A stretch of DNA of 64,000 bases from a virus (lineage: Duplodnaviria > Caudoviricetes). Below, piece after piece: positions 1 to 64,000 of this stretch. The notes beneath the pieces were generated by a model. That model searched no databases. It worked only from the letters and a program-made list of their open reading frames with translations, and was not told the origin of the DNA. Positions within the stretch are counted from its first letter, which is position 1. Each line of letters opens with the position of its first letter. Where the stretch lies: positions 1 to 64,000 of the IMG/VR virus record IMGVR_UViG_3300037400_002094; one strand, given 5' to 3'. Both the position numbers and the translations under genes were made by a program.

Positions 1-103
1 GCTCTTGGGCAATTGCAGCCTTGCATTTGTCCTCAGTGTCGAAGTAGTTCATAAGAGAAATCTCTGACTTGAAATGTGTAAAGTTGATGTGCATCTGTTC
101 CAT
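1..103 (-). CDS. IS1595-family transposase, N-terminal part (runs off the window edge)
   Basis: Not in ORF track. ATG at 103 gives MEQMHINFTHFKSEISLMNYFDTEDKCKAAIAQE, resembling the 'F.TEE.C...L...RW' helix that precedes the Zn ribbon of IS1595 transposases. TATATTTG promoter box at 138-131. Confidence 0.7.
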   Translation of the reverse strand, partial: MEQMHINFTHFKSEISLMNYFDTEDKCKAAIAQE

Positions 104-316
104 AACGTCTTTTTTGCTTAAAATCTACTACAAATATACGATTTTTCAAGTGGCACGCCCTCATTCTTATACATATAAGTTGACAAAAATTGAAGAATTT
201 TAAAATTCATTTTTACAAAGTAAAAATGCTTATGAAATATTGTGGTAAAAAGAAAATACAAAAGTTTTTGCGCTTATCTATTGAATTGTTTTTGAAAATT
301 CTTAGTATTTATAAAG

Positions 317-347
317 AAAAACCTCCCTATTGCAGTAGGGAGGAAAA
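317..347 (-). terminator. Intrinsic terminator
   Basis: CCTCCCTA/TAGGGAGG stem followed by a T run on the minus strand. Confidence 0.7.
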
Positions 348-374
348 GCGACTTATTGCCGCTTTTTACACGGC

Positions 375-470
375 TTAGTAAGCCTTACTTTTGTAGTTCA
401 TCAAGAACCACTGACGCTTGAGCAATCTCTGTACTCTTTCGTCAAATTTTTCAAAATGTATTTTGCCCAT
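375..470 (-). CDS. 31-aa basic peptide (MGKIHFEKFDERVQRLLKRQWFLMNYKSKAY)
   Basis: Lies between promoter box TAATTTTG (584-577) and terminator hairpin CCTCCCTA-TAGGGAGG-T5 (343-317); A-rich context before ATG. Confidence 0.45.
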   Translation of the reverse strand: MGKIHFEKFDERVQRLLKRQWFLMNYKSKAY

Positions 471-576
471 TTTTACTAAATTTAGAGCTGTGACCTACGT
501 CACTTATTTTTGCAGCCTTTCGACTACACAACCGCTAGCAACCCATTATCTATGAATGGACTAGTTGCTGCAAGGG

Positions 577-625
577 CAAAATTACAAAAAATCCACTGAG
601 GTGTCACATTTCTCAGTGGATTTTT
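577..625 (-). promoter_or_regulatory. Hairpin + Bacteroidota-type promoter cassette
   Basis: CCACTGAG...CTCAGTGG stem with TGTG in the loop, 20 nt upstream of TAATTTTG. A second copy lies at 712-760. Confidence 0.6.
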
Positions 626-808
626 AACTTTAATTGTATATTTATTCAAAATGGGACGTTACTGCCAACAGGTATATCGTTCCCTATTATTATACTACCG
701 AAGCAGTGCGGCAAAATTACAAAATCCCACTGAGAATTCTTTATTTCTCAGTGGGATTTAACTTTATTTGAAAAAATTTGGGTCAACTTCTATGTTATTG
801 TCCTTTTT

Positions 809-3800
809 TTATCCTTCAGCGTTTTCAATAAAGCTGTACATTATATCATCAAATACATATCCACCTGTTGAAGGTGTTCTCTCTGGCATCTTCTTGAAAT
901 AGAGCCTCATATCAGAACCAAGCGTCATAATACTTGAAATAGAACTTGGTAATTTACCATCTTCTTCAAATGCATTGACATCTGCATCTGTGAGTTCATT
1001 GAGGGCATCAAGGTATTTCTTATTCTCAAGCTGATATACATAGTCATTTTCAGCCTCCTTGGTCTTCTTCAAGTTTGCTACGAGACTATCCCAATCAATG
1101 TTACATTCCTTGACGAACGGAGGCACTTCATTGATACTTGTCCAGAATTCGATTTCCTTTCTCTCTGGGGTCATCAGAGCTTCGAAGGTATCCTGGTCTT
1201 CTGGCTTGTTAGGATAGCCACTGACGAGCTTAGATTCCTGTTCTGTGAAGAATTTCCTATCCTTAGGGTCTGTAACGAGAATCTTATCCCTAATATCTGG
1301 ATGGAAGCACACAAGCAATGGAGTAATACGCTTATTGAATTGGTCAATATATTTCTCTACATTGTATTCAAGACCCTCGTAGTCACTACAAAGCACATCC
1401 TCTTCACTATCCACAATGTCGTTAGGAACTAGCTTACAGTTGAGAATTATTTCATCTTCCTCGTAAGCCTTTGGATAAGCTTCTTTAGCAAGTTCAAGTC
1501 TTGTCTTGCCCTTCTGCTCCTTATAAAGTTTCTCGACCTCCTTTGTAATCTCTACCTTTTCACCATTATCATCAAATGTGAAATAGTGGGTTACGCGCTT
1601 AACGTCTGAATGACCCTTCTTAGTACCAGTATTGATGTAATAGATGGTATCACTTACATTAACCTTTACATTCTCCTTTATTACAAGCTCATACCAAGCC
1701 TGTCTTGACTTCTTGCTACCAGACTTTGTAAGGGTGTTACAATCTGCAATGTAATCCTTGATTGTCTTCTTGATATTACCCTTCGATGCAATATCCTTAA
1801 TAGGAATCTGATAGTTGTAAATCTTCTCGATGTAGTCGTAGTAGTTAGACAGGAACTTGTAACCATTATTCCTAAGCAACAGGTCTACGCCATCGTCGAT
1901 AAACTTCTCCAGGTAGCCAGACATCTTCCTTGACTTGATGGTGTTACCCACCTTTTTAGTTTTACCACTTGGCATAAGGTCTGCGTAGTTCTTTCTAGCG
2001 AAGTTAATGGTTGCATCACAGTACTCATCAATGCCAAGACCCATCTTGTTTACACCACCGTTGTAAGCCTGTGCCATGAACAAGTCCTCAAACTCAGCCA
2101 CATCAGCCTCAACTCTAGTATATTCCTTACCCTTGACAGTGTTACGACCAAGACCCTTACCAATATAAGGATGGTCTGCTGTATATCTGAAATCTTCCTC
2201 TCTTGGCATCTGGAAGTTGAAACCGTCGGTGTCACCAACAATAGGTGTATATCCAATGCCTGTGAAGTGGTAAATCATAAGTCTCAGTGACATACGACCA
2301 ATACAGGTGGTCTTCTCAGCAGCGATAACGTCTCCGTATGGGAATATGTTAGGTGCTCCATAAGAGCCGAAGAATGAGTTGGCGAGAATCTTCAAAGGCA
2401 ACTGCTTCTTATCGTTACCAGATTTCTCAATCTTCCAGTGCTGTATCTCTTCTGCCAGCTTCTTCTTAAACATTTCATCCTGTCCATCATATGCTTTCAA
2501 CTGCTTCTCCAGTTCCTTAGCCTTGTCTCCAGCCTCTCCCTTTAAGTTTTTGTACTTCTCACGCTGTGTTAGGATGTATTCAAGGAATGAAAGCATTACG
2601 TTCATTGTATCAATAGGTGTAGATACATGCCATGTAAGAATAATTGATGGATACAAGGAATTGTAGTCAAGCTTCACTATACGGTCAACATATCCAGTCT
2701 TAAGAAGCCTTGACAAGCCACCAGTGAACCTCTTGTTAGGTGCTGCTGCTGGGATGGCTAGGTTGTTTTCATAACCCCACGCAAGCATAATGAGCTTCCA
2801 TATACCTGCTGTACCCATTGTACAAGCCCTAGAGAATGTTGTAGGCAACATCTTACCTACCAGGAAGTTAGACTCATTAAGCTTATCTTCCACTTTATCG
2901 GTTTCCCATAGGTCATCCAAAAGGTATCTCTCAACGATATACCTACCAGAAACCATCTTATATCCTGGAAGAAGCTTGTGTTTCTCAGTTACTAAATACC
3001 AGTCTCCATCCTCATCACAGAAACCGTATTTCTCTTCAGTTACAGCCCAAGTTTTTGTAATCTTGTCACCTGGAACATATACACGGTTTGGCTTCTTCAA
3101 GTCAAGGTATTTGGTAACATATTTCAAGTTTGATTTCTTCATGTTAGAGTCGATAGCCTGTGCTCTTCTTGAAGCATGAAGTGAATCAAGAATGATGTGA
3201 CCCCACATGACTGTTGGACGGTAGTACTCTACCTCTCCACCAAGTTTAAGAACCGACTCTTTCTGTTTCTTGTAGATAGGGTGCTTGAAGTACTTTAAAC
3301 TCATTTCCTTAAAGTCCGCACCAAGTTCTTCGCATCTTACAATAAGAAAGTCCCAGTCAAAGTTCTCTGAGTTGTGGCCTACAACTGTATCTGGTTTTGT
3401 AATTGACAATATGTAAAGAAACATGTCAATCGCATTAAGCTCACTGGCATCAAGTTCCTCCTTGGTATTACCAGTAACCGAAATGATTTTATCAAAGCCC
3501 TTGTTGGTATGGATTCCAATCTGTTCAATTCTATGTATTCTTGGGTTAAGCCCCTGTGTTTCAAGGTCGAAGATAAATCTGTTCAAGTCATTATAGTTCT
3601 CATAACCCTTAAACAGTCTCTTACCAGTCTGAATCATGTACTGTTCCACAGGAGTAACAACCATGTATTCTCTGTTGGTATCACCAGTTTGTCCGTTTTT
3701 CTTCGACTCATGGACTGGAACTCCAGCGTCCTTGAAAAAGCTGAGGAACTTCTGGTAACTCATTCTCCTGTTCGCATAGAACATGTACTTGTAGCCATTC

Positions 3801-4102
3801 TCCAGGCGGTCACTGACGTTACCATCATCCGAAGTTGTAAGTTTTTTACAGGATATACCACATCTTCTCATCTGAGAGATAAGTTCTTTCCTGTCACCGC
3901 CAAATAATCTGATTGCTGCGCTGTTTTTGCACCACAAAAACGGCTTAAAATCGTCCAATCTGACCCTTTTTTCTCCTTTGTCGTTCACAAAAACAATACT
4001 TACCCTATCGTCCTGGTAATCACATTCTATCGTAATGATGTGCTCCATTGGGTCGTGTCCGTTAAGGAAAGTATTAACGACCTCTGATGTAATTTGTTTC
4101 AT
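809..4102 (-). CDS. Family B DNA polymerase
   Basis: ExoI FDLET, ExoII HNSENFD, region II DYNSLYPS, region III KILANSFFG, catalytic GDTDG. Confidence 0.97.
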   Translation of the reverse strand: MKQITSEVVNTFLNGHDPMEHIITIECDYQDDRVSIVFVNDKGEKRVRLDDFKPFLWCKNSAAIRLFGGDRKELISQMRRCGISCKKLTTSDDGNVSDRLENGYKYMFYANRRMSYQKFLSFFKDAGVPVHESKKNGQTGDTNREYMVVTPVEQYMIQTGKRLFKGYENYNDLNRFIFDLETQGLNPRIHRIEQIGIHTNKGFDKIISVTGNTKEELDASELNAIDMFLYILSITKPDTVVGHNSENFDWDFLIVRCEELGADFKEMSLKYFKHPIYKKQKESVLKLGGEVEYYRPTVMWGHIILDSLHASRRAQAIDSNMKKSNLKYVTKYLDLKKPNRVYVPGDKITKTWAVTEEKYGFCDEDGDWYLVTEKHKLLPGYKMVSGRYIVERYLLDDLWETDKVEDKLNESNFLVGKMLPTTFSRACTMGTAGIWKLIMLAWGYENNLAIPAAAPNKRFTGGLSRLLKTGYVDRIVKLDYNSLYPSIILTWHVSTPIDTMNVMLSFLEYILTQREKYKNLKGEAGDKAKELEKQLKAYDGQDEMFKKKLAEEIQHWKIEKSGNDKKQLPLKILANSFFGSYGAPNIFPYGDVIAAEKTTCIGRMSLRLMIYHFTGIGYTPIVGDTDGFNFQMPREEDFRYTADHPYIGKGLGRNTVKGKEYTRVEADVAEFEDLFMAQAYNGGVNKMGLGIDEYCDATINFARKNYADLMPSGKTKKVGNTIKSRKMSGYLEKFIDDGVDLLLRNNGYKFLSNYYDYIEKIYNYQIPIKDIASKGNIKKTIKDYIADCNTLTKSGSKKSRQAWYELVIKENVKVNVSDTIYYINTGTKKGHSDVKRVTHYFTFDDNGEKVEITKEVEKLYKEQKGKTRLELAKEAYPKAYEEDEIILNCKLVPNDIVDSEEDVLCSDYEGLEYNVEKYIDQFNKRITPLLVCFHPDIRDKILVTDPKDRKFFTEQESKLVSGYPNKPEDQDTFEALMTPERKEIEFWTSINEVPPFVKECNIDWDSLVANLKKTKEAENDYVYQLENKKYLDALNELTDADVNAFEEDGKLPSSISSIMTLGSDMRLYFKKMPERTPSTGGYVFDDIMYSFIENAEG

Positions 4103-4164
4103 ATAAATAATTGTTAAGTTAATTGAAGTTGTAGACTACATTGTATAGTCATCGCTTCATATTG

Positions 4165-4222
4165 CAAAGATATATAAAAAAAGTAAAAAAAACAAATTAT
4201 TCGCTAAAAAAAATCTATTTAT
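4165..4222. promoter_or_regulatory. Divergent promoter pair: sigmaA-type box leftward (TATCTTTG 4172-4165), late motif rightward (TATTTAT 4216-4222)
   Basis: The same arrangement recurs at 8010-8066, 14466-14532, 16009-16075 and 23635-23703. Confidence 0.65.
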
Positions 4223-4259
4223 TGATGATAATTATGTTATAATATGAAAATAGCTTACT

Positions 4260-6170
4260 ATGAGATTGAATGTGAACGATAATCCTAAAAAGATATATGT
4301 TAATGAAAGTAAATTGTGTATTATAGGGGAAAACCTGGAAGGCGAGGGTGTGAAATTCTCACCACCTACTAATAACAGTCCATATATAGATACAAGGATT
4401 GAACCTATAAAATTAGATAGAAAATCTTCCAGCAACACTGACGCTGCTAATAAAGTTGCGGACACCAGGTTTTTTGGTAATAAAAACAATATTCTCTATG
4501 GTGACGGTACACTTGGTGGAAAGTCTTACAGCTTGTATGATATTATTGAGAATTTGAAGGTTCTTATTGATGTGTACAATAGTGCGATACAATCTGTTAA
4601 AAATGGTAAGAGATATGAGCCTATTCTGACAGATTGTCCACAGAGGACACGTGACGCGATAATAAACAACATGCTCAACCAGAAGTTAACGGATGAGCAG
4701 TTGATTGAATATTTCTCAAACAGGATATACCAATTCAGTAAGCAGTATGATATGTCCATTTCAAAGTATAAAAGGGCAAAGAGGATGAAAGACCCCGATA
4801 AATTGATACCTAGATATGATGTAGGTGTTGTGCCAGGAACTGACGTTAAGGTAATTGCCCTATTTAAGTTTAGAGACTTCAACTTTAGTGATGCAATTAA
4901 GAATGGCGAGTTGAGACAAACTAAGGACACAGACAGCATGCTTGGCATAACAGACTTTAGGAAAGAAAGAGAGAAAAATGACAAGTTATATGGTAAGGGG
5001 AATGGAACGAACAAGAAGTTAAGTACTACCTATGATAACGGAACGGTTACACCAGACATTGCTACTAACTTCTCATTGAATGGTATTAATGTAGATACTA
5101 ATGACCCATCAAGTTTAGTTCATTTTAAACAACAGTTTAAATCCAGGAATGCATATAATTCTGAGGACGCATACAATGCTGATTCTAAGCAGGGCTATAA
5201 TTCAATAACTCAGTTTATGGACAAGTCCATACTTGCAGCTAACTATGCTTTGAAAAATGAGGGTATAAAGGTTGACTATATCATACCAGCACCATCTTCA
5301 TCAAAATTTAACAAGTATTATTGCTTCAATCTTTCTCAGAAGCTTGGTGTACCATGTAATTTCAATTTCTTCAGCAGAAACCTTCTGAATGTACAACTTG
5401 ATGAGGGTATATATAATGCTGGACTTACGGATAAGATTATAAATGATACGAAGAGGATAATCAAGGATGCGGCACTTACAGAAGTTTCTTCATACCTTAT
5501 GAAGACAGTGAAAGATTTCGTGGCTGAGAACTTTGATGTATTAGGTAATATATCTGTAGAGCCTCATAGCAGAGAGAAGGCTAGTTTCGGGCTTGTTTGT
5601 GAGTTTTTAAAGCATTACTCATATTATGGATTAGTAAACATATACAAGAAGAACCCAAAGACAAGTAACCTTCATATGTATCTTGTTAATCACTTCATGG
5701 ATTATACAACCATAAAGAAAGCCAAAAATATAAATGTAGAGCATATATTAAGCCAGATAATGTTTGTAATCAGAACTAAGATAAGTAAACCTTACCAAGA
5801 AATGCTGAAAAAGATTGATTATGACATTTGGAAATACCAGGACTATTTCAAGGGCGAGAACGGTGGATGGAAACTTAGCTATTGTAAGAAATTCAAGATA
5901 ACTGATATAGACAAGAAGGCAAGACAGTTTGTCAAGAATGCCTATGTGGTTTCAGATTCTGAAATGGACGAGGACGGACATCTATTCGAACGCTATAAGA
6001 ACGCTCACTTCCTAATCGTTGATGAAGACATGAACAGTGGAGGTACTCTTATGCTTCTTATAAATGCCCTCAAAGACCAACTTGTAGGACATGTTGGAAG
6101 AAGGGGAAGATACGCCAATATAAAGAGTGACCAGATAACGTGCCTGGTAAATGGATATACTCTGGTATAA
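4260..6170 (+). CDS. Phosphoribosyltransferase-domain protein with N-terminal leader motif
   Basis: IIPAPSSSKFN and PRPP-binding loop LIVDEDMNSGGTL; N-terminal KKIYVNESKL. Confidence 0.65.
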   Translation: MRLNVNDNPKKIYVNESKLCIIGENLEGEGVKFSPPTNNSPYIDTRIEPIKLDRKSSSNTDAANKVADTRFFGNKNNILYGDGTLGGKSYSLYDIIENLKVLIDVYNSAIQSVKNGKRYEPILTDCPQRTRDAIINNMLNQKLTDEQLIEYFSNRIYQFSKQYDMSISKYKRAKRMKDPDKLIPRYDVGVVPGTDVKVIALFKFRDFNFSDAIKNGELRQTKDTDSMLGITDFRKEREKNDKLYGKGNGTNKKLSTTYDNGTVTPDIATNFSLNGINVDTNDPSSLVHFKQQFKSRNAYNSEDAYNADSKQGYNSITQFMDKSILAANYALKNEGIKVDYIIPAPSSSKFNKYYCFNLSQKLGVPCNFNFFSRNLLNVQLDEGIYNAGLTDKIINDTKRIIKDAALTEVSSYLMKTVKDFVAENFDVLGNISVEPHSREKASFGLVCEFLKHYSYYGLVNIYKKNPKTSNLHMYLVNHFMDYTTIKKAKNINVEHILSQIMFVIRTKISKPYQEMLKKIDYDIWKYQDYFKGENGGWKLSYCKKFKITDIDKKARQFVKNAYVVSDSEMDEDGHLFERYKNAHFLIVDEDMNSGGTLMLLINALKDQLVGHVGRRGRYANIKSDQITCLVNGYTLV

Positions 6171-6173
6171 AAC

Positions 6174-6210
6174 AATAAAAGCAGCCATACACAGGCTGCT
6201 TTTTTATTTT
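6174..6210. terminator. Bidirectional terminator between convergent genes
   Basis: AAAAGCAGCC-atacaca-GGCTGCTTTT. Confidence 0.8.
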
Positions 6211-6533
6211 TAGTGGAATCTTTCCAGCTTATTATAGTCACCGAAAAGTATTCCATCTTTGAAATATCTATCAAATGCCTTTTTTTTGCGCTTGATTGAC
6301 AAGTCCATTACGCTTGTCACAATAGCTCTTCCGCAGTCACGTCCACGTCCATATGTATTAATGAACTCCTCTGCTTTTTCCTTGTCCATGTTAAAGCCTA
6401 CTAACTTGTAATCAGTAGGCAACACGTCATCTTCCACGTCGATATCAACCGTACAGAATGTTCTGTCAGTTTCACCAGCTTCCACCTTTTTAATCCATTC
6501 GTCGTACAGACGTTCCAATTCTTCTCTTCTCAT
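6210..6533 (-). CDS. Hypothetical protein
   Basis: 107-aa ORF, phage-like codon usage, 2 nt from the upstream gene. Confidence 0.75.
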   Translation of the reverse strand: MRREELERLYDEWIKKVEAGETDRTFCTVDIDVEDDVLPTDYKLVGFNMDKEKAEEFINTYGRGRDCGRAIVTSVMDLSIKRKKKAFDRYFKDGILFGDYNKLERFH

Positions 6534-6535
6534 AC

Positions 6536-6766
6536 TTAACCGATTTTTTGTTTCACTCTATCCTTAATCATTTTCTTGAAGTCATGCACTTCCTTGTCAG
6601 TGGCGCGACGTATTGTGTCGTACTTAGGTTTAAGTCCAAGTCTGAAACCAGTCTGGAATGCAGCCTCAGATGCCTGTGTTGTGGTCTTTGCAGAAATAAT
6701 TCTTGCTACAATGTTACCTTCCTTGTCTTCAAAATCGCAAGACCAAAACGGTTGAATTTTATTCAT
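6536..6766 (-). CDS. Hypothetical protein
   Basis: 76-aa ORF behind promoter box TACTTTTG (6790-6783). Confidence 0.75.
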   Translation of the reverse strand: MNKIQPFWSCDFEDKEGNIVARIISAKTTTQASEAAFQTGFRLGLKPKYDTIRRATDKEVHDFKKMIKDRVKQKIG

Positions 6767-6843
6767 AATTACTCTTTTTTTGCAAAAGTAGATATTTATT
6801 TTTAAATAGCCAAATTTAAGCTTAAAATTTAACTTTTTTTTTA

Positions 6844-7446
6844 ATGAAAAAAATACTGATTAGTGAATCTCAATATAGGAGAATACTTATAGAAGAAGAA
6901 CCAGCACAAGTTGTAAGAGGTGTCATATTCGACTTCGACTATACATTGTTTAATACGGATGGTGTACAGGAGGCAAGAAGTATTGCAAAGCATACAAAGG
7001 GTACTCCTAAGCAGAAGGCATTAGCATGGGAGGAGGCTTATAAACAAGTTGGTAAGTGTGTACCATATAGCGGAATAAAGGAGTTGCTTTCCTATCTCCA
7101 GGAGAACGGCATCCCTTGCTGTGTAGTGTCAATGTGCAAACCAGAGTTCGTTACAAGGACATTGGAAGCTTTTGGATTGCCTGGAATGCCTGTATATGGA
7201 GCAAGTCGCCCATATATGCCTAAGAGCAAGGGAATGGGCAAGTTTGTCGCAAGTATAGGTGCTAGACCAGAGGAATGTCTTAGTATTGGAGACAGGCAGA
7301 GTGATGGTGCTGAATCACAGAAAGCTGGGGTTAATTTCCTTGGATGCTCCTGGGGAAATGGTCATGATAATGACAATATTACTAACGGTATGAAATCACC
7401 TGTAGAAGTGATAAAATACATAGAGTCAGTAAATAAAGGAAGGTAG
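6844..7446 (+). CDS. HAD-superfamily phosphatase (Gph-like) with N-terminal leader
   Basis: Motif I FDFDYTL, motif II VVS, motif IV IGDRQSD; leader MKKILISESQYRRILIEE. Confidence 0.88.
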   Translation: MKKILISESQYRRILIEEEPAQVVRGVIFDFDYTLFNTDGVQEARSIAKHTKGTPKQKALAWEEAYKQVGKCVPYSGIKELLSYLQENGIPCCVVSMCKPEFVTRTLEAFGLPGMPVYGASRPYMPKSKGMGKFVASIGARPEECLSIGDRQSDGAESQKAGVNFLGCSWGNGHDNDNITNGMKSPVEVIKYIESVNKGR

Positions 7447-7454
7447 TCAATTGG

Positions 7455-7967
7455 CTACCTTCTTTCAGTTCTAACATGTCTCATTTCGCCGCCATCCAAT
7501 GAATAGACATATGCTGTCTTTGGTGCAGATGGTCTGTATACGTACACTTCCTTCTTGTCTGGGTACACAACGGAAATAGTCTTGTTATTCTTAGCCGCCA
7601 TGCTGATACCGCATCCAATTCCATTGTTCTTCAAGTCGTAGTCATAGACGAAAATAACGTGGTCTGACTTAGAAATGAACCTATTCTTTTCTGGCTTTAG
7701 AACCTGGTAATAGAAATGCTTCCAATTACCGTTAGCCATACACTCTCGCTTGATGCCAGCGAACTTCTCATCTGGAAACCAGTCTTCAATCTTAAAGCCG
7801 TTCTCTACTGCATACCGCATACAGGTATTGTCTCCAGTCTCTCCAGTAGTGACGAAGAACGTTGTATTCTCCTTGTCACAAGTGCTTGTGATTTTGTCGC
7901 AAACAACCTTCAAAAGCTCATAATCATTAAAATCTTTATAAGCCGCAAGATAGATATTAGTATCCAT
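7455..7967 (-). CDS. SLOG-fold (DUF2493/YspA-like) protein, divergent
   Basis: YKDFNDYELLK, TGETGDNTCMRYA, SDHVIFVYD...G...I..A pattern. Confidence 0.55.
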   Translation of the reverse strand: MDTNIYLAAYKDFNDYELLKVVCDKITSTCDKENTTFFVTTGETGDNTCMRYAVENGFKIEDWFPDEKFAGIKRECMANGNWKHFYYQVLKPEKNRFISKSDHVIFVYDYDLKNNGIGCGISMAAKNNKTISVVYPDKKEVYVYRPSAPKTAYVYSLDGGEMRHVRTERR

Positions 7968-8085
7968 AATTACATTTGATTAAATTGTTAAAATAGCATT
8001 CTGATGGCGCAAAGATATGCAAAAAAAATGAAATAACCAAATATTTTAGCAAAAAAATCTATTTATTGGTGATAATTTAACATTT

Positions 8086-8256
8086 TCATCAATACTTGGA
8101 AGCGATAAAGATACTAGTGAGTTTTTATATGACAAAATTGGGCTAAAAGGACTTGTATGGGTAGAAACAAATGGTTCTACTGGAGAAAAATTCAAAAATT
8201 ATGTTATGTTTAATCCTAAGGACATAAAGATAATAAAAAAGGACTCAAACGTTTGA
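8086..8256 (+). pseudogene. Start-less 3' remnant of an ART-PolyVal-like (ADP-ribosyltransferase-like) gene
   Basis: Frame reads ILGSDKDTSEFLYDKIGLKGLVWVETNGSTGEKFKNYVMFNPKDIKIIKK. In-frame TAG at 8047 and no start codon before the conserved part. Confidence 0.5.
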
Positions 8257-8263
8257 GTCCTTT
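8238..8263. terminator. Palindromic terminator
   Basis: AAAGGACTCAAAC/GTTTGAGTCCTTT, a perfect palindrome between convergent units. Confidence 0.75.
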
Positions 8264-8459
8264 ATCTGTTTTCATAATAACGTTCATCAAAGTCGTCTGG
8301 TTCGTCACTTTCATCAGTACCGTCATTATAATCTGGGTGATTTGGATTCCAATCTTCTTCTCTCCACCACTCATGTCCACTTTCTCTTAGAATTTTGTTT
8401 ACTGATTCTTTCACGATTTTGTGAAGGTCACTTTCTGTAAGTCTTATAATCTTCTTCAT
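8262..8459 (-). CDS. Small acidic protein: leader motif plus short tail
   Basis: MKKIIRLTESDLHKIVKESVNKILRE followed by an acidic tail; late motif upstream. Confidence 0.8.
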   Translation of the reverse strand: MKKIIRLTESDLHKIVKESVNKILRESGHEWWREEDWNPNHPDYNDGTDESDEPDDFDERYYENR

Positions 8460-8481
8460 AATGTTTCTGTTTTTATATATA

Positions 8482-8493
8482 ATAAATATTTAT
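8482..8493. promoter_or_regulatory. Palindromic bidirectional late motif ATAAATATTTAT
   Basis: Two overlapping TATTTAT motifs between divergent genes starting at 8459 and 8515. Confidence 0.6.
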
Positions 8494-8514
8494 AGGAAAT
8501 AAAAACGTATAAAA

Positions 8515-9852
8515 ATGTTAATACAACCAAAGCCATATATGGACAAGCTGAGGCTTCGTCGCCATGCTTACGGGACGGAGAGAAGGCGTAATATGTCGAA
8601 GCTAATCTTGGAGCAGGGAACGCCATTCCCAAAGCCAATAGAGTACTCCGACATAGACCAGGAAATGTTCAATTGGGTTGACAAGAAGTTTAACCTTGTC
8701 TATGACGGTGTGAGACTACCTACATACAAGCTGTATTCAACACAGAGGATAAGCGAGTACTCACAGACATGGAGTCAGACCGACGACTATGGAAATGTGA
8801 TAATGAATTTCAAGACCATTACACGTGAGAACAACCCACAGAAGGGTGAGAACCAGGGTAGCTACTTCAATATACCAGGTCACAAGGATTTCGCTATGTT
8901 CTATGTACCAGTATTACAGGAGAACGGTACTGAGGCTTATGACAAGTACACCATGAAGCAGCCGTTTACTGTCAATTTTATATATTCTGTATCAATTGTA
9001 ACGAATAAGATGGAGATACTGAATGAAATGAATGAGCTGATGCATTACGAATTTAATGCTATAACGGCTTATATTTCTCCTAATGGTCATCCAATGCCTC
9101 TTACCCTTGAAGACGTGTCAGACGAGTCAGAATACGCCATAGATGACCGTAAATACTACTCTCAGACATTCAAGATAAAGCTAAAGGGCTATATAATAAG
9201 GAGAGAGGACTATAAGGTTGAGAGAATACCTTCAAGACTTGTGATGACTTCACATGATTCTGACGCTACTGGCATAATCAACAGGAGGGGTAAGAACAGA
9301 AGAGAAGATGAGAAGGTTCACTTCGTAGAGGGCCTTGATGGAATGTTCACTGGAAACAAGATTGGGTTCTTGAAGAATGCATTAAAGAATGATGATGAGT
9401 GTGAAGTACCACCATTAAAGGATGTTACACCTCCACCACCAGAAATTCTTGAGGAGCTTGACGGTAACGATGAGTGTTGCCCACCACCAGACGACAGGTA
9501 CTTCTATAAGACCATGAAGGTAATCATGAATTTTGACGAATGTATACTTGAACTTACATTCAAGATTGATAAGGACATGGTGCTTGATTCAGTGGAGACA
9601 GAGAATGTATACGATTTCAAGATAATAGTCAACGGTGAGGTAATGAATCTTGACAATGGTATTACTTTCCTTAAGGATGATGAGATTACTGTAAGGATTT
9701 CAAGGGAGGACGAATTTGGCACGTCCAAATTGACTCTTGTTGGATACGACCCTCACACGAAGTTCGACAAGCTTGATGCACCAGAATCATCACTTGATGA
9801 GCCTTATTACAATGAGGAGATATTAATAGACCCATCAGACAGTGAAGAATAA
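8515..9852 (+). CDS. Putative virion protein (tail completion/terminator-like N-terminal half)
   Basis: 445 aa, late motif, upstream of the sheath gene; function inferred mainly from position. Confidence 0.5.
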   Translation: MLIQPKPYMDKLRLRRHAYGTERRRNMSKLILEQGTPFPKPIEYSDIDQEMFNWVDKKFNLVYDGVRLPTYKLYSTQRISEYSQTWSQTDDYGNVIMNFKTITRENNPQKGENQGSYFNIPGHKDFAMFYVPVLQENGTEAYDKYTMKQPFTVNFIYSVSIVTNKMEILNEMNELMHYEFNAITAYISPNGHPMPLTLEDVSDESEYAIDDRKYYSQTFKIKLKGYIIRREDYKVERIPSRLVMTSHDSDATGIINRRGKNRREDEKVHFVEGLDGMFTGNKIGFLKNALKNDDECEVPPLKDVTPPPPEILEELDGNDECCPPPDDRYFYKTMKVIMNFDECILELTFKIDKDMVLDSVETENVYDFKIIVNGEVMNLDNGITFLKDDEITVRISREDEFGTSKLTLVGYDPHTKFDKLDAPESSLDEPYYNEEILIDPSDSEE

Positions 9853-9928
9853 ATGGACGGTTTCTTGACCGCCCATTTTGTGTTTTCGGGTTTGGGTTAA
9901 TATTTATAATTAATAAAACAGTGTTACA

Positions 9929-10264
9929 ATGATTACAGTAGAGAAATTAATGATTATAGAAAGATTCCTGTTGGAAATAGAGAACAGGTTTAAGTTTGAC
10001 TTGTCTTTCGAGAATGTTCGTGTGTTATATGATTATTTAAAGACCGTTGGAAGGGTTACAAACCTTTTCTTTCAGCTCCAGGAAGAGTATTACAACAAGG
10101 TTAAGGACAAGGACAAACTCAAGGAGTATCACGATAAAATCGTGAAGGATGAAGTACATTTGGATGTGTCCAAAATAGTCAGATTCATTGACTGGATGAC
10201 TGATACCGTTGAGGATGAGGAGTTTAAAAATATTGTTGCAAAAAACAAGTTCTGGGGTAATTAA
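9929..10264 (+). CDS. Hypothetical protein
   Basis: 111-aa ORF, TATTTAT at 9901. Confidence 0.75.
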   Translation: MITVEKLMIIERFLLEIENRFKFDLSFENVRVLYDYLKTVGRVTNLFFQLQEEYYNKVKDKDKLKEYHDKIVKDEVHLDVSKIVRFIDWMTDTVEDEEFKNIVAKNKFWGN

Positions 10265-10328
10265 TGGGACACATTAAATATTTATATATAAGAAAAATAA
10301 CTAATAAAATTTAAATATTGTAAAAATT

Positions 10329-13300
10329 ATGGCAGATAATGCAAGAGGAATACATGTTTCACCAGGTATATACACCAGGGAAATTGACATGACTTACGCT
10401 GTACGTAGTCTTGGTATCACAACTCTTGGACTTGCAGGTGAGACCTTGAAAGGTCCAGCCTTCCAGCCAATGGACATTGCCAACTGGCGTGAGTTCCAGG
10501 AAGTGTTTGGTGGAACAAGTACTGAGAAATTTAAGGGAAGTCAGTATCCTAAATATGAGTTGCCTTACATTGCAAAGTCATATCTAACTGAGAGTGAACA
10601 ACTTAAGGTTGTTCGTGTGCTTGGTCTTAGCGGTTACAATGCAGGTCCTGCTTGGCTTGTTACAGCAAATAACCAGGTTGTAGCTGTTATCCGTTCACGT
10701 GGTACTTATAAGTCATTCCAGACAGGTGACACAACAGTTTGTCTTTGTGAGCCTTCAAAGTATGACGCATTGAGCTATTATGTTGGTGAAAGAGCTAATT
10801 GCGATAAGTCAACAGACTGTCTTAAGAAGGGATATAATCTTTCAGCTCTTAAGATTGAACCATACATCCCAATCGATAGCGATGGAGACGAGTGCTACGG
10901 CTATGAATTGGATAGTGGGGCAAGTAGCTTCAATATTTCACAGTACAATCATGGTAGATTCAAGATTGTAGGCGTATACGGACCACAGTGCGAGAGTGCT
11001 GTTACTGAGATAATGGCAGCTGGTGTAAGTGGTACATCTGAGCAGAGATTGAGTGCTATGACAAGAGGATATTTCGAATATCCAGTATCTCTTAACCCAT
11101 TCGATAAGGAATACATACTTAGTGTACTTGGTACAAAACCATACGACGGTGACGCTTATGTATATGTTGAGTCACTTTATGACGTTGCACTTAATGAAGG
11201 TATAGCAGATGGTAGACTTACCCATATTGATAGTGGAGAAACAGCAGTTTCTGGCGTGTCTGTAAGTGGTAATACCTCTTACGGTCTTAAAGGTTTCCAG
11301 GTTTATTATACAGCAGACTATTGTCATCACGAACCTGTTACAAGCATAGTTGCTAAACCAACCAATTCTCTTAGAAGAAAGAACGTTGGACAGAGATTCC
11401 TTGCTGACAAGGATGCTGCAAGTGACAGTGCATTCACATGTGTACAGTTTGACTATAGCACAGGAAATCCTTTGATGGTAGCATATTTCTCTGGTGGTAA
11501 TCAAACAGCTTCGGCTGTTACATTGACTCCAGAAAGTGCTTATACATATAGCAATAACGTGAAAGCTACTCCTGTTAACAGTTGTGCTTTGTCTGGTTTG
11601 ACAGACGCACAGAAGATTGCTCTTGTTTCAACTCCAATGGAGTTCAATATGATGGTTGGTCAGATTTATACTGTAAGGCAGTATACCACACAGGACGGTA
11701 AGAGACACTACTATTATGGTTTCTATGACCCTAAGAGTGTTAACAAGGTAATTGATACCTATGCTTCTGGAGACACAAAGTTATCTACTGACAAACCTCT
11801 TGACCCAACCAACATGTATGGAAACCTTCTTAGTGGCGGTACAAAGGGTATGGATGCAGCTTATAAGTTCCCTAGAATAGATGCTAAGACAGAGTTCGCA
11901 AAGCTTGTTCTTAATATGTATGACGGTCTTTACTACAGGATGAATGACGCTGCTAATGATGTCGCATACGTTCAGATTGACATGAACGACTATAAGTCAG
12001 CTTACAGATACGCTTCTACACCTTGGATTGTTTCTAACTTGAAGGGTGACTACAAGCACGTAGAGATTAACAAGTTGTTCAGATTCCACACCATTTCAGA
12101 TGGTAACAACGCAAACTACGAGGTTAAGGTATCTATCGAGAACATCAGACCAGATGACGGCGTATTTGACGTAGTTGTACGTAGAATCGATGACGTGGAT
12201 GAGTCAATCATCCCACTTGAGAGATTCGGACGTTGTTCTATGACTCCTGGTGATTCTAGCTTCATTGGCTATAAGATTGGTACATTTGATGGTGTATACG
12301 AGTCTAAGTCTAAGTATATCACAGTTGAGGTTATCGAATCTACAGCTACAAGAACTTCAGTTCCTGCTGGTTTCTTGGGTTATCCAGAGCCTCAGTTTAA
12401 CGGCCTTCCAGTTAGCGGAGATTCTTACAGTGGCTTGACACTTCCTACATTGTCATATAACAGATTCTTCAATCCAGAGGTGAAGAACAGGAAGCAGTAC
12501 TTCGGACTTTCTTCTTGGGTTGGCGTTGATATCGACAACTTTACCTTCAAGGGCAACAAGGCATATATCAATAACCCAGCGTTTATGACGAATGGCTTCC
12601 ACCTTGACTCAAGACTTGATGCTCTTAATGGTGGACTTGCTGATAACCAGTATACCGTTGATGGTGAGATTGGATATAAGTTCGACTGTGTGTCTACAGA
12701 CTCTAGAACGTCAACACTTCCAGGTACTCCACTTATCGGAACAGAGCAGGAAATGTACGGTTCAATATACGAGTATGTAAACCTTCGTAAGTTCACTGTT
12801 TACTTCTACGGTGCATTCGACGGATGGGACGATTACAGAGACGAGAGAACCAATACCGATGAGTACAAGATGTCTCAGTACAGAGGCTATGTAAACCAAG
12901 GTAGTGGTGAGGGTTATGCATTCAACAGAATCCTAAACCCAGAGGTAATCGGACTTAACCAGAACGGTATCACATCTGACTGGTACGCATACCTTGCGGC
13001 AATCAGACAGTTCTCTAACCCAGAGGCAACCGATATTAACGTATTCGCTACCCCAGGTATCGACTATGTGAACCAGAAGCTTCTTGTTAACGAGGCAATC
13101 GAGATGATTGAGGAAGAGAGAGCAGACTCTATCTACGTTATAACAACCCCAGATAAGCCAAGTGGTGCTGGTGATTACGTTGATGAGATGTACACTCCAG
13201 ACGAGGCTGTTATGAACCTTGAGGATTCTGAGATTGATTCTAACTACTCTTGTACATATTACCCTTGGGTTAAGTATTTGGATGTTGACAACAGTCAGTA

Positions 13301-13859
13301 TATCTACTTGCCAGCAACGAAGGATGCTGTTAGAAACTTCGCACAGACGGATAACACATCATGGCCTTGGTTCGCACCAGCAGGTATCGAGCGTGGTAAC
13401 GTTGACTGCGTAAGGGCACACTTCATCACCAAGTTGGCAGACGAGGATGTTCTTTACGATGGTAGAATCAACCCAATCAAGACATTCGCACAGGATGGAC
13501 CTAAGATTTGGGGTCAGAAGAACCTTCAGATTAACGAGTCTCAGCTCAACCGTATTGCAGTTCGTAGACTGTTGCTCAGAATGAGAAAGTTGATTGCAAT
13601 CTCTTGTATCGGACTTATCTTCGAGCCAAATGACCCAACTGTTAAGCAGTCATTCTTGTCTACAGTAACTCCAATCATGGATAACATCAGAAGCAACAGA
13701 GGTATCTCTGATTACAGAATCGAGATTAATGATACAATCGAGTCAAGAGAGAGAAGAGAGCTTCCAGTTAAGATTTACTTCAAGCCTTACAACGCTCTTG
13801 AGTACATTGTAATCGACTTCATCCTCACACCAGAGGGAGTTTCATTCGATGATATTTAA
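10329..13859 (+). CDS. Contractile tail sheath protein (T4 gp18-like)
   Basis: N-terminal SPGIYTREID, GETLKGPAF; C-terminal WFAPAG.RG, INPI, NRIAVRRLL, FEPND. Confidence 0.96.
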   Translation: MADNARGIHVSPGIYTREIDMTYAVRSLGITTLGLAGETLKGPAFQPMDIANWREFQEVFGGTSTEKFKGSQYPKYELPYIAKSYLTESEQLKVVRVLGLSGYNAGPAWLVTANNQVVAVIRSRGTYKSFQTGDTTVCLCEPSKYDALSYYVGERANCDKSTDCLKKGYNLSALKIEPYIPIDSDGDECYGYELDSGASSFNISQYNHGRFKIVGVYGPQCESAVTEIMAAGVSGTSEQRLSAMTRGYFEYPVSLNPFDKEYILSVLGTKPYDGDAYVYVESLYDVALNEGIADGRLTHIDSGETAVSGVSVSGNTSYGLKGFQVYYTADYCHHEPVTSIVAKPTNSLRRKNVGQRFLADKDAASDSAFTCVQFDYSTGNPLMVAYFSGGNQTASAVTLTPESAYTYSNNVKATPVNSCALSGLTDAQKIALVSTPMEFNMMVGQIYTVRQYTTQDGKRHYYYGFYDPKSVNKVIDTYASGDTKLSTDKPLDPTNMYGNLLSGGTKGMDAAYKFPRIDAKTEFAKLVLNMYDGLYYRMNDAANDVAYVQIDMNDYKSAYRYASTPWIVSNLKGDYKHVEINKLFRFHTISDGNNANYEVKVSIENIRPDDGVFDVVVRRIDDVDESIIPLERFGRCSMTPGDSSFIGYKIGTFDGVYESKSKYITVEVIESTATRTSVPAGFLGYPEPQFNGLPVSGDSYSGLTLPTLSYNRFFNPEVKNRKQYFGLSSWVGVDIDNFTFKGNKAYINNPAFMTNGFHLDSRLDALNGGLADNQYTVDGEIGYKFDCVSTDSRTSTLPGTPLIGTEQEMYGSIYEYVNLRKFTVYFYGAFDGWDDYRDERTNTDEYKMSQYRGYVNQGSGEGYAFNRILNPEVIGLNQNGITSDWYAYLAAIRQFSNPEATDINVFATPGIDYVNQKLLVNEAIEMIEEERADSIYVITTPDKPSGAGDYVDEMYTPDEAVMNLEDSEIDSNYSCTYYPWVKYLDVDNSQYIYLPATKDAVRNFAQTDNTSWPWFAPAGIERGNVDCVRAHFITKLADEDVLYDGRINPIKTFAQDGPKIWGQKNLQINESQLNRIAVRRLLLRMRKLIAISCIGLIFEPNDPTVKQSFLSTVTPIMDNIRSNRGISDYRIEINDTIESRERRELPVKIYFKPYNALEYIVIDFILTPEGVSFDDI

Positions 13860-13886
13860 ATAACTCTATAAAAAAGAAGAGGAAGA

Positions 13887-14447
13887 TTACTGGTCTTCCT
13901 CTTTTTTTATGTACTTAGGGTCTACGAATTCAGTCAGCCACACACCGTTGTTTGACAGGTAGAACTTCACACCGTCCTCGTACATCTTCTTGGTATCGAT
14001 GCTGAGGAGACATGGTGTGCCGTGTCTTGAACCGACATTGGTCGCAGTCTCAGTGTCCTTGGAGAGGTGTACGTAGAGTCTGCTACCCTTCTTTATACCT
14101 TCCCTTAATATGGCATCGATTACATTACTCGAAGTACCGTGATAGAGAATTGCTGGTGGTTCAGCCTCTGTAAGACCCACATCAACATTGATTGAGTGCC
14201 CCTGCCTTGCACGTATCTTTGTATGGTCTTCATTGAACTCATACCGCTTCTTGTTGTTCGTAGCGACAATCTCTTCAATAAGTCCAACGGAATAACCCTT
14301 ATCAGAGACCAGTTCGGACACGTTTCTCCAGCCATTGTGGTCAATAAGTCCATTGTCGAATGCCTCCTTATCGTGTCTTAGAAGGAAAGCTAATTCTTTA
14401 CCCTTTGTTGTTAATATTTCCTTTTTATTCATCATTATTTTTATCAT
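13887..14447 (-). CDS. kptA: RNA 2'-phosphotransferase (Tpt1/KptA)
   Basis: LRH, KKRYE, IRARQGHS, LYHGT, YVHLS, NGVWLT motifs. Confidence 0.95.
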   Translation of the reverse strand: MIKIMMNKKEILTTKGKELAFLLRHDKEAFDNGLIDHNGWRNVSELVSDKGYSVGLIEEIVATNNKKRYEFNEDHTKIRARQGHSINVDVGLTEAEPPAILYHGTSSNVIDAILREGIKKGSRLYVHLSKDTETATNVGSRHGTPCLLSIDTKKMYEDGVKFYLSNNGVWLTEFVDPKYIKKEEDQ

Positions 14448-14551
14448 TTAAAATTAATTCTGCTGCAAAGATAAGAAAAAATTCTGAATTATCCAAGGAT
14501 GCTACCTATTTTTAACTTTATTTAATATTTATATAGAAAATAAACGTTTAT

Positions 14552-14932
14552 ATGAAAAAGGATATTAAAACTTTAGTAGAAGAATTAAATAACCTCAAGA
14601 CACAGCTCTCTGAGTCATTCATATTTGAGGACTGGCAGGGTCAAATGGGACAGCCAACTATGGGCGCACCAATGCAGCAGGAGCAACCAGACCCATCACT
14701 TGTTAAGCCACAGCAGCAGATGATGATGGGACAGGGAGACTCTGAGGAAGAGATAGCAATGCATGCACAGGAGGTTATCCAGCATGAGCCAATCATTGGT
14801 AAGATTAGAGAAACAGCAATTGAGGGCCTGAAGAAGTATGCAGACCACCCAACAAGCTCACTTTATGAGTTCTTCAAGAAAGTGTTCTTGGAGTCGGATA
14901 AGGTATTAACTGATACTGGTGGAAAGAAATAA
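14552..14932 (+). CDS. Hypothetical late protein, Q/M-rich linker
   Basis: 126-aa ORF, TATTTAT at 14526. Confidence 0.8.
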   Translation: MKKDIKTLVEELNNLKTQLSESFIFEDWQGQMGQPTMGAPMQQEQPDPSLVKPQQQMMMGQGDSEEEIAMHAQEVIQHEPIIGKIRETAIEGLKKYADHPTSSLYEFFKKVFLESDKVLTDTGGKK

Positions 14933-14947
14933 AATAACAAATCAAAT

Positions 14948-15607
14948 ATGCGTTATAATATGTACAAATATAAAAAAATTAGAACGGCAAAACTTAGAGG
15001 TGATAATGAAAAACGTTTTAATATAGATGATTATAAAAAAAACAAAGATAGCGAAAAAAACGAAAGTAGAGTCGTGAATAAGAAACTTATAAGACTAACA
15101 GAGTCTGACTTGCATAGAATCATAAAGGAGTCTGTACAGAGAATATTAAGTGAAGTGGAAGACAATTACCCAAGATTAAGTGTAGAGAAAAGTCGTCCTA
15201 GTGACTTACCTCCTGGAGACCAAGACATATACTATCCTGGTGATGTAAGTCCAGAGGTGCTAAATTCATTATCAAATGGTGATTTTGGTCAAGAAGCCAC
15301 ACAGCCTACATATAAAGAGGGTGACATTGTTTATTGGATATATGCATATAGCAGCGTTTTCCCTAACTTCTACAAGGTAGTTAAGGTAGGACCTAAGTCT
15401 ATATGGATTGCGAAAATGGGTAGTAAACGTGATAATGTAACTATGGGATACGGCAGCTGGACAGCAGTACCAGACGAAAGCAATGTTTCAGATAAGGTAA
15501 AGCGCATTGCTTTAAGACCAAACGGAAAGGCTTATATCAATTATGTTGGGCATAAACAGTCGTTAGAAGTTTGGAAAGGAAATCCAATAAACTGTACGTC
15601 TGACTAA
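14948..15607 (+). CDS. Leader-motif protein (start may be GTG 15074)
   Basis: KKLIRLTESDLHRIIKESVQRILSE, then a C-terminal SH3/KOW-like beta domain (YKEGDIVYW..FYKVVKVGPKSIWI). Confidence 0.75.
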   Translation: MRYNMYKYKKIRTAKLRGDNEKRFNIDDYKKNKDSEKNESRVVNKKLIRLTESDLHRIIKESVQRILSEVEDNYPRLSVEKSRPSDLPPGDQDIYYPGDVSPEVLNSLSNGDFGQEATQPTYKEGDIVYWIYAYSSVFPNFYKVVKVGPKSIWIAKMGSKRDNVTMGYGSWTAVPDESNVSDKVKRIALRPNGKAYINYVGHKQSLEVWKGNPINCTSD

Positions 15608-15990
15608 ATCAGCGGTGTAAACAGTATAGCTACTATAATCCAGGTGGTGAAAATCTGTGACAGATGTACAGTCTGGTCTTGAACGAGGCTTATCTTGAAC
15701 TCATTTGCTTTTAAGTTGTCAACATAACAGTGTATCATCGTATTGATTACGAAGAAAGACCATATGATAGCACTTGGGGTTGTTGTAAAAATCATTACTG
15801 GGAGCAATATCATAATAGACCATGACATTGAGTGCATGACGAGAGCCATTAGGTAATCGTTCTTATACAAGTCTCTATAACCTCTCTGTTCGAGCCACCA
15901 TTTCTTCTGCTTCATGGAAGCAAGAATGCCTTGCAGGTAGTAGTCATCTACGATGTGTGCAAGTATCATCAACATTAAAACCTTAATCAT
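15604..15990 (-). CDS. DUF3307-like membrane protein
   Basis: AHIVDDYYLQ, H..H.YVD, DQTVH; hydrophobic. Start moved to ATG 15990 because the promoter box overlaps 16009-16016. Confidence 0.8.
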   Translation of the reverse strand: MIKVLMLMILAHIVDDYYLQGILASMKQKKWWLEQRGYRDLYKNDYLMALVMHSMSWSIMILLPVMIFTTTPSAIIWSFFVINTMIHCYVDNLKANEFKISLVQDQTVHLSQIFTTWIIVAILFTPLI

Positions 15991-16120
15991 ACTATTGAAT
16001 ATTTTATGCAAAGATATATAAAATAAATGATAAAAACAAATATTTTATATAAAAAGTTATATTTTGTATATTTATATTAAAATTGATAATAATAATCTAG
16101 ATTAAAAAATATTAAAAATT

Positions 16121-16609
16121 ATGTCAGATTTACTTTTGAAAATGCCGTTGAACTATGAGCCACTGAGAAAAAATAGATGGCTTCTTAGATTCCCAGCAGA
16201 CCTAGGTATACAAGAGTGGTGGTGTCAGAACGCAAAGCGTCCTTCTATCAAGCAGGAAGGCAAGCCAATTCAGTTCTTGAACACTGAGACATACGTTGTT
16301 GGACGTTATACATGGGACGAAATGCAGGTGACGCTTCGTGACCCAATTGGACCTTCTGCTTCACAGGCTGTTATGGAGTGGGTTCGTCTTCACTCTGAGT
16401 CAGTAAGCGGTAGACAGGGATACGCAGCTGGTTACAAGCGTGACGTTGAACTTGAGATGCTTGACCCAACTGGTGTTGTAGTATCTAAGTGGATATTAAA
16501 GAACACGATGTGTACACAAGCTGACTTCGGTGAGTTGGATTACAGCAACGATGACCTTGCAACAATCTCAATAACCTTGAGGTTTGATTATGCTATATTG
16601 GCGTATTAA
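16121..16609 (+). CDS. Tail tube protein (T4 gp19-like)
   Basis: YEPLRKNRW, GRYTW...TLRD, YKRD..LEMLDPTG, FGELDYS, LRFD. Confidence 0.92.
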   Translation: MSDLLLKMPLNYEPLRKNRWLLRFPADLGIQEWWCQNAKRPSIKQEGKPIQFLNTETYVVGRYTWDEMQVTLRDPIGPSASQAVMEWVRLHSESVSGRQGYAAGYKRDVELEMLDPTGVVVSKWILKNTMCTQADFGELDYSNDDLATISITLRFDYAILAY

Positions 16610-16725
16610 TTCTATAGGATGCTAAAAAATTAATAATAAGTGTGGGAAACTATTTGTTTCTTGCACTTATTTTTTTATTTTTTTAAAGAAAAGATATTGT
16701 TGGAAATGACATAGAAGCGAGAGTA

Positions 16726-16923
16726 ATGGTAAACCAAGATAAATATTTTAAACACATAGAGGGTATGCCACAGAACGATGCACTTAAATACCAGGGAAGA
16801 ATAGGTGCTTTCCTGGCTGAAAGCTTAACAAACATTTTTTTTATTCATAACTTTAAAAGAGTTGGTGCAGTAGATGCGGCTATTACAGAAAATAAATATA
16901 ATTTAAAATATAGCACAATATAA
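16726..16923 (+). CDS. Small hypothetical protein
   Basis: 65-aa ORF whose stop overlaps the next start (TAATG). Confidence 0.45.
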   Translation: MVNQDKYFKHIEGMPQNDALKYQGRIGAFLAESLTNIFFIHNFKRVGAVDAAITENKYNLKYSTI

Positions 16924-17669
16924 TGACAATAATAAAGCGTAAAAGATTTAAGAATATGTTAAGCGTAGAAAAAAGATTGGAAATGAAGATTAACGAGCAT
17001 AAGATGTTGATGAATACTCTTCACGAAATGTTTAGAAAAAACGATGTGCCTGGAAAGACATTGGAAATGATAAAGGCTGAAATAAACGACACAATTAAGG
17101 AGATTGAGGAATTGAGGAAGGAAGCCATGTTTAATACTAAGGCTGATACTATAAGTATGTTCGATGGTATCAAGAAGAATAGCGGCTGTTGTGGCTCTTC
17201 TACCAGCACATGCCACCATAACTATGGCTTGTATGACAATATTGCCAAGGGTAATGAGGCGAAACCAGTTAACCTTGATGCAGCTATTGCGAATACAAAT
17301 ATCCATGATATACTGTTTACTTCTGGATTCGTTGTAGAACTTGACGACCTTAATATTCCAAGCGATATGGTACAGTTTGTTACTTTCCTTGGCAAGGATA
17401 AGATTGAAATTGCGATAAACGATTTCATTACTACTATCTTTGGAAGGAGATACCCTATTCTGTCTGTCATAGAGGGTAACGTTGGAAGAAAGTTCACCAT
17501 GGCAATCAAGCGTATTAACCAAAATGGCGCTATAGTATACAAGGAAAAGTATGTGGGTTGTGAGATAGAAGGCTATTTCAGAAATTCACTTGAATATGCA
17601 AAGACAGACCCTAGTCAGATAATGCTTCAAATAAAGTTTGATGGTGTAAGCTATGAAACAGCCAATTAA
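16923..17669 (+). CDS. Coiled-coil protein with tail-tube-like C-terminal domain
   Basis: C-terminus INQNGAIVYKEKYVGC...SLEYAKTDPSQIMLQIKFD parallels tube LDPTGVVVSKWILKNT...LDYSNDDLATISITLRFD. Confidence 0.55.
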   Translation: MTIIKRKRFKNMLSVEKRLEMKINEHKMLMNTLHEMFRKNDVPGKTLEMIKAEINDTIKEIEELRKEAMFNTKADTISMFDGIKKNSGCCGSSTSTCHHNYGLYDNIAKGNEAKPVNLDAAIANTNIHDILFTSGFVVELDDLNIPSDMVQFVTFLGKDKIEIAINDFITTIFGRRYPILSVIEGNVGRKFTMAIKRINQNGAIVYKEKYVGCEIEGYFRNSLEYAKTDPSQIMLQIKFDGVSYETAN

Positions 17670-18138
17670 GAAGAAATCGTTAACAAAAAAGAAGACAATA
17701 AAGCCGAAACAAAAGTGGCATCACCCCAAGTTCGGTACGTCCAAGTTGGAAGAAGACTTCGCAAGAGATTTTCTGGTTAAGCTTGGGGTGAAATTTGTGT
17801 GGCAGTTTGAAGCTAAGGATATTGGCAGATTCTATGACTTTTATCTTCCAGAACATAATCTGTTGATTGAAATTGATGGTGGATATTATCATGCAGACCC
17901 AAGGGTTATTGGCGAGAATAAACTTAATCCAATGCAGATGAGAAATAAGAGAATCGATGAGTACAAGAATAGGTGGGCACTTGCTCATGGCATACCAATC
18001 ATCAGAATTTGGGAGAAAGATATACGTGAGAAGCCAATACAGGTATTGAATGAGCTTAAGAAGATTCTAGGCCTACAGGAGACAAAAATGTCACTCTTAG
18101 AAAATAAGAATAAAAGGCATAATAATAAAATAAAATAA
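17653..18138 (+). CDS. Vsr/DUF559-like PD-(D/E)xK endonuclease
   Basis: SKLE, YDFYL, LIEIDGGYYH, IRIWE. Confidence 0.85.
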   Translation: MKQPIKKKSLTKKKTIKPKQKWHHPKFGTSKLEEDFARDFLVKLGVKFVWQFEAKDIGRFYDFYLPEHNLLIEIDGGYYHADPRVIGENKLNPMQMRNKRIDEYKNRWALAHGIPIIRIWEKDIREKPIQVLNELKKILGLQETKMSLLENKNKRHNNKIK

Positions 18139-18171
18139 AAATCTACATATTTATTCATAAACTTTACAGAT

Positions 18172-18789
18172 ATGAAGGTTACGCTATATTTACCGTATTA
18201 CGATTACAATGACGGAGAGTTCGATGCTGATGACTCATACTATGGCGAGGGTGAATACACCAATGCCGTGTATGATGATTATATGAGGAACAAGGATATT
18301 GTAGAGAACACCATGTATCAGTACAAAAACGGCTCTAGGGACGTTTTTACAGGCTCAGATGGTAAGACATACAAGTTCGGTGCAAACGCCCAGCAGAAGG
18401 AAGATAAAGTGGCTTATTCATCATGTGAGGCTAGTCTCTATAATGAGGACGGAGAGGATGAGAGCGTAGATGGTATTATCCAGAAGTTTGCGACCCAGCG
18501 TGACTTTATTGAAATGTTGGAGCTTGATATGGATACGTCTGAGGAGGATTTCGAGACTGAGTATTCCATCTGGAGCAAGGAACATAAGAAAATAGATAGT
18601 TACAGGGGTAAGGCTGGTGATGCCTGGGTAGCATCAAAGCAGCCTAAGAGAAACGTTAAGATGCATTTCAAGAACAAGGCAAACGAGGATATCTATGCAA
18701 TCCTGGAAAACTGTAAGATTATGGATGATTTAGGTGGTGGTACTCTCATTGTATATGTTGAGAAAATAAGTTTAATTGATAAGATATAA
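18172..18789 (+). CDS. Acidic hypothetical protein
   Basis: 205-aa ORF, TATTTAT at 18148. Confidence 0.8.
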   Translation: MKVTLYLPYYDYNDGEFDADDSYYGEGEYTNAVYDDYMRNKDIVENTMYQYKNGSRDVFTGSDGKTYKFGANAQQKEDKVAYSSCEASLYNEDGEDESVDGIIQKFATQRDFIEMLELDMDTSEEDFETEYSIWSKEHKKIDSYRGKAGDAWVASKQPKRNVKMHFKNKANEDIYAILENCKIMDDLGGGTLIVYVEKISLIDKI

Positions 18790-18792
18790 GCT

Positions 18793-18972
18793 ATGGTTAA
18801 GGGAAGTTTCATGGAGGAATCAGACTTTAAGAAAGAGTTCGATAAACTCCATAAGCATATGGAAGAGATTCAGAACATGATTAACCGTCTTTCAACACGT
18901 ATGGATAATGTTGAAAACAGGGTTATTAAGGTTGAGGGTCTGATTGGAAGACTTGAAGGAAAAATAAAATAA
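18793..18972 (+). CDS. 59-aa coiled-coil protein
   Basis: Not in ORF track. MVKGSFMEESDFKKEFDKLHKHMEEIQNMINRLSTRMDNVENRVIKVEGLIGRLEGKIK fills the gap in the operon. Confidence 0.7.
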   Translation: MVKGSFMEESDFKKEFDKLHKHMEEIQNMINRLSTRMDNVENRVIKVEGLIGRLEGKIK

Positions 18973-18987
18973 TGAGAAGATATAGTT

Positions 18988-20295
18988 ATGGCAAACAAGA
19001 AGAAACTAACAGAAGAGCAGGAGAGCCAGATAAAGATTCTCCTTGCAAATAATGAAATGCTGGAGAAGACGAAGAAAGAAGCTAAGGAAAGGGGTAAGAA
19101 GATTGACCAGATTGTTCGTGCCCAGCAGGAGGTGGTTGACCACATCAATGCAATTGACCCATCAGCATTAGATAATCCTAAGCAGTACACTCCAAAGAAG
19201 GAAAAGAAAGTCAACAATGGTTTGTTTGATGATACAGACATGTCATTGTTCGACATTTTGAACGAGAGGGAGGCTGAAAGAGAAGTGGCAGCTCAGCAAG
19301 AGGCTGTTAAAGAGCAAAATATAGTTGAACAGAAGGAGAATAATTATGTCATAACCCCTAGTGATACTGTGATAAACACTGACTCCACTTTCAGTGACAG
19401 TAGTTCGAATGTTCAATACGATGTCATCCAGCTACCAAGTAACGGGCAGTGTTACAAGAGTAAGATTGAGAGAGTACCTGTTGCATATCTTACGGCTTAT
19501 GATGAGAATATCATTACTTCCCCTAACTTGTACAAGGATGGGCTTGTTATTGACTTCCTTCTTAAGAATAAAATTGTGAACAAGGAAATAAACCCAGACG
19601 ACCTTATAAGCGGCGACGTGGACGCAATCACATTGTTCTTGAGAGCAACCAGCTATGGTGCTGATTTCCCTATCGTGGTTACAGACCCAGACACAGGAGA
19701 GCAGATTGAGAGTATAGTTGACCTTACTACCCTTAAGCCTAGGGATTTTACGCTTATAGGCGATGAGAACGGATGGTTTGATTTCGAGACACCTGGAAGG
19801 AAGGATAAGATTAAGTTCAGATACCTTACCAGAAAGATGGAGAAACAACTACAGAAGGCTAACGAGATTGAGAACTATGGAACTAAGGCTTATATGCTTG
19901 ACATGGAGAGGGAAATCCTTGGTGCTTCACTGTTGAATGACAAGATTCTGAGTGAGAACGACAAGAAAACCATGAGAAACGCAATCGCTATAATGGGTAA
20001 TTGGTCTAAGAAGCTTAGAGAGACAAACCAGTCCAAATATAACAAGCTTGTAACCAATAGCTTACAGATGCAGATTATGTCAGTTAATGGTAATACTGAC
20101 AGGGATTACATAAGACAGTATATTGGTACAATGCCAGCTATGGATGCCTTGGCATTAAGAAAATATATAGAAAAGAACAGACCTGGAATTAATTTTGATA
20201 TCGAGGTGAAGAGACCAGAGAGCCTTGGAGGTGGCTCATTCAAAACCTTTCTTAACTGGGACGATTCTATTTTCCTCAATATACCCGACCTATGA
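18988..20295 (+). CDS. Baseplate hub/tail assembly chaperone (T4 gp26-like)
   Basis: LPSNGQCY, YLTAYDENII, GDVDAITLFLRATSYG, KFRYLT, RPGI.F pattern. Confidence 0.75.
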   Translation: MANKKKLTEEQESQIKILLANNEMLEKTKKEAKERGKKIDQIVRAQQEVVDHINAIDPSALDNPKQYTPKKEKKVNNGLFDDTDMSLFDILNEREAEREVAAQQEAVKEQNIVEQKENNYVITPSDTVINTDSTFSDSSSNVQYDVIQLPSNGQCYKSKIERVPVAYLTAYDENIITSPNLYKDGLVIDFLLKNKIVNKEINPDDLISGDVDAITLFLRATSYGADFPIVVTDPDTGEQIESIVDLTTLKPRDFTLIGDENGWFDFETPGRKDKIKFRYLTRKMEKQLQKANEIENYGTKAYMLDMEREILGASLLNDKILSENDKKTMRNAIAIMGNWSKKLRETNQSKYNKLVTNSLQMQIMSVNGNTDRDYIRQYIGTMPAMDALALRKYIEKNRPGINFDIEVKRPESLGGGSFKTFLNWDDSIFLNIPDL

Positions 20296-20518
20296 GCAGA
20301 ATCTTAAGGAGGAGCTATTCGCTTGTCACATGTTCTTAAAGATACCGTTTGACGTGCTTGATAGCATGCCTATACGTGACAGGAAATACTACATCCACAG
20401 ATACAACAAGTATATGGAGGAAAGAGAGGCTGCAATGAATAACACAAGCAGTTCGTCGGATATCAATATGTACACAAATATGAGCCAGGGAGTTACTGGC
20501 GATGAAGTATTTGAATAA
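20225..20518 (+). CDS. Small tail/baseplate assembly protein (gp51-like); start uncertain
   Basis: LDSMPIRDRKYYI motif; overlaps the previous gene in the +1 frame. Confidence 0.6.
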   Translation: MEVAHSKPFLTGTILFSSIYPTYEQNLKEELFACHMFLKIPFDVLDSMPIRDRKYYIHRYNKYMEEREAAMNNTSSSSDINMYTNMSQGVTGDEVFE

Positions 20519-20525
20519 AAAAAAA

Positions 20526-22367
20526 GGGAACGATATACTTATTGACACAAGCCGTCCCTTTTGAATAAATATAAATAAATCTGCAAGACATAACAAATCT
20601 TGCAGATTTTTTTGTAGTGGCACACACACACAACAAAGCAGCATAAGAAAAGGATAGTCCTCATTTGAACTATCCCTTTGTTATTTACTGTTATTACTGT
20701 TCTACCTTTGTCCAATTATACTTTCCTAAGTAGAAATTACCTGTACCCATCCATACATCATAACCACTACTTCCTTGAGGTACTGTTAATGTACCATCTC
20801 TCTTAATGTCTTGGAATGTAGTACTACTTATCGTAGGCGCTGTCATAGCGTTTGATGTAATACTACTAAGTCTAGAACAATAAGTGAAAGCATATTTACC
20901 AATGCTTGTAACACTATCTGGTATATCTATACTTGTAAGTCTTTTACAACCATTGAAAGCACTCTCACCAATACTTGTAACACCACTTGGGATGTTAAAC
21001 ACGCCATCTGTATCACTATTTATTCTTGTAAGACTAGAACATTCATAGAAAGCAGCACCAACAATACTTGTAACACCACTACCTATAGTGCAACTTGTAA
21101 GACCACTACATCTATAGAAAGCATCATTGCCAATACTTGTAACACCACTACCTATAGTACAACTTGCAAGACCACTACAATATCGGAAAGCACATGAACC
21201 AATACTTGTAACACTATCTGGAATATCTATGCTACTGAGACTAGTACAACTTTGGAAAACATAACCACCAATAGTTGTAACACCACTACCAATTGTACAA
21301 CTACTAAGGCCACTACAATATTGGAAAGCATTATTACCAATACTTGTAACACTATCTGGTATATCTATACTTGTAAGGCCACTACAATGAGTGAAAGCAC
21401 TTCCACCAATACTTGTAACTCCATTTCCTATAGTACAGCTTGTAAGACCAGTACAATAAGTGAAAGCACTAACACCAATACTTGTAACACTATTTGGTAT
21501 ATCTATACTACTAAGACTAGTACAGCCACTGAAAGCACTCTCACCAATACTTGTAACACCACTACCTATAGTACAACTTGTAAGACCACTACAACTATAG
21601 AAAGCATATTGGGAAATACTTGTAACACTATTAGGTGTTACTATACTTGTAAGACTATAACAACCTCCGAAAGCAGCATTACCAATACTTGTAACACCAC
21701 TTGGTATATCTATACTTGTAAGACCACTACAACCATTGAAAGCACTATTACCAATACTTGTAACACTATTTGGTATAACTATACTTGTAAGACTATAGCA
21801 ATCTCGGAAAGCACTATTACCAATACTTGTAACACTATCTGGTATAGCTATACTTGTAAGACCACTACAACCATAGAAAGCATAATAACTAATACTTGTT
21901 GGGTCTGTCAATGTATACTTAACTATATGCTCACCAAGAGTATCAAAGGTATATGCTGATACAACACTTGACTGTACAGCACCATCAATCTCAATTGCAC
22001 TGAAACCACTTGTATACTTATTATATCCAATCCTTGTTGGATTGATTGTATCTGTTACGTTGTACTTTGCCACAACCCTTGTTTCGATTGGTTCAACATA
22101 AGGATTATAATGCACATCCCCTTCAGTTGTACAGATTGATACATTAGGTAGTATTGCTCCACTACCGTTAATGTATTGTTCGTACTCAGAGTGAGTACTG
22201 AATTTCTTTAAATAAAGTGCCATAATTGTTATATTATTATTAAAGTTATCATATAGTAATAAATATTTGTAGGGAAATAAAAAATGAGGAACTGTACTAG
22301 AACAATCCCTCATCTTTTGCATGTTTATGTAAGAACGTTATTTTGTGTCAACAAGTATATCGTTCCC
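20526..22367. mobile_element. Non-autonomous IS-derived cassette (MIC-like) carrying an LRR gene
   Basis: 25-bp IRs GGGAACGATATACTT(A/G)TTGACACAA at 20526-20550 and 22367-22343 (one mismatch); A9 flanks at 20517-20525 and 22368-22376; no transposase inside. Confidence 0.8.
20694..22223 (-). CDS. BspA/TpLRR-type leucine-rich repeat protein
   Basis: About 15 repeats of 23 aa (C.GLTSI.IP.SVTSIG..AF). Start reassigned to MALYLKKF (ATG 22223), downstream of TATTTAT at 22265-22259. Confidence 0.93.
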   Translation of the reverse strand: MALYLKKFSTHSEYEQYINGSGAILPNVSICTTEGDVHYNPYVEPIETRVVAKYNVTDTINPTRIGYNKYTSGFSAIEIDGAVQSSVVSAYTFDTLGEHIVKYTLTDPTSISYYAFYGCSGLTSIAIPDSVTSIGNSAFRDCYSLTSIVIPNSVTSIGNSAFNGCSGLTSIDIPSGVTSIGNAAFGGCYSLTSIVTPNSVTSISQYAFYSCSGLTSCTIGSGVTSIGESAFSGCTSLSSIDIPNSVTSIGVSAFTYCTGLTSCTIGNGVTSIGGSAFTHCSGLTSIDIPDSVTSIGNNAFQYCSGLSSCTIGSGVTTIGGYVFQSCTSLSSIDIPDSVTSIGSCAFRYCSGLASCTIGSGVTSIGNDAFYRCSGLTSCTIGSGVTSIVGAAFYECSSLTRINSDTDGVFNIPSGVTSIGESAFNGCKRLTSIDIPDSVTSIGKYAFTYCSRLSSITSNAMTAPTISSTTFQDIKRDGTLTVPQGSSGYDVWMGTGNFYLGKYNWTKVEQ

Positions 22368-22374
22368 AAAAAAA

Positions 22375-22404
22375 AATGCATCAAGGGTTTACTTGGTGCA
22401 TTAA
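22375..22404. terminator. Terminator hairpin whose A/U tract is the insertion target
   Basis: AATGCATCAAG-ggttta-CTTGGTGCATT preceded by an A run. Confidence 0.65.
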
Positions 22405-23021
22405 CTATTTAATTGAGTTCCTATATCGTTTAATGTTACAAAGCATTGGTCTAAGATTTGAACTACTGACTGAGGTGTCGTATTCCTTACCGTCATATAG
22501 CTGTTGTAATACGCTCTTTCTTGACCAATCAGTTCCCTAAGTGATGTCGCTGTGTTTATGTTTGTAGGCTGCTGTATCCTGCGGCCATTATTGCCACCTC
22601 CAATAAACATATCATTTATTCCAAGCCAGTCCTTGGTATTGTAATAGCCATTTACTGCGGCGTTCCATACGCCGTTAAGTGGCGGGACGTTAAGACCAGC
22701 GTTTCTTGCAATATTCAACAGCGTTGAGTTAGGATAATACCTTCTTCCTCCACCATACATCCATCTGGTTATATTGTTGACACCGTTCTGCTGTTGCTGT
22801 TGTTGCTGGGTTTGTTGGTTTCCTGGCTCAATCCTGCCTTCGTTTATAGCCAACGCAACATTATTACAGTACTCATTGAACGAATTTGCGAACGTGTAGA
22901 CATCACCAGTCAACGTTATGTTACCGTTTCTTAATTGGTCAATCGTTGCCGTTAGTCTTGTTGCGTATTGTCTGAGTATTGTGTTGTCAATAGCTTCCGT
23001 TATTATCTGTCTCAAATTCAT
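22401..23021 (-). CDS. N/Q-rich late protein with leader-like N-terminus
   Basis: MNLRQIITEAIDN; poly-Q stretch; TATTTAT at 23048-23042. Confidence 0.75.
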   Translation of the reverse strand: MNLRQIITEAIDNTILRQYATRLTATIDQLRNGNITLTGDVYTFANSFNEYCNNVALAINEGRIEPGNQQTQQQQQQQNGVNNITRWMYGGGRRYYPNSTLLNIARNAGLNVPPLNGVWNAAVNGYYNTKDWLGINDMFIGGGNNGRRIQQPTNINTATSLRELIGQERAYYNSYMTVRNTTPQSVVQILDQCFVTLNDIGTQLNS

Positions 23022-23057
23022 AATCTATCGTTATATTTACAATAAATATCACGATGA

Positions 23058-23471
23058 TTAGAATAATTTGGCGAAGAAGTATTTTATGGCAGAAGTCCCT
23101 TTACACCGTGTATATTCGTTCATGTTTATTTTTTCGGTGATATTCAGTCTGTACTGCTCATTGAGTCTACTAGCCTCAGACTTGAAAGCCTTTCCGTGTC
23201 TTAGCTTCATATCTCTCCCAGTGTATGCAAGATAGTAATGCAGCATTTCGTGTACGAGTATGTTCTTGAGCTGCTCAGTTGTATACTCGTAGTTCCCACT
23301 TATCTTTATGACAGGGTTCTGGATATATCCATTACCCATTTCACACTCGAAGTAACCGAAGTACTTAAAGCTATCCATCAGTTCAAACTGTGGCTTTGGT
23401 AGTACGCCGTTGAAATAAGCCAGGTTGTAGTTACAGAACTTATTCGTGATTTCGGATAAGCAAATTCTCAT
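23058..23471 (-). CDS. SprT-like zinc metalloprotease
   Basis: N..YF.G.LP, LVHEMLHY, HGKAFK. Confidence 0.9.
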   Translation of the reverse strand: MRICLSEITNKFCNYNLAYFNGVLPKPQFELMDSFKYFGYFECEMGNGYIQNPVIKISGNYEYTTEQLKNILVHEMLHYYLAYTGRDMKLRHGKAFKSEASRLNEQYRLNITEKINMNEYTRCKGTSAIKYFFAKLF

Positions 23472-23608
23472 AGGTATTTTTCAATTAAATAGTAAATAAC
23501 ATAGCCAGCAAGGGCGTAGGCTAGTATTCTACCGAGTACAAACCATAGCCAAGCTCTCAGCGTTCTAAATTCCCAGGTGATACCCCACACTTCTTGAAAT
23601 AGTCTCAT
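23468..23608 (-). CDS. 46-aa membrane peptide
   Basis: Not in ORF track. MRLFQEVWGITWEFRTLRAWLWFVLGRILAYALAGYVIYYLIEKYL; ATGA overlap with the SprT gene; promoter box at 23642-23635. Confidence 0.65.
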   Translation of the reverse strand: MRLFQEVWGITWEFRTLRAWLWFVLGRILAYALAGYVIYYLIEKYL

Positions 23609-23720
23609 TTTTCTATCAATTTTAAATTACGGTGCAAAGTTAGGTAAATTATTTGGAATAACAAAACATATTACGTTAAAAAAAATTAAAAAGGTGTATT
23701 TATAGTAAAATTAGTAAATA

Positions 23721-26507
23721 ATGAATTTTCTGAAAGGTTTTCTAGGGCAGATAATTAGTCTCATAGGAGGTGGTGCTGGAGGTGCTCTCCAGCTTGTGAC
23801 AAATTTGTTAGCCAGTGGCATGAAAATGGTGCTGGACTATCAAAATACTGCCTTTGCATTTTCAAGACAGATTGGTGCTTCGTCTCAGCAAGCTGCCAGT
23901 TACACTAAGGTTTTAACCGAGAGGGCTAAAGACCTTGGCATTAAATATGGTATTGCTGCTGATGCCGTTATGAAGCTTGAGCAAAACCTTGCTCGTGCAA
24001 CTGGAAGAGCCTTGATTATGACCAAGACAGAGGCTGATGTAGGTGTTGCGCTGTCAAAACTTGTAGGTGAACAGACATATGTCAATATCCAGGAACAGAT
24101 AAACGGCATGGGTGGACAGATTTCAACCATGAATGGTGCAGTTGCCAAGGCATATGCTACTGCTGTTAAGTCTGGTCTTGATGCCGTTAAGTACAGTGAC
24201 AAGTTTGCAAAGAACCTTTCAATGATGAACAGGTTTAACCTTAGAAATGGCGTTGATGATATAGCTAAGATGACGGCTTTGTCTGAGAAGCTTAGTATAA
24301 ACCTTGCATCAATAGAGCCAGGGTTAAACAAGTTCTTCAACATAGGAGATGCTATAGAGAATGCCGCTAAGCTGACGATGCTTGGTGGACCTTTCGGAGC
24401 ATTCGGAGGCAACCCTCTTGATATGGCATATGAGGCTAACTATGACCAGGCAGCATTCATGGATAGGACTACCAAGATGCTTAAGGGACTTGCTGTATTC
24501 GATGAGGTAAAGGGAATGTCAAACCTTATTGGTGGTGCTATGGACTATATACAACAGTTCTCCCAGATTATGGGTATGAGTGTTGAGGAAACCACCAAGA
24601 TGACAAAGAAACTTGCTGAGACTGGATATAAGGAGGAGAAACTTTCACCTTGGATTAACAATAGCCAATATGACAGCATTCGTGACCTCATTATTAACAG
24701 GTCACAGGTTAGAAACGGACAGGTCTTCTACACTGGTTCTAACGGCAAGAGCACAAATATCACAGAAGGTATAGAGGGTATTCCTAAAGAGGAGAGGGAT
24801 ATGCTTGAGAGGCTGGCAAATGGAGCTGATGAGAATATCGTAAGACAGGAGGCGCAGGTTAATTCACTTATTGACACAATCAATGGTGCTGTGACGACTG
24901 TTACTGCTCAGATAGCTGAAGTATTGGCAGAGCCTATGGAGAAATTCCATGAGTGGATTAGGGAACATATACCTACCATAACAGAAAAGATAGGTGATAT
25001 GGTCAATACAGCTAAGAACTTTATAGCCAAATTCTCCAAAGATTATAGCATACTTAAAACAGCCATAATCGGATATATAGGATTCATGCTGGCTAAGAGC
25101 CTGTTTAGGGGTATATTATCACCTGGAGGAAGTGCTGCTATGGGCACTGCTGCGAGGGGAGTATCAGCCGCTGGAAGTGCTATAAAGGGTGGCTGGAGTA
25201 ATATGAAATCATTCTTTAAGTATGTTGCAGAAGGCTTCAAGACAGCAAGAGCTAGTGGCGATGGATTCTTTAAATCCATACTCATGGGCTTTAAGAAGCC
25301 TATTAAATATAGTGGAGAATGGTGGAGACCTAATTCTGTCGGTGGATACACAAGAGTAGGAAACCAGGATGCTGCTTCTGGTGCTATGAGATTTGGTCGT
25401 GGAATTGAATCTCCGTTTAGGGCTATTAGACGTGGTGCTAGTGCAATCAAGAATGGTTGGAAGAGTATGGGAATGCTCAACAAGATTGGCATGGGTGTTG
25501 GTGTTGCGGCTAGTGCAATCGAAGGAATAGCTGCTTACAGTAACTATAAGAACAAGGTTAACGAAATAAACAACTCTGACATGTCAGATACCGAAAAGGC
25601 TAGGGCACTTGACGAAGCAAGGGTTGGAAGAAACAGTGAAATTGGTGGTGCTGTAGGTACTGCTGTAGGTTCAGTTGTAGGAGCATTCTTCGGACCGATT
25701 GGTATGTTTATAGGGCCTGTTGTTGGAAAATTCATAGGAAGCTTCATTGGTAAATATTGGGACCCGTTTGTTAATGGTATTAAGAGTGTATTCTCAGCTA
25801 TTGGTGATGGATTCAGTAGTGTTTGGAAATTCATAAAAAAGTGTCTACAGTATCTTATTGACTATAACCCACTTGGTTTATTGGTTAAGGGTATTGGAAA
25901 ACTATTTGGAAAGGATTGGTCTATTACAGGTGCTTTCAGTGGAATGTTTGGAGGTAGTAAGGGTGCTGAAACTCATCATAGAGGTGGTGGCATCGGAGGT
26001 GATGAAACCTTGTCTCCTGCTGGACAATTTATTGCTAGGGTTATGAATGACGATTCTAACAACGTAGGTTTTAGTGACTTTGTTGCAAGACCTATGGCAA
26101 ACAATGAAGTTCCTGTTATAGGACAGGTTGGAGAGCTTACGGTAAATGAAAAACAACAGGATAAACTTGCATCATCAATAGTATCAAAACCAGTTGGAGG
26201 TAGAACGTACATCTATACCCCTCAGAATGTAAATGGCATGAACGCCAGGGAGGTTAGATTCAGTGATATAAACCTTAATGTAAACGGTACGTTCAAACTA
26301 GAACTTAACGGTTCTACACAGAATGTTGACGTTAGGGATATACTTAGCAAGCTTGCAGATGACCCTATTGTTAAGGCTAGAATAGCAGACATAGCAAGAG
26401 AAGTATTCCAGTCAGACAACTTACAGGGTAGGGTCATGTACGACACATCATATTTGGGTGGTCTGCCATCAGCAGCTTCTACTCTTGGAAGAATGGATAT
26501 TTCATAA
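23721..26507 (+). CDS. Tape measure protein
   Basis: 928 aa, Ala/Gly-rich helical, glycine-zipper hydrophobic segments, heads the baseplate operon. Confidence 0.8.
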   Translation: MNFLKGFLGQIISLIGGGAGGALQLVTNLLASGMKMVLDYQNTAFAFSRQIGASSQQAASYTKVLTERAKDLGIKYGIAADAVMKLEQNLARATGRALIMTKTEADVGVALSKLVGEQTYVNIQEQINGMGGQISTMNGAVAKAYATAVKSGLDAVKYSDKFAKNLSMMNRFNLRNGVDDIAKMTALSEKLSINLASIEPGLNKFFNIGDAIENAAKLTMLGGPFGAFGGNPLDMAYEANYDQAAFMDRTTKMLKGLAVFDEVKGMSNLIGGAMDYIQQFSQIMGMSVEETTKMTKKLAETGYKEEKLSPWINNSQYDSIRDLIINRSQVRNGQVFYTGSNGKSTNITEGIEGIPKEERDMLERLANGADENIVRQEAQVNSLIDTINGAVTTVTAQIAEVLAEPMEKFHEWIREHIPTITEKIGDMVNTAKNFIAKFSKDYSILKTAIIGYIGFMLAKSLFRGILSPGGSAAMGTAARGVSAAGSAIKGGWSNMKSFFKYVAEGFKTARASGDGFFKSILMGFKKPIKYSGEWWRPNSVGGYTRVGNQDAASGAMRFGRGIESPFRAIRRGASAIKNGWKSMGMLNKIGMGVGVAASAIEGIAAYSNYKNKVNEINNSDMSDTEKARALDEARVGRNSEIGGAVGTAVGSVVGAFFGPIGMFIGPVVGKFIGSFIGKYWDPFVNGIKSVFSAIGDGFSSVWKFIKKCLQYLIDYNPLGLLVKGIGKLFGKDWSITGAFSGMFGGSKGAETHHRGGGIGGDETLSPAGQFIARVMNDDSNNVGFSDFVARPMANNEVPVIGQVGELTVNEKQQDKLASSIVSKPVGGRTYIYTPQNVNGMNAREVRFSDINLNVNGTFKLELNGSTQNVDVRDILSKLADDPIVKARIADIAREVFQSDNLQGRVMYDTSYLGGLPSAASTLGRMDIS

Positions 26508-26548
26508 TTTAGTGTTTAAATAAGGAACAAAGATTTTATATTTTAAAT

Positions 26549-29500
26549 ATGGCTAGTAATACTTCGAAGTATTTTAAATCAATTGGGACTTCAATTAGGA
26601 ACGGGGTTGCCGATGTATTATCAAGCAGCGATTTCATATCAAGAACCATTGGTATGACAGACTCGTATGAGGGCTTGATGTACATTGTGCAATCGCTTGG
26701 ACGTGAGCCTATAAGCTTGCTTGGTAAGGATTACCCTTATATATATGACCATGTTAGAAGGAACTATTTGAATGGTACTCAAGTATCGAGCTATATGTTT
26801 GGTTCTGGAGAATATGGTTGTACCAAGTTTACCTTCTACAAGGAAAAGCCTACAATCAAGTTCGCAGACCCTTATTTCGACCCTCAGAACTTCCTTGAGA
26901 GGTGGATGCCAGACTTCAAGCTGAGTGACACGAAGCGTTCTGTTACTGGCATATACTATGCAGAGTCAAATGATGATGAGGTCAACAATAAGTCAATAGA
27001 CGTTAGTGACGCTAATACAGGAGTTGCAAACGGACAACAGGCTAAGAGCTTTGACGGTCTTGTGTCATGCGACCTGGTAAAGAAGACAAACGATAATTTC
27101 AATGCTGGAAGATACAGGACTCTTATTGCTAGATTCCATACCAATTCTGAGGATTCAAAATCAATCGAGAACCCAACACAGACAGCCATAAGTAAGACAT
27201 ACGGAATGTCTCACGGTAGAAACCTTCTGAAGTATGACCATGAAGGAAGGGTTACAAACGGATACAGCAACCCTTATTGCCGTGTTTGGACTTATCACCA
27301 TGAGTATAATCAGATGAACAGGGCTATAAGACCTTTTGGCGTTGCCCATACAGCTGAGGAACTTGAGAAGTATGAGCTTGGTGATGACTACGGACTTGGT
27401 GGGTTCAGAACCATAGAGAGTAAGGACTATGGCTTTAAGAGTGGTAGTGAAAGACTTGATAATCATGGAGTACTTAACTATGAGAATGGCTTTGTCAACA
27501 TAGCCCCAACTGCCAAGATAAAAGATTATTTTGAGCACAAGGAGGATGATAAGGACAGAAAGTCTGTTTCTACTAAGAGGTGTATGTTCTCAATAGAGAA
27601 CCTGGCATGGCGTGACGACAAGAACAAGATGGATGAATTTGATGCCTATGGATTGTCAGCCGAGCAGAAAGGACCTCTTGGTGGACGTATCATGTGGTTT
27701 CCACCTTATGACCTGTCATTCAATGAGGACGTAAGGGTTAAATGGAACTCAAACGAATTCATCGGAAGAGGAGAAAATATCTATACATATACTAATACTG
27801 AGAGAACAGGTAATTTGTCATTTACCCTTCTTATCGACCATCCTTCAATACTCGACTATTGGACTGGTCATGAGCGTAATGGCATGACTAATGGAAACGA
27901 TAAACTCATACCTGGAAATGGTACTGATGGTGGAGTTGACAACGTAAAGTCCCAGGAGCAGACACTCCTAAGATTCTTTGCTGGCTGTGATATACTTACA
28001 GCTAAGCCACAAGAATACTGGATGAGAGGCAAGACTCCACAGGCTGTTGGCAAGACACCAGAGCAGAAGCCGCCAAAGGAGGTTAACCCTAATCCAGTCA
28101 AGACAGACGAAACACCGAAGGAAGGTGTTAAAACCATTTGCTGTGTCCTTTACTACCCTAATAACTATAGTGGTAGGGATGACCAGCCATTCGGTAACAA
28201 TAAATATGTGAATGCTATCCATTATCTTATGAACGGTATAGGTGCTCAGAAGACTGTAAACGATGCTGGAAATGACGTTGAGGATATACCAACAATACTT
28301 AACGCCAGACCTAAGGTAAACGGTACTGAATATGGCGGTTATGAGGTCATAAAAGGCATCTCAGTTATAGACAAACCTATTTCTGGGAAGACAGCACAGC
28401 AGGCTTCTTATGAGAAGGATAGAAATGCTAAGCCAGTTGAAAAGGTACAGTATATAACCAGTGATAACGCTGGTACTCGTTACACAGTGAGCAATTATGG
28501 AGAGCAGGAGTATGTACTAGCCAAGATGGTATGGAATAGTGGCATCAAGGCTAAGGCAAAGGCTGAATACAAGACATATGCACAGGCTGGTCAGAAATTG
28601 TGGCATAGGATGCGTTGGTACTACAGGGTTGACAAGAAGTACGTTGACGACTGTCTGACAACGCCAGAAAGTTACATAGACTATCCTTGTCATCAGCTTA
28701 ATGGAGCTGGATATGAGAAGGGAAGAAGCACCAACGGAAGTTTTAGGATTAGCGAGGAAAGCGATAAGTTCCATCTTATATCATTCACATCACTATTTAA
28801 TGCACTTGAAGGAGAAACAGTTATCAAGGGAGGTACATGCGGTGTAATAGACTCTGATGTAAAGCGTATTCAGAAAATAATGGATAAGGATAGTGGAATA
28901 AAGATAAAGAGCATACACTTCAGAGGTCATGCCTCATCAGCAGGAAATGTAAAAGACAACAAAGACCTTGCAAAACACAGGGCTGAGACGTTTAAGGCGT
29001 GGATGATGGGAAAAGGTTTCCCAGAGCCAGAGAGTGAGGAGGCAAAGGTAATTGAGTCCATTATCCAAGACCCGAACGACCATATCGACAATGGCGTTGC
29101 AAATGATGTATTAGCTAAGATATGGAGAAGTGCCTCTGTGATGATTGAATATGAGGAATTTAGTACTGAGTCAGCACAGAAGAAGGATACAGTCGTAGAG
29201 ACAGAAAAGGGTGCTGACGGAAAACAGAAGCCAGTAGAATCAGAGGATACAATCAAGTACATAGGACTTGACGGTAAAGTAGTTGATACTGGTATTAAAT
29301 ATACTCTTAACAAGGTTGACACTGTAACCAATCTTAATCAGTCCAAAGAGGTTTCTCCTGGTGCTATTAACAGTGCTAGGGACTGGCTGGAAAACACGCC
29401 AGAAGGAAGGGAACTCCTAAGGACTGGATATACTGCAACAGAGTACATAAGAATGCCAAGCGGTGCTATACAGGAGGTTAAAGTACCTAAGATGATTGAT

Positions 29501-30289
29501 AGGAATACAATCACGATGGCTGAGATTGGCAAGATACTTGGAAAAGACTTCTTTGATACGAATGCTGTTAACTATGACAATTCTTATATGCAGAATAAAG
29601 AGATGGAGAATGTCGTTGTTGGAAAGAGTACGGTTAAGAGGTATGATAACGAGGGTGAGTTCTTCGAGCTTCTTGAGAGAAATGCCCCATTCATGCACCA
29701 TCTTATAACCGATAAGATTAAGTACTTTGACCCAGCATATCACGCAATATCTCCAGAAGGATTCAATGCAAGGTTGACGTTCTTACAGCAGTGTACAAGG
29801 CAAGGACCTACCATCGGTAACAGTGATTATATGTCCAAGACGGCTTACAACTTGGCGTTTGGTAGACCTCCAGTATGCGTACTGAGACTTGGTGATTTCT
29901 ATTACACGAAGATTATTATAAACAGCATCAACATACAGTATGACAACGCACAGTGGGATTTGAACCCAGAGGGTATAGGCGTGATGCCGATGTTCGCAAA
30001 GGTAAGCATGTCGTTCACGTTCCTTGGAGGAAGCGACCTGGCAGGGCCTATCTCAAGGCTTCAGAACGCTGTTTCATTCAACTACTATGCTAATGCCAGT
30101 GTATATGACAACCGTGCTGAGAGAGTCATGTATAGTGACAATGGAGACGGTAAGGAGATACTTTATAAGCCGTTCACTTATCCAAATCCTTATGGAGAGA
30201 GGTCTAGAAACCTTATAATAGGTGATGGTGATAATTCAATAAAGAAGGATAACATTGACAGAAGCGGTGTTGGATATGAAGACGCTTAA
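26549..30289 (+). CDS. Baseplate/tube-initiator-like protein with an OmpA-like insertion
   Basis: WFPPYDLSFNE, FIGRGE.IYTY.NTER, PPVCVLRLGDFYYTKI; internal FRGHASSAG...NKDLAKHRAE. Confidence 0.7.
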   Translation: MASNTSKYFKSIGTSIRNGVADVLSSSDFISRTIGMTDSYEGLMYIVQSLGREPISLLGKDYPYIYDHVRRNYLNGTQVSSYMFGSGEYGCTKFTFYKEKPTIKFADPYFDPQNFLERWMPDFKLSDTKRSVTGIYYAESNDDEVNNKSIDVSDANTGVANGQQAKSFDGLVSCDLVKKTNDNFNAGRYRTLIARFHTNSEDSKSIENPTQTAISKTYGMSHGRNLLKYDHEGRVTNGYSNPYCRVWTYHHEYNQMNRAIRPFGVAHTAEELEKYELGDDYGLGGFRTIESKDYGFKSGSERLDNHGVLNYENGFVNIAPTAKIKDYFEHKEDDKDRKSVSTKRCMFSIENLAWRDDKNKMDEFDAYGLSAEQKGPLGGRIMWFPPYDLSFNEDVRVKWNSNEFIGRGENIYTYTNTERTGNLSFTLLIDHPSILDYWTGHERNGMTNGNDKLIPGNGTDGGVDNVKSQEQTLLRFFAGCDILTAKPQEYWMRGKTPQAVGKTPEQKPPKEVNPNPVKTDETPKEGVKTICCVLYYPNNYSGRDDQPFGNNKYVNAIHYLMNGIGAQKTVNDAGNDVEDIPTILNARPKVNGTEYGGYEVIKGISVIDKPISGKTAQQASYEKDRNAKPVEKVQYITSDNAGTRYTVSNYGEQEYVLAKMVWNSGIKAKAKAEYKTYAQAGQKLWHRMRWYYRVDKKYVDDCLTTPESYIDYPCHQLNGAGYEKGRSTNGSFRISEESDKFHLISFTSLFNALEGETVIKGGTCGVIDSDVKRIQKIMDKDSGIKIKSIHFRGHASSAGNVKDNKDLAKHRAETFKAWMMGKGFPEPESEEAKVIESIIQDPNDHIDNGVANDVLAKIWRSASVMIEYEEFSTESAQKKDTVVETEKGADGKQKPVESEDTIKYIGLDGKVVDTGIKYTLNKVDTVTNLNQSKEVSPGAINSARDWLENTPEGRELLRTGYTATEYIRMPSGAIQEVKVPKMIDRNTITMAEIGKILGKDFFDTNAVNYDNSYMQNKEMENVVVGKSTVKRYDNEGEFFELLERNAPFMHHLITDKIKYFDPAYHAISPEGFNARLTFLQQCTRQGPTIGNSDYMSKTAYNLAFGRPPVCVLRLGDFYYTKIIINSINIQYDNAQWDLNPEGIGVMPMFAKVSMSFTFLGGSDLAGPISRLQNAVSFNYYANASVYDNRAERVMYSDNGDGKEILYKPFTYPNPYGERSRNLIIGDGDNSIKKDNIDRSGVGYEDA

Positions 30290-30299
30290 ACTTTAGATT

Positions 30300-30617
30300 A
30301 TGAAATACAGTAGATATAACACATTTATTGTGGACGGTGCTTACAGGGCAATACCGTTCATAAGTATACCTCAGAGGTCTACAGATTGTTTTGTGTTCTA
30401 TGAGGCTGGTAAGACAAGGCTAGACCTTCTGTCTTACCAGTATTACAATGACCCTAACTATGGATGGCTCATATTGCAGGCTAACCCAGAGGCAGGGTCT
30501 TTGGAGTTTATGATAGAAGACAATACGAAGCTTAGAATACCGTACCCACTTGAGACAGCTTTACAGGGTTACGAAGATGAAATAGATAGATACGATAAAT
30601 TATACGGTTTAAACTAA
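30300..30617 (+). CDS. LysM-like baseplate wedge protein (gp53/tail X-like)
   Basis: RLDLLSYQYYNDPNYGWLILQANP...LRIP. Confidence 0.8.
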   Translation: MKYSRYNTFIVDGAYRAIPFISIPQRSTDCFVFYEAGKTRLDLLSYQYYNDPNYGWLILQANPEAGSLEFMIEDNTKLRIPYPLETALQGYEDEIDRYDKLYGLN

Positions 30618-30627
30618 TTGAAAATAT

Positions 30628-33600
30628 ATGGCAAGGCATCATGCAACTGTCACTTATGTAGAACCAAATGACGTTTTCAGTGGTCTCACAGCCGCTGCTG
30701 GGGATGGTAATGTCTATGACAGAGCGCCAAACCTGGAGGACTATTGTATAGCACTCGATATCGAGGTTGAATTGGCTAGTAGGGATGACCCTATGCACAA
30801 TAAGGACAAAGAAAACAATGTCATTATTCTATCATACAGGGACACAAAAATTGATAGTAGAGTGAATTTCATGAGTGGTAGTAAGATACCAGCAAATATC
30901 TCTCCAAACGTGTTGACTTCTAAGTATGCCGACATGTTTGTGACAGACCTTGTTGATTATGGAACTACTGAAATGCTTGGCATCAAGTCAGTTGATGTTG
31001 AGTATAACAATGCGTGTGTGCCTATAATAACCATTAAGTTCACCGACGTTAGAGGTATGTCCCTCTTCCAGCCTTCAGAGCTTAATCATACAACTTCATA
31101 CAATAGAATAAGGGGCTTCACAAAAGATAACATAGCCCAGTCATTTTTCCATTCGTTCTTTGCAGTGCCGCTTCCTAAGTATACGATATACTTGAAAGGA
31201 TTCTATGGACAGCCTGTTTCATATGAGGTCATGTGTGATAAATTTGATGCAGTGTTCAATTCTTCAACTGGAGATTTCGATGTTACTGCTAAGTTTATAG
31301 GTTATGCTTATTCCTTCATGTCAGATATATCTTTCACGGCACTTCTTTCTGCCCCATACTCTGATTATATCGGACAGAAATACTGGGATGATAATGTAGC
31401 AAATGGAAAATTCACCTTACCAGATAAGACTGGCGAGGATAAACTACCTATGCCTAAACTTTTTGAGATTAGAAAGTTCATTAAGACGCTTATTAATGAG
31501 TCAGATACAGACATGCAGGAGACAACCGTTTCTGAGGAGGAGTCAACGCATGCACTTGAGATAAGTGAGCTTAGTAAGCTGAGAAGGAATTTTAGAAAGT
31601 GGTATACTGACTTGTACACGATAGCAAGTAAAAAGTATGGCAGTGATTTCGTATTTGCATTTGGTGGAGATAATGAGGACACTGACTATAGGAGAATTGT
31701 AATACTAACAAACGGTAAGAATATTGAAGGTAATAATTTGTCAGATGAATTCTTACAGTATGATGATTTTAAGAAGACAAACAGTGACCTTTATAATCTT
31801 ATTGACAACTATAACAAGTCTAACAACTCATACAGGAAGATAAATAACATAAGCATTGACTTTAGTAGATACACTAAGGTCAACACTTTCAATGAGTTCT
31901 GGTACAATAGTAAGAAGAAGGAAATAGAGTTTGGAGGCTTTCATCGTAATAACGTTCTTCCAACTGAAGAAACTACTAGGGTTATGTTTAATGACCAAGA
32001 TAGGGGAAGGCGCTTTAGGAAGATGTATGACGATGGAGTTAATCAGTACTTGGATGCATTCATTATAGAGCAGGATTATAGCGATATCAAGAATAGAATA
32101 GATATGCTCATAGAGGATGCCAATAGGCCTACCGACGAAAAGGAGCTTTCAGCTAAGAGAAAGAAGCTTAACCATGATATGTTTAAGAAGATGAAATGGT
32201 ATCCTTCTGCTGAGAACTTCACCAAGATTGTAATGGCACATCTTGAGACATTCATGGCTATGATGTATGATGTCATCGGACAGACAAGCGGTAGAACGGC
32301 TCAAGATTTAGGTGTTTCTGTCGGACCTGATGGAAACTGTACCGACGTTGACTCTTCTTCAGAGACAATCCCTCCATTCCCACGTATTACCAAGTTGGTA
32401 ACTGGTAGTGACGGTATCGTTAAGAGAGAGGACGTTTGGGCTGGGGATTTCACTTCTGGAATCGGATTCAAGGAGGTTGAAATGGTAAACGGTCTCCTCA
32501 ATGGTGTTGCCGCCATGAAGCATGAGGAAGACCAGATAAAAAATTTGCTGGATGAACGAGATAGGGAACTAGAAGATGAGGAAGAAGAGGGAGAAGAGGG
32601 AGAAGAGTGCGCAGTTAATCGTCCTACAACCGCTACAGACTTTTTCACTACTAAAAACCCGTATGGTGATGGCACTGACATTTCGACAGACTACAAGGCA
32701 TTTGCTGGAAAGATAGCATTAAGGATGTATAATGTCCTGGCTTTGAACTCTTTTGGTGGGTCTTATGAAAAATGGGACACGCTTATACCTTCACTTGCTA
32801 AGACTGAAGCAGAGAACTTCCATGATATGTTCAAGATTTCCAGCATAGAACTTCTTAACGGTATCTATGAGCATGGAAATGTAAGTACTGGAGAACAAAT
32901 TTTAAAGATAATAACTGATAAGGCAGAGGGTAACAAGTACCCTTGGAATCCAGAGGGTAAGGCAAACCATGAACTTTTCTATAATGACGGTACATTGTCT
33001 CTTAAAAAGTGGGAGACAAAGATGTCGTACATGAAAGATACAAAGAATGGAAAGACTGTTGACTCATTTACGACGCTTTATCCAGTACAGGGTATTTCGT
33101 TCCAAAAGCTTGATAGGACAGCAGAGATATTTAATGGTGGACAAATAGACGTTGAAAATAATGACATTACAATAAACGCCCTGCCTAATTATGATGACGC
33201 TATAAAGAAAGTTATGAATAGTGATATAGACTCTGTGTTCAACATGGCTTATATCGGTAAGTATAATGGAAACATAACGTCAACACTTGAGAATGCTTCA
33301 GCCAATAGTGATGAAGCATATAAAGACATATACGAAAACTACATAAAGCAGGTTGAGTTGAATAAAGATGAGTATAAATCATTCTTCTCATCAAAATCTG
33401 GTTTTGTATCTTCATTCAATCGTAAGATAGAGAACAACCATAAGATAAATAGTGTTGTAACAATAACAACAGCAGATTTAAGTGGTAATATATACGTAGG
33501 ACCTAATCCAGATAATGAAGATAACAGGTATTCATCTGATAAAGAGAAGCTTAGCGAATATTTCGATACAGACATATTCTATGACACTGTAAACACTGGA

Positions 33601-36600
33601 ACATTGACTGAGGTATTTGGCTTCAAGACTGTGAAGGATGATAAGGGTGAAAAGAGGTATGTCATCGATAAGGACAGCTCATTGATGCTTAACTGGGATT
33701 ATTATACCCTTAAGAGCTGGAGGGGTGCTGGAAACTATGTGTTCACGCCACATACGGTACAGATGGCATTTTTTGTAATGGGTCTTGATTGTTTCGATAA
33801 ATTCACCATCGACTACAAGAGGGCTATACTTACGTTGCCAAAGCTTTTGGCGTTACAGATTGGTGCTGTCATAGCCGCACATCTTTCAGCGAATGGATTT
33901 GGTTCAGCCAATGGAAGTGCAATGCAGTTTACACAGAAGGCATTTAACAATATTAGGAAGTTAATACATGTCTCTGAGGCTTTTGAGAACAGTATGTCAA
34001 GATTCTTGAACTCATTACACCCACTTGTAAGACTGGAGTTCGTTAGGTATTTTGTAAACTGGAGTAATCAGAATTATTCTCTGATAAGCAAGAACCTTCA
34101 TATAACTTACAACAGAGATACGAAGAAGTATATGTTCCACAACGTAGGTGCTTATGTTGTTATATACAGGAATGAGGATGACTATGGAAATATCAATGTC
34201 CATAGGGCACTTATGAACCAAGATGCCCAGTGTGTAAAGGATATTACAAATAGCCTTATGATTCCAGTATCATTCATTAAGGGCACTATGTTATCAGAGG
34301 TGAAACCAGATAACGGAAGACCATTTTCAAAGGGTAGTTTTGTTGAGCTGGATAAGAGGAAGGCTGAGACTTATTTGGATGCGTTCTTAACTAGACTCAG
34401 AGAGCTGTTGCCTAAGAATGAGGAGACAGACACAAACAATATGACTGCTATTGCTGGAAATCCTAAACAAACCAATGAAGACATAAAGATTGAGTTGTAC
34501 AGATACTTGAAACAGGTGTTTGATAAGTGGATACCTTCATCAAAGCAAGCAGACTGGAGTTATAACTCTTTCTTCAACAGGAAGACAGAACACCAGTTCC
34601 ATTTCATCGACTCATATTATAACAAGATTGGTGACAAGCTATTGATTAACCCATTCAAGTTGTCTGAGAAGATAAAGCTTGGAATAACGTACAGTGATGT
34701 TAACGTTACGATGTTCAACTTCATGGTAGAGGTGTTCAAGGAGCACAGGTGTATGATAAGGTGCATACAGAACTTCATAGACCTGTCAGACAGGAAAGCT
34801 ATGGAGGATATGTTCCATACGATACCATACATGGGTATGAACACACCTAAAAAGTTCTCCGATTTTGTTGTTGTGTACACATATGCCCCATCTAAGAACT
34901 TGAATGTGGCAAACAGTGAGTTTAAAGATGACGGATTCATGCTCAATGACGAGTTGGAAACGCCACTGGCTATTAGGTCAAGGGGAAATAGTGATGACAG
35001 CTCTCTAAAGGAGTCTAGTACCTACTACAAGCTTCCAGCATTCGGTGTGTCTTATGGGAGACAGTATCAGAGCTTCTTCAAAAATATAGATGTCGGTATG
35101 ACCAACCCTATTATGACACAGCAGGCAATCATCGCAAAGCATGCCATACTTCAGGCAAGTAGAGCAGCAGTCGGTAAAGTAAGTGTCGCCCAAGATTTGT
35201 ATGATGTCTATACCAACCAGTCATTCACCTGTAAGGTTGAAATGATGGGTTGTGCATGGGTTCAGCCAATGATGTACTTCGTACTTCTTAACATGCCTAT
35301 GTTCAGAGGCTCTTATATGATTATGAAGGTTACGCATAGGATAAGACCTGGAGATATGACCACTGAGATAGTTGGTTCTAGGATGTGTAATGTGTCAACA
35401 AAACTTGTGGAAGACATGTTTACAGACGAAAATGCTAGTACTGGAGAAAATATTAATAAGTCAAACGATAAACAATACACCAGTGCAGCACCTAGCAATG
35501 ACTGCCCATACAAGACATTCCCAATATCTGAGGACGTTTCATCTGGTACTGAGCTAAAGACTATGACAAAAGCTGAGTTAGAAAGTGGTACTACAATAAT
35601 AATGAAGGGGCTTCTTGAGCTTATACAATCTAAAGAAGGCAATGAATGGTATCAAAGTAATAGTGGTAACGCAATAGCCTTTGCTGCTGGTATTGCTGGA
35701 AACATGTACCATGAGACTCATAGTAAGCCTACATTCTATCCAGGAACGGTCAACCATAATGACAGAGGATATTTGTCTGGAGGACTTTGCCAATGGAGAG
35801 GCCTGGAAGGAGAAAACCTTGTATACCTGTTAAGGAATGAGCCACAGAACTACGGTAAACCTCTCAGTGAGAGGCATAAAGGCGATAGTAGTATAAAGCC
35901 TTATAAGGCAGGAGAAGGTAAGGATGATTATGTAGAGAAGGAACTTAACAGGATTGGTGTTGACGGACAGCTTAGGTTCTTGATTAACACCCTTACGTAT
36001 CCAGCTAAGAAGACCAACTATATTACAGGTAATTACACAGTTGAGAAGTTCTGTAGTGCCTGTGGAAATAACCCAGAAAAGGCGGCTAAGGAGTTCCGTA
36101 GAATATACGAGATAAGTAGTCAGTGTGATGCGGCTAGATGGCAGGCAGCTAACTCTTTCTATAATGAGTACATGCGAATTAAAACAGGTGGCACTGCGAA
36201 AAAAGTAGGAGAGGATGAGCAGCATAACACGAAGAAGTATAACGAGTTGTTCTTCAACGCAGTACAGAAGTCAGCATATTCATCACGTGCAACGTCGGTT
36301 AAGCTCAAGGCAACTTATAAGGGTGATGATACACTTATGATTCAGCAGGCTTATAAGGGTGAGAACAAGCTTGGATGTGTTTTCGATATAATACTTAATG
36401 GATATTATGAACACGTTCAACATCTAAACTGGGTGTATGACAATACGTATAGCACGCCTCCTATTGCCATCACCGCTGTTGTCGGAGAGAAAATAAACGT
36501 AGCTAATAGGAATATATGTGTGGAAAAGAATAAAGACACAGCGTCTGCAACAAGACCATTCTCTGAAAATGACAAGAAGAAGGGACAGATTAACGAGCAG

Positions 36601-37281
36601 CTTCTAACCAGTGTGGCTAAGAGGTATAAACCAGACCCAGTTACAAGTAAGGAACTGGTTAAGGAATTCCCTCAGTTCAAGAATATACAGGATATATTCA
36701 AGGATTATACGCCTAAGAGCTGTGATGAAGTGTACAATAACAGCACCAATTATAACGTTAATAAGAACGGAGGTGCTAAGATAAATGAAGGTGGAAAGAT
36801 TGAAAACTGGGACGCTAGAAAGGCAGCATCATGGCTTGTATGTGCTTCCAAGCCGTCTTCATTACATATATGCGCATTCGCAGTTCAACAGGCGGTTATC
36901 GCTGGTGGTATCAACGTCCTAACTGGAGTTGGTAGTGGTTACAGACAGGTTACAGCAATGACTAAGGATGGAACATGGGAATATGTTGCATCTGGTAAGA
37001 CCAGTACCTCAGAAGTTGCTGGACTGAAGCCACAGGTTGGCGATATCATGGGAATGACCAGAGGAAATGATTTCGACTATTACGGACACATATGTATGTA
37101 TTGTGGTGAGCATGGCTGGGTAAGTGACTATATACAGAAGGACGGACCTTATGTATATGCTAGGAAAGGACGTAAGCCAGGAACGTACTGGGTTATTAGA
37201 TATAAGGGAGGTGGAAAATCTACAACCAAACTCCCGCAAACGTGCTATAATGGTAAATGCTTAAATAGTGGGTGTGCCTAG
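30628..37281 (+). CDS. Baseplate hub protein with tail-lysozyme and CHAP/NlpC-like domains
   Basis: Hub motif CKVEMMG...QPMMYF...GSYMIMKVTH; lysozyme-like AGIAGNMYHET..GLCQW; C-terminal CAFAV..GHICMY..WVSD. Confidence 0.75.
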   Translation: MARHHATVTYVEPNDVFSGLTAAAGDGNVYDRAPNLEDYCIALDIEVELASRDDPMHNKDKENNVIILSYRDTKIDSRVNFMSGSKIPANISPNVLTSKYADMFVTDLVDYGTTEMLGIKSVDVEYNNACVPIITIKFTDVRGMSLFQPSELNHTTSYNRIRGFTKDNIAQSFFHSFFAVPLPKYTIYLKGFYGQPVSYEVMCDKFDAVFNSSTGDFDVTAKFIGYAYSFMSDISFTALLSAPYSDYIGQKYWDDNVANGKFTLPDKTGEDKLPMPKLFEIRKFIKTLINESDTDMQETTVSEEESTHALEISELSKLRRNFRKWYTDLYTIASKKYGSDFVFAFGGDNEDTDYRRIVILTNGKNIEGNNLSDEFLQYDDFKKTNSDLYNLIDNYNKSNNSYRKINNISIDFSRYTKVNTFNEFWYNSKKKEIEFGGFHRNNVLPTEETTRVMFNDQDRGRRFRKMYDDGVNQYLDAFIIEQDYSDIKNRIDMLIEDANRPTDEKELSAKRKKLNHDMFKKMKWYPSAENFTKIVMAHLETFMAMMYDVIGQTSGRTAQDLGVSVGPDGNCTDVDSSSETIPPFPRITKLVTGSDGIVKREDVWAGDFTSGIGFKEVEMVNGLLNGVAAMKHEEDQIKNLLDERDRELEDEEEEGEEGEECAVNRPTTATDFFTTKNPYGDGTDISTDYKAFAGKIALRMYNVLALNSFGGSYEKWDTLIPSLAKTEAENFHDMFKISSIELLNGIYEHGNVSTGEQILKIITDKAEGNKYPWNPEGKANHELFYNDGTLSLKKWETKMSYMKDTKNGKTVDSFTTLYPVQGISFQKLDRTAEIFNGGQIDVENNDITINALPNYDDAIKKVMNSDIDSVFNMAYIGKYNGNITSTLENASANSDEAYKDIYENYIKQVELNKDEYKSFFSSKSGFVSSFNRKIENNHKINSVVTITTADLSGNIYVGPNPDNEDNRYSSDKEKLSEYFDTDIFYDTVNTGTLTEVFGFKTVKDDKGEKRYVIDKDSSLMLNWDYYTLKSWRGAGNYVFTPHTVQMAFFVMGLDCFDKFTIDYKRAILTLPKLLALQIGAVIAAHLSANGFGSANGSAMQFTQKAFNNIRKLIHVSEAFENSMSRFLNSLHPLVRLEFVRYFVNWSNQNYSLISKNLHITYNRDTKKYMFHNVGAYVVIYRNEDDYGNINVHRALMNQDAQCVKDITNSLMIPVSFIKGTMLSEVKPDNGRPFSKGSFVELDKRKAETYLDAFLTRLRELLPKNEETDTNNMTAIAGNPKQTNEDIKIELYRYLKQVFDKWIPSSKQADWSYNSFFNRKTEHQFHFIDSYYNKIGDKLLINPFKLSEKIKLGITYSDVNVTMFNFMVEVFKEHRCMIRCIQNFIDLSDRKAMEDMFHTIPYMGMNTPKKFSDFVVVYTYAPSKNLNVANSEFKDDGFMLNDELETPLAIRSRGNSDDSSLKESSTYYKLPAFGVSYGRQYQSFFKNIDVGMTNPIMTQQAIIAKHAILQASRAAVGKVSVAQDLYDVYTNQSFTCKVEMMGCAWVQPMMYFVLLNMPMFRGSYMIMKVTHRIRPGDMTTEIVGSRMCNVSTKLVEDMFTDENASTGENINKSNDKQYTSAAPSNDCPYKTFPISEDVSSGTELKTMTKAELESGTTIIMKGLLELIQSKEGNEWYQSNSGNAIAFAAGIAGNMYHETHSKPTFYPGTVNHNDRGYLSGGLCQWRGLEGENLVYLLRNEPQNYGKPLSERHKGDSSIKPYKAGEGKDDYVEKELNRIGVDGQLRFLINTLTYPAKKTNYITGNYTVEKFCSACGNNPEKAAKEFRRIYEISSQCDAARWQAANSFYNEYMRIKTGGTAKKVGEDEQHNTKKYNELFFNAVQKSAYSSRATSVKLKATYKGDDTLMIQQAYKGENKLGCVFDIILNGYYEHVQHLNWVYDNTYSTPPIAITAVVGEKINVANRNICVEKNKDTASATRPFSENDKKKGQINEQLLTSVAKRYKPDPVTSKELVKEFPQFKNIQDIFKDYTPKSCDEVYNNSTNYNVNKNGGAKINEGGKIENWDARKAASWLVCASKPSSLHICAFAVQQAVIAGGINVLTGVGSGYRQVTAMTKDGTWEYVASGKTSTSEVAGLKPQVGDIMGMTRGNDFDYYGHICMYCGEHGWVSDYIQKDGPYVYARKGRKPGTYWVIRYKGGGKSTTKLPQTCYNGKCLNSGCA

Positions 37282-37343
37282 ATAAGTTGAGCTAAATTTG
37301 TTTTTTTAACTTTTTTTATATATCTTTGCATAAAATTAGTGTT

Positions 37344-37934
37344 ATGAAGACGATAGGATATATAGTTACGGACAGAAAGTTAAATGATATTGAGGGTTTT
37401 GTGGAGCAGGTCAACGACTATTCGGAGGCTGACCCCACAAAACCTATTCTTATCATTGGATGGCAGAACGCAAAGACATTCGAGGGCTATAACAACATCC
37501 TGGATAGGAAGCTTGGTGACAAGTTGTTCTGGACTTTCAAGAAGAGTGAAAGCCGATATGAGTTTGAGCAGGACTTGAAGAAGTTCTATGCCTTCGTGCG
37601 TAATAATATACTAAATAATCTAGAATATTATTATATAGATATATTGAAATTGAAGTATAGTAAATTAAAAAAACTATATAATATATTCAATTCTGACGAT
37701 AGAAAAAATATTTATATAAATAATGGCCTTATGTACACTATGTACAACAATAAGGTTCTTGGAGTATCCTTAGAGGTACTTGAGTACTGTGGAATAAAAC
37801 GAGACAAGGTGTTATCCTTGTTGGACTCTAACCCAAATAACATGCTGTTCTACAATACCAGCAGGGGATTGAATAAACTCTCCAGGTTCTTGGGAAATAA
37901 GAAGTACGCCATACCGTATTTCATATCAAGTTAA
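37344..37934 (+). CDS. Hypothetical protein
   Basis: ATG 37344 downstream of TATCTTTG (37321-37328). Confidence 0.8.
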   Translation: MKTIGYIVTDRKLNDIEGFVEQVNDYSEADPTKPILIIGWQNAKTFEGYNNILDRKLGDKLFWTFKKSESRYEFEQDLKKFYAFVRNNILNNLEYYYIDILKLKYSKLKKLYNIFNSDDRKNIYINNGLMYTMYNNKVLGVSLEVLEYCGIKRDKVLSLLDSNPNNMLFYNTSRGLNKLSRFLGNKKYAIPYFISS

Positions 37935-37943
37935 TAAAATAAA

Positions 37944-38348
37944 ATGAGCACAAACGGAATTATAATTGGAACATTTGTAAAGAAAAACAGAATCTTATCC
38001 TTTCTTGAAATGCTTAGGAGTGAGTACAAGATAAAGCTTGGCAAGGTTTTCATCTATTCCATAGATACTAACCAGGTTGAATATCTTGTTACCTTCAAGA
38101 CTTTTGATAAGGACAAATTTATCAAGAAGATTAACAATGCTACGGTCATGCATGTTAAGAACGGCTGTCTATTCTCTATAAATGCCCTTAACAAGCTCAT
38201 AGAAAAGGAAAAGGAAGACGACAAGCCAAACAACGAGTATCTGATTGATTGGGATTCCTACAAGGATAAGCTAATCATCCTAACAAACGGTGAGCTTTCA
38301 GTCTCAAATCTCACAAAGATAGACGATAAATCGGTATTTTTTGAGTAA
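37944..38348 (+). CDS. Hypothetical protein
   Basis: 134-aa ORF in operon. Confidence 0.8.
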   Translation: MSTNGIIIGTFVKKNRILSFLEMLRSEYKIKLGKVFIYSIDTNQVEYLVTFKTFDKDKFIKKINNATVMHVKNGCLFSINALNKLIEKEKEDDKPNNEYLIDWDSYKDKLIILTNGELSVSNLTKIDDKSVFFE

Positions 38349-38377
38349 TCAGATATTTATAGTAAATTATTATTACT

Positions 38378-38635
38378 ATGGGACGTTTTATAATAAAACA
38401 TATCAACAATTTCACGCCACAGAAACCTGCTAGCGTGAGTGAGGAAAATAACATAAACGAAAACAAGACCGTTATGACAACAGAAGAGAAGATTGCAATG
38501 GCACAGGAAGTGCTTGGCGGCAAGACTCCAGCCTCTTCATTCAAGAGAGTGAAGAAGGATAAGGGTTTGATAGAGAGAACCGAGAGTTCTAAGACAATCT
38601 TGACAGAGGATAATAAAGAGCTTTTGAACGATTAA
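38378..38635 (+). CDS. Hypothetical late protein
   Basis: 85-aa ORF, TATTTAT at 38354. Confidence 0.8.
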   Translation: MGRFIIKHINNFTPQKPASVSEENNINENKTVMTTEEKIAMAQEVLGGKTPASSFKRVKKDKGLIERTESSKTILTEDNKELLND

Positions 38636-38642
38636 TATAAAG

Positions 38643-39542
38643 ATGGCTAACACAAATATTAAGTATCTTAAGGAAAATAACCTATATGAGGCACACAAGC
38701 ACTTCATGCAGCTTGCTGAGGCTTCATACGGTAGACCATTCCCAGAAATGATTCATCATGATGTTGTAATGGACGAGGAAGGAGAAGAAGACCCTAATGC
38801 AGCAGCTGGTGTAGACCCTAACGCAATGGGTGGTGCTCCTGCTGGCGACCCTAACGCTATGGGAGGTGGTATGCCAGGTTCTGACCCTAATGCAATGGGT
38901 GCAGACCCTAATGCAGCAGCTGGTGGAGACCCTAACGCAATGGGTGGACAGGATATGGGAGCTGACCCAAATGCTATGGGACAGCCAATGCCAGACGCAT
39001 CAGCACCGATTGGACCTGATACTGGCGAAGACCCATTTGCAGACCAGCGTGGAAGTGAAGAGTCTGCTGGTGATGATGGTGAAATGGATGGTGATACAAT
39101 AGATATAGAGGGGCTTACAACCGCACAGGAGAAGCTTGACGTTAAGCAGAACCAGGTTGGTAGAGACCTTGCTAAGGTAGATGATAGAATTATAAAGCTC
39201 ATAGACACAATCAAGGGATTCCAGGACAGACTAGACCAGAATAACAGTGAGCTTGAGAACTTAAAGGCTGAGTTTGAAAAGAGAAATCCAACACAGACCG
39301 AGAAGCTTGATATGCGTGGTGTGTTTGACTCATTCCCGTTTAATGTAACACCAGATGGTTTCTGGAGTCAGAAGATGAAGGAGAGAAACAACTACGAGCT
39401 TTATGCTGACAATGACAAACCAGTTGAAGACCAGTATACAATTACTGACGAGGATTTGGAAGATACGCCAACCGACATATCAGACTCATTCAGCATCGCT
39501 GATGATGATATTCAGACCCTAGATAAAATGTTTAAACTGTAA
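38643..39542 (+). CDS. Acidic protein with DPNAM repeats and coiled coil (scaffold-like)
   Basis: Seven DPNA(M/A) repeats, then a heptad region. Confidence 0.75.
   Translation: MANTNIKYLKENNLYEAHKHFMQLAEASYGRPFPEMIHHDVVMDEEGEEDPNAAAGVDPNAMGGAPAGDPNAMGGGMPGSDPNAMGADPNAAAGGDPNAMGGQDMGADPNAMGQPMPDASAPIGPDTGEDPFADQRGSEESAGDDGEMDGDTIDIEGLTTAQEKLDVKQNQVGRDLAKVDDRIIKLIDTIKGFQDRLDQNNSELENLKAEFEKRNPTQTEKLDMRGVFDSFPFNVTPDGFWSQKMKERNNYELYADNDKPVEDQYTITDEDLEDTPTDISDSFSIADDDIQTLDKMFKL
38790..38985 (+). repeat. Coding tandem repeat GACCCTAA(T/C)GC x7
   Basis: Visible in the sequence, irregular spacing. Confidence 0.85.
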
Positions 39543-39805
39543 TGAAGAAGATTATTGTTAGAGAAGAGGACTTCAAAGTTCTACAAGAATCTATTGATAA
39601 GCCTATCGTGGATGAACCTATTGAGGATATTCCACCATCGGAACTTGGTATGGAAGTTATCAATAACTTAATCCATGCCATAGACAGATTCTATACCGTT
39701 AGAGGCTTGAGAGGTGGAATACCAGGGGCAAACGCTAGACTGTATAAAAAATATAATCTAGACGGTTTGAAGAAGGATTTATTGAGAATAAGGAATTCTC
39801 AATAA
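39542..39805 (+). CDS. Small protein with leader-like N-terminus
   Basis: MKKIIVREEDFKVLQES; TAATG overlap with upstream gene. Confidence 0.7.
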   Translation: MKKIIVREEDFKVLQESIDKPIVDEPIEDIPPSELGMEVINNLIHAIDRFYTVRGLRGGIPGANARLYKKYNLDGLKKDLLRIRNSQ

Positions 39806-39952
39806 TCTATATTATTTCCCCAACAGTTAAAAATGTTAAAAAATTGTTGGGGAAAAATTTGTTTTTTTAACTTTTTTTATATATCTTTGCATTAGAAAAC
39901 TTTAAGCATGTTTTGACATGTATGTAATAATTTTTTTAACAACATTTTTTTT

Positions 39953-40975
39953 ATGGAAACTAAGAAATTTAGCGCAAATATTAGCGCAGAGGAAGTCGAG
40001 AGACAGTATGCTGAGATGCATACGCCACAAACAAAAACTAAGAAGACTCAGTTTGACACAAAGAATTATTTACAAGCAAGATTGGGTGAAAAGGAGACTT
40101 CTAAGACCTTAACAATCAGATTATTGCCTATCACCCCAGATAGCAATACAGCATTCCAAAAGATTCACATGCACACTGTTCGTGTAAATAAGGAGATTTC
40201 GCCTAATGGGTGGAAGGCTTTCGTGTGCCCTACAAAGAACAAGGTAGATGGTAAACTGATGGGTGATAAGTGCCCATTCTGTGAGATTTCTGCCAAGGCA
40301 AAGGAGCTTAAGAACCAGGCACTTGACGAACCAACCAAGAAGAAGTACGGTGATGTGGAGTTTTTGAATAAGGCAAAGGACATGTGGATTGTCCGTTGTA
40401 TTGAGCGTGGGCATGAGGAAGACGGTGTTAAATTCTGGCTTTTCCCAGACAACAGGCAGGGAAAAGGAGTATTTGACCAGATTAGAAACCTTGCAAAGGT
40501 AAGGAGTGAGGCAGCAGCAGCTAAGGGAAATAACTACAGTATTTATGATGTTAATAACGGACTTGACCTTATCATCACACTGACTAAGGGTGCTGATGGT
40601 AAGACAACCACACTTATTCTTGACAGTGGAATTCCTTCACCTATCACAGAGGACTATGAACTTGGTGAGAGCTGGATTAACGATGAGAAGAAGTGGTATG
40701 AGGTTTATACCGTTAAGCCATATGACTACATGGCTATAGTGGCAGAGGGCAAAGTACCTGTGTTTAACAAAGAACTTAGCAAGTATGTCAGCAAGGAAGA
40801 CATGGAGAAGTTGAAGGCTGAGGCAGAGGAAGAGAAACTTGCTGAGGCTGCAACAGCATCAAAGGACTATGGCGCAATAGCAGACGCTGAGAAAGCTGCT
40901 GATGTTGCTACTGATGGAATTATAGATGGTGCTAAGTTTGACACTGAGGATGAAGTTGAAGACCTGCCATTCTAA
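39953..40975 (+). CDS. Single-stranded DNA-binding protein (T4 gp32-like)
   Basis: IRLLP, H..CP..CPFC zinc site, GLDLIIT, acidic DLPF tail; promoter at 39858-39889. Confidence 0.85.
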   Translation: METKKFSANISAEEVERQYAEMHTPQTKTKKTQFDTKNYLQARLGEKETSKTLTIRLLPITPDSNTAFQKIHMHTVRVNKEISPNGWKAFVCPTKNKVDGKLMGDKCPFCEISAKAKELKNQALDEPTKKKYGDVEFLNKAKDMWIVRCIERGHEEDGVKFWLFPDNRQGKGVFDQIRNLAKVRSEAAAAKGNNYSIYDVNNGLDLIITLTKGADGKTTTLILDSGIPSPITEDYELGESWINDEKKWYEVYTVKPYDYMAIVAEGKVPVFNKELSKYVSKEDMEKLKAEAEEEKLAEAATASKDYGAIADAEKAADVATDGIIDGAKFDTEDEVEDLPF

Positions 40976-41001
40976 AATAACTTAGGTAAATATTGTTATG
41001 A

Positions 41002-41619
41002 ATGAACAAACTTTTCTTCTATTATGGGAGTATGAATAGTGCAAAATCACTACGACTCCTTACAACAGCATACAATTTTGAAGAAAATGGGCTTGATATT
41101 ATGTGCCTTAAGCCATCTGCTGACACCAGGGATGGCGAAGGCATTATAAAGTCCCGTGTAGGGCTTGAAAGGAAGTGCGTGATGGTTGACCCAGACGTTA
41201 ACCTCTATAAGGCTATAAAGGACTACAGGAACATCTTGGAGGCGCAATTCCACAACCTTAAGTGGGTGCTCATAGATGAGTGTCAGTTCTTGACCGAGAA
41301 ACAGATTGACGAGCTGTCAGATGTTGTTGATTTCTTGGGAATAAATGTCATGTGCTTTGGACTCAGAACTGATTTCCAGAGTAAGTTGTTCCCAGCATCG
41401 AAGAGGCTGTTTGAACTAGCTGACGAAATTGAAGAGATTAAGTCAACTTGTCCATGTGGTGAGAGAAAGACATCAATCAATGCAAGGTTCGATGAGAACG
41501 GTGAAATTGTCACTGAGGGAGAACAGATTATGGTGGGTGGAAATGATATATACAAGTCTATATGTAGAAAGTGCTGGAAGAATAAAATAAGGGATAAGAA
41601 ATTAAAAGAAAGTGAATAG
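41002..41619 (+). CDS. tdk: Thymidine kinase
   Basis: GSMNSAKS, IDECQF, FGLRTDF, C.CG, CRKC. Confidence 0.96.
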   Translation: MNKLFFYYGSMNSAKSLRLLTTAYNFEENGLDIMCLKPSADTRDGEGIIKSRVGLERKCVMVDPDVNLYKAIKDYRNILEAQFHNLKWVLIDECQFLTEKQIDELSDVVDFLGINVMCFGLRTDFQSKLFPASKRLFELADEIEEIKSTCPCGERKTSINARFDENGEIVTEGEQIMVGGNDIYKSICRKCWKNKIRDKKLKESE

Positions 41620-41621
41620 AT

Positions 41622-42806
41622 ATGAAACAACCAGTTAAGAAAAAGGAATTTAAGAGGCCAGACATTCACAGTATAAAGGAGAAACTTGGTTTGAAGATGA
41701 AGTCAGATGCTGACCTTGTTATGTCTGCTGCGGATAAGCCAATGGATTTTATACCGCTTCCAGAGGCATTCTCTGATGCTATTAAGCTTCCAGGAATACC
41801 AAAGGGATACCTAACAATTGTTACTGGATGGTCTAACACTGGTAAGTCAACCATAAAGAACTGCCTTATTGCATCATGTATCAATAACGGTATACTACCA
41901 GTTATCTACGAGACTGAAAACAACTTTGACTTCAAGTATGCAATCGACTGCGGAATGAAGGCTACACCTATCTATGGCGACGTTGAGGTTGAGGATGTTG
42001 ACCCAGAGACTGGAGAGATTACTACCCACATGGAGAATAGAATCATCGACTACGATGGACCGTTTATCTACTACGATAATAAGATTCTTGCTGAGGTCTA
42101 TGGAAACAGGGACTATTCAACAGGTAAGGAGTCTAAGACAAAGCGTAAGCAGGCTGTTCTTGAGGACATAGCTTATTCAATAACTGATATCCTCGATGCA
42201 CAGGACAGAGGTGATATTCAGCAGCCAATCTGCTTCATTTGGGACTCAATCGGTTCTATACAGTCATTCAAGTCACTTGAGAGCAAGACAGGAAACAACA
42301 TGTTTGATGCTGGTGCTATTTCACAGGCATTCCAGGACATTATCAATAATAGGATTCCTTCATCAAAGAAGATTAGTGAACCTTATACAAACACATTCTT
42401 CTGTGTGAATAAGATTTGGAATGACTCCATGAACTCAATGGGTGGTGTACCTTCAATTGAGTTAAAGGGTGGCAAGACCATGTTCTATGGTGCTAGATTG
42501 ATTATCCACCTTGGAGGTATTGGTAAAGCTGCTACTAAGAAGCTTACGGCTACTGCGAAGGGACAGACCTACAACTACGGTATCACTACCAAGATTAGAA
42601 CTACCAAGAACCAGTTGCCAACTCCTTGGAATATCACATATGAGGGTGAAATGTCATGTGTACACAATGGTCTGCTAAGCCCAGAGAAGCTTGATGAATA
42701 CAAGAAGGTATATGTGAAGGATATACTTACCAAGCTTGAGGAAAATGGTGCTAGCAACATCAGTGAGGCAGACATCAGATTTGCGGAGGAAGAAGCAGAT
42801 GAATAA
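41622..42806 (+). CDS. RecA/UvsX-like recombinase
   Basis: GIPKG...GWSNTGKST, YETEN, WDSIGS, KGG..MFY. Confidence 0.88.
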   Translation: MKQPVKKKEFKRPDIHSIKEKLGLKMKSDADLVMSAADKPMDFIPLPEAFSDAIKLPGIPKGYLTIVTGWSNTGKSTIKNCLIASCINNGILPVIYETENNFDFKYAIDCGMKATPIYGDVEVEDVDPETGEITTHMENRIIDYDGPFIYYDNKILAEVYGNRDYSTGKESKTKRKQAVLEDIAYSITDILDAQDRGDIQQPICFIWDSIGSIQSFKSLESKTGNNMFDAGAISQAFQDIINNRIPSSKKISEPYTNTFFCVNKIWNDSMNSMGGVPSIELKGGKTMFYGARLIIHLGGIGKAATKKLTATAKGQTYNYGITTKIRTTKNQLPTPWNITYEGEMSCVHNGLLSPEKLDEYKKVYVKDILTKLEENGASNISEADIRFAEEEADE

Positions 42807-43200
42807 ATTGAAACATCCTTATGAATTATTCGGTATTGAGTGTGGTAAGGGTTGGAAGAACCTTTACCAACCAATACTCGATAAGGTAGAGGAGATAAAC
42901 AAGGATAATCCAGACCCCATAGAAATCCTCCAGGTTAATGAGAAATTCGGTAGGCTTAATATCTACCTATCGAGGTATGAGAACGGGTTTCTGGAGGACA
43001 TTATGAAGGCTTCAGAGCAATCCTCGCATGTATGCGAGGAATGTGGAGAGCCAACAGAACCAAAAGAGACTATTGGCTGGGTATACCAGTTATGCGATAA
43101 GTGTTATGATAAATTCAAAGTAAGAACTAAACAAATTTTAGACAGTTATGAGAGTAAAATTAAATCCAGAGAGGAGAATATCAGTAAAGAAGCTGACTAA
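42799..43200 (+). CDS. Hypothetical zinc-ribbon protein
   Basis: ECGKGW, QVNEKFGRL, CEECG, LCDKC; ATG at 42799. Confidence 0.75.
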   Translation: MNKLKHPYELFGIECGKGWKNLYQPILDKVEEINKDNPDPIEILQVNEKFGRLNIYLSRYENGFLEDIMKASEQSSHVCEECGEPTEPKETIGWVYQLCDKCYDKFKVRTKQILDSYESKIKSREENISKEAD

Positions 43201-43663
43201 CTCCGACTTGAGTAAAACAGGAAGAACTCACCAGACACATATAGGTCTGTGTGATAGTAGTTTAATCTTCAGAGACCGTGCCAATTCAAGGGGAAGGAGA
43301 AAGACCAAGTATTCTGCGCTACTTATCTACAATGACAGACTCTACATTGAGCCTTGTGAAATTAGAAAAATCACTAGGAAAAATGGAAATCGTGAGTGTA
43401 CAAAGGTATCTATGGGTAACAGGAATGAGGACAACCTTATTAAGAGAATTCGTGACATCGCTTCAAACAGCGAGAGAGACTTCTACATGATGTGGTTTGC
43501 ATCTGACAACAATGTTCCAGTATTCATGCTATTGAAGGATGGTACTGAAGAGTTCAGTAAGTTCAACGCAATATGCGACTTCAGTAAGATTCCTAACAAG
43601 AAGACTCTTACATTTGCTGGAAATGACGGCGTATTTGAGGAGATAGAATCAGTAATTGGATAA
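43148..43663 (+). CDS. Hypothetical protein, possibly EcoRII-N/B3-like DNA-binding fold
   Basis: KKLTNSDL....THQTHIGL resembles the KRLSAND....HQ.G motif. Confidence 0.45.
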   Translation: MRVKLNPERRISVKKLTNSDLSKTGRTHQTHIGLCDSSLIFRDRANSRGRRKTKYSALLIYNDRLYIEPCEIRKITRKNGNRECTKVSMGNRNEDNLIKRIRDIASNSERDFYMMWFASDNNVPVFMLLKDGTEEFSKFNAICDFSKIPNKKTLTFAGNDGVFEEIESVIG

Positions 43664-44576
43664 TGTTATGAAGTGTTATGAAAAGGTATTTACTCCAGAG
43701 GAAGCCATTGATATAGTTGAGAATAGGAATGATAACTATAGGAAACTGAAGAAGGACAAGGCTACGGAGTATGCTAAAATGATGAAAGCTGGCAAGTGGT
43801 GTGAAGATAATGGAGAACCAATCACTTTCTATGAAGATGGCAGACTTGCAAATGGGCAGCACAGACTCTATGCATTGCATAAGAGTGGAGTACCGTTAAG
43901 GTTCTTAGTTGTTGAAGGTATTTCCAAAGAAGCAACAGAAACAATAGATATGGGTTTCAAGAGAAGTTCTGAGGATGCCATAAGATATAAGCTTAGAGGT
44001 ACTGACAAGGAACTTGCAGTTGGTGCATATTCAATCACAAAGCAGGTGATGCTTCTCAGAAAGCATTGTAGAGCTAACGGACAGTCACCATATAAGATGA
44101 ATCTGACAGAAGCTGAAACAAGGGATGAATGTTTAAATGATGTCGAAGGATATAATGAGGCTTCTGAATTTGGAAAGAAGATAAAGAAAGATAGTAAGGC
44201 TATTAAATCGAATGAGGCTGGGTCTATATTCTATTATCTGGTACATGATTTTGGACTCAATAGAGAATATGTGAAGAACTATTTCGAGAAGCTTTGTTCA
44301 GCAGCAAGAAGCGACAAGAGTATTTTCAACACCACAATCTCTAATTTGGCTAAGCCATTAACAAACAGTGAAAGATATGATGAGCTTATTTGGGGCTGGA
44401 ACTCATACGTTCGTGGATGCACTAAGAAAAGATGTCAGTTCTCTGGGTGGTTTGAATTACCAGAAGATAAAGAATGCTACGGTGAAAGCTCGATAACGTC
44501 AATGCCTGGCTGCATTACGGAAGAGGAAGCGTCAGCACCATCTTTTCAAGTACTTAGAGTAACAAATAATTCTTAA
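43656..44576 (+). CDS. ParB/Srx-like N-terminal domain protein
   Basis: NYRKL, YAKMMKAGKW, GEPITF..DGRLANGQHRL. Confidence 0.8.
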   Translation: MDNVMKCYEKVFTPEEAIDIVENRNDNYRKLKKDKATEYAKMMKAGKWCEDNGEPITFYEDGRLANGQHRLYALHKSGVPLRFLVVEGISKEATETIDMGFKRSSEDAIRYKLRGTDKELAVGAYSITKQVMLLRKHCRANGQSPYKMNLTEAETRDECLNDVEGYNEASEFGKKIKKDSKAIKSNEAGSIFYYLVHDFGLNREYVKNYFEKLCSAARSDKSIFNTTISNLAKPLTNSERYDELIWGWNSYVRGCTKKRCQFSGWFELPEDKECYGESSITSMPGCITEEEASAPSFQVLRVTNNS

Positions 44577-44585
44577 AATATATTA

Positions 44586-44632
44586 AAAAAGTGAGATAGA
44601 TTTGGTTATCTCACTTTTTTTGTATACTTTTG
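44586..44632 (+). promoter_or_regulatory. Terminator hairpin overlapping a sigmaA promoter
   Basis: GTGAGATA/TATCTCAC stem, TTTG (44601-44604) in the loop, 20 nt to TACTTTTG. Confidence 0.75.
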
Positions 44633-44637
44633 CATCG

Positions 44638-44734
44638 TTGTTTGAGTTGTTTTTTAGATTAACCTTTAAATCTAATCGTTGTTTGATTGTTGATAACGTT
44701 AAGGGTAGGAAAAACTCTTTTCCTACCCTTTTTT
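44638..44734 (+). ncRNA. Candidate small RNA of about 95 nt
   Basis: Promoter, short U-rich stretch with hairpin TTAGATT/AATCTAA, then terminator AAGGGTAGGAAAA/TTTTCCTACCCTT-T; no ATG ORF. Confidence 0.4.
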
Positions 44735-44735
44735 A

Positions 44736-46145
44736 TTATTCTTTTCCAGTTGGTGATTTCGGAGGAGTTCCGTACTTTCCGATTCCAGAAGGGTTATTCC
44801 AACGTCCTCTTGGGTTTTCCTTCGTGTATTCCGCTGTTTCGTCTCCGTTTCTCATTTTATGTGCGTATGATGGATTGAATTTGTTTCCAGTAGCACCATG
44901 AGTTGCCGTAATTATCGCATAATCTCTTACCTGTTCTCCAGTATCTTTTACAACGCCACCCTTTTTGTCATGACATACAGCACAAGAGATACCACATGGC
45001 GATTTAATCTTGTTAAGTTGTTTTGTCAAGGCAGCTACAATAGGTTGGTCAACCATTTTACCGTTCTTTTCGATTTTTGGATATACTTTCCTTAAGTGTT
45101 TAAGAGTATAAGGAGGCTTATCAAGTATCTTTTCACAATATGGATATTCAATCTGGTCTTTCCTGTCTTTCCAGAAGCTGCAAGGACACACATAGTAATA
45201 TCCAGACTCATCATCACTCATGCCCCACCTACCCCATTGAAGGATTGGCACTGTTATGTCATCGGTAGTTCCGTTTACTTCAAGCTTTTTCTCAACGCTA
45301 AATGGAACTTCCTCAGCTTTTTTACTACTCTTTAGATTATTGGCAATTTTCCATTCCTCGTACTCACTATCATATTTATCACTAATGAAGTCATAATCAA
45401 CAACCTGGTGAGGAGCAGCAAAGAAGTTTCTCTTCATAGAATCTATTCCCATTCTATCCAACACCTTATTAGTTGACGCATTTATAGCCATGACCTTAGC
45501 TGCATCTTCCAGACTTGCAAGTCTTCCGTTTGCAGTATAAGCCATGCACTTCACGCCATATTCCTGTTCAACTTCCTGTGCAAACTTAACAGCAGCCCTA
45601 ACAACGCTGTTGGTTGGGAAGTCACCAGCTTCATTAAATCTAACCCATTTTATAGGTGTCTTTGAATTTTTTAGACCATCGATATACATTTTAGCGATAT
45701 CGAATATCTTATCTACCTTGTTGGTGGCTATAGCACGATTAACAAGTGTCTGAACTTTTACATTCTTTGAACGTGTGTCCTTAAGACGATTCTCACCAGC
45801 CACAGCATAACATGCAGCCTGTGTCACTGGGCATTGACCAGCAGACGGACAAGCAAATGCGGATGTGAAGTTTATGATAAGTGTATCTGGGCTTAACTTT
45901 GCATTACCTACTGAGAAAGGACCTCCTGCTATCTTCATGTCATTCTTATAACCAGGTAGTTTATAGAAGTCAGCGAATGCCTTGTTGTCTTTATTATAGT
46001 CCTTGCCATAAAGTTCACTAGCCAAATCTTCAGTTGCCTGGTTAATTTTGTCTTTCAGCTTTGCTGGTAGGTTTCTAGATTGTTCTCCGATAACACTTTC
46101 TTTTATAATGCGATGTAGTTGCCTATTAGTTAATTTAAATTTCAT
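44736..46145 (-). CDS. GP88-like Cys-rich (Fe-S) protein with N-terminal leader
   Basis: GNAKL, CPSAGQC....CYA, VRFNEAGDF, YTA, C-terminal CPC..CGISCAVC; leader MKFKLTNRQLHRIIKESV. Confidence 0.7.
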   Translation of the reverse strand: MKFKLTNRQLHRIIKESVIGEQSRNLPAKLKDKINQATEDLASELYGKDYNKDNKAFADFYKLPGYKNDMKIAGGPFSVGNAKLSPDTLIINFTSAFACPSAGQCPVTQAACYAVAGENRLKDTRSKNVKVQTLVNRAIATNKVDKIFDIAKMYIDGLKNSKTPIKWVRFNEAGDFPTNSVVRAAVKFAQEVEQEYGVKCMAYTANGRLASLEDAAKVMAINASTNKVLDRMGIDSMKRNFFAAPHQVVDYDFISDKYDSEYEEWKIANNLKSSKKAEEVPFSVEKKLEVNGTTDDITVPILQWGRWGMSDDESGYYYVCPCSFWKDRKDQIEYPYCEKILDKPPYTLKHLRKVYPKIEKNGKMVDQPIVAALTKQLNKIKSPCGISCAVCHDKKGGVVKDTGEQVRDYAIITATHGATGNKFNPSYAHKMRNGDETAEYTKENPRGRWNNPSGIGKYGTPPKSPTGKE

Positions 46146-46228
46146 GATTTTAAATTATTTAATAATAAATATCTTAAAAATTTTGTTTTTTAACTTTTTT
46201 TATATATCTTTGCATAAAATAAAAGATA

Positions 46229-47407
46229 ATGAGACAGCCTATAAAGAAAAGAGTTGCTGAGGCAAATAATATCACAACTAACAAATGGATATATACCTTA
46301 ATAGTTGATGGTAACAACCTGCTTAAAATCTCCCTGGTTGATAGAAGGATGAACGACAGGGGAGAGGTATATGGGGCAGTATTTACATTCATACGCCTGC
46401 TTGGAGAACTGTTGAAAAGGAAGGATTTTAACTACTGTATAGTATGCTGGGACGGAAGGGGTTCTGGTGTCCTCAGATGGAAGTACTACGAGGACTATAA
46501 GGCTAATCGTGGTAAGAACTATGAGAACAACGCCACCGAGAAGACAGACTATGAGAAATATATAGAGATTTTCCAGAAGGCTGTGTATGCCAGTAAGAAG
46601 AAAAAGTCTGAAAAGGAAATAGAAGATGAGCTGTTTGAAAGCCAGAAGTATATAATCCAGACTATGCTTGAGGAATTGTGTGTAAGGCAGTATGAGTTCG
46701 AGAACGTTGAGGGTGATGACCTCATTGCAAATTATGTGAAGAACAAGAAGGACAATGAGAAGATTGTGATATTCTCCTCAGATAGAGACCTAACACAGCT
46801 TATATCAGAGAATGTATGTGTGTATATACCGAATAAGAGGGATTTAATCAAGGATACTGATACAATTAAGGTACTTGGTATTACGCATGAGAATATTGTC
46901 TTGGAGAAAATGCTTTGCGGAGACCCATCTGATAACATAAAGGGGGTAAAGGGAGTTGGTCAGCAGACACTTATTAAGTATTTCCCAGAGATTGTTGACA
47001 GAAAGATTGATTTGGACTTCATCATAGGGCGTTCGAAGGAGATATTGGAGGAGAGGAAGCAGCACAAGCAAAAGCCTCTCAAAGTGCTCGAAAACATCAT
47101 TAACGGGGTCACAGATGGTTGCCAGGGGGATAAGCTATATGAGATTAACAGGAAAATTATAGACCTGTCAGAACCATTGTTAACCAAGGAGGCTGCTGAG
47201 GAGTTGAATGATGTGTTGTATGCACCAATAGACACTAGCAACAGGAATGTAAAGACAGCCTATAAGATTGTGAATGACAACAGGATGTTTGATTTATTGG
47301 ATGAGACAAAGTTCGGTGACGTTTTAGCACCATATGGTCGTATAATTTTAATGGAGAATAAGAGATATGAAAATTTTTTGCAAAAATGCGACTTTTCTAG
47401 CAACTAA
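46229..47407 (+). CDS. 5'-3' exonuclease/flap endonuclease (T4 RNase H-like)
   Basis: VDGNNL, WDG, YKANR, EGDD, SSDRD, GDPSDNIKGVKGVG. Confidence 0.95.
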   Translation: MRQPIKKRVAEANNITTNKWIYTLIVDGNNLLKISLVDRRMNDRGEVYGAVFTFIRLLGELLKRKDFNYCIVCWDGRGSGVLRWKYYEDYKANRGKNYENNATEKTDYEKYIEIFQKAVYASKKKKSEKEIEDELFESQKYIIQTMLEELCVRQYEFENVEGDDLIANYVKNKKDNEKIVIFSSDRDLTQLISENVCVYIPNKRDLIKDTDTIKVLGITHENIVLEKMLCGDPSDNIKGVKGVGQQTLIKYFPEIVDRKIDLDFIIGRSKEILEERKQHKQKPLKVLENIINGVTDGCQGDKLYEINRKIIDLSEPLLTKEAAEELNDVLYAPIDTSNRNVKTAYKIVNDNRMFDLLDETKFGDVLAPYGRIILMENKRYENFLQKCDFSSN

Positions 47408-47427
47408 TAATATTAAAGTAAATAGCA

Positions 47428-47790
47428 ATGAGAACTATAAAAGAAGTTGTGAGTAATATTGACCCCAATAGTAAGATTTTCACTGACTTGGAGGTTAGGT
47501 GTGTTTCTATCAAGCGTTTCTACAAGGAGTTGAAACAGCAGGGTAGGATAAGGGACATAGTGCGCCTTAAGTGCTTGTTTCACTATTACCCAGAGACTAT
47601 GCTTGAAAAGATTCCATTGAGTCATATAAAGTCTTGTGTGGATAGACCAGATACAGTCAGAATGATGGTATCGAATGACAGGGATTGGTTCTTCTCGTTT
47701 GAGAAGTATGCAATAGAAAAGATGAATGGTAAGGGTACTACTAGTCGTAATTTCTATCTCAAGGACATGTATGAATATTTTGGAATCTAA
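47428..47790 (+). CDS. Hypothetical protein
   Basis: 120-aa ORF. Confidence 0.7.
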   Translation: MRTIKEVVSNIDPNSKIFTDLEVRCVSIKRFYKELKQQGRIRDIVRLKCLFHYYPETMLEKIPLSHIKSCVDRPDTVRMMVSNDRDWFFSFEKYAIEKMNGKGTTSRNFYLKDMYEYFGI

Positions 47791-47903
47791 TTTTTTTTTA
47801 GCTAAAAATTTGTTTTTTTAACATTTTTTATATATCTTTGCTTCAGAAAACTGAAATTGATTTGTGAAATATTTTTTTATTGTTTAACTTAACATTTTAA
47901 TTT

Positions 47904-48725
47904 ATGGAAGTAATTAAGGAAAAGGATTACAAAGAAGAGAGATTTGAGTTTACACTCTACGTTAATGACAACATTATTTGTAAGAGAAACTTTAGAATCT
48001 TCAACTTCATTGAAAACAGTATGAACACCTTGAATTTCAAGTTAAAGGTCGATGAAATCGTCAAATTGATAGACGATGACTTGAAATCAAAGAGTAGAGT
48101 TTACACATGGTATTACTACAATCCAGCAGACCCAGTGCCAGGAGACGAATTCGATTCCAAGTTGATTGAGCCTTGGGCTTGCACCTTCAAGTTCGTAGTG
48201 TCTGACAACAAGCGTGATGTCATCACGAGAATCTGGGATGGTTACGCATATCCTAAGGCAATCCGTGAAAAGGTAGACCTAAGCAACAAGAGCGTGAAGG
48301 TGACTGGAAAGGACGGGCAGACATTCGTTTACGACAAGGAGTCTTTCTTTAAGGCAAATGAGGGTAGACTATCATTTGAGCATGAGGTATTGAGAAGTAT
48401 GATTATCGACAAACCAGACGTGCTTTTACAGATTACCAAAAAGATTTGTGAGGCTTGCTCGCCATCACGTGAGGAAATCAAGGAGAAGGGCTACTTTGAC
48501 CCAAAGGACAACTCCAAGTATCTTAGCCAGTTCACCACTGTGGAAGAGTACTTTCCAGGCTCAACCAAGGAAACGGCAGAGGATGGGACTGTAGTGTGCA
48601 AGAAGATTGGTAAGCCTAAGAAGTATGCTTACAGTCTGTATCTTGCAAATAAGAGGAATGAGAACGCATGGGGACGTGCGGTAGCAGAGAAAACTAAAAA
48701 GTATCTAAGGTCTTTATATTATTAA
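47904..48725 (+). CDS. Hypothetical protein upstream of helicase
   Basis: 273-aa ORF, promoter box TATCTTTG at 47833. Confidence 0.8.
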   Translation: MEVIKEKDYKEERFEFTLYVNDNIICKRNFRIFNFIENSMNTLNFKLKVDEIVKLIDDDLKSKSRVYTWYYYNPADPVPGDEFDSKLIEPWACTFKFVVSDNKRDVITRIWDGYAYPKAIREKVDLSNKSVKVTGKDGQTFVYDKESFFKANEGRLSFEHEVLRSMIIDKPDVLLQITKKICEACSPSREEIKEKGYFDPKDNSKYLSQFTTVEEYFPGSTKETAEDGTVVCKKIGKPKKYAYSLYLANKRNENAWGRAVAEKTKKYLRSLYY

Positions 48726-48740
48726 TAGGAGGTTTATACG

Positions 48741-50141
48741 ATGGCTCAACAGAGAAAGGATAATTTAGGGTATCTTGGTGAAGCATACCAGTACAAATTA
48801 GCCCATGAGTTCATGGAAAATCACACTTTCTTTGAGGACTTAAGCCCTATTATAGACCAGAATATGTTCACAGACCCCAATCTTAAGACGTTTGTGGGTG
48901 TGATGAAGAACTATTATGAGCGAGAGGGTAGTGTTCCTAAGTACGACTATATGGAGATTGAGCTTAGGAACATATCTCACTCAGAGAAGGAAACCGAGAC
49001 ATATCTGGCTGTACTGGAGAAAGTTAAGGAAGCACCATCAAACGGTGTTGAGAGGACGAGAGACCTTGCTGAGAAGTTCTTCAGACAACAGAATATAATC
49101 AAGACCGCAAACGAAATTCTTAAGGTGGCTGGTGACGGTGATTCGGATAAGTATGATGCATGTGTCAACCTGTTGAATGATGCGATGACAAAGGGAATAC
49201 ACAATGACTTTGGTGAGTGCCTGTTCGACAACTTAAGCGAAACGCTGTCTGATGACTACAGAACCCCGATTCCAACAGGTATTGGAAAAATTGATGAGAT
49301 TCTTGAAGGTGGACTTGGAAAGGGAGAGTTAGGCGTTATAATCGGTCCTACTTCCTTCGGTAAGACCAGTCTCACCACAGCTATGGCTTCACATGCTGCA
49401 TTGAGTGGATTCAAGGTGTTGCAGATTGTCTTCGAGGATAGAATCAAGCAGATTCAGAGAAAGCACATCGGTAGAATTACTGGAATTGAAGCAAAGGACT
49501 TGTCAAAACCAGGGGTCATAGAACAGGTGAAGCAGACCCTTGAACAGTTCCCAGATAAAGAGAAACTACAGGAGAACCTTAGAATTGTCAAGTTCCCAAG
49601 TGGTGAGAAGACAGCAAGACAGATTGAGAGGTTCATCAAGAAACTCATAAACACTGGATTCAAGCCAGACCTTACCATTGTGGACTACTTCGAGTGTCTT
49701 GAACATGAGGCTGATAAGTCAGTTACCAACGAGTTTGAGAAAGAGGGTAGAACGATGCGTAGGTTTGAGGCAATGGCTGGAGAGCTTGATATGGCAATCT
49801 GGATTCCGTCACAGGGTACAAAGGACTCTATAAACCTTGAACTCGTAACGATGGATAAAATAGGCGGTTCTGTCAAGAAAGCCCAAATAGCACATGTCAT
49901 AATGTCAATAGCCAGGACTGTGGAGGATATAAGCAATAACAAGGCCACAATAGCCATCCTAAAGAACAGAGCTGGTAAGAGTGGAAAGGTGCTTAACAAC
50001 GTGGAATTCAATAATGGTACATGTAGAATCAGCACCGATAACGTTGATGAATATGACAGTATGTACGAGGTCAAAAAGAAGGAACAGGAGGATAGGTTGG
50101 CACTTGGAAGAGAGGTATTCAAGCTTGCCAAAAATACCTAA
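48741..50141 (+). CDS. Replicative DNA helicase (DnaB/T4 gp41-like)
   Basis: PTG..ID..L.GG, GPTSFGKT, IVDY, SQ, KNRAG. Confidence 0.93.
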   Translation: MAQQRKDNLGYLGEAYQYKLAHEFMENHTFFEDLSPIIDQNMFTDPNLKTFVGVMKNYYEREGSVPKYDYMEIELRNISHSEKETETYLAVLEKVKEAPSNGVERTRDLAEKFFRQQNIIKTANEILKVAGDGDSDKYDACVNLLNDAMTKGIHNDFGECLFDNLSETLSDDYRTPIPTGIGKIDEILEGGLGKGELGVIIGPTSFGKTSLTTAMASHAALSGFKVLQIVFEDRIKQIQRKHIGRITGIEAKDLSKPGVIEQVKQTLEQFPDKEKLQENLRIVKFPSGEKTARQIERFIKKLINTGFKPDLTIVDYFECLEHEADKSVTNEFEKEGRTMRRFEAMAGELDMAIWIPSQGTKDSINLELVTMDKIGGSVKKAQIAHVIMSIARTVEDISNNKATIAILKNRAGKSGKVLNNVEFNNGTCRISTDNVDEYDSMYEVKKKEQEDRLALGREVFKLAKNT

Positions 50142-50338
50142 AATTTTCTTTAGATTTTTTTTTTAGACCACACCAATTTGGCTATCAATGAGTTATAAAA
50201 TTGGTAGCCATTTTCTTTTCAAATCGACTTCATTTTTACCACACGAGGGTATATTTATTTTAACATTGCAATGGTAAAAAAAAAAAGGTTGACCGAAAAG
50301 AGAAGAAAATAATTTAATTAAAAAAAGAACTTTTGTTT

Positions 50339-52549
50339 ATGCAAGTAATCAAGCGTGACAAAACAGAAGAATTGTTCCAAATTCAGAAAATTGAAAGTGC
50401 TATTGAAAGGGCGTTTGCATCATGCGGGAAAGAGCCAGATTACAAGGTAATCGACTGTATTAAAAGGATTTACAACATTCAGTCAAACGATACAGTACAT
50501 GTGGAGGACATACAGGATAACGTCGAGAAGTGTCTGATGGAGATTGATAAAGAGGTAGCGAAAGCATACATCATCTACAGATACAATCACAAGCTGATTC
50601 GTGAGAACAAGGACAAGCTGTACAAGGACATTACAAAGAAGCTCTTAGCCACAAATGTGACAAACCAGAACGCCAATGTTGATGAGCATTCCTTTGGCGG
50701 TAGAATGGGCGAAGTAAACAGACTGGTTCTCAAGGACTATGCATTGAAATATTGCATGTCCAGGAAGTCCAGAAACAATCACCTTAATAATGAGGTCTAT
50801 ATTCATGACCTGGATTCGTATGCTGCTGGAATGCATAACTGTCTCTCAATTCCATTTGATGACCTTCTTGCTAAGGGCTTCAATACGAGACAGACGGACG
50901 TTAGACCAGCAAATAGTATCAATACAGCAATGCAGCTTGTTGCAGTGATTTTCCAGTTACAGAGTTTACAGCAGTTTGGTGGCGTGTCGGCAACGCACCT
51001 TGACTGGACGATGGTCCCATATGTACGTAAATCATTCTACAAGCATTTCAAGAACGGAGCAAGATATATAGAAGGAGTAAGGGATTTAAGTGAATTTAAT
51101 GACTCAATGTCCATAGAGGACGAGAAGTACAAGGAGAGTGGTAACGTATACACATACGCTATTGAACAGACGCAGAAGGAACTGATACAGGCTGTTGAAG
51201 GTATGTATCATAACCTCAATACATTACAGAGCAGAAGCGGAAACCAGCTCCCATTTACATCTATCAACTATGGAACTTGTACACTTCCAGAGGGAAGAAT
51301 GGTAATCAAGGCACTTCTTGATGGTTCTATAGATGGAGTTGGAAAACATCATAAGACACCTATTTTCCCATGCGGTATCTTCCAGATGATGCATGGTGTA
51401 AACAAGGCAGAAGGAGACCCTAACTATGACTTATTCAAGCTTGCCCTCAAGTCTACATCACAGAGATTGTATCCAAACTACGCTAACTGTGACTGGACTG
51501 GTAACGCAGGCTACGACCCTAACGACCCAAGGACTTATTTCAGCACTATGGGCTGTAGAACCGCCAATGGCTTTGACGTAAACGGTCTTGGTCAGTTGAA
51601 GGACGGTAGAGGTAACATATGCCCTGTTACAGTCATCATGCCTACACTTGCTATGGAGGCTAAGGAAAAGGTTGAGGAGAAGACTATCAAGGAAGAAAGA
51701 AAGTATACCGACGAAGAGGTATTAACCGAGTTCATGAAAATTCTTAACAAAAAGATTGACGAGGCTAAGGACATGCTCATCGAGAGATTCGAGTGGATAT
51801 GCAGTCAGTCACCAGCTTCAGCAAGATTCATGTGGGAGAACAGGACTATGGCTGGATATGTACCAGAAGAGGGAATACGTTCAGCATTGAAGCATGGTAC
51901 TCTTGCACTTGGACAACTTGGATTAGCTGAGACTCTACAGATTCTCGTACACACAGACCATACCACAGATAAGGGTATGGAAGTTGCAAAGGAGATTGAG
52001 ACAATGTTTAGTGAGAAGATTAAGGGTTTCAAAGAGACATATAAGCTCAACTTCGGTGTGTACTTTACACCAGCAGAGAATCTTTGCTACACTGCCATGA
52101 AGAAGTTCAAGGACAGGTTCGGTGTTATACCTAACGTATCAGACAGGGAGTACTTTACTAACTCAATGCACGTTCCAGTATGGCATGATATGTCACCGTT
52201 CCAGAAGATTGATATCGAAGCACAGCTTACAAGCTTCTCAACAGCAGGATGTATTACTTATGTGGAGCTTCCTAGCACCACTAAGCACAACCTGGATGCA
52301 CTGGAGGCAATTGTACTCTATGCTATGGATAAGAACATACCTTATTTTGCAATAAATGTCCCTAACGACACCTGTGAGGACTGCGGATATACCGATGAAA
52401 TGGGCGATACTTGCCCAATGTGCGGAAGTAAGAATATCAGCAGGCTACGTAGAGTTACTGGTTACTTGACTGGAGACTACAAGACGGCCTTCAACTTCGG
52501 TAAGCAAGAAGAGGTCAAGGACAGAGTAAAACATATAAAGGAGTTTTAA
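50339..52549 (+). CDS. nrdD: Anaerobic (class III) ribonucleotide reductase with ATP cone
   Basis: VIKRD ATP cone, HDLD..HNC, MGCRT, TPAENL, YFTNS, CEDC/CPMC, RRVTGYL. Confidence 0.97.
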   Translation: MQVIKRDKTEELFQIQKIESAIERAFASCGKEPDYKVIDCIKRIYNIQSNDTVHVEDIQDNVEKCLMEIDKEVAKAYIIYRYNHKLIRENKDKLYKDITKKLLATNVTNQNANVDEHSFGGRMGEVNRLVLKDYALKYCMSRKSRNNHLNNEVYIHDLDSYAAGMHNCLSIPFDDLLAKGFNTRQTDVRPANSINTAMQLVAVIFQLQSLQQFGGVSATHLDWTMVPYVRKSFYKHFKNGARYIEGVRDLSEFNDSMSIEDEKYKESGNVYTYAIEQTQKELIQAVEGMYHNLNTLQSRSGNQLPFTSINYGTCTLPEGRMVIKALLDGSIDGVGKHHKTPIFPCGIFQMMHGVNKAEGDPNYDLFKLALKSTSQRLYPNYANCDWTGNAGYDPNDPRTYFSTMGCRTANGFDVNGLGQLKDGRGNICPVTVIMPTLAMEAKEKVEEKTIKEERKYTDEEVLTEFMKILNKKIDEAKDMLIERFEWICSQSPASARFMWENRTMAGYVPEEGIRSALKHGTLALGQLGLAETLQILVHTDHTTDKGMEVAKEIETMFSEKIKGFKETYKLNFGVYFTPAENLCYTAMKKFKDRFGVIPNVSDREYFTNSMHVPVWHDMSPFQKIDIEAQLTSFSTAGCITYVELPSTTKHNLDALEAIVLYAMDKNIPYFAINVPNDTCEDCGYTDEMGDTCPMCGSKNISRLRRVTGYLTGDYKTAFNFGKQEEVKDRVKHIKEF

Positions 52550-52552
52550 GTT

Positions 52553-53044
52553 ATGAGAGTAAATAAGATAACGTACCCAGAGCTTAGCAACGGAATTGGA
52601 TTCAGAATCACCGTGTGGGTTTCTGGGTGCGTCCATCACTGTAAAGGATGCCACAACCCAGAGACCTGGGACTTTAACGGTGGAAGGGAGTTCACCGATG
52701 ACGACAAGAAGGAGATATTCAAGCTCCTTACTATACCTTATTTAAAAGGTGTTACTTTTTCTGGGGGAGACCCGCTATGTTCATATGAAGATGTTTTATC
52801 CTTTGCGAAGGAATTAAAAGAGAAGTTCCCAGATAAGGACATCTGGGTTTATACAGGTTTTAAGTTTGAATATGTAGCAGAACACATGAGTGAGATTTTG
52901 GATTATGTAGATTACATAGTCGATGGTAAGTTTGAAGAAGACAAGAAGAATCTTAGTTTAGCCTTTAGAGGTTCAGAGAACCAAAGGATTTGGAAAAAGG
53001 AAGAGGGAGAGTTCAAAGTAATTAATTTAGATGAAGGTGGTTAG
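52553..53044 (+). CDS. nrdG: NrdD activating radical SAM enzyme
   Basis: GCVHHCKGCHNPETW, SGGDP, DG.F, RGSENQR. Confidence 0.96.
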   Translation: MRVNKITYPELSNGIGFRITVWVSGCVHHCKGCHNPETWDFNGGREFTDDDKKEIFKLLTIPYLKGVTFSGGDPLCSYEDVLSFAKELKEKFPDKDIWVYTGFKFEYVAEHMSEILDYVDYIVDGKFEEDKKNLSLAFRGSENQRIWKKEEGEFKVINLDEGG

Positions 53045-53088
53045 AAATAGCCGCCTTTTTATATTTATAGTAAATAATTAGGTTTACT

Positions 53089-54237
53089 ATGATATTGACA
53101 GAAGATATAAAGGGCCTATTCCGTACCGTGAGGACGATGCTTGGTGCTCCAATACGTATTGTACAGCTTGAGGACGAGCAGTTGTGTGACCTCCTGGACG
53201 TAGCAATAGGCGACTACTCTGAGAAGGTTCAGAACTGGGTAATAGAGACGCAGTGGCTCAACATGCAGACGAAGGGACAGATACAGTTCCAGAATGCAAG
53301 TGAGCTGGCATACGCCATGACTGTACGTACAATGGACTGGTCTAGGGACTATTCATATTGGTTCTCACGTGAGGTAGGACTACAGCAGAGAGGACACTAC
53401 GAACTCAAGAAAGACTTCTTCCAGGTTGAGAGAGGAAAGCAGGTATACGTAATTCCAGCGGGACGTGAGATAAATAAGGTGATGTATGTTACCCCATCAA
53501 CAACTAAAGCAGCCCTCTACGGCAACTTAGGAACGCTTGATACTGGTATTGCTGGAGGCTTCGGACAATACGGTAACATGGGTAATGGTATGGGTCTTAC
53601 AGGATTCTATGTAGGCTCAGCCTATGACACAGCTCTTATGGCTGCTGACTTAAAATACAAGAACTCATTGCTTAGAGGTGACTTGGCTTATAAGGTAACG
53701 GCAGGACCTGATGGAACACACCTTGTACACCTTCTTTCCACTCCAGGTTCTCCAAATATGGTCGGTGGTGTTGCTGCTGACGATACTTGGGGATGGAACA
53801 GGTATGCAAGCTGCTACGTATGGTACACATATTATGATGTGAGTGGCGCTGATGATGCTACAGAGTGTATGCTGGAGAATAAGGATGATGTTATCATCAC
53901 CCCAGACCAAGTGCCATTGGATAAAATGAGGTACGAGCTTATGAATAACCCTACACAGCAGATTATAAGACGCTTACTTGTTGCAGAGGCTAAGATATTG
54001 CTTGGTATCATTAGGGGTACGTACAGCGGTGCTGTGAAGATTCCAGAGGCAGAAATGCAGATGGATTACAATATGCTACTTGAGCAGGGCAAGTCAGAGA
54101 AGGAAACGGTGCTTAATGAGTTGAAGGAGAGGCTGGAGAGGATGCTTCCTTGGAACTTGATTAAGAACCAGGTTGAAATGAGTGATAACCTTATAAAGGT
54201 ACTTAAGAACAAACCACTTGGACTGTTTGTGAGATAA
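53089..54237 (+). CDS. Neck/head-tail adaptor protein (T4 gp13-like)
   Basis: LGAPI..VQLEDEQL.D; C-terminal A.AK..LG.IRG.Y; late motif at 53062. Confidence 0.75.
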   Translation: MILTEDIKGLFRTVRTMLGAPIRIVQLEDEQLCDLLDVAIGDYSEKVQNWVIETQWLNMQTKGQIQFQNASELAYAMTVRTMDWSRDYSYWFSREVGLQQRGHYELKKDFFQVERGKQVYVIPAGREINKVMYVTPSTTKAALYGNLGTLDTGIAGGFGQYGNMGNGMGLTGFYVGSAYDTALMAADLKYKNSLLRGDLAYKVTAGPDGTHLVHLLSTPGSPNMVGGVAADDTWGWNRYASCYVWYTYYDVSGADDATECMLENKDDVIITPDQVPLDKMRYELMNNPTQQIIRRLLVAEAKILLGIIRGTYSGAVKIPEAEMQMDYNMLLEQGKSEKETVLNELKERLERMLPWNLIKNQVEMSDNLIKVLKNKPLGLFVR

Positions 54238-54260
54238 AATTTTAAAAAAATATTAAAAAT

Positions 54261-54306
54261 AATCGGGATAAAATTTGTTTATCTCGATTTTTTTATATAT
54301 CTTTGC
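54261..54306 (+). promoter_or_regulatory. Terminator/promoter cassette
   Basis: ATCGGGATAAA/TTTATCTCGAT stem with TTTG, 20 nt to TATCTTTG. Confidence 0.75.
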
Positions 54307-54328
54307 GTATATAAACGTTTTTTAACAT

Positions 54329-56044
54329 ATGCAAAATAAAACAACAGAAGAATTTATAAAAGAAGTTGAAGAAAGATTTCCAGGTGAAGTTTCTTTTGAG
54401 AAAACTGTCTATACTGGCGCATATTCACCGTTAATAATGACTTGTTCTAAACATGGTGATATAACAGTCGTCCCGCATAACGTCTTGAAAAATAATGCTG
54501 TTTGCGCTTGTCCTAAATGTGGAAGGGAAAAAGGTAACAATAATTCTAAACTAACAAGAGGTGGCACTAAAGTAAAATTTTTAGAGCGTTTATATAAACG
54601 TTTTCCTAACATTAAATATGATTTTTCAGAAGCTAAATATATTAATAGTAAAACTCACATGAAAGTTATATGTCATGAAAAGGATTGTAATGGTGTTGAA
54701 CACGGTGCTTGGTTCATAAAACCAAGTAATTTATATACTGGCTACGGTTGTCCTAAATGTGGAAATGAAAAAAGCACCCAAGAACGTAGAATGTCTTATG
54801 AAGATTACTGTAAATTGGTATCAGAAAAATATGGCGATATATATGAGGTTGATGAAAATTCGTATCACGATAAAAGTAGTTCAATAAAAATTCGTTGTAA
54901 AAAACACAATACTTATTTTATAGCAAACAGTAGGGAGTTTCCAAAATGTAATTCACACAAATGTCCAGAGTGTATAAAGGAGGAAATAGAAGAATATTCT
55001 AGTGCTACTAGAGATACAAATATTATAGAAGATAACGGTGTGTGGAAAAACGATTCTATTAATTTTAATGAAGAGGTGTGGGTTGATGTTTTGGGATTTG
55101 AAGGGCAATATCAATGCAGTAGTGAAGGTAGATTTAAGAATATAAGTGTTAAAAATAAGAATGGAGAAAAAGCTAGAGACAGACTAATACGTGTTAGTTT
55201 TGCAAACCGTTTAGGTACAGTGTGTTTAGGGGGAAAACTTTATTCTGCTAGCAGAAAGATATATGAAAGTTTTCATAAGATTAAACTACCTTCTGGATAT
55301 ACTCATACAATAGACCATATAGATAATAATGTTAGAAACAACAGAATATCTAATCTGAGATTAGGTGGCTCAATACGTGAGAATATGCTTAACAATCATA
55401 AAACTCGTGCGAAATTATCTGCAAGATGTGGTGCTATTGGTGTAACACCTATCTTTGATTTTGATGACTTACCAGGAGAAAAATGGGTTGATGCAATTGG
55501 GTATGAGAATTTGTACTCTGTATCTAATCTTGGAAGGGTTATGGCTAAAGAACGAACGCTAATTGAAAAAAATAGAAACGTAAAGAGAGTTAAAAGAAAG
55601 CATCTTATGAGACAATGTATCAAATATGGACAATATTACACATTGGGACTTATAGATAGTAACGGAAATCACAAAACACATTACACTCATAAGTTGGTAT
55701 ATGAAAGTTTTAATGGCAGAGTAAAGGATGGTAATCAAATTGACCATATTGATTCTAACCCCTTGAATAATAAATTAGAGAATCTTAGAGAAGTAACGCC
55801 ACTAGAAAACGTTAATAACTCAAACACTAGGAAAAAAAGGAAGTCTCCAGATACACATGCTGGAGTATTAGTAAAAAAGTTGGATTTACATAATAATGTT
55901 ATAGTCACATATATGTCTATCAGAGAGGCTGCTAGACAAAATAATGTTGCTGTTACATCTATGTATAAATGGATTAGTGGCAAGATTGACCAAAAGAGAA
56001 ATCGCCTTAAGGGATATTATTTCAAGGTTGAGGAGAATATTTAA
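54329..56044 (+). CDS. Free-standing HNH homing endonuclease (Zn-ribbon repeats + two NUMOD4-HNH modules + HTH)
   Basis: C..HG/CPKC repeats; E.WVD..G.E..Y..S..GR twice; IDHID.N..NN...NLR twice; SIREAAR. Confidence 0.9.
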   Translation: MQNKTTEEFIKEVEERFPGEVSFEKTVYTGAYSPLIMTCSKHGDITVVPHNVLKNNAVCACPKCGREKGNNNSKLTRGGTKVKFLERLYKRFPNIKYDFSEAKYINSKTHMKVICHEKDCNGVEHGAWFIKPSNLYTGYGCPKCGNEKSTQERRMSYEDYCKLVSEKYGDIYEVDENSYHDKSSSIKIRCKKHNTYFIANSREFPKCNSHKCPECIKEEIEEYSSATRDTNIIEDNGVWKNDSINFNEEVWVDVLGFEGQYQCSSEGRFKNISVKNKNGEKARDRLIRVSFANRLGTVCLGGKLYSASRKIYESFHKIKLPSGYTHTIDHIDNNVRNNRISNLRLGGSIRENMLNNHKTRAKLSARCGAIGVTPIFDFDDLPGEKWVDAIGYENLYSVSNLGRVMAKERTLIEKNRNVKRVKRKHLMRQCIKYGQYYTLGLIDSNGNHKTHYTHKLVYESFNGRVKDGNQIDHIDSNPLNNKLENLREVTPLENVNNSNTRKKRKSPDTHAGVLVKKLDLHNNVIVTYMSIREAARQNNVAVTSMYKWISGKIDQKRNRLKGYYFKVEENI

Positions 56045-56055
56045 AAAACGTTAAA

Positions 56056-56101
56056 AATCGGGATTATATTTGGTAGTCTCGATTTTTTTAGCTATCTTTG
56101 C
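56056..56101 (+). promoter_or_regulatory. Terminator/promoter cassette (copy of 54261-54306)
   Basis: 39 of 46 nt identical to the upstream copy. Confidence 0.75.
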
Positions 56102-56122
56102 ACACAAAAAAGGAGAAATAAT

Positions 56123-56299
56123 ATGTGTAAGTTTTGTGAAGGCAAGAAAACCATTGGTAGAGAAGGCCGTAAGATTTTTATGAATGAATCTGGACAACTT
56201 GTATACCTTGGAGAGCACACCATATTTGGTGATGTCATTGGTAAGGTTAAGTTCTGTCCAGAGTGCGGTAAAACAATAAAAGAAAATAAGGAAGGATAA
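56123..56299 (+). CDS. 58-aa zinc-finger protein
   Basis: Not in ORF track. MCKFC...FCPECGK; first gene after the promoter. Confidence 0.75.
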   Translation: MCKFCEGKKTIGREGRKIFMNESGQLVYLGEHTIFGDVIGKVKFCPECGKTIKENKEG

Positions 56300-56303
56300 T
56301 AAT

Positions 56304-56630
56304 ATGACTGGTATTGAAATTGTATTGTGGATTGTATTATGGATTATTGGTATTATAGGTACACTAGTCGTTTTATATTATGTCAATAATAAGGTGACAT
56401 TGGCTAATGCGGTTTGTGCAATATTATTCTGGTGGATTATATTACCAATATTTTTCATAGCAGGCGTAGCATTTGTAATTTCCTGGCTTTTCACAACGGC
56501 TAATGATATTGTCCTGGTGGAGAGAGGCGACTGGTGGCTTTCCAAGGAAGAGAGGAAGATATTAAGGGAGGAAAAGAAAAAGGAGAAGAAAGGAAAAGGT
56601 TTAACATTAAATAACATTTTAAGAAAATGA
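56304..56630 (+). CDS. Small membrane protein
   Basis: Two hydrophobic segments, basic tail, ATGA overlap with the next gene. Confidence 0.75.
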   Translation: MTGIEIVLWIVLWIIGIIGTLVVLYYVNNKVTLANAVCAILFWWIILPIFFIAGVAFVISWLFTTANDIVLVERGDWWLSKEERKILREEKKKEKKGKGLTLNNILRK

Positions 56631-58669
56631 AAAAGTTTATCGGTTTATTTATGTGTCTGGTAATGACAACAATGACCTATGCTGACACAATCGAGAGTAC
56701 AGATTCTGTAATTAACCAGACGTTGGACGAGTTCACCGTCACCTCCTTCTATCGGAGTGCTACCCCCATGTTGGGCAGTTCTGTGGACTCTAAGAACCTT
56801 GTTGCCAACAACTACGGTCAAGAGCCTTCTTGGTTGTTTGCCAAGATGCCTTCCATCTTCGCATTCAGCGACAACGGCACTGACTTTGGTTACGGCTATT
56901 TCCGCATTCGTGGTCTTGACCAGACCCGCATTAATGTAACGCTGGACGGTATGCCTTGGAATGAGGCTGAGGATTTTGGCTGTTACTTCGCTAATAGTCC
57001 CGACATTATGGCAGACGCAGGTACAATTGACGTTGGGCGTGGTACAAGCACCTATAATCCAGGAACTGCATCCTACGGTGGAAGTATCAACATCAGCTCT
57101 GTAGACCTGTTGAAGAACACCACATCATATGCTGAGTTCGGTGCAGGTAGCTTCGCATCAGCCAAGACATCTGTAAACATCAACACAGGACTCATGGGTA
57201 AGTGGGCATTACATGTGCGTGGTACATTGTCGCATACTGATGGTTATCGTGAGCACAGCCAGAACAACTCACAATCACTTGGTTTCAAGCTGGGTTACTT
57301 CATCAATGAAAAGAGTTGGGTTGACCTCTTATCTATTACAGGCTACCATACCAATGGACAGGGTTATATCGGCGTTTCTATGGAAGACCTTGAGAAGAAC
57401 CGACACCTCAATGGCTGTAGCAAGGACGAAGATGACAATTTCTTCCAGACCGTCAATAAGCTGACGTATAACAGTTGGCTTGGCGAGAAGATTCTGTTTA
57501 CCTCTTCACTCTACTGGAACATGCTGATGGGTGAGTATCGCTTTGACCTTGATAACTATATGATTCGCCTCTGTGACGAGCCTATGGAGACTGGTATGCT
57601 ATACAACTACGGTCTTAAGCAGCACATGTACGGTGGCAATGCAGCAGCACGTTACTACATCAATGATGGCTCTATTACCATTGGTACTAATATCTACAAG
57701 TTCGAGCGTGAGCACTACCTTGATGACCGTAACATCGACAAGGCACGTAACATCGACCCTGCTGAGTACTATGGCAATCGTGGTCACAAGATGGACTATG
57801 AGGTGTTCTTGAATGCTAAAAAGTCATTCGGAAACTTTACATTGTCAGCCAATGCACAGTATCGTGGCGTTAACTTCTGGTATCGTGACCTTATGAACCC
57901 GCTGGTTGAGTTTGACGAGGACACCAAGTGGAATTTCCTTAACTTCGGTGCTGATGTGAGCTACAAGATTGGTCGTCACAATGAGGTTTACTTGAAGTAC
58001 GCACGAGCCAACCGTGAACCGACACGAACCGATATGTTCGGTGGTAATGAGTGGTATCCTGGTGCGCTTACAACGACTGATGCTGAGGTTTCCAATGACG
58101 TTGAAATTGGCTGGAACATTGCTACGAAGCGTCTTAACGCCAACTTGAACCTGTTTGGCATGTTCTTCGAGAATGAGCGTTCATTGACTGGTACAATCGG
58201 TCTGAACGGTCTCCCAGAGCACGAGAAGGCAGACAATAGTCATCGTATGGGTATCGAGTTGTATGTCGATTATAATCCGTTTGCAAAATTGCATCTTATC
58301 AACAATTCTTCATATTCAAATAATAAGGTTAAGACTGACACCTATGGCACTAAGACTCATGTTCTTACTCCAGGATGTACGTTTAACCAGGATATTGAAT
58401 GGAGAGATAAGATATGGACATTTGGTATAGGATATAAGTATCGTAGCCATATGTACCTTGATATGGCTAATACTGAACGAATTCCAGACCTGTGGCAGCT
58501 TAATCTCTATGGTAGTGTTACCCTTGGTAAGTTCATCGTCAGTGGGCATGTTAATAACATTACCAATCGTGACAATATGCAGACAGGTGTGCTAACCAAT
58601 ACCAACAAGGCTCGTTTCATGCCTGATGCACCAACGAATGTGTTTACTTCAATTAAATATATGTTCTAA
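56627..58669 (+). CDS. TonB-dependent outer-membrane receptor
   Basis: Signal peptide, TonB-box-like LDEFTVTS, plug RIRGLDQTRINVTLDGMP and GGSINI, beta-barrel strands, C-terminal Phe. Confidence 0.93.
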   Translation: MKKFIGLFMCLVMTTMTYADTIESTDSVINQTLDEFTVTSFYRSATPMLGSSVDSKNLVANNYGQEPSWLFAKMPSIFAFSDNGTDFGYGYFRIRGLDQTRINVTLDGMPWNEAEDFGCYFANSPDIMADAGTIDVGRGTSTYNPGTASYGGSINISSVDLLKNTTSYAEFGAGSFASAKTSVNINTGLMGKWALHVRGTLSHTDGYREHSQNNSQSLGFKLGYFINEKSWVDLLSITGYHTNGQGYIGVSMEDLEKNRHLNGCSKDEDDNFFQTVNKLTYNSWLGEKILFTSSLYWNMLMGEYRFDLDNYMIRLCDEPMETGMLYNYGLKQHMYGGNAAARYYINDGSITIGTNIYKFEREHYLDDRNIDKARNIDPAEYYGNRGHKMDYEVFLNAKKSFGNFTLSANAQYRGVNFWYRDLMNPLVEFDEDTKWNFLNFGADVSYKIGRHNEVYLKYARANREPTRTDMFGGNEWYPGALTTTDAEVSNDVEIGWNIATKRLNANLNLFGMFFENERSLTGTIGLNGLPEHEKADNSHRMGIELYVDYNPFAKLHLINNSSYSNNKVKTDTYGTKTHVLTPGCTFNQDIEWRDKIWTFGIGYKYRSHMYLDMANTERIPDLWQLNLYGSVTLGKFIVSGHVNNITNRDNMQTGVLTNTNKARFMPDAPTNVFTSIKYMF

Positions 58670-58671
58670 TT

Positions 58672-59070
58672 ATGGATAAGTTATATATAGATGATACACA
58701 TCCTGGGTTTCTTAGAATGAAAAAAGATGATGGAACTGTTGTAAGTCATTTGGATTATAAATGTTATATCAAAAGTGAAACAAAAGAAGTATATTCAGTA
58801 TCTATCGATTTACTAGAAACCAAAGAAGGGTATAGAAATAATGGATATGCCACAAAATTGGTTAACCATTTAATCGAAAAGTACAGAGGGGTAGACATAG
58901 AACTATATTGTATACCTCTTGTTCAAAAAGATGGTTTTGACCAGGCGCAAATAGAATTATTATTGTTTTATAAACACCTTGGATTCAAAGAATTTAAAGA
59001 ATATGAAGGACGTGTATTTGGTGGAATCACCAAAAAATATTTTAAAATGGTAAGAAAAGCAGTTAATTAG
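58672..59070 (+). CDS. GNAT-family acetyltransferase
   Basis: YRNNGYATKL acetyl-CoA motif, FYKHLGF. Confidence 0.8.
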   Translation: MDKLYIDDTHPGFLRMKKDDGTVVSHLDYKCYIKSETKEVYSVSIDLLETKEGYRNNGYATKLVNHLIEKYRGVDIELYCIPLVQKDGFDQAQIELLLFYKHLGFKEFKEYEGRVFGGITKKYFKMVRKAVN

Positions 59071-59074
59071 TATT

Positions 59075-59123
59075 AAAAAATGAGGTAATCGTTTGGTTAT
59101 CTCATTTTTTTTATGTAAATTTG
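59075..59123 (+). promoter_or_regulatory. Terminator/promoter cassette
   Basis: ATGAGGTAA/TTATCTCAT stem, TTTG at 59092-59095, 20 nt to TAAATTTG. Confidence 0.7.
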
Positions 59124-59148
59124 CAGGTGAAATAAAATTTAATTAATT

Positions 59149-59646
59149 ATGTTAGTTTGGGCTTTTAATAAAAATAATAAATCATTTAAATTGTGCGGAA
59201 CTTATGAAACAATGTTTCATACAGATAGAAAAGGTGATGAGAAAAGTCGTGTTTATATAAATGAATGCGATTATGAAATACCTAAGGATGTTGTGGAGAG
59301 TCATTTTTCTGATTTACAGTTTAATCCTTTTACAGAGTACAAATTCATTGTTAATAAAGAGAAATACGATGAATATAATTTCTGGGGAAGCTTTCCATAT
59401 GGTGGTTTTTTTGTAAGTGCTTGTGTTGTTAATAATGATAACGAAATAATCAAGGACGGATTTTACCCCCAATCAAATAGTTGTGAAATACGGATTTTAG
59501 AGGAATTTTTTAATTGTATCGGATATGATAGCGTTATTGGTAGGTTTAATTGGCGAGAAGTAAAAGAATATGAGGAAAATGGTTATAAACTAGTTTTATG
59601 GTATGGGGCAGCTAAAAATAATGCAATGTTTGTAAAAGAAAGGTAA
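59149..59646 (+). CDS. Hypothetical protein
   Basis: 165-aa AT-rich ORF. Confidence 0.7.
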   Translation: MLVWAFNKNNKSFKLCGTYETMFHTDRKGDEKSRVYINECDYEIPKDVVESHFSDLQFNPFTEYKFIVNKEKYDEYNFWGSFPYGGFFVSACVVNNDNEIIKDGFYPQSNSCEIRILEEFFNCIGYDSVIGRFNWREVKEYEENGYKLVLWYGAAKNNAMFVKER

Positions 59647-59648
59647 AA

Positions 59649-60734
59649 ATGAAAATAGGAATTTGTTTCGGTGGGTATTGCCCAATGCATCGTGGACACC
59701 TCGATGCCATCATGAGGGCTAAGAAGGAGAATGACAAGGCATTTGTCATCGTCTGCGGGTACGACAATGAGGAACGTGCTGGCAACATCAACATGACGTT
59801 GAAGGAGCGCACGGCAATTGTACGTAAAATATTCGAGAAGGACGAGCTTATTACTGTATTGTCCATTAACGACACAGAGCTTGGTATTGACGAGAGTATG
59901 TGTGATAACAACTGGATTGTATGGCAAGAGAAGGTTAAAGAACTAGTTGGTTTTGACAAATACGATTTGTATACTAAATATACTTGGTATGTTGCAGAGC
60001 CTTATTACAAGGAAATGCTGGAGAAACATAACCTTCTTAATGCTCAAACCACACTGATTGATAAGGTTGTGCCTGTAAGTGGTACTGCCATCCGTGAGAA
60101 TCCATTGAAGTACTGGAAGTACATTGTTAGGGAGTACCGAAACAACCTGTGTCATAACATCCTTATTACTGGCACTGCTTCTGAGGGTAAGACAACCCTA
60201 GTGCGTGACATTTCCACGTACTTTGGTATTGACCACTCTGAGGAGTATGGAAGGGATGATTTGCTTGCCAAGTGTAAGACCGACACAGACCTTACGGCAG
60301 ATGATTTCATAGACTTCCTTATTGGTCAGAGTGTGGACGTATGTAAGCGTGTAAGGAACAACGACCAGGGTGTGTTTATCTCTGATACTGACAACCTTGT
60401 TACGCTGATGTATGCACTGGCTTATACAGAAGACCCAAACGTGCCTATCACTAAGGAAGAGTACGATACAAAGGTGCTTCCAGCAGCTAAGTCACTTGCA
60501 GGTCGTGTGAAGTGGGATAAGATTTTCCTGCTGCCTCCAAAGAATAAGTTTGTGGACGATGGCAGTCGCTACATGAAGCAGTCGTCTATCGACGAGCGTA
60601 TTGCCAACTTCAACAAGCTGGTTGAGCTGCTTAAGGAGTTTGGTCTCTGGGAGAAGGTGAAGATTCTTGACGGCGATTTCCTGTCAAATTTCAACAAGTT
60701 AAAGGATTACATTAACAGTTTGTATAATGAGTAA
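59649..60734 (+). CDS. nadR: NadR-like bifunctional NMN adenylyltransferase/ribosylnicotinamide kinase (no HTH)
   Basis: FGGYCPMHRGH (HxGH), VSGTAIRENP.KYW, P-loop GTASEGKT, EEYGR, DTD, FVDDG.R. Confidence 0.88.
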   Translation: MKIGICFGGYCPMHRGHLDAIMRAKKENDKAFVIVCGYDNEERAGNINMTLKERTAIVRKIFEKDELITVLSINDTELGIDESMCDNNWIVWQEKVKELVGFDKYDLYTKYTWYVAEPYYKEMLEKHNLLNAQTTLIDKVVPVSGTAIRENPLKYWKYIVREYRNNLCHNILITGTASEGKTTLVRDISTYFGIDHSEEYGRDDLLAKCKTDTDLTADDFIDFLIGQSVDVCKRVRNNDQGVFISDTDNLVTLMYALAYTEDPNVPITKEEYDTKVLPAAKSLAGRVKWDKIFLLPPKNKFVDDGSRYMKQSSIDERIANFNKLVELLKEFGLWEKVKILDGDFLSNFNKLKDYINSLYNE

Positions 60735-61392
60735 GAGTTTTTCGGACATAGTGAGGCTTGAGGGTACTCATGCTGGCGTGAATTTCAGCGTGTTCTTCAT
60801 CCTTCTTGGCGTGTTGACACAGGGACTTGCATTCAAATTCAGTGGCGGTAGTGAGTTGTCATTGATTAGCGGATGCCTTGGTATCATATCCGTTGTATTG
60901 TGCAGTCAGAGAAAGATTTCATTCTATATCTTTGGTTTTGCACAGCTTATCACATATGTCATATTATGTGTGAATGAGAAACTGTATGGAGAAATAGCCG
61001 AGAATGCTTTTTATTTCGTCACAATGCTCTTCGGATTGTTCCATTGGATAAAGCACTACAATGAGAATGAAATAGCCGTAAAGACGAGAAAAATGACTCA
61101 CTTGCAGAATGTGTGGGTATTCATAGCTACTGTGTTCGGAACGCTTATGTTGTACACTGGATTAATGAGAACTGATGACAGCCAGCCACTAATGGATGCA
61201 ATTACCACTCTTCCAGCGTTTGTAGCCCAAATCCTTATGATATTCAGATTCAAGGAGAGTTGGTTCTACTGGTTTATAATTGATGTTGGTAGTATTATAA
61301 TGTGGAGTATTGCTGGTGACTGGTGTATGGTATTGCAGTTTGTATTCTGGACTATCAATTGTATCTATGGCTATTATAAGTGGAGTGATTGA
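60727..61392 (+). CDS. pnuC: PnuC-family vitamin/nicotinamide riboside transporter
   Basis: Multi-pass membrane protein; LYGE, G..HW, P.MDA.TT, AQ.LM, ESW.YW.IID, YGYYKW. Confidence 0.9.
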   Translation: MSKSFSDIVRLEGTHAGVNFSVFFILLGVLTQGLAFKFSGGSELSLISGCLGIISVVLCSQRKISFYIFGFAQLITYVILCVNEKLYGEIAENAFYFVTMLFGLFHWIKHYNENEIAVKTRKMTHLQNVWVFIATVFGTLMLYTGLMRTDDSQPLMDAITTLPAFVAQILMIFRFKESWFYWFIIDVGSIIMWSIAGDWCMVLQFVFWTINCIYGYYKWSD

Positions 61393-61394
61393 CT

Positions 61395-62258
61395 ATGATT
61401 AAGTATAATGTAAACACATGTGACCAGATTGAGAATGAATTGCAGATTCATTTTACAAAGCTGTGTCCTAATAAATGCCCATTCTGTGTAGATGCGTTGA
61501 ATAAGGGACTCCATAATGCGATTAAGAGACCAGATGTGAATGCCATCTATCAGAGGGTATATGAGAACAGGGGTAAGATTAACTCTATCTGTATTAGTGG
61601 TGGAGAGCCTATGCTTTTCATAGATGATGTGTTGGATTTAATTCGTAAGGTTAAGTCCAGCACCAACCTTAAGGTATATGTCATTACATCAGTGCCAGAA
61701 CAGTGTTACCAGTACAAGTATGCGTTCTACAATATCCTTGATGAGTGTGATGGCATGGCAATATCGCCTCAGCACTATAATGAGGAGATTGGAGACCAGA
61801 TACGTGGTCATAAGTCAACATTCGACAGACAGGGATTCTATCGCAGCATCGAGGACAAGAGCAAGATTACCATGAACATCAATATGGTGAAGCCATACTT
61901 GTGTGACAAGGACGAAATCTGCAAGTGTATCGAGCATTATAACCAGATGGGTTTCAAGAACATCAAGCTGGTTGAGCTGTTCGACAGACCAGATATGTTT
62001 GTTTCGTTTGAGAAGACGTTTGGTGTGAAACTAAAGTCACCGTTTGCACACGGTTGTAAGACCGAGTTTGATATTACGCCATATATACCTTCGTATGATG
62101 GCAAGTTCATCCTAAAGAGAACGTGTTTCCTTGTGAACAAGTGTGTTCACGCTACCTTGGCTGATACACTGAAGGCTGCTACCAGGAACATCTTTGGGAA
62201 GGAATACTACTTTGGTGTCGTCTATGAGGATGGAAGTCTTCATCCTTATTGGATTTGA
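61395..62258 (+). CDS. Radical SAM enzyme
   Basis: CPNKCPFC, ISGGEPML. Confidence 0.9.
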   Translation: MIKYNVNTCDQIENELQIHFTKLCPNKCPFCVDALNKGLHNAIKRPDVNAIYQRVYENRGKINSICISGGEPMLFIDDVLDLIRKVKSSTNLKVYVITSVPEQCYQYKYAFYNILDECDGMAISPQHYNEEIGDQIRGHKSTFDRQGFYRSIEDKSKITMNINMVKPYLCDKDEICKCIEHYNQMGFKNIKLVELFDRPDMFVSFEKTFGVKLKSPFAHGCKTEFDITPYIPSYDGKFILKRTCFLVNKCVHATLADTLKAATRNIFGKEYYFGVVYEDGSLHPYWI

Positions 62259-62290
62259 CGGATATTTATAAACATAAAACATATAAGGTT

Positions 62291-62626
62291 ATGGGAAAAC
62301 TTATTCTAATTGAGGAAGGCGAGCTTAAGAAAATGATAAGCGAAGCTGTCACCAATGCGGTTGATGGTATCACTAAGAAGATTACGACTCGTGCAGCAAG
62401 GGCAAACAGAAACATGCTGTTTGTGCCTCCTGTTGTTAATCCTTTTGACGATGATGACGATGATGACTGTGGTTACAGTTGTGGTAGTAGTCGTTCTGTA
62501 GGAGGATGCGGTTCTGATAGCCATTATGACTACAGCTATGGTGGTTGTGGGTCTGGCGGTGGGGGTTGTGGCTCTTCATCACCTTCATACGGTGGTTGTG
62601 GTTATAATGATAGTGGCCGTTGTTAA
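62291..62626 (+). CDS. Leader-motif protein with Asp run and Gly/Cys/Ser/Tyr-rich tail
   Basis: ATG 62291 after TATTTAT at 62263; LILIEEGELKKMISEAV; D7; four GGCG. Confidence 0.75.
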   Translation: MGKLILIEEGELKKMISEAVTNAVDGITKKITTRAARANRNMLFVPPVVNPFDDDDDDDCGYSCGSSRSVGGCGSDSHYDYSYGGCGSGGGGCGSSSPSYGGCGYNDSGRC

Positions 62627-62735
62627 GAAATTATTTTACTCTATAAAATGCAGTCAGAAATGGCTGCATTTTTTGTTTATATTACATCGAAAAAAGTTAA
62701 ATTTTATATACTTATAGGTAATAATTTATGATATA

Positions 62736-63125
62736 ATGGCTAAGAAACAGTTTTTTGGTGTTAAGTTCCCATTTTTGACAGATAATGGGAGACATTTTTA
62801 CGTTGCTGCGAACGAAACCATCGCAGACAAGGTAAAGAGTCAGCTCATGCATATTGTGTTTACACCTAAGGGTCAGAGAATTAGGAATCCAGAGTTTGGA
62901 ACAGACCTCATCAAGTTCATATTCGACCAGAATGATGGTACTACTTGGGAGGCTGTTAAGACTGAGGTTAGTGAATCAGTTGCAAGATGGTCTAATAACC
63001 TGTCTTTGAAGGAGATAAAAGTAGTGAAGAGTGAGGAAGACGAATCACAGGTATTCGTTAGGATTGACTATAGCGTTACAGAAGGTAACAAGGTGACTAA
63101 TGACAGTATAGTAGTAGAGATATAA
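62736..63125 (+). CDS. Baseplate wedge subunit (T4 gp25-like)
   Basis: G.KFPF, TPKGQRIRNPEFGTDL..FIFD. Confidence 0.92.
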   Translation: MAKKQFFGVKFPFLTDNGRHFYVAANETIADKVKSQLMHIVFTPKGQRIRNPEFGTDLIKFIFDQNDGTTWEAVKTEVSESVARWSNNLSLKEIKVVKSEEDESQVFVRIDYSVTEGNKVTNDSIVVEI

Positions 63126-63126
63126 A

Positions 63127-64000
63127 ATGGAAAAGAAGATTAATTATCTGAGCAGGGATTTTGCCAGTATAAAGGAAGAACTTATAAAATTCAGTAATCA
63201 GTACTACCCAGAGGTGGCTGATGACTTTGCTGATTCCAGCGTTGGTGCGTGGTTTATAGACCTAGTATCAGCAGTTGGTGATGACCTTAGTTACCATACC
63301 GACAGGATGTTCCAGGAGACGAACATCAACAGCGCAAGCTTGAAGAGTACACTTCTCAACCTTGCTAGGGCTAATGGCGTGAAAGTACCAGGTCCTAAGG
63401 CATCCATGTGCGAGGTTGAACTCAGTTGTGTCCTTCCTGTTAATACAAATCCTAGCATAGCCGAGCCAGACTGGAACTATGCCCCTATATTACAGAGGAC
63501 CAGTATTGTTTCTGCTGGTGACATAAATTTTGAACTCAGTGAGGATGTAAATTTCTTTAACCAGTTCAATGAGGATGGCATATCTAACAGAAAAATCATG
63601 CCTGTAAGGGATACGAATGGAAATGTTACTGGATATAACGTTACAAAATCTACCATAGTAGTGAACGGAAATACAAAGGTGTACAAGAAGGTAATATATT
63701 CATCTGACCTCAAGCCTTTTATGGAAATCGTACTACCAGAAGTAAACGTAATGAACATTGAATCAATTATATTCAAAGAGACCAGTGATGTTTCAACCTC
63801 ACCTAGAATATATGAGTATTATATTGATGCTGAGGAGTTTAGACTTTCAAAGGATGCTGTAATGACATACAGGTACTTCGAGGTTGACTCACTTGCAGAC
63901 CAGTATAGGTTTGGTATGATATCATCATTCCAGGTTGAGGGTAACAGGGTAATAAACAACATATACAGTCCGCATATCTATGACGATTACACTGAAAAAC
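63127..64000 (+). CDS. Baseplate wedge protein (T4 gp6/baseplate J-like), runs off the window edge
   Basis: Not in ORF track. MEKKINYLSRDFASIKEELIKF...DF.DSSVG..FIDL...GD.LSY..D. Confidence 0.88.
   Translation, partial: MEKKINYLSRDFASIKEELIKFSNQYYPEVADDFADSSVGAWFIDLVSAVGDDLSYHTDRMFQETNINSASLKSTLLNLARANGVKVPGPKASMCEVELSCVLPVNTNPSIAEPDWNYAPILQRTSIVSAGDINFELSEDVNFFNQFNEDGISNRKIMPVRDTNGNVTGYNVTKSTIVVNGNTKVYKKVIYSSDLKPFMEIVLPEVNVMNIESIIFKETSDVSTSPRIYEYYIDAEEFRLSKDAVMTYRYFEVDSLADQYRFGMISSFQVEGNRVINNIYSPHIYDDYTEK

Follow-up and report, generated by a model that had tools for sequence, protein, structure and literature searches.

The segment at positions 20526-22367 of the window, by which we mean the whole 64-kb stretch analysed here (the first 64 kb of a single virus record of 93,892 nt), has very probably arisen from an IS1595-family cargo transposon (a "transporter IS"), as a non-autonomous derivative formed by transposition and internal deletion. 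It is about 1.8 kb long and carries one intact gene for a BspA-type leucine-rich repeat (LRR) protein, without a transposase. A preliminary description, made from the sequence, had already called it a transposase-less cassette with IS1595-type ends, and our analysis agrees with this. The mechanism is of an already known kind, that of IS1595 cargo transposons and derivatives resembling mobile insertion cassettes (MICs). New for this locus are the deletion remnants, a decay series, recombination arms, and an empty site. The features of the cassette and its surroundings are as follows.

1-684, minus strand: resident IS1595-family element, cut by the contig start, with the transposase N-terminus at 103-2 and the tip of end A at 660-684
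20517-20525, no strand: left A9 run, comprising one copy of the target-site duplication (8 bp in the family) and the end of the TAA of ORF 20225-20518
20526-20550, plus strand: left terminal inverted repeat, the tip of end A, found by repeat search and shuffles; the 13-nt tip is identical at all three such ends in the contig
20551-20616, plus strand: subterminal stretch of end A, including a two-way terminator hairpin, from folding, a terminator scan, and alignment of A ends
20617-20646, plus strand: remnant of a transposase gene, its last ~30 nt including the TAA stop, from a match to the 3' end of tnp in the L176/v257 element (tggtacacacgtaataacgtggcataa)
20648-20680, minus strand: terminator hairpin, serving both the transposase gene and the convergent passenger gene of full elements and here the passenger alone, from folding
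20694-22223, minus strand: passenger gene, 509 aa, from Pfam LRR_5, 69-nt repeats, and a start taken from relatives
22258-22268, minus strand: AAATATTTAT motif, promoter-like, about 36 nt upstream of the passenger ATG and kept in end B of relatives
22279-22318, minus strand: inward-facing terminator hairpin of end B, followed by T6 (fold -20.5 kcal/mol, z -5.9)
22343-22367, minus strand: right terminal inverted repeat, the tip of end B, found by repeat search and shuffles
22368-22376, no strand: right A9 run, the second copy of the target duplication, which is also the T-tract for the terminator of the minus-strand gene 22401-23021 (fold of 22368-22410)
22375-22402, no strand: two-way terminator of the phage itself, a hairpin separating convergent genes (fold -15.2 kcal/mol, z -6.4), whose A/T tail took the insertion

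The contig encodes a 1176-aa tail sheath, a tape-measure protein, a baseplate-hub-like protein, PolB, NrdD, and a UvsX-like recombinase. Judged by these predicted tail genes and by complete relatives of about 410 kb, the record is a fragment of a jumbo phage with a contractile tail. The complete relatives measure 409-413 kb, and contigs of the same lineage with lengths of 89-110 kb are rated 24-33% complete. A crAss-like identity was considered and rejected on the basis of the tail sheath, tape measure, and baseplate hub. A megablast search of positions 19000-24000 against GenBank phages returned no matches.

The terminal inverted repeats of the cassette are 25 nt long and match at 24 of 25 positions, and 100 dinucleotide-preserving shuffles produced no comparable match. 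Direct reading confirms A9 on both sides; ORF 20225-20518 has the first two A's of the left run as the end of its stop codon. As both runs are homopolymers, duplications of 8 and 9 are indistinguishable, and the runs are compatible with 8. Inside the repeats, the end-A hairpin (20577-20609, followed by T7) folds with -18.4 kcal/mol (z -5.1), and the hairpin at 20648-20680, directly after the passenger stop, folds with -17.8 kcal/mol (z -4.3) and is 88% identical to the corresponding stretch of locus L176. The inward hairpin of end B is conserved in end B of L176, L178, and L110, and by its orientation would block transcripts coming from outside. The preliminary description had reported 25-bp repeats with one mismatch, A9 direct repeats, and a single passenger with its own terminator and upstream motif; each of these observations was reproduced.

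Scanning with the 19-nt tip gave many chance matches and a clear family of elements in IMG/VR contigs and in genomes of Prevotella, Prevotellaceae, and Bacteroidales. Many of the bacterial genomes that carry the family come from ruminants. In complete members, end A (inverted repeat, terminator hairpin, and a TAnnTTTG-type promoter) is followed by a transposase of 339-340 aa, a shared terminator, one or more passengers, mostly convergent with the transposase, and a second end of type B or C. The two transposases scanned (L110 and L111) matched DDE_Tnp_IS1595 (PF12762) with E values of 1e-44 to 1e-46, as well as Zn_ribbon_IS1595 (PF12760), and scored 200-204 bits against NCBIfam NF033547, which has a cut-off of 75. 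With a DDE transposase, an N-terminal zinc ribbon, inverted repeats, and an 8-bp duplication all present, the family is by its sequence features IS1595. The assignment is taken from the relatives, since the cassette has no transposase and the contig holds 34 residues of the resident one.

Perfect 8-bp target duplications were found around 15 of the 21 distinct complete elements (including L176, L028, L110, L083, L111, L029, L100/107, L161, L004, L005, L023, L030, and L063) and near-perfect ones around two more. All but two of the perfect duplications consist of A and T only. Four to six complete relatives have no clean duplication (L186/L167, L153, L169, and L172), possibly as a result of recombination between copies or of chimeric assembly. 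The terminal inverted repeats of most relatives match at 24-25 of 25 positions, and about four in ten of the reconstructed target sites are the tails of terminator hairpins.

The loss of the transposase can be followed by comparison with L176, a full element of 2465 bp in a related jumbo phage, whose passenger is 65% identical to that of the window. The cassette's end A aligns to end A of full-length relatives through cassette position 91; co-linearity with L176 extends over positions 1-91, breaks off at the deletion junction (20616/20617), and begins again at the last 30 nt of tnp. The same hairpin comes after the 3' end of tnp in the cassette and in the L176/v257 element. The 30-nt remnant indicates that the transposase was lost through an internal deletion, which removed about 1.1 kb comprising the gene and its promoter. 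The transposase-less relatives L028, L029, L154, and L004 retain remnants of other lengths, and L016, a one-ended copy, has yet another junction; these differing junctions point to independent losses. Other related genes have no recognisable tips and keep either inner end-B sequence (L177, L179 (94%), and L181) or a 3' remnant of tnp (L180 and L185). These forms fit better with a one-way path from an active transposon through a transposase-less cassette to a fixed, end-less phage gene.

The comparisons support the following course of events. The parent type consists of end A (with its 25-nt repeat, hairpin, and transposase promoter), a DDE transposase, a shared terminator, a convergent passenger, and an end B with a promoter-like motif, an inward terminator, and an inverted repeat. 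The target of such an element was an A-only octamer that follows the stop of ORF 20225-20518 and precedes the hairpin of the two-way terminator, and transposition duplicated this target. An internal deletion, before or after arrival, took out the promoter of the transposase together with its gene, apart from the last 30 nt, sparing both ends, both element-borne terminators, and the LRR passenger. Further movement would require a compatible transposase in trans, which is possible given the intact ends.

Empty counterparts of the insertion site exist in related genomes. When the element and one copy of the repeat are removed, the sequence reads ...GAATAA-A-run-TGCATCAAGG..CTTGGTGCA, and the junction of L116 has the same arrangement (...GAATAAAAAAAAATAATGCACTAAGG..CTTAGTGCATTTTTT). 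The earlier proposal that excision would leave a clean stop codon and terminator, with no gene broken, is thus matched by a natural example. L116 is the closest relative, and its unoccupied site consists of TAA and seven A's, followed by the homologous hairpin. Hairpins homologous to that at 22375-22402 are present at the unoccupied sites of L116-L120 and L134, and the unoccupied junctions of relatives run from a stop codon through an A-rich run to a terminator hairpin. About 1.1 kb separates the homologues of ORF 20225-20518 and of a SprT-like gene in more than 20 relatives; this spacing between the p97 homologue and the SprT-like gene equals that in the window once the cassette is subtracted, and the interval has no LRR gene.

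With a terminator at each end of the element and a phage terminator whose tail is rebuilt from the duplicated A/T tract, the insertion would leave the neighbouring genes undisturbed. The two-way hairpin of end A with its T7 is predicted to be able to terminate the upstream phage gene, and the duplicated tract is predicted to restore the T-tail for the minus-strand neighbour. Other sites have been used as well. The relative G002 (L120) is empty at the site of the cassette and has a sister cassette (L028) between homologues of ORF 8515 and of its 111-aa neighbour, and a type-C cassette (L029) lies upstream of the ORF 8515 homologue in a third contig. Within this phage group, insertions have thus struck at least three intergenic sites in the structural region.

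The passenger ORF is listed as 20694-22322 on the minus strand; alignment with relatives puts its real start, almost certainly, at the ATG at 22223. Its product matches Pfam LRR_5 (PF13306) in four stretches with an E value of 5.5e-108 and 356 bits, against a gathering score of 27.7. It consists of a 42-residue N-terminal module, a beta-sandwich (approximately residues 48-110), and about 14 BspA-type leucine-rich repeats of 23 residues, which appear in the DNA as a 69-nt period over 20856-21925. The N-terminus as read has no evident signal peptide or lipoprotein signal. We infer that the passenger works as a binding protein and that its expression is driven by the upstream motif within the element, alongside that of the phage's structural genes.

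The N-terminal module opens 30 distinct passengers in the loci analysed, with 11 invariant positions and the consensus M..YLKKF.TH.EY.AYI..S..ILPNVS.CTTEG.VHYNP. Behind it and a short linker, unrelated domains follow (the LRR type with beta-sandwich, FISUMP, Big_2, and others). In an AF2 model of passenger residues 1-145 (mean pLDDT 79), the module forms a strand, a helix, and a hairpin with pLDDT 60-73, followed by a confident beta-sandwich. The module had no matches in Pfam, PHROG, or NCBIfam, a Foldseek search of the N-terminal model against PDB and BFVD gave nothing at E <= 0.001, and the ESM Atlas gave no usable match for the N-terminal region.

Full elements with a transposase and a passenger of this kind were found in related jumbo phages (L176 and L186), in bacterial genomes (L110 and L083), and in the metagenome contigs L153, L161, L169, and L172, whose transposases are 95-98% identical to that of L176. 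L083 lies in a bacterial chromosome between ordinary-looking ORFs, and L151 and L169 are also in chromosomes of Prevotella or Prevotellaceae. The family is therefore not a phage-internal system, as had been supposed, and the further cassettes bounded by such repeats carry other passengers. Two bacterial genomes with such an IS have the module once each, as the passenger of the IS itself, and it was not found in 200 other genomes of the same bacterial family. In viral contigs it occurs inside elements and also in the tip-less genes that keep inner end-B sequence or a transposase remnant. L176 is about 90-91% identical to L172 and L169 in the arm formed by end A and the transposase, and to the same degree in the arm formed by the module and end B, and it is unrelated to them in between. 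Such conserved arms around an unrelated middle show that cargo is swapped by recombination between the two arms.

The 93.9-kb contig holds 17 copies of the upstream motif in the form [AT]ATATTTAT, where 6.2 +/- 2.2 would be expected, and about nine of these copies lie 20-60 nt before ORF starts, including those of the conserved 445-aa ORF at 8515 and the tail-sheath gene. Motifs of the AAATATTTAT type thus also precede structural genes of the window's phage. End B of L176, L178, and L110 has [AT]ATATTTAT in the corresponding position, and L083, the copy in a bacterial chromosome, has a TAnnTTTG box in its place.

A resident IS of the same family is located at the start of the contig. Its transposase is represented by 34 N-terminal residues, identical to those of L111, and its positions 1-263 have 93% nucleotide identity to IS copies in Prevotella genomes (L111 and L107), so that it belongs to the L111/RUG12758 clade. 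The earlier observation of a variant of the inverted repeat upstream of the transposase, at 684, proved correct: the minus strand has a third copy of the 13-nt tip at 672-684, and 581 bp separate it from the start of the transposase N-terminus. The related claim that the cassette has its ends in common with the phage's own IS is only partly true. Both do carry the 13-nt tip and agree over some 80% of the first 55 nt of one end, but the 25-nt ends match at only 20-21 of 25 positions. The tip of 13-19 nt is weak evidence by itself, because it is a trait of a wider group of Bacteroidales ISs. An alignment of the resident IS with end A of the cassette gives 46 matches in 57 positions, and the transposases of the resident-IS clade and of the clade of end-B elements are 78-79% identical. 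By these comparisons, the cassette descends from a sister lineage of the L176 type and not from the resident IS.

An alternative reading, in essence that of the preliminary description, is that the cassette is an active mobile insertion cassette, moved in trans by the resident IS or by a host transposase, and that it shuttles late binding-protein genes between safe sites. We regard this as possible but rather unlikely. The intact ends and perfect duplication agree with it, as do the identical 13-nt tip and the 46 of 57 end-A positions of the resident IS. Moreover, among viral contigs, complete transposase-less cassettes with flanking duplications (the window, L028, L029, L004, L005, L023, and L030) outnumber the complete transposase-bearing elements (L176, L186, and L014), and the small cassettes L005 and L030 (557 bp) have no remnant; cassettes like L030 look made for mobilisation in trans. 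However, the resident transposase belongs to the sister clade and the ends of the resident IS match those of the cassette at 20-21 of 25 positions, the family exists outside phages, and each cassette with the N-terminal module has its own deletion junction. The junction of the window and two sister junctions (L028 and L004) each occur once in IMG/VR, and the same cassette was not found at a second site there. No near-identical passenger was found among 5.8 billion proteins, where the best match had 68% identity and was dominated by the LRRs, and exact-sequence protein look-ups found no second copy. The contexts of P0084, from the search for passenger homologues, are not bounded by IS ends. Two 706-bp elements in one genome (L053 and L063) were considered as a repeated non-autonomous copy and rejected; at only about 80% similarity, they are uninformative on recent mobilisation in trans. 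Repeated decay of cargo transposons accounts for the data at least as well as movement in trans.

Inverted repeats around one surface-type gene could also be recombination sites at which a site-specific invertase turns the LRR gene around. This is extremely improbable, because in the full relatives these repeats form the termini of IS1595-family elements that encode a DDE transposase, and direct target duplications flank them. The promoter-like motif and the terminator are both inside the segment, so inversion would switch nothing. No recombinase domains were found in the ORFs tested from 16.9-26.5 kb, and in relatives the entire segment is missing, not inverted. Gain of the gene by homologous or illegitimate recombination, with the repeats incidental, is likewise very improbable. 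Cargo exchange within the family does occur, as between L176 and L172 or L169, but here the limits of the segment are the exact tips of the inverted repeats, an A-run compatible with an octamer is duplicated, and the site is empty in relatives.

ISs of the IS1595 family with passenger genes were reportedly described as "transporter IS" by Siguier, Gagnevin and Chandler in 2009. The present family resembles them in the zinc-ribbon DDE transposase of the relatives, the terminal repeats, the 8-bp duplications, and the extra genes between the ends. What sets it apart is the missing transposase of the window copy, a cargo consisting of a phage-type binding protein whose N-terminal 42-residue module is fixed and whose C-terminal domains can be swapped, the position of this cargo behind a motif common to phage structural genes, and the many copies in jumbo phage genomes. 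Like a MIC, the cassette has IS ends around a gene other than a transposase, and no transposase of its own. MIC231 is a mobile insertion cassette derived from IS231 in the Bacillus cereus group; it is present in multiple copies, and the IS231 transposase reportedly mobilises it in trans. Unlike MIC231, the window cassette is known as one copy, and its tnp remnant marks recent descent by deletion. The passenger is similar to the BspA-type LRR surface proteins of Bacteroidota in its repeats, and differs from them in having no evident export signal and in a module observed only on the cargo of this element family and on related phage genes. A full-text search found, within the literature covered, no paper that describes the element in jumbo or crAss-like phages.

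Insertion sequences in the genomes of lytic phages are thought to be rare and mostly harmful. The family described here lands in terminator tails, supplies its own terminators at both ends, and delivers what are predicted to be binding-protein genes, and the stages from an active transposon to a fixed phage gene are all visible among related genomes. This provides a concrete route by which giant rumen phages may acquire predicted surface-binding domains, from transposons common with their Prevotella hosts; the 93% identity of the resident IS DNA to copies in Prevotella genomes supplies the link to the host. A wider and quite unlikely possibility is that this IS1595 lineage is a jumbo-phage-adapted vehicle for virion-associated binding modules, which hops between Prevotella chromosomes and phages and whose transposase-less copies are still moved in trans, with exchangeable LRR, FISUMP, or Ig-like domains placed behind a phage structural-gene promoter. 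The fixed 42-residue module could then be a docking or targeting tag, and transposition would be a way for phages to alter what they bind.

The resident IS has an extra 370 bp at 264-633 that is absent from the other copies, and an Rfam search of positions 1-900 gave only sub-threshold chance matches. The contig breaks inside this IS, as is expected of a repeated element. Its presence also explains breaks in the assemblies of such phages. The practical value of these observations is modest.

IS1595-type ends enclose more than one kind of cargo gene. One passenger gene of this kind, carried between the ends of the element, encodes a 375-aa TnpB-type protein with OrfB_IS605, Cas12f1-like TNB and HTH_OrfB matches, and the inverted repeats around it are flanked by a perfect 8-bp duplication, TAAATAAT. 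This IS1595-type cassette carries a gene of an RNA-guided-nuclease family as cargo. The same end is found at locus L022.

Element with TnpB-type cargo
L023, 449-1798: IMGVR_UViG_3300028886_000029; IS1595-type inverted repeats matching at 22/25 positions

Passengers of the small cassettes and of the type-C cassettes, whose second end is of type C instead of type B, open with a IRLTESDLHKIVKES-like leader that two of the window's own genes share; the same IS family thus carries a second phage-type N-terminal module.

Occurrences of the IRLTESDLHKIVKES-like leader
L005, 585-1486: small cassette, leader in its passenger
L030, 6534-7090: small cassette, leader in its passenger
L111: passenger
L100/L107: passenger
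about 8382-8462 (-): leader in a window gene
15062-15160 (+): leader in a window gene

In a related jumbo phage (IMGVR_UViG_3300028805_000088; loci L186/L012+L018), the full element holds two passengers, each with a different one of the two leader kinds. A frame break shortens its transposase ORF to 282 aa and the 3' part beyond the break is still recognisable, a state that represents an early stage in transposase decay.

The resident IS of the window contains 370 bp (264-633), within its transposase-side end, that are absent from the other copies (L111 and L107 in Prevotella genomes, and L003), where position 263 joins 633 directly. The final ~60 nt of this segment are similar to a hairpin at 710-766, which lies immediately outside the resident IS and 3' of the PolB gene. 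The segment may be a phage terminator-promoter module that was recombined into the element.

The same 19-nt tip, with different subterminal sequence, was found on at least 12 contigs of the Bacteroidales genome JAUNOO01 (L038, L040, L059, L060, L070, L074, L084, L086, L088, L096, L104 and L109), in most cases no more than about 200 nt from where the contig ends. They belong to a sister IS whose multiple copies break up the JAUNOO01 assembly.

The contig studied here is a fragment that covers about one quarter of a ~410-kb jumbo phage genome; relatives with sizes of 409-413 kb have been rated complete. Beside the cassette, the ORFs at 18988-20295 and 20225-20518 lie in different frames and overlap by 71 nt. 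The 97-aa frame (20225-20518) is kept whole, with the same overlap, in more than 20 related phages; a programmed frameshift or a nested gene, adjoining a baseplate-hub-like gene, is possible.

Follow-up and report, generated by a model that had tools for sequence, protein, structure and literature searches.

A TonB-dependent receptor gene linked to nadR and pnuC in a large rumen phage points to a probable three-step NAD+ supply line

Why does a phage encode an outer-membrane receptor close to genes of the NadR and PnuC families? The locus is part of the window, by which we mean the whole stretch of 64,000 nucleotides analyzed (positions 1 to 64,000 of the IMG/VR record IMGVR_UViG_3300037400_002094). 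The source is a large rumen phage of Bacteroidota, and the genomic context is that of a phage, with genes for sheath, gp19, gp25, gp32, PolB and NrdDG. The receptor gene (56627-58669), nadR (59649-60734) and pnuC (60727-61392) are all intact and located on the + strand, and pnuC overlaps nadR by 8 nt. This agrees with an earlier note on this DNA, which had described a full-length receptor, PnuC and an HTH-less NadR in the same orientation, with overlapping pnuC and nadR. We propose, at a probability of roughly 0.7, that the receptor, PnuC and NadR form an NAD+ supply line with three steps, serving a Gram-negative host of the Bacteroidota.

The nadR product (361 aa) was classified as an HTH-less bifunctional NadR, combining an NMN adenylyltransferase with a ribosylnicotinamide kinase. 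The Pfam domains CTP_transf_like (PF01467) and AAA_28 (PF13521) cover residues 6-150 and 171-333, respectively, and the protein matched phrog_3462 with an E-value of 1e-61. The score against TIGR01526 was 195 bits, which is under the 341-bit cut-off of that model, and the curated cut-off of PRK08099 was also not reached, a point against the proposed supply line. The alignment to PRK08099 is confined to model positions 65-406 of 411, showing that the HTH domain is missing. The closest solved relative is NadR of L. lactis (6gye, E 8e-45), which aligned end to end and shares the HxGH motif, the SxTxxR-type motif SGTAIR and the Walker A motif GTASEGKTT. The pnuC product (221 aa) is a PnuC-type nicotinamide riboside (NR) channel, with 143 bits against PF04973 and 119 bits against TIGR01528, above the equivalog cut-off of 42.45. 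It also matched phrog_1880 and PnuC of N. mucosa (4qtn, E 4e-24).

The receptor (680 aa) displays the features of a TonB-dependent outer-membrane transporter: a signal peptide, MKKFIGLFMCLVMTTMTYA, followed by DT, a TonB-box-like LDEFTVTS, a plug, a beta-barrel and a terminal Phe that is invariant in alignment A1. The TonB-box-like segment at residues 33-40 was called by motif only and is located in the low-confidence N-terminal part of the structural model. The Pfam Plug domain (PF07715; cut-off 23.9) scored 33.2 bits at residues 52-152, and the plug was modelled at pLDDT >90. The AlphaFold2 model as a whole, built from a 97-sequence alignment, had a mean pLDDT of 91.8 and a pTM of 0.89. Foldseek searches with this model returned PqqU, FecA and YncD at TM scores of 0.78-0.82 over approximately 675 columns, with PqqU (9c4o, TM 0.80/0.82, superposed over the full length) as the best match. 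The model superposed over its full length on PqqU, FecA, YncD, FhuA and BtuB (TM 0.66-0.82), from which the barrel was judged, and the receptor family profile had YncD/PqqU as its best match, with an E-value of 1.5e-28. According to the model, the protein is a TonB-dependent transporter with a plug inside a large C-terminal beta-barrel, and its activity probably depends on TonB.

TonB-dependent transporters are also common receptors of phages and colicins, and the structural matches include FhuA in complex with phage T5 pb5 and with Llp. A role in surface conflict could be envisaged on these grounds, be it superinfection exclusion, a decoy for rival phages or bacteriocins, or replacement of a host receptor; an effect on superinfection was also raised in the earlier note. 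We consider such a role highly improbable, since it would not account for why the receptor stays linked to PnuC and NadR in both phages and bacteria; moreover, the plug and the TonB-box region are conserved throughout the receptor family, as expected of an active transporter.

As for the cargo, the most likely substrate is NR, or else NMN or NAD+. With a mass of approximately 255 Da, NR is small and might manage without a TonB-dependent transporter, and for this reason NMN, NAD+ or another compound may be the substrate instead. The cargo could also be unrelated to NAD, for example a vitamin (thiamine or a different one), a siderophore or a carbohydrate, in which case the receptor would be a mere neighbor of nadR and pnuC. 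According to the earlier note, the plug resembles receptors linked to thiamine in Bacteroidota, and source annotations read "iron complex outer-membrane receptor". In the reconstructions of the Rodionov group, the thiamine uptake locus of Bacteroidota consists of a receptor controlled by a TPP riboswitch, PnuT and a thiamine pyrophosphokinase. A search of positions 55000-63000 against Rfam at E-values up to 1 identified neither a TPP riboswitch nor any other, and none scored above the gathering thresholds in nine related loci. Likewise, no thiamine pyrophosphokinase domain was found by Pfam among the neighbors scanned, and the adjoining kinase is always of the AAA_28/NadR type. The linkage to PnuC and NadR also persists for receptors down to approximately 30% identity, and in bacteria it is found beside NrtR. 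The thiamine caveat raised in the earlier note is weakened by the missing riboswitch and kinase, the NadR-type partner and the one operon behind NrtR, and we regard a cargo unrelated to NAD as improbable.

Carbohydrate uptake has been proposed for a "TonB-dependent receptor (SusC)" in the megaphages Mar_Mega_1 and LR745206 (PMC9723777). The receptor studied here has 30.6% identity to its LR745206 homologue, and thus receptors of this kind have been seen in megaphages before. However, the LR745206 receptor is followed directly on the 3' side by PnuC and a NadR-type kinase, and it resembles SusC neither in size nor in partners. For the rumen phage receptor, the SusC/RagA type was rejected because of its length of 680 aa (proteins of that type have approximately 1000 aa and carry an N-terminal extension), and because classical TonB-dependent transporters, with the small-cofactor importer PqqU at the top, were the best structural matches. 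No match to the SusD family was found among its neighbors (the 108-aa membrane ORF and the GNAT gene described below).

The earlier note had treated the three genes as one span. The genes themselves were correctly described, but two intervening genes and a terminator-promoter cassette were missed, and since this cassette (59075-59123) separates the receptor from nadR, the locus is divided into two transcription units. The first unit starts at 56053..56100 (+ strand) with a terminator-like hairpin and U-run (fold -15.1 kcal/mol, z -4.9), the 3' part and tail of which bear a Bacteroidota-type promoter (-33 TTTG, -7 TATCTTTG; motif at 56069-56100). Its first gene is an ORF for a 58-aa protein (56123..56299, + strand) that has two CxxC pairs, resembles a zinc ribbon on visual inspection and is conserved at 70-90% within the phage's own family (L001, L002, L026). 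It is followed by a gene for a small hydrophobic protein of 108 aa (56304..56630, + strand), with membrane helices by eye, the stop codon of which overlaps the receptor start (ATGA). The 108-aa protein had no match in Pfam, PHROG or NCBIfam and is conserved only within the phage's own family; small ORFs located 5' of the receptor in other clades were not homologous to it (alignment A3). The last gene of the unit encodes a GNAT-family acetyltransferase of 132 aa (58672..59070, + strand; Acetyltransf_1, 26.4 bits). No homologue of it was obtained by tblastn of related loci, and in metagenome contigs of relatives, 58591 is joined to 59654; the gene is a variable passenger.

The second unit starts with a similar hairpin and U-run at 59075..59123 (+ strand; fold -16.1 kcal/mol, z -8.5), again with a Bacteroidota-type promoter (-7 TAAATTTG; motif at 59092-59123). 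Its first gene (59149..59646, + strand) encodes a 165-aa protein without an assigned family, for which no match was found in Pfam, PHROGs, NCBIfam, PDB sequences or the ESM Atlas. Homologues are present in L002, L007 and, at another place, L001. Downstream of nadR and pnuC are co-transcribed genes for a Radical SAM enzyme (61389-62258, + strand; Radical_SAM, 37 bits) and its 125-aa partner (62249-62626, + strand), and the unit ends with an intrinsic-terminator-like hairpin at 62645..62672 (+ strand; 12 pairs and a T-run; -15.2 kcal/mol, z -4.5). Many related loci, though not all, have a Radical SAM homologue 3' of PnuC or NadR, distant ones included (L017, L037, L045, L051), whereas the bacterial receptor-PnuC-NadR operons examined lack it.

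The TTTG...TAnnTTTG promoter cassette occurs 11 times on the + strand, as compared to 1.5 expected, and is also present upstream of the genes for gp32 and the 5'-3' exonuclease and of an HNH gene. The suggestion that the three genes are placed behind early promoters is supported in part: both units have the class of promoter also located before the gp32 and exonuclease genes, and the timing itself may be early. The RNA evidence consists of relatives' contigs from one RNA library, possibly with DNA in it. The separation of the receptor from nadR and pnuC into different units counts against the proposed supply line, and a transcription unit of its own would also suit a receptor with a cargo unrelated to NAD.

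The gene neighborhoods of related receptors show a conserved linkage. Among receptor relatives of at least 37% identity, NadR and PnuC are encoded on the 3' side and on the same strand in every phage locus examined that had enough downstream DNA. These loci include approximately 10 contigs of the phage's own family, Lak-like megaphages and the loci L016, L017, L023, L024, L026, L036, L037 and L045, and the gene order and spacing vary among them. In the Lak phages of Prevotella, the receptor is located approximately 5 kb from nadR-pnuC, which likewise counts against the supply line. The environmental megaphages LR756501, LR756502 and LR745206 (630-735 kb) show the order receptor-PnuC-kinase. 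In chromosomes of Cytophagales, the trio forms an operon, with the order receptor-PnuC-NadR-like in Flammeovirgaceae bacterium SG7u.111 and, directly 3' of an NrtR gene (NUDIX and WHD_NrtR), in Catalinimonas alkaloidigena. A quick ML tree placed the gut-phage receptors in a single clade (SH-aLRT 100). The linkage of receptor, NadR and PnuC, from the phage's own family to Lak phages, other huge phages and Cytophagales, is far beyond chance and supports the earlier note, although part of it may stem from the common descent of related giant phages and not from repeated selection. Among GenBank phage records, NadR homologues are present in 440 and the receptor in only 22 (15 of them Prevotella Lak phages), a restriction that fits an add-on specific to the host envelope.

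In the proposed NAD+ supply line, the receptor would be exported through the host Sec system, inserted by the host BAM machinery and powered by the host TonB-ExbBD, and would bring a pyridine nucleoside or nucleotide across the outer membrane, with NR as the likeliest cargo and NMN or NAD+ as possible ones. PnuC would then allow facilitated diffusion of NR over the inner membrane, and the kinase domain of the HTH-less NadR would trap it as NMN, which the NMNAT domain would adenylate to NAD+. The receptor front end would have been acquired from a receptor-PnuC-NadR operon of Bacteroidota. The phage would benefit from a higher or restored NAD+ pool in the course of infection; the most plausible opponents are NADase defence systems, and NAD+-using enzymes of the phage would profit as well.

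The anti-defence purpose in the rumen phage is probable; alternatively, the same chemistry might give general metabolic support, keeping NAD+ available for a long giant-phage infection and for the phage's NAD+-consuming enzymes. This explanation overlaps with the supply line, and the selective reason is all that sets it apart. The phage itself has a gene for Tpt1/KptA, an NAD+-dependent RNA 2'-phosphotransferase (13887-14447, - strand, 144.8 bits), and among its relatives, Tpt1 and an NAD-dependent DNA ligase adjoin the receptor in L016, while a gene of the NAPRTase family is added in L024. Bacteria keep the same receptor-PnuC-NadR operon for ordinary salvage, and a survey of jumbo phages argues for NAD+ synthesis and use run by the phage (PMC11662467). 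In contrast, the related phage pathway NARP3 acts specifically against depletion by Sir2-HerA (PMC13464706), and we consider metabolic support without counter-defence a possible but rather unlikely purpose.

NARP3 is the known system most similar to the inner part of the supply line. It consists of a phage PnuC and an HTH-less NadR that import NR and restore NAD+ against Sir2-HerA (Yan et al., Sci Adv, Aug 2026, PMC13464706), as shown only for Bas30_87 (PnuC-like) and Bas30_86 (HTH-less NadR-like) of Escherichia phage TrudiRoth (PDB 9x6f/9x6h); an outer-membrane component is not mentioned in that paper. The rumen phage similarly has adjoining, co-oriented pnuC and HTH-less nadR genes, with a predicted conversion of NR to NMN to NAD+. 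However, its NadR is only distantly related to the NARP3 NadR-like chain 9x6f (E 2e-16), which we take to be Bas30_86, and is nearer to NadR of L. lactis. Unlike the two-gene NARP3 of Enterobacteriaceae phages, the rumen phage and many giant gut phages add a TonB-dependent transporter. Clusters of pnuC and nadR in gut jumbo phages have already been noted (PMC11662467).

NARP1 rebuilds NAD+ from ADPR and nicotinamide, and NARP2 does so via NAMPT and NMNAT (bioRxiv 10.1101/2024.02.11.579819). Like these pathways, including the NadV/NatV salvage of KVP40, the genes studied here would rebuild NAD+ by means of a phage, a function proposed or shown to act against NADase immunity. NARP1 and NARP2 draw on intracellular breakdown products, whereas the rumen phage module would import an external precursor. 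The two pathways call for Adps and Namat, or for NAMPT and NMNAT/Nudix genes; no NAPRTase/NAMPT or PRPP-synthetase-like family was found among the approximately 50 window ORFs scanned, a set less than complete for small ORFs and for 64-94 kb (mostly very large structural ORFs).

The receptor resembles PqqU/YncD, the PQQ importer of E. coli (9c4o, 6v81), in being a compact TonB-dependent transporter of approximately 680-700 aa, and the cargo of PqqU/YncD is a small cofactor. With only 16-17% identity and with a different substrate and gene context, PQQ transport is not implied.

The chromosomal operon of Bacteroidota contains the same three families in co-orientation, including a full-length relative of the receptor with approximately 30-33% identity, and no paper on it was found in the literature searched. 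The order is receptor-PnuC-NadR in the bacterial operon, as compared to receptor...NadR-PnuC in the rumen phage. The neighbor of the bacterial operon is a gene for a cellular regulator. In the phage, the genes are placed behind phage promoter cassettes, and the receptors of gut phages group in a clade of their own. The earlier note had called the route distinct, which no longer applies to the inner pair, published as NARP3. No publication was found, in the literature searched, on the receptor as a partner of phage PnuC-NadR. What the rumen phage adds to the known two-gene phage pathway NARP3 of PnuC and HTH-less NadR is thus the proposed outer-membrane step.

The window covers the initial 64 kb of one 93,892-bp contig, which carries the gene set of a T4-like phage with a contractile tail: a family B DNA polymerase, DnaB-like helicase, gp32, RecA/UvsX-like protein, 5'-3' exonuclease, NrdD, NrdG, thymidine kinase, a 1,176-aa sheath, a gp19-like tube protein and gp25-like baseplate proteins. 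The same gene order was observed in close relatives on contigs of 110, 242 and 422 kb, and metagenomes from bovine and sheep gut contained near-identical DNA. The contig breaks off within an open ORF of 1,079 aa (90655-93892 of the full contig G000:C1; 12655-15891 of locus L048). This, together with the close relatives on contigs of 242 and 422 kb, suggests that the 94-kb "genome" probably represents only part of a considerably larger phage genome. A Bacteroidota host is indicated by Bacteroidota-type promoters and by kinship with the Lak megaphages of Prevotella.

Family assignment with Pfam, PHROGs and NCBIfam confirmed the three genes of the module, all on the + strand, namely a TonB-dependent receptor (56627-58669, Pfam Plug), NadR (59649-60734) and PnuC (60727-61392). 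The 8-nt overlap between nadR and pnuC was correctly described in the earlier note, but its gene span left out a GNAT acetyltransferase (58672-59070, +), a 165-aa ORF without family assignment (ORF165, 59149-59646, +) and an internal terminator-promoter cassette. The receptor is preceded by a Cys-rich 58-aa ORF (ORF58, 56123-56299, +) and a hydrophobic 108-aa ORF (ORF108, 56304-56630, +), and PnuC is followed by a radical SAM enzyme (61389-62258, +) and a 125-aa ORF (ORF125, 62249-62626, +). The small ORF in front of the receptor was ruled out as a universal partner, being conserved in the window's phage family only. The slot between the receptor and nadR (58672-59646) is variable among relatives. 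No homologue of the GNAT gene was found in any related locus, and ORF165 had no match in five resources (Pfam, PHROGs, NCBIfam, PDB sequences and the ESM Atlas). ORF165 is present in some relatives and lies elsewhere in L001, a related locus, while in other clades the slot is occupied by small ORFs, among them one of the T4_Y16D family. The receptor unit is directly preceded by a 571-aa HNH/NUMOD4/DUF723 homing-endonuclease-like gene (54329-56044), which is present in L001, partial in locus L007 and missing from several relatives; this patchy distribution suggests that it is probably mobile.

Strong hairpins followed by U-runs were located at about 56053-56087 (z -4.9), 59075-59110 (z -8.5) and 62645-62672 (z -4.5). 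The first two are immediately followed by a Bacteroidota-type promoter (-33 TTTG, -7 TAnnTTTG), the consensus being of the Bacteroides sigma-A type, and the combined motif was observed 11 times on the + strand, as compared to 1.5 times in shuffled sequences. Based on these terminator and promoter signals, the region is predicted to form two transcription units, ORF58-ORF108-receptor-GNAT and ORF165-NadR-PnuC-rSAM-ORF125, rSAM being the radical SAM gene. A stereotyped cassette of hairpin, T-run and a -7 box such as TATCTTTG recurs at eight sites between 37297 and 59123, before 37326, gp32, 44602, the 5'-3' exonuclease gene, 47904, the HNH gene, ORF58 and ORF165, and the four most alike are nearly identical in sequence. 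Besides gp32, the exonuclease and the HNH endonuclease, the genes behind this cassette include other non-structural ones. Since the promoters are of host type and common to replication genes, it is plausible that the two units are expressed early. Metagenome contigs that join 56101 to 59092/59145 have their joints in these repeated cassettes, a pattern for which repeats or rearranged relatives offer the best explanation. A single sheep-gut RNA library yielded contigs covering parts of the receptor, nadR, the nadR-pnuC junction and pnuC-rSAM, which we did not count as proof of transcription because they come from relatives (85-99% likeness) and the library may contain DNA.

Both NadR and PnuC look functional, as judged from their motifs and profile matches. 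NadR begins straight at the NMNAT motif GGYCPMHRGH, followed by VSGTAIR and the kinase Walker A motif GTASEGKTT, and aligns over 342 residues with Lactococcus lactis NadR (6gye; E 8e-45) with the motifs matched. It covers positions 65-406 of the 411 in the full-length NadR model and thus lacks the HTH domain, and its scores under the curated NCBIfam cut-offs mark it as a divergent member. PnuC scored well above the TIGR01528 cut-off (119 versus 42.45 bits) and matched N. mucosa PnuC with an E-value of 4e-24.

The receptor is, according to structure prediction, a complete TonB-dependent transporter. Pfam matched the plug alone (33.2 bits) and a single-sequence search against PDB sequences gave no match, whereas a profile built from 97 relatives retrieved YncD/PqqU at E 1.5e-28, in addition to about 45 other solved transporters. 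The first AlphaFold2 run, based on 13 sequences, modelled the barrel only (plug pLDDT 66). With 97 sequences the pLDDT rose to 91.8 and the pTM was 0.89, and the sole disordered segment, residues 17-39, contains the TonB-box-like LDEFTVTS. Foldseek superposed the whole chain on PqqU (TM 0.80/0.82), FecA, YncD, FhuA and BtuB. Relatives share the signal peptide and the C-terminal Phe. A length of 680 aa and the lack of a SusD-like neighbour argue against a SusC-type receptor. Phage-encoded outer-membrane transporters are rare, and to our knowledge no role had been assigned to them; the single previous mention that was identified guessed at carbohydrate uptake.

A tblastn search with the receptor against GenBank phages identified 22 records, of which 15 were Prevotella Lak megaphages with 39-40% identity, the others being four uncultured phages of 630-735 kb and three faecal fragments. 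NadR homologues were found in 440 GenBank phage records from many hosts, which indicates that the receptor is a rare add-on limited to a subset. Among IMG/VR and metagenome contigs, all receptor relatives with an identity of 37% or higher and sufficient DNA behind the gene are accompanied by NadR and PnuC, located downstream in the same orientation; the loci concerned are those of the window's family, L016, L017-L020, L023, L024, L026, L036, L037, L045 and the Lak-like contigs. The layout varies from direct adjacency to one to three intervening small ORFs; the order is receptor-PnuC-NadR in L024, and in the Lak-like contigs a DUF4407 gene lies in the interval of about 5 kb that separates the receptor from NadR/PnuC. 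In LR756501, LR756502 and LR745206, the receptor, PnuC and a NadR-type kinase are consecutive. One phage-like contig, L029, contains a receptor relative and neither NadR nor PnuC. In a quick maximum-likelihood tree, midpoint-rooted for drawing only, the gut-phage receptors formed one clade (SH-aLRT 100, 24 rows), in which every member whose context is known has NadR and PnuC linked to it. The receptors of the three environmental megaphages sit elsewhere in the tree, hinting at more than one capture.

Scanning 185,579 species genomes for the phage-clade motifs, a search that says nothing on bacterial distribution, retrieved a single 41.6-kb contig (JAFRDD010000051.1; L020) with a receptor-NadR-PnuC-rSAM run in a "Clostridia bacterium" goat-ileum MAG, which is probably a misbinned phage. 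In many phages that are only distantly related, the radical SAM gene comes after PnuC or NadR, with rSAM identities down to 26-47%. It was observed in the window (61389-62626 with its 125-aa partner), L017, L026, L037, L045, L050 and L051, and is missing from the Lak-like loci, L016, L023, L024, L036 and bacterial operons. In the Lak-like locus L038 (10001-18977, TAG read as Q), the receptor, NadR and PnuC contain no recoded TAG and the neighbouring ORFs contain 3-13, a pattern that would fit expression preceding the code switch.

The strongest independent pointer to a receptor family that would handle an NAD precursor is operon linkage in bacteria. P0430, a relative with about 32% identity to the receptor, is part of a family with members in Flammeovirga, Fulvivirga, Catalinimonas and further Bacteroidota, the contigs reaching 7.7 Mb. 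In Flammeovirgaceae bacterium SG7u.111, PnuC and a NadR-like protein of 337 aa come next after the receptor gene, and the surrounding genes are ordinary cellular ones. In Catalinimonas alkaloidigena, the same three genes are directly preceded by a gene for a NUDIX + WHD_NrtR regulator, with an ADP-ribosylglycohydrolase gene and a NADAR gene nearby. NAD metabolism is regulated by NrtR, a Nudix-related protein, and the paper describing it neither mentions a receptor nor lists such an operon (PMC2330246). A Chitinophagales locus (L021), considered as a receptor locus without PnuC, was uninformative since its contig stops about 950 bp past the gene.

The earlier note had cautioned that the plug resembles thiamine-type receptors. 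A search for riboswitches of any kind at 55000-63000 (E up to 1) gave none, nor did any score above gathering thresholds in nine related phage and bacterial loci, and Pfam identified no thiamine pyrophosphokinase domain in the cluster. These results weaken the thiamine alternative.

The most economical reading is that the substrate would be taken up by TonB-dependent transport at the outer membrane, that PnuC would carry nicotinamide riboside (NR) across, and that NadR would trap and adenylate it. Bacteroidota rely heavily on TonB-dependent transporters for vitamins, so a phage infecting them may need a receptor of its own. Alternatively, what the receptor actually imports may be a larger molecule, NMN or NAD+. 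By analogy with the published phage PnuC-NadR pathway NARP3, the module may serve counter-defence, but it may equally supply the phage's own NAD+-using enzymes. Consistent with supply, the phage encodes an NAD+-dependent Tpt1/KptA, and relatives have Tpt1, an NAD-dependent ligase or an NAPRTase-family gene near the module; in L016, Tpt1 adjoins an NAD-dependent DNA ligase a few kb from the receptor-NadR-PnuC run. The window's Tpt1/KptA-family RNA 2'-phosphotransferase, an NAD+-consuming enzyme, lies in the structural region (13887-14447, - strand; PF01885, 144.8 bits).

We tentatively propose, with a probability of about 0.4, that the receptor and its Bacteroidota relatives represent a new TonB-dependent transporter class defined by its substrates, pyridine nucleosides or nucleotides (NR, perhaps NMN or NAD+), and that giant gut phages place this transporter in the outer membrane of the host in order to collect NAD precursors available in the gut lumen. 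If so, phage escape from NADase immunity would depend on the vitamin-B3 content of the environment, and external vitamin-B3 ribosides could sway how phage infections in the gut turn out. Through the tie to PnuC and NadR, this transporter family, which is uncharacterised and also encoded on Bacteroidota chromosomes, gains a substrate that can be tested. The NAD+ arms race, with the phage pathways NARP1, NARP2 and NARP3, would extend to the abundant Bacteroidota of gut and rumen and their giant phages, Lak included.

The observation made from the sequence is thus confirmed and its interpretation partly supported. The "distinct route" of the earlier note corresponds to NARP3 with an outer-membrane front end, and the inner pair is already published: in phage TrudiRoth, PnuC-like Bas30_87 and HTH-less NadR-like Bas30_86 import NR and produce NAD+, refilling pools depleted by Sir2-HerA, as shown by Yan et al. 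(Sci Adv, Aug 2026, PMC13464706), who gave the pair the name NARP3. The terms "TonB" and "outer membrane" do not occur in that paper. Clusters of pnuC and nadR in gut jumbo phages were noted in Microbiome in 2024, with no mention of a receptor (PMC11662467). In the literature searched, no publication dealt with the three genes together. A "TonB-dependent receptor (SusC)" was reported in 2021 in a marine megaphage and in LR745206, with carbohydrate uptake suggested (PMC9723777); by the present data, the LR745206 gene is a member of a receptor-PnuC-kinase run. With the core pathway published, the increment over the known systems is therefore the receptor and not the pathway.
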